Source: Candidatus Thorarchaeota archaeon (GTDB lineage: Archaea; Asgardarchaeota; Thorarchaeia; Thorarchaeales; Thorarchaeaceae). Taken from it: a stretch of DNA of 10,202 nt. The notes beneath the pieces are model-generated. The model searched no databases. It saw only the letters and a program-made list of their open reading frames with translations, and had not been told where the DNA came from. Numbering within the stretch: position 1 is the stretch's first letter; every line of letters begins with the position of its first letter. A program made the translations under genes and the position numbers. Positions 1-10,202 of this stretch are shown one piece after another. Where the stretch lies: assembly GCA_003345555.1 (NCBI GenBank), contig PRDJ01000060.1, positions 1 to 10,202 of the forward strand, written 5' to 3'.

Positions 1-982
1 TGCTCAAGTACTCAAGGTAGGCAGGTCTGGGAGGCAGTAGTGAGAGCAAATTGGTGGCGAGGATTCGCTGAAGGTCGTCAGCAGACGCGGCTAGGTTGCG
101 ACTCAAGAGAAAGCTGAGCACTTCGGAGATACTATCGCCGGTGTGAGTTTCAGGATAGGCACTGCCGAAGACTAGTTTGCTGGACCAGGGGGCGGCACCT
201 GTGGTGTTTCGAAGAAATGATACCACAGTCGACAGTAACCCTATTGTTGCCCCGCATGTGAGTAGCTTCGCACCCGGAATTTCAACCAACTTCGTTATTC
301 CAGAGCCCCAATCTTTGTAGCTTCTTACAGAAAGCAACAGGTTCGGACTATTGGTCTTGGCATTCTTCAGCTGTATCAACCATTTCATCAAGATGTCCAG
401 ATCGTCAGGCCCGTCAAGCTCTACGAACGTCGGTAGCCCGGATTCAACGTATCTGCGAGCCATCGAGCCGCGTGGGGTGCTCTCCAGTTTCTCCAAGTCC
501 GCCGGATTGAGAACAACCCCCCATCCTGGCATGCCCGTTCGGCCGTGACGCATATCTTGGAGGGAATAGAACCTAGGACTGTGAGGCAGCTGCTCAGACC
601 ATCTCTGGGTCGATTCGATATTCTTGCTCTGTTGTTGTTCAGACAGTTGCTGTCCGCCGATGGCAATCAGGGGTCTCGAGAAGAACAGATCTACGAACCA
701 GCTTGCGTTGGAGGGGTCAAGGCCGCTTGAATGAATCTCAGTCAGGATGGGAGGACGTTTCAAGTAGGCGTAAGCTCTGCGGGGGAGATATCTGAACGCT
801 CCTGGATATGTCGAAGCCAAGTCGTAGAGCTGGCCCTCGACCCTACCATAGTAAGACAACAATCTACTCGGGTCAAATGAGCGAGCTTCAACCCCTGCCC
901 TGACTGATCCGAGCTGAACGAATGAGTCGACCATAAACAAGGGTTTGATTTCCTTGTTCTCGATGTCCTCGACGACTATCAT
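1..982 (-). CDS. Amidohydrolase-fold (Amidohydro_2-like TIM barrel) protein with degenerate metal site; paralog of 1148..2662; partial, runs off the left edge (>=327 aa)
   Basis: Manual translation: open frame from ATG at 982 (in-frame TGA just upstream, GGAG at 995-992) to base 1 with no stop. Sequence: MIVVEDIENKEIKPLFMVDSFVQLG...LLSYYG...SWFVDLFFSRP...RWSEQLPHSPRFY...PWSSKLVFGSAYPE...LLSRNLAASADDLQRILATNLLSLL. These blocks are collinear with the plus-strand amidohydrolase. Not in the ORF track. Confidence 0.88.
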   Translation of the reverse strand, partial: MIVVEDIENKEIKPLFMVDSFVQLGSVRAGVEARSFDPSRLLSYYGRVEGQLYDLASTYPGAFRYLPRRAYAYLKRPPILTEIHSSGLDPSNASWFVDLFFSRPLIAIGGQQLSEQQQSKNIESTQRWSEQLPHSPRFYSLQDMRHGRTGMPGWGVVLNPADLEKLESTPRGSMARRYVESGLPTFVELDGPDDLDILMKWLIQLKNAKTNSPNLLLSVRSYKDWGSGITKLVEIPGAKLLTCGATIGLLSTVVSFLRNTTGAAPWSSKLVFGSAYPETHTGDSISEVLSFLLSRNLAASADDLQRILATNLLSLLPPRPAYLEYLS

Positions 983-1027
983 TCATTCAAGCTCCACGTT
1001 GGCCCTTGGCATCCTTCACTGCGCCAA

Positions 1028-1040
1028 CCGATATATGCCT
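1028..1040 (-). promoter_or_regulatory. Putative TATA-like box (ATATAT, 1036-1031) for the minus-strand paralog
   Basis: The only clearly AT-rich hexamer at a suitable distance (~36 nt) upstream of the GGAG motif (995-992) that precedes ATG 982. Confidence 0.35.
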
Positions 1041-1095
1041 AATGCAGAGTACTACTCAGTCGAGTATCCTTACGTAGACGGAACTACTACGAGGA

Positions 1096-1111
1096 TGAAA
1101 TGGTTTATCAC
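1096..1111 (+). promoter_or_regulatory. Putative archaeal BRE/TATA promoter (TGAAATGGTTTATCAC) of the amidohydrolase
   Basis: Purine-rich GAAA followed by TTTATCA, upstream of GGAG (1134-1137) and ATG 1148. 14/16 identical to 2668-2683. Confidence 0.55.
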
Positions 1112-1147
1112 GAATCCTAACATCAGGTTAGACGGAGAAGAGTGCAG

Positions 1148-2662
1148 ATGCTCGTTGTTCGCTCGGTTGAGGATCAACCAGCACATGGCTTGAAGAAAGG
1201 CGACTTGCTGCGCTTCTACATTGTCGACGCACATCATCACATGGGACGTGAGGGCAGCCATCAGAATACTCCCGCCGGAGCCTACTCTTACTATTCCCTT
1301 CTTTGGTTCGAATTGCGGCGAATGGCCAAGGAACGTTTGGAGAAAGATGAGCTCCTGTATGAGCCTGTGGATATCGAGCCGCCTCACACAGCTTCGAAAT
1401 GCTTCAATATCAGAAACAGCTGGGCCGAGATGAATCGCGGCTGGCTTGTTGACAGAACAATCGTGTTTCCATTCTCGGATGACTATGCCAAGAGCGACAA
1501 CAAGCTCGTGGCTTCGTTCAAGCTCTCGAATGATAGAATCGCCAGATGGACTACAAGGTCCCCTCATTCAACGCGGTTGATTGGTTTTGCACGCGTCGAC
1601 CCTACGGATGCCAGAACTATCGGTGCCGACTGCGCAGTCCGGGAGTTGCATAGAGCAGTCACCTTGCTTGGATTACGTGGCCTCAAGCTTCACCCGCTGG
1701 CCCAGCTGTTCCTTGACGATATTGAAGACGACATAACAAGACGGGTCGTGAAAAAAGCCGGTGAGTTGCACGTGCCGATTGTATTCGACACTAGGAACAT
1801 CCGGACAGTCCGGAGAATAAAGAACCTAATCGACGGAATGCGCTCAGACAAGTCGTGCGCCAACAGTATAACCGGAACTCGCATCGTATTGGCGCATTCA
1901 GCCATGACTCCGGGTGACACCTTTCTCCACGACACCCTCATGGATCCCGTATTCTGCACTGAGACTTCAGGTCTTCACGGTCAGGACTTGCCTGTGCTAA
2001 TGAAGGCTGCACAAGAACGAGACACACCTCCCGGAAACCAGTGGTCTAGCAGGATTCTCTTTGGAACTGACTATAGCTACTTCTCTTTGCACGCGGCTGA
2101 CACCATCCTGCACCTGCTATCAAGGGATTTTATTGGAGGTCCATCAGACATACAAAGAATCCTTGGGGAAAACGCGCTTTTGTTGGCGCAGAAGGTTTTT
2201 GTCACGCGTGGTCCAAGTCGCCGACGCCCAAGGCAGGTGGCCTTCAGGGACGATAGGAACCAAGGTCTTGATGGTTTCGAGAATCTTCTCTTTTCGCTTG
2301 TAAGAGATGAGCACTGGGATGTCTCCTCCCTCGATCTCATTATTCCCTCGCAGCGGGTCCTAACGAGCTCTAATGTGTCTCTCATGACCAAGACAATCGG
2401 TGTCGATACGGACTCGTATGTCTTGACGCTAAGGTCAAGGTCTGAGGGGGAGGAGGTACACGTTTGGGTTCGACGGCGCTCCGACAGACTGCTCACTTTC
2501 GCGGTAACAAGTGGCTACAATACTCGAGGAATAGGAGGATCCGAACTTGGCCTTCCTGAATCTGAGTCTCTCCTGCTAAAGGCTCTTGACGAACACACGA
2601 TATATGCGGATTCCTCTGATGCTCTCTCACAAGAAGTGCTGGAGACTCTAGGAACACAATAG
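1148..2662 (+). CDS. Metal-dependent amidohydrolase (Amidohydro_2-like) with ~155-aa C-terminal extension
   Basis: Motifs IVDAHHH (DAHHH at 1226-1240), GFARVDP, GLRGLKLHP (KLHP at 1685-1696), VLAH (H at 1895), ILFGTDY (D at 2069) and IQRILGENA. ATG 1148 is preferred over GTG 1142 because of GGAG spacing and because the MLVV start matches the paralog's MIVV. Confidence 0.9.
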   Translation: MLVVRSVEDQPAHGLKKGDLLRFYIVDAHHHMGREGSHQNTPAGAYSYYSLLWFELRRMAKERLEKDELLYEPVDIEPPHTASKCFNIRNSWAEMNRGWLVDRTIVFPFSDDYAKSDNKLVASFKLSNDRIARWTTRSPHSTRLIGFARVDPTDARTIGADCAVRELHRAVTLLGLRGLKLHPLAQLFLDDIEDDITRRVVKKAGELHVPIVFDTRNIRTVRRIKNLIDGMRSDKSCANSITGTRIVLAHSAMTPGDTFLHDTLMDPVFCTETSGLHGQDLPVLMKAAQERDTPPGNQWSSRILFGTDYSYFSLHAADTILHLLSRDFIGGPSDIQRILGENALLLAQKVFVTRGPSRRRPRQVAFRDDRNQGLDGFENLLFSLVRDEHWDVSSLDLIIPSQRVLTSSNVSLMTKTIGVDTDSYVLTLRSRSEGEEVHVWVRRRSDRLLTFAVTSGYNTRGIGGSELGLPESESLLLKALDEHTIYADSSDALSQEVLETLGTQ

Positions 2663-2667
2663 CGGCG

Positions 2668-2720
2668 TGAAATTGTTTATAACACTAGGCTCTGACCAAG
2701 CGTCATCATATCGGCGGAGG
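2668..2720 (+). promoter_or_regulatory. Putative BRE/TATA promoter (TGAAATTGTTTATAAC) plus GGAGG SD for the vWA gene
   Basis: TTTATAA at 2676-2682 preceded by GAAA; GGAGG at 2716-2720. Confidence 0.6.
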
Positions 2721-2746
2721 AACATCGTATCGTCAAGAAACTGGCC

Positions 2747-4018
2747 TTGGAAATCGTTGATGGCGGAGAACTCAAGGGATATGCGAGCCTTCATCCCAAG
2801 ACTGCCGAGAGTCTGAAAGCGGATATCGGTTCCATTGTGCTGTTCGAGGACCCTGAGAGCGGCTTCTGGGGCGCCGCTGAGATTCGAAAGAGTCCCGATG
2901 TTCCTCAAAACAAGATGGTTGTAGATAGCCTGGTGTTAGAAGCCTCTCTGCTGATGGAAGGCGACAGGGTTGACGTAACACTCTATGAGAGACCAATGAC
3001 AGCACTAGACTATGTTGAATTCGGGCTGAAGCCACTGACGGAGGATGCCAATACCGAGGACTTGGTGACGCGCGCCGCGGAGAGTGTATCCTCGCTTGAG
3101 AAGCTCATTGGGGGGCGCCTCGTCTACCCCGGAATGTCGTTCAACTGGCCCGACTTGGGAGTCAAGGTTGAGATACTGAACACGAGACCTGCTCTTACGG
3201 GCAGGAGTTTCGCGAAGCTGGCCTTTGAAGCATTGAGGGCTAAGACCGGTTATCAGTTCAAGACCGTGGGAATATCGACACCCTTCAATGCGATTCTCTG
3301 CATAGACACGAGTGGCTCGATGAAAACGGGCGACGTACCTGTGAAAGATGTCGCACATGCAAGGGAAGGTCTGAAGGATTTGGCTGGCGACAATCCTGAC
3401 GTTCAAGCATTTCTTGACCGATTTGAGGAGGGTACGAACGTCACTCGTGCAGAAGCTGCAGCCATGGCTGTGTTGTTATATCTGGCAGAGAAGGTTGGAC
3501 GGGGTTATGGTGAGAAAGTTGCCGTGATTACTTTCGAAAGGGATGTCAGTGAAATGACGTTCATGGACCCTGACACGGGTGACGTGCGGCCTTATGTTGA
3601 GTGCACGGGCAAGAACAAGGCAATAGGTCTGCAAGTGATTAGCACACACGTCATCGATAAGGTGGAAGAGGGCGGCACGCTGACGAACATGGGCGATGCG
3701 CTGATGAAGGCTGGCGAGATACTGGATGCTTTTGGTGATCCGAGGAAACCAACTATGCTGATTATGCTGACTGACGGGATGACTACTACCGGGCCTCCAC
3801 CATTGAAGGTCTTAAAAGAAAGATTCTCCGGCCACAGGAAGCTTGTCATGTATTGCATTGGCTTGGGTGAGCGGAACGAGATTGATGAAGAGCTTATGCT
3901 CGCAATGGCTGAGTACGGTAACGGCACTTACAGGCATGTAGACAACATGAGAGATCTTCTTGAGTGGTACGGCCGACTGGCGAGCGAGTTTGCAGTCGTC
4001 ATACGTGGCAGAGAGTGA
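2747..4018 (+). CDS. Cdc48/VAT-like N-domain fused to a von Willebrand factor A domain with intact MIDAS; no ATPase domain (start may lie upstream, near 2729)
   Basis: N-terminal GYASLHPKTAESLKADIGSIV, NKMVVDSLVLEASLLMEGDRVDV, LIGGRLVYPGMSF and VEILNTRP follow the double-psi barrel plus beta-clam pattern of Cdc48 N-domains. vWA motifs: AILCIDTSGSM (DTSGS at 3305-3319), TNMGDAL, LIMLTDG (D at 3773), MYCIGLG, DEELMLAMAEYGNGTYRHV. No Walker A motif. Confidence 0.85.
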   Translation: MEIVDGGELKGYASLHPKTAESLKADIGSIVLFEDPESGFWGAAEIRKSPDVPQNKMVVDSLVLEASLLMEGDRVDVTLYERPMTALDYVEFGLKPLTEDANTEDLVTRAAESVSSLEKLIGGRLVYPGMSFNWPDLGVKVEILNTRPALTGRSFAKLAFEALRAKTGYQFKTVGISTPFNAILCIDTSGSMKTGDVPVKDVAHAREGLKDLAGDNPDVQAFLDRFEEGTNVTRAEAAAMAVLLYLAEKVGRGYGEKVAVITFERDVSEMTFMDPDTGDVRPYVECTGKNKAIGLQVISTHVIDKVEEGGTLTNMGDALMKAGEILDAFGDPRKPTMLIMLTDGMTTTGPPPLKVLKERFSGHRKLVMYCIGLGERNEIDEELMLAMAEYGNGTYRHVDNMRDLLEWYGRLASEFAVVIRGRE

Positions 4019-4021
4019 TGT

Positions 4022-5260
4022 CTATTCCCTGGGCTTGAGCGCCTCAGTCAGGTTCTTGAGTGTCTCTATGTCCATATCACGTATCTGTTCAGGCGGGAGG
4101 CCCTCCAGCATATGGGGCGGCACTTGAATGAGCAGGTCTGCTTTCGCTTCCCCGTATGCGTTCGCAAGTTCCTTCCATCGCATGTCAGACTGCCCCGGTT
4201 TCAATGTTGGCGCCATCTTCCCAGCGGCAGATTTTGGTTCTTTGCCGCCTTCAGCTCGGAGTGCTTCTGCACCGGTCTCTGCTTCGGTTTCTTCTTGCCC
4301 AGCCGAGGTGCCTACCAGAGCTTCAAGTTCTTCCTTGGTGAGGGTGTCCATTATCTCTGGTGAAACCTCCTCCTTCACTTCCTCGGGCAGACTGTCAATC
4401 AACTCCTCTCTCGTCTGTCCCACCGCAACTTTCCGCACCTTCTTAACTCTGCGGACCTTGATTGGCTTTTTCTTGGCCTCCGCTTCAGCTGATGCCGGAA
4501 ATGAGGCTTTCAAGGAGTCCACCAGTTCCCTCGCCGTGGTCACGTTGAGACGTCTCAAGTCTTCTACAGGTAGTGTGGCTCTAATCTCGTCTGGTAGCTC
4601 TGCTAGAATGCCCTCAACTCCGGGAGATAGTCCCGCGCCTCTCGCTACCGTGGGCGCTTCGACGAGCTTGGCCTTGATACCTTTTCGTTCTTCAGTTAGT
4701 ATGATTGGTTTTCCTTCGAGTTCTTCAACCATTCTTCTCGTATCGATTTCGACATTGAACTTAGCTTCGCTCCATGTAGTGAATCGGTCTATTGCTTCTG
4801 GCTGAACCCCTAGGTCAGTGAGGAAGACATTGACATCATCCTCGCTCATCTCCGGTAGGCCCGAAATCAACAGATCGATGTCCTTGCTGGGCACCCGAGC
4901 CCAAGTCGGACCAGGAAGCAGCTTAGATAGTCCGACGGCACAGTGCGATCGAACCCATGTGTTGGAATCCTTTAGGCCCTTGAGGAGATCCGGAATCGTT
5001 CGCGGCTGACTGTACCAAGCAAGGAGCTGGGCGGCTGCGATTCTCACGTCGGAATCCTCATCGGTCAGAGTCTTGGACGCGTCCGTCACGATGTGCGGGT
5101 CTCCGAGTTCGATTGAGGCAACCAGTGCTCTCTCTCTAACAATCTCGGATGAATCGGAAAAGGCCTGAATGAGTGAAGCTCGTACCTTCGAATTCTCCTT
5201 GGCCAGTCGAGCCACTTCATCGGTCTCGAAATCCAATAATAGCCGCCGTGTTTCTGACAA
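4022..5260 (-). CDS. HEAT/PBS-lyase-repeat protein with acidic, low-complexity C-terminal half containing three helical LP repeats
   Basis: Three HEAT-like units (LIQAFSDSSEIVRERALVAS; ASKTLTDEDSDVRIAAAQLL; LLKGLKDSNTWVRSHCAVGL). TTG start preceded by GGAGCG at ~9 nt. Confidence 0.85.
   Translation of the reverse strand: MSETRRLLLDFETDEVARLAKENSKVRASLIQAFSDSSEIVRERALVASIELGDPHIVTDASKTLTDEDSDVRIAAAQLLAWYSQPRTIPDLLKGLKDSNTWVRSHCAVGLSKLLPGPTWARVPSKDIDLLISGLPEMSEDDVNVFLTDLGVQPEAIDRFTTWSEAKFNVEIDTRRMVEELEGKPIILTEERKGIKAKLVEAPTVARGAGLSPGVEGILAELPDEIRATLPVEDLRRLNVTTARELVDSLKASFPASAEAEAKKKPIKVRRVKKVRKVAVGQTREELIDSLPEEVKEEVSPEIMDTLTKEELEALVGTSAGQEETEAETGAEALRAEGGKEPKSAAGKMAPTLKPGQSDMRWKELANAYGEAKADLLIQVPPHMLEGLPPEQIRDMDIETLKNLTEALKPRE
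4037..4609 (-). repeat. Three dispersed ~33-aa protein repeats (aa 218-250, 287-319, 376-408) in the HEAT protein
   Basis: ILAELPDEIRATLPVEDLRRLNVTTARELVDSL / LIDSLPEEVKEEVSPEIMDTLTKEELEALVGTS / LLIQVPPHMLEGLPPEQIRDMDIETLKNLTEAL align without gaps. Confidence 0.7.
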
Positions 5261-5354
5261 ACAGACTCGCTCCTTTGAGTTCTGACAGCACCGTGGTAGC
5301 GGTCTTACATCTCTCCGAGTGATATGGAGGTTTTCAGTTCTATTCGGTATTCCG

Positions 5355-5373
5355 GCTGCTTAAATGAGTTCGC
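5355..5373 (-). promoter_or_regulatory. Possible BRE/TATA (GCGAACTCATTTAAG) for the HEAT gene
   Basis: TTTAAG preceded by GCGAA on the minus strand, ~100 nt upstream of TTG 5260; implies a leader of ~70 nt. Confidence 0.3.
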
Positions 5374-5507
5374 CATATGTACCCAGCGCAAGCAGGACTA
5401 ACACTGGTTCATTGACCGACACAGCCGCGGACGCATCACGATGCATGGTTCCAAGTTCAGGTTGAGGTGTGGCTCCCCATATACTGTCGTGAGTCAATAG
5501 GGCGAGG

Positions 5508-5514
5508 TTTATGA
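5508..5514 (+). promoter_or_regulatory. Possible TATA box (TTTATGA) for a leaderless CPBP transcript
   Basis: Lies ~24-30 nt upstream of ATG 5538, which has no SD motif. Confidence 0.35.
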
Positions 5515-5537
5515 GCAGCCTCCGGTGACCACCAAGT

Positions 5538-6350
5538 ATGGGCGAAGGCAGAAGCATCGCACTCGTTAGGGTTGTGTTGTTCTCCTTGGTTATGCTTCTT
5601 GCTGTTGAGCTTTCTCCACTGGTTGCGGCAGCACTATACGGTTCTGACATGTACGACGTAGCCAACACCCTACTATTCTTCGGGACCTTTGTCTTGATGT
5701 ACTTTGCAGCAGTGATTTTCGTACGATGGGAGGGTGGCAGGTCTGTAACTGAACTGGGTCTGACCATCGGCTCGAGGACCAATCTCATGTTGACTGTTGG
5801 TGCGGTGTCCGGCATGGTGGCCGCGGGATTCGTGGTCCTCATCGCGTTGCTGTTTGGTGGGCAACTGCGTCCAGCGTCTGAAATCACCAGTGACCTATTG
5901 GTCGGCGAAGTCATCATCACAATCCCTGTAGCAGTATTCGAGGAGCTCTGCTATCGGGGCTATTTGATGTCACGAATGACAGACTTGTGGGGTCTGCCAA
6001 CAGGCATTATCATCAGTTCGCTGGTGTTCTCACTACTTCACTTCAATTGGTGGCTTCCCCTAGGTTTTGTCCCATATCATCTTGTGGCAATCTTCACTTT
6101 CAACATGTTTCTCGGCGGCATCGTCTTGGGCCTGAGCTACCATCTTTCTGGAAACAAGCTATGGGCTCCGATCGCATTCCATTTTGTCTGGAACATTATT
6201 GCTTACATACTGTTTCCTGTGTATCCTAGTGTGCCGGTGGTCGCCCCTGAACTGTTCCAGATTGAGTGGGGTCTCTCAACAATGCCTGGATTCTTGCTAG
6301 GTCTACTGGTCTTGCTTGTGTTCTTGAGAGGAAGGGTAGAAAAGAAGTGA
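5538..6350 (+). CDS. CPBP family (CAAX protease/Abi, type II) intramembrane glutamic/metalloprotease
   Basis: Multiple TM segments plus the three family motifs FEELCYRGY (EExxxR), FSLLH (FxxxH) and IAFHFVWN (HxxxN). Confidence 0.92.
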   Translation: MGEGRSIALVRVVLFSLVMLLAVELSPLVAAALYGSDMYDVANTLLFFGTFVLMYFAAVIFVRWEGGRSVTELGLTIGSRTNLMLTVGAVSGMVAAGFVVLIALLFGGQLRPASEITSDLLVGEVIITIPVAVFEELCYRGYLMSRMTDLWGLPTGIIISSLVFSLLHFNWWLPLGFVPYHLVAIFTFNMFLGGIVLGLSYHLSGNKLWAPIAFHFVWNIIAYILFPVYPSVPVVAPELFQIEWGLSTMPGFLLGLLVLLVFLRGRVEKK

Positions 6351-6352
6351 GT

Positions 6353-6373
6353 GAGCCGACGCTCAGTCGGCTC
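6353..6373. terminator. GC-rich hairpin between convergent CPBP and NfeD genes (possible bidirectional terminator)
   Basis: Perfect 8-bp stem GAGCCGAC / GTCGGCTC with 5-nt loop, filling the 30-nt gap between two stop codons. No U-tract. Confidence 0.5.
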
Positions 6374-6380
6374 GACCCTA

Positions 6381-7091
6381 CTAATCATTTCGGCCTTGGA
6401 TGGCCTGAGAGTATCTCTCTTCGTCTCTTGCGACTATCATGGTAAGCCCAGTGATAGCCTTAACAACAACACTCTCGCCTTGTTTTATTGGAGGACCGGA
6501 TGTCCTTGCCCACCAGATTTCAGATCCCGCCCTGACCTTGCCTCTCGGGTTTATGTCTGTTATAGCGACAACATCATGTGTCTTGCCGTATGTGTACTCG
6601 GGCCACTTGTCGTAATTGCGAAGGAAGACGAAGTAAAGGCTCATCAATGCACCGACCGTGCCGACCATGATATACACTGCCGTTCGGCGAGTCGGGTCCA
6701 CAATGACAGAGAGGAGTATCGCGAGGCCGTAGAGTGGGAAGAGTTTCAATGAGAGCTTTGCGTCAATGAGTCCTCCTTCGAGTGTCCCTCCACCGCCTGT
6801 GAAGAGGGTGAAGAGCATGTATAGGATGCCCCCGACTACCACTAGCATCCACAGCTCGAACTGAAAGCTCGGATTTAGGAATAACTGGAAGAGGAAGAGG
6901 ATGAGGACGATTGGAATGGTCACCTGAGCCATTGCCTTCCCGGTGGCCGGATCAAGGGTTACAACCATCAGTGTGAGCAAGACACTTAGCAGTATCAAGC
7001 CGACAAATGGGTCAAACATCAGATCTCCTATGATCATGCTAAGTGCTGACACCATCATCAGCACTACGATGATCTTTATCCAAGCGTCCAT
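6381..7091 (-). CDS. NfeD-like membrane protein (about 6 TM helices plus C-terminal OB-fold, no ClpP-like protease domain)
   Basis: C-terminal GKVRAGSEIWWARTSGPPIKQGESVVVKAITGLTMIV matches the NfeD OB-fold signature. Directly downstream of an SPFH gene. GGAG immediately upstream of the ATG. Confidence 0.85.
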   Translation of the reverse strand: MDAWIKIIVVLMMVSALSMIIGDLMFDPFVGLILLSVLLTLMVVTLDPATGKAMAQVTIPIVLILFLFQLFLNPSFQFELWMLVVVGGILYMLFTLFTGGGGTLEGGLIDAKLSLKLFPLYGLAILLSVIVDPTRRTAVYIMVGTVGALMSLYFVFLRNYDKWPEYTYGKTHDVVAITDINPRGKVRAGSEIWWARTSGPPIKQGESVVVKAITGLTMIVARDEERYSQAIQGRND

Positions 7092-7122
7092 CTCCTACTG
7101 TCTCCCTTTCAACTCCTTCATT

Positions 7123-7968
7123 TCAGCTCTCCGCTTCAGCTGTCTTCTTTCTCTGAAGCTTTATGCCACCAGTTCCAGCAGCTATCGCGGCAGATATACT
7201 GGCGTTCATGCCAGCATCTGGTATGTTGGTAGGCACCATCAATATCAGGCTGGCGTTTGTGCTGATTTGCTGTATAACGTTCCAGATACGCAATGCGAAG
7301 CCAACGCTCGACTCCTCGTAAATGCGGGCAGCCTTGAGCATTGCTTCTGATGCCTCGAGCTCTGCCTGAGCCAGTGTAACTCTTGCTCTCCTTTCTCTCT
7401 CTGCTTGGGCTTCCCTGCTCATTGCGTCCTGAAGTTGGGTGGGAATGACAACATCTCTGATTTCAACTGCGGTGACTTTGATACCCCACTGTTCAGTTTT
7501 GATATCGATGACTTCCTGCAAGTGGGCGGCAATCTTGTCCCTCTCTGCAAGAATCTCGTCGAGCGGTGCCTTGCCAATAACCTCTCGCAAGGTTGTCTGA
7601 GCCGCGAGCTCGACAGCCACTGTGTACCTCTCTACGCTTAGAATCGCCTTCTCTACTTCAATGACCCTGAAGTACATCACTGCGTCCACGACAACCGGGA
7701 CGTTGTCTCTGGTAAGTGATCTCTCCGTCTTGAAAGCGTACGTCTGTAGTCGAAGAGACACTTTCATAGCGATTTTATCCAAGATGGGTGTAACCCATAT
7801 TACACCCGGACCTTTGATATGCTTGAACTTTCCAAGACGGAGTATAGCTACACGCTCCCACTCTTTTAGGACTCTGATTCCGCTTGCGATAAACATGAGC
7901 ACGAAAAATGCAAGCACAATGATCATGAATGTCCAGAGCGTGCTATTAAACAGGAATTCGAACTGCAA
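7123..7968 (-). CDS. SPFH domain / stomatin-like (band 7) membrane protein
   Basis: One N-terminal TM, then GIRVLKEWERVAILRLGK, GPGVIWVTPILD, SLTRDNVPVVVDAVMYFRV, AQTTLREVIG, WGIKVTAVEIRDV, MSREAQAERERRA. Start set at TTG 7968 (GGAGCG 8 nt upstream); ATG 8034 (near-leaderless) is an alternative. Confidence 0.93.
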   Translation of the reverse strand: MQFEFLFNSTLWTFMIIVLAFFVLMFIASGIRVLKEWERVAILRLGKFKHIKGPGVIWVTPILDKIAMKVSLRLQTYAFKTERSLTRDNVPVVVDAVMYFRVIEVEKAILSVERYTVAVELAAQTTLREVIGKAPLDEILAERDKIAAHLQEVIDIKTEQWGIKVTAVEIRDVVIPTQLQDAMSREAQAERERRARVTLAQAELEASEAMLKAARIYEESSVGFALRIWNVIQQISTNASLILMVPTNIPDAGMNASISAAIAAGTGGIKLQRKKTAEAES

Positions 7969-8060
7969 TTTACTTCGCTCCTTTTCACATATGACATGGG
8001 CAGTGCGGGTACCAGTACCGGCCTGATTCCCCATTCCCAAGCTCCTGTTACAGCGAACGC

Positions 8061-8074
8061 ATATGAAGTTTCGC
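8061..8074 (-). promoter_or_regulatory. Possible BRE/TATA (GCGAAACTTCATAT) for the stomatin-nfeD unit
   Basis: CGAAA followed by an AT-rich box in the intergenic region upstream of the SPFH gene. Confidence 0.35.
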
Positions 8075-8126
8075 TCCTAAGAAGTAGAGAAGCAGCTGTC
8101 CAACTTGCACTCCGGGGTTTGTGCCT

Positions 8127-8149
8127 AGCCGACGGAGCTTTCACGGCTC
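8127..8149 (-). terminator. Small hairpin right after the ECF S-component stop, related in sequence to the 6353-6373 hairpin
   Basis: Minus strand reads GAGCCGtgaaaGCTCcGTCGGCT, with a 5-bp AGCCG/CGGCT stem. Confidence 0.3.
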
Positions 8150-8150
8150 G

Positions 8151-8936
8151 CTATTCAGTCCTAAGTAGTTTCACCTGTTCTTCAGCGCGGTGCCCGACCA
8201 AGGGAAGGCCCAGATGTGCCGAGGCCATCGCCCTGCCTGTGGCTATGGCGATTACAGCAAGAACAATGGATGCAAGCCCTCGCTCGACAGGGTACACAAA
8301 CATGATTGCGATGTAGATTCCACCCAAAGTCGCGACATCATAGCCTATCGATATCGCATAGTACTGCCAGAGTGCAGAACCAACTAGGCTGTCGGCCATA
8401 AGTGCACAGAAACCTGTGAACCAATATGCTAGACCCACAACGGCAATACTAGTGCCGTTCGACAATGCAAGACCATTCCTGAGCTTTCCTGATATTCCTG
8501 GAATAGCGTAGAAGAACGAAAAGACAAGAGTTACGTAATGAAGCCACAGGAACCCTCTAGCTGCCAGTCCGATTGGTCCAACTACGAAGAGCAGAATGGT
8601 CAAGCCGAAGAGACCGTAAACAATCCAAGGGCGGCGCGTTACTAGTGCTCCTGCCGTCAAAGCTCCTGCCATCGGTGCCAGAGGTGTGAATATGGATATG
8701 ACAGCCACGCTGGGAAAAGCGATCATTGTCAAAACGGAACCTATTCCGACAGAGATCACACCATAGAGGGGTCCTAGTATGAGACCTATCAATGCTGCAG
8801 AGACCATACCCCAAGTAATGAGCCCGGCTCCTGCAGGTGTATAGGGCAGGAGTGAAACCACAAGATGAAATGCGGCGAATATGCCCGTGAGAGCCCAAGG
8901 ATAGGCGGGTGAACGGGTGGCCAGTGGCATGTCCAT
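8151..8936 (-). CDS. Integral membrane protein resembling an ECF transporter S-component; substrate unknown
   Basis: Hydrophobic throughout. N-terminal pattern FAAFHLVVSLLP...G..ITWG...IGLILGPLYGVISVGIGSVL is typical of S-components; C-terminal YPVER helix. Start ATG 8936 or 8930; the ORF-track start 9122 overlaps the next gene. Confidence 0.65.
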   Translation of the reverse strand: MDMPLATRSPAYPWALTGIFAAFHLVVSLLPYTPAGAGLITWGMVSAALIGLILGPLYGVISVGIGSVLTMIAFPSVAVISIFTPLAPMAGALTAGALVTRRPWIVYGLFGLTILLFVVGPIGLAARGFLWLHYVTLVFSFFYAIPGISGKLRNGLALSNGTSIAVVGLAYWFTGFCALMADSLVGSALWQYYAISIGYDVATLGGIYIAIMFVYPVERGLASIVLAVIAIATGRAMASAHLGLPLVGHRAEEQVKLLRTE

Positions 8937-9066
8937 GATCCCCTGCTTAGTAATCACAAAGAAGCTCGATATCGAGAGCTCCTGATCTCGGGTACTCTTA
9001 TGGGATGTGTATATGAGAGTATCTGCAAAGTGGAAAGGAGAACCTGTGAGTGGAGTAGCGTTCTGA

Positions 9067-9984
9067 TTAGCTACTTGATGATGCAAGTATCCAGAAGAAA
9101 ACCCCACCGAACACCCACACAAAGAGGCCTACACCAAGGACGATTCCAAGAGTGGATCCCATCAATGACGAACCAAGATTGACGTGCATATTCGAGAACC
9201 ATTTGCAGCCGCCAATGTACTTGGTTTGGGAACTGCAGTGGACATCTTTGTCAGTGACTGCCCCGCAAATGTCGCAAACAAACTTGTTCTGAATGACTGC
9301 TCCAAGGACACTATCCATATTGCAGCCAACAAAGCCTGTCAGGGCAGCTAGGGGAATGAACATGGTGATTTGATTTGCACTTGTTACTGGTACAGTGGAC
9401 GGTGCAAAGTAGGCAAACAAAACTACAATGAGACCGATTGCGAATCCAGCAGCCAAGGCTACCTGCTCTCCGAGGAGGGAGACTCCTCCTATGGTACCCC
9501 TAGGAACCTTCCTTCTAAGATTCGTTATCAGTCGTGGTGTCCTCTTGCTGAAGACTCCGATTTCGCTTGCCAAGTTATCCGAAGTAGTAGTTGCGATTGC
9601 ACCAACAAGCCCTGCAAACATGTAGAAGGGCAGGTCGGGATTAGTTGAGAGGCGCGGCGCAAGGTACATGCCAATTGCGAAGATTGTTGGAATGATACCG
9701 CTTGCTGTCACGTTCTTCCACGATCTTCTTCCCTTTGCTTCTTGGGCCACTCCTTGCTTCGCCTTAGCTTTGTACTTGAACTTGGTCGCTAATCCTGAAC
9801 TTAGAAAGAAGAACAGAAGAATCGTAAAAGCCGCGGGTCCGCCAGCATACCATACAATGAATCCAACCATGAAAGCACTAACCAATCCAGAAATGTCGAC
9901 AAAGTGCAATTTGTAGCTGACGCCTGCAAGTAGGGTCATTATCAGCAAGCCAGAAACAACTGGGTTCGATAGTAGTTCGAACAT
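9067..9984 (-). CDS. DUF92 / TMEM19 family membrane protein with a CxxC...HC putative zinc-binding insert
   Basis: Motifs ATKFKYKAK, RSWKNVTASG, SDNLASEIG, PRLIT, VPRGTIGGVSLLG, DSVLGA and NMHVN. ATG 9984 fits a leaderless start behind TTATAA (10010-10005); ATG 9993 is an alternative. Confidence 0.88.
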   Translation of the reverse strand: MFELLSNPVVSGLLIMTLLAGVSYKLHFVDISGLVSAFMVGFIVWYAGGPAAFTILLFFFLSSGLATKFKYKAKAKQGVAQEAKGRRSWKNVTASGIIPTIFAIGMYLAPRLSTNPDLPFYMFAGLVGAIATTTSDNLASEIGVFSKRTPRLITNLRRKVPRGTIGGVSLLGEQVALAAGFAIGLIVVLFAYFAPSTVPVTSANQITMFIPLAALTGFVGCNMDSVLGAVIQNKFVCDICGAVTDKDVHCSSQTKYIGGCKWFSNMHVNLGSSLMGSTLGIVLGVGLFVWVFGGVFFWILASSSS

Positions 9985-10004
9985 GCGACTCATCCATCCG
10001 TATG

Positions 10005-10015
10005 TTATAATTCTG
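10005..10015 (-). promoter_or_regulatory. Putative TATA box (CAGAATTATAA) of the DUF92 gene
   Basis: TTATAA 21-26 nt upstream of ATG 9984, preceded by purines. Confidence 0.45.
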
Positions 10016-10089
10016 AAAGAGTAGTTTGAGTATGAGTGCAACACGGGACAATTCTATGAGCATAAATCCCGTAACGATATTCATGTCAA

Positions 10090-10202
10090 ATGTTAGTTCG
10101 GGGTCCCGACGGCCCTTTTTATGTCTTTTCTAATGGTCAGTGGACCGGATTCGGCCTTTCTGACGTGATATTGGCTCTCATAGGTCTGATGGCGTCTGTT
10201 CA
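10090..10202 (+). CDS. Possible N-terminus of a divergent membrane protein (partial)
   Basis: Open frame MLVRGPDGPFYVFSNGQWTGFGLSDVILALIGLMASV runs to the window end and finishes in a hydrophobic stretch; CATAAAT lies ~23 nt upstream. A minus-strand open frame ending near 10093 is an equally possible alternative. Confidence 0.3.
   Translation, partial: MLVRGPDGPFYVFSNGQWTGFGLSDVILALIGLMASV

Follow-up and report, generated by a model that had tools for sequence, protein, structure and literature searches.

The window analyzed here, meaning the whole stretch of DNA under study, is one complete contig (C60, 10.2 kb) from a genome of 2.28 Mb with 93% completeness. The closest relatives of the proteins encoded in the window are found in Thorarchaeota (Asgard archaea). 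The gene of interest encodes a protein with a predicted Cdc48/p97-type N domain followed by a vWA domain, and is referred to here as Cdc48N-vWA. It is flanked by a hydrolase gene on the same strand and by a convergent gene for a HEAT-repeat protein. The gene-level features are as follows.

2-982, minus strand: N-terminal 327 aa of an apparently dead fusion paralogue with an inactivated amidohydrolase-like half, cut by the contig end (~880 aa in complete genomes)
1142-2662 (gene calls start at ATG 1148), plus strand: Amidohydro_2-type metal hydrolase, 506 aa, with DAHHH, KLHP and FGTDY motifs
2676-2682, plus strand: TTTATAA, candidate archaeal TATA box of the Cdc48N-vWA gene, with a putative promoter function
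2716-2731, plus strand: candidate non-canonical start, consisting of GGAGG (2716-2720) and an in-frame ATC (2729-2731), which would add six residues
2747-4018, plus strand: Cdc48N-vWA coding sequence, 423 aa from TTG 2747, stop included, based on the open frame and homologue alignment
4022-5260, minus strand: HEAT-repeat protein, 412 aa, convergent, in a position conserved in Thorarchaeota only

One gene order is common to the window and to three further Thorarchaeota loci: a gene of ~880 aa (minus strand), an Amidohydro_2 gene of ~500 aa (plus), Cdc48N-vWA (plus), the HEAT-repeat gene (minus), and Rce1/NfeD/stomatin. In these four loci the hydrolase gene precedes Cdc48N-vWA on the same strand at a distance of 60-100 nt, and it is directly upstream on the same strand in an Asgardarchaeum locus too. 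The two genes have adjacent coordinates in nearly all Thorarchaeota genomes that carry both on one contig; in the locus of one distant member the hydrolase gene is divergent. The TTTATAA element is kept in the intergenic region of the four Thorarchaeota loci and of one Asgardarchaeum locus. Because Cdc48N-vWA has a TATA-like element of its own, its co-transcription with the hydrolase cannot be assumed, which counts against reading the genes as one module. The 5′ end of the gene is uncertain by six codons, with ATC 2729 and TTG 2747 as the candidate starts; two Thorarchaeota homologues have their ATG start at the position aligned with ATC 2729. Direct reading of the Cdc48N-vWA sequence revealed no evident signal peptide or membrane segment.

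The two halves of the protein and the metal-site residues map to the window as follows, all on the plus strand.

2747-3217: Cdc48/p97-type N domain, residues 1-157, with a double-psi beta-barrel lobe (~1-82) and a second beta lobe (~86-157), based on AlphaFold2, Foldseek and VIA-align
3263-4000: vWA domain, residues 173-418, based on Pfam VWA_2 and VIA-align
3305-3319: MIDAS loop 1, DTSGS, residues 187-191, the sole DxSxS in the protein
3323-3445: family-specific helical insert, residues 193-233, after MIDAS loop 1 and ahead of helix 1
3683-3685: MIDAS T313, based on homologue alignment
3773-3775: MIDAS D343, based on homologue alignment

A first-pass annotation, made by reading the sequence, had assigned the N-terminal region to the Cdc48/VAT N-domain pattern in both subdomains and had proposed an HHpred/InterPro check of both halves of the protein. 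Pfam recognized only the C-terminal half, and only as vWA. The N-terminal 175 residues have no match in Pfam or NCBIfam, CDC48_N (PF02359) does not match the protein at E up to 1, and an N-domain profile returned chance-level matches only when compared with PDB sequences. Four distant relatives do have CDC48_N matches, which remain below threshold (E 1.7e-6 to ~1e-4, 22-28 bits vs a cut-off of 35.1). The structural comparisons agree with the assignment. Residues 1-150 have a pLDDT of ~80 in two AlphaFold2 models, with values of 60-85 across the second, CDC48_2-like beta lobe. In Foldseek, the N-domain model and the p97/Cdc48 N domain align across ~155 columns (TM ~0.5, E 1e-8, probability 1.00). 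Based on VIA-align, it matches CDC48A-N with a Z of 13.4 (118 aligned), PEX1-N with 11.4 (120 aligned) and the DEPDC5 NTD with 11.1 (141 aligned, the longest N-domain alignment). The first lobe taken with the VAT double-psi barrel (7dbo_B) gives a Z of 12.4 (78 aligned, rmsd 1.8). The second lobe is packed against the barrel in the models, and the alignments to CDC48A-N, PEX1-N and the DEPDC5 NTD cover model residues 1-157. Thus, on the predicted structures, the N-terminal half is a two-lobed Cdc48/p97-type N domain in which both lobes of the fold known from Cdc48/p97/VAT, NSF/Sec18 and Pex1 (CDC48_N and CDC48_2) are present.

In Cdc48/p97 the N domain is followed by the D1 AAA+ ring, whereas in the Thorarchaeota protein a vWA domain without Walker motifs takes that place; as the first-pass annotation had noted, no Walker A was found in Cdc48N-vWA with either a strict or a loose pattern. 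The vWA domain exceeds the Pfam VWA_2 cut-off (E 5.6e-8, 33.8 bits vs 27), VWA_3 and VWA give weaker matches reaching residue 402, and the protein ends five residues past the domain. The MIDAS described by the first-pass annotation appears intact: 31 Thorarchaeota homologues all have D187, S189, S191, T313 and D343, and the MIDAS residues are retained in every aligned distant member except the dead fusion paralogue. Comparison of the whole model using VIA-align matched the domain to integrin I domains, Ssl1/p44, Rpn10, ArnB and Sec24 with Z of 11-13 (12.1-12.2 for Rpn10), and ArnB (8s05_B) is 24% identical over 153 residues. ArnB (of ArnAB), the Sec23/24 trunk, Ssl1/p44, Rpn10 and integrin I share the vWA fold with the Thorarchaeota protein, in which the MIDAS is intact, but they have no Cdc48-type N domain ahead of it and their partners differ. 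The helical insert after MIDAS loop 1 also sets the Asgard family apart from these proteins. Its ~40 residues are nearly invariant in Thorarchaeota and recognizable in the Loki-type and fused paralogues.

The family is broadly distributed in the Asgard archaea. There are ~120 close homologues (65-95% identical), all annotated as Thorarchaeota or Asgard, and an exhaustive search with the N-domain profile recovered 42 cluster representatives, the named ones from Odin-like, Asgardarchaeum, Hermod, Promethearchaeota and Korarchaeota bins. Among 34 family representatives scanned, 27 carry a vWA domain and none an AAA domain; one distant family member has a YukD-type ubiquitin-like domain. The N domain is present in 96 of 201 sampled genomes of the phylum, as a single copy in Thorarchaeota (35/43) and as three copies in two families, and it is absent from others (0/21 and 0/19). 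The C-terminal 412 residues of a Loki-type long form of 828 aa align at 35% identity (hhalign E 1.4e-49), with the MIDAS kept; the possibility that the N-terminal 415 residues of this form are amidohydrolase-like was ruled out on comparison. A 392-aa vWA protein encoded upstream in a closed Thorarchaeota genome was likewise considered as a paralogue, and no relation was detectable. A word-based search yielded no longer fused relatives, which is weak evidence by the tool's own rating.

Within its neighborhood Cdc48N-vWA is among the most conserved proteins, at ~77% identity across Thorarchaeota compared with ~48% for the adjoining enzyme. When the two are compared in the same genomes the values are 77, 66 and 73% for Cdc48N-vWA and 46, 44 and 45% for the hydrolase. 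Conservation so far above that of the hydrolase fits a protein with several constrained interfaces. The hydrolase itself carries a C-terminal extension of roughly 150 aa with no Pfam match. Its D27, H29, H31, H182, H250 and D308 are invariant, even in members that are only 27% identical, and by this measure its metal ligands appear intact.

The divergent ~880-aa gene connects the two proteins. In the window its open reading frame (2-982) resembles the hydrolase (E 4e-7), with FGSAY replacing FGTDY. In a closed Thorarchaeota genome the full-length gene encodes an 878-aa fusion whose N-terminal half matches the hydrolase (E 5e-7 and 6e-5) and whose residues 499-804 align to residues 28-342 of Cdc48N-vWA (E 7e-12). 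The catalytic and metal-binding motifs have been lost from both halves: DAHHH has become DASVS and FGTDY has become FSSGY in the first, and in the second IIHSEGM stands in place of IDTSGSM, with the MIDAS Thr and Asp gone as well. Judged from these motifs, the gene appears to be a catalytically dead single-chain copy in which hydrolase-like and Cdc48N-vWA-like halves occur in the same order as the separate genes. Finding the two partners joined in one chain, in matching order, is a classic indication that the separate hydrolase and Cdc48N-vWA cooperate.

A third gene is part of the conserved context. In the Asgardarchaeum locus a 1144-aa GCS2-like ligase, which matches Pfam GCS2 over ~40 residues only, is encoded convergently just downstream of Cdc48N-vWA. 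A search of the Thorarchaeota genome under study with Pfam GCS2 found nothing, and a search with the Asgardarchaeum ligase located a ligase N-terminus at the end of contig C39. This position fits the usual site of the ligase, a few kb past the DUF92 gene that ends contig C60. In five genomes from five Asgard families, every hydrolase-linked copy of Cdc48N-vWA also has a ligase in the cluster. Two of these genomes (G038 and G006) each contain two complete duplicated triplets, and in another (G102) the order is rearranged to hydrolase, ligase, Cdc48N-vWA. In G038 and G006 there is also a third, unpaired copy of Cdc48N-vWA, which counts against the module.

Phyletic profiles of the three genes are closely matched. 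Across the same 201 genomes Cdc48N-vWA is present in 96, the hydrolase in 99 (at a threshold of E up to 1e-40) and the ligase in 99, and the tallies by family are near-identical. Each of the three is found in 35 of 43 genomes of family f1, seven high-completeness Thorarchaeota genomes lack all three, and so do families f5 (0/21) and f12 (0/19). The Loki-type family f9 has its long form 10-50 kb away from the ligase-hydrolase pair, and linkage there is by co-occurrence only. We found no description in the literature searched of an Asgard Cdc48N-vWA/amidohydrolase module or of a GCS2 ligase/amidohydrolase/vWA module. We conclude that Cdc48N-vWA, the Amidohydro_2 hydrolase and the giant GCS2-like carboxylate-amine ligase constitute a conserved, undescribed three-gene module of Asgard archaea.

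The composition of this module bears on the function first suggested for Cdc48N-vWA, that of an ATPase-less adaptor that hands substrates over to the proteasome, to Cdc48/PAN or to a MoxR-type AAA+ ATPase whose gene lies elsewhere. The N-domain fold binds cofactors or substrates in Cdc48/p97, NSF and Pex1. Domains of the vWA type partner AAA+ ATPases in MoxR/RavA-ViaA and in the Mg-chelatase subunit BchD, and Rpn10, which is among the fold matches of the archaeal domain, is a vWA protein. The YukD-type ubiquitin-like domain of one distant member is also in keeping with such an adaptor. The genomic evidence points elsewhere. The first-pass annotation had called for a survey of archaeal gene neighborhoods, and no AAA+ gene was found in the window or beside Cdc48N-vWA in the annotated or scanned homologue loci, which cover five Asgard families. 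The two MoxR-type (AAA_3) genes of the genome are on other contigs (C49 and C67), no AAA domain occurs in the 34 scanned family members, and the conserved neighbors encode other types of enzyme, namely an amidohydrolase and a GCS2-like ligase. Of the original proposal, a binding or adaptor role is reasonable; gene context lends no support to an AAA+ or proteasome partner, and we regard delivery to such a machine as very unlikely.

The same linkage data bear on whether Cdc48N-vWA has a fixed partner at all. It could be a stand-alone metal-dependent adhesion or assembly protein, in which case its place beside the hydrolase would be a matter of ancestral gene order with no functional significance. 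Interaction modules of the vWA type are common and generic, and both the unpaired third copies in G038 and G006 and the separate TATA-like element are in keeping with a protein acting alone. Against this, linkage and co-occurrence persist across five Asgard families despite rearranged orders and in duplicated triplets, the dead fusion paralogue unites both partners in one chain, and the sequence when read directly has no evident signal peptide or membrane segment. We therefore consider a partnerless protein quite unlikely.

Co-folding of the hydrolase with Cdc48N-vWA gave a median ipSAE of 0.56 (runs of 0.54, 0.56 and 0.67), and the best of three controls reached 0.00. Contact agreement between runs was at least 69% and partner pLDDT at least 76. 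In calibration, 58 of 80 solved complexes and 2 of 110 mismatched pairs passed the mark, but values at or below 0.60 form a weak band that holds only 7 of the 80 solved complexes together with both passing mismatches. The predicted interface is thus a weak and modest addition to the strong prior set by linkage and fusion.

Taken together, the fold and MIDAS, the adjacency to the hydrolase, the linkage to the ligase, the phyletic profiles and the dead single-chain paralogue lead us to regard Cdc48N-vWA as probably a non-catalytic, MIDAS-dependent binding subunit of the three-gene ligase-hydrolase module. In the working model, Cdc48N-vWA and the hydrolase would form a complex. The MIDAS metal of Cdc48N-vWA may grip a carboxylate or acidic side chain supplied by a partner or by the substrate, and the cleft of the Cdc48-type N domain could accommodate a peptide or small protein. 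The bound substrate would thereby reach two enzymes that between them form and cleave an amide (or related) bond. Counting against an amide bond, Amidohydro_2 members are often decarboxylases or lactonases and not amidases.

In overall layout, Cdc48N-vWA resembles a eukaryotic nutrient-sensing scaffold. The first-pass annotation had named no characterized protein with this architecture, but DEPDC5/Iml1 has an NTD that resembles the N domain of Sec18/NSF, followed by a SABA domain that resembles Sec23 (PMC8534245). The NTD and SABA of DEPDC5/Iml1 (Sea1), a subunit of GATOR1/SEACIT, thus occur in the same order as the predicted archaeal domains, a two-lobed Cdc48/NSF-N-type domain and then one of the vWA/Sec23-trunk type. 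DEPDC5 is moreover a non-catalytic binding scaffold, a role like the one we propose for Cdc48N-vWA. An alternative reading is that Cdc48N-vWA is the archaeal counterpart, by descent or function, of the DEPDC5 NTD-SABA, scaffolding longin/roadblock GAPs that act on Rag-like small GTPases.

In addition to the shared domain order, this reading draws on the N-domain alignment to the DEPDC5 NTD, the longest obtained, and on whole-model Foldseek matches to DEPDC5/Sea1 chains (E 6e-8 to 8e-7, TM by query 0.19-0.25). However, p97 N-D1 chains align over the same Foldseek length with a TM of ~0.19, which implies that an N domain together with any alpha/beta sandwich yields such matches. DEPDC5 was outside the top 50 VIA-align matches of the whole model, and generic vWA domains match the MIDAS-intact, itself generic, vWA half equally well or better. 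No sequence similarity to DEPDC5 is detectable: Pfam IML1 (PF12257) was not among the matches of Cdc48N-vWA at E up to 1, profiles compared with PDB sequences did not return DEPDC5, and searches of the ESM Atlas by features and by shape recovered vWA and AAA clusters only, with no IML1 cluster. The archaeal protein differs from DEPDC5 in its full MIDAS and in missing the SHEN, DEP and C-terminal domains.

The expected partners give a similarly divided picture. NPRL2-like proteins have been described in most Thorarchaeota MAGs, with no DEPDC5 counterpart (Liu et al., bioRxiv 10.1101/2020.10.19.343400). In the genome under study Pfam NPR2 found nothing, although it took methods of higher sensitivity to detect the published Asgard NPRL2-like proteins, and small GTPases exceed the Gtr1_RagA cut-off. 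A Robl_LC7 gene adjoins the long form in two Loki-type loci only, whereas the four Thorarchaeota loci with listed flanks have no longin, roadblock or GTPase neighbor. DEPDC5 partners NPRL2/3 and Rag GTPases; the partners of Cdc48N-vWA are a ligase and a hydrolase that have no counterpart in GATOR1. On balance, we consider it unlikely that Cdc48N-vWA acts as a DEPDC5-like scaffold, and equally doubtful that the family is the Asgard forerunner of the DEPDC5/Iml1 NTD-SABA module. If it were the forerunner, the scaffold subunit of GATOR1, a GAP complex in eukaryotic nutrient sensing, would have an archaeal root, alongside the Asgard NPRL2-like longin proteins and Rag-like GTPases. With a layout like that of the first half of DEPDC5, the protein offers a concrete archaeal candidate in tracing the origin of the third GATOR1 subunit.

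The ligase-hydrolase module can also be compared with other enzyme pairs. In PafA/Dop (pupylation) and EgtA/EgtC (ergothioneine synthesis), a carboxylate-amine ligase that makes an amide bond is paired with a hydrolase that removes one. As an analogy only, the Asgard module likewise encodes a ligase of the GCS2/glutamine-synthetase superfamily alongside a hydrolase, and with them a recognition protein that is not catalytic. The hydrolases are of different kinds, a TIM-barrel Amidohydro_2 enzyme in the Asgard module and a PafA homologue or an Ntn hydrolase in PafA/Dop and EgtA/EgtC. Unlike those systems, the Asgard module is known from genes alone, with no tag protein identified. About half of the sampled Asgard genomes carry Cdc48N-vWA together with its two enzymes. 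Should the module form and cleave an amide linkage on a bound substrate, it would represent a new Asgard modification system, one that uses a Cdc48-type recognition domain without an ATPase.

Directly upstream of the gene for the Cdc48N-vWA protein (2747-4018, forward strand) lies the metal hydrolase gene (1142-2662, forward strand), and three features of this side of the contig are relevant here:

2-982, reverse strand: N-terminal part of a gene of ~880 aa, the rest of which is cut by the contig end
2186-2662: C-terminal extension of the hydrolase, ~150 aa (residues about 350-506)
2669-2682: TTTATAA with GAAATTG before it, between the hydrolase stop and the start of the Cdc48N-vWA gene

The ~880-aa gene is a single-chain copy of the hydrolase and the Cdc48N-vWA protein, and this copy is catalytically dead. 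It also keeps part of the hydrolase C-terminal extension, a region for which no Pfam match was obtained (residues about 350-506) and whose predicted elements follow an alpha-beta4-alpha pattern. The N-terminus of the third member of the module, the giant GCS2-like ligase, is encoded at the extreme end of another contig of the same genome (G000:C39:17-394, reverse strand). This contig is probably the next one after C60, the contig studied here; about 3 kb of the ligase gene would then be missing from the assembly.

Beyond the convergent HEAT-repeat gene, the window carries genes for an Rce1-like CAAX protease, then NfeD, then a stomatin/SPFH protein (5538-8040). NfeD and stomatin are a known pair, and the order from the HEAT gene to stomatin/SPFH is identical across the four Thorarchaeota loci with flanking genes listed.

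At two Loki-type loci the Cdc48N-vWA protein has its long form, of 720-830 aa, and its gene is the immediate neighbour of a Roadblock/LC7 gene:

L019 (G147:C7), 11530-14345: Roadblock/LC7 gene and long form
L013, 7338-10487: Roadblock/LC7 gene and long form

An actin homologue is found 1.5 kb downstream in L019. Among 34 family members scanned, a YukD-type ubiquitin-like domain is present in one distant member (E 1.2e-6), and a further Molydop_binding-type double-psi barrel in three members.

At the 5' end of the Cdc48N-vWA gene, a GGAGG motif (2716-2720) is 27 nt from the called TTG start (2747) and 8 nt from an in-frame ATC (2729). In two Thorarchaeota homologues the ATG start codon aligns with this ATC, and the peptide encoded upstream of the called start, IVKKLA, matches their MVKRLS/MAKRLS. 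The spacing, alignment and peptide match together suggest that translation may start at a non-canonical AUC, or that the N-terminus may be six residues longer than called. The element at 2669-2682 has a conserved core, ATT.TTTA.AA, shared by four Thorarchaeota loci and one Asgardarchaeum locus. From this sequence pattern the element is likely an archaeal BRE/TATA promoter, so the Cdc48N-vWA gene may be transcribed independently.
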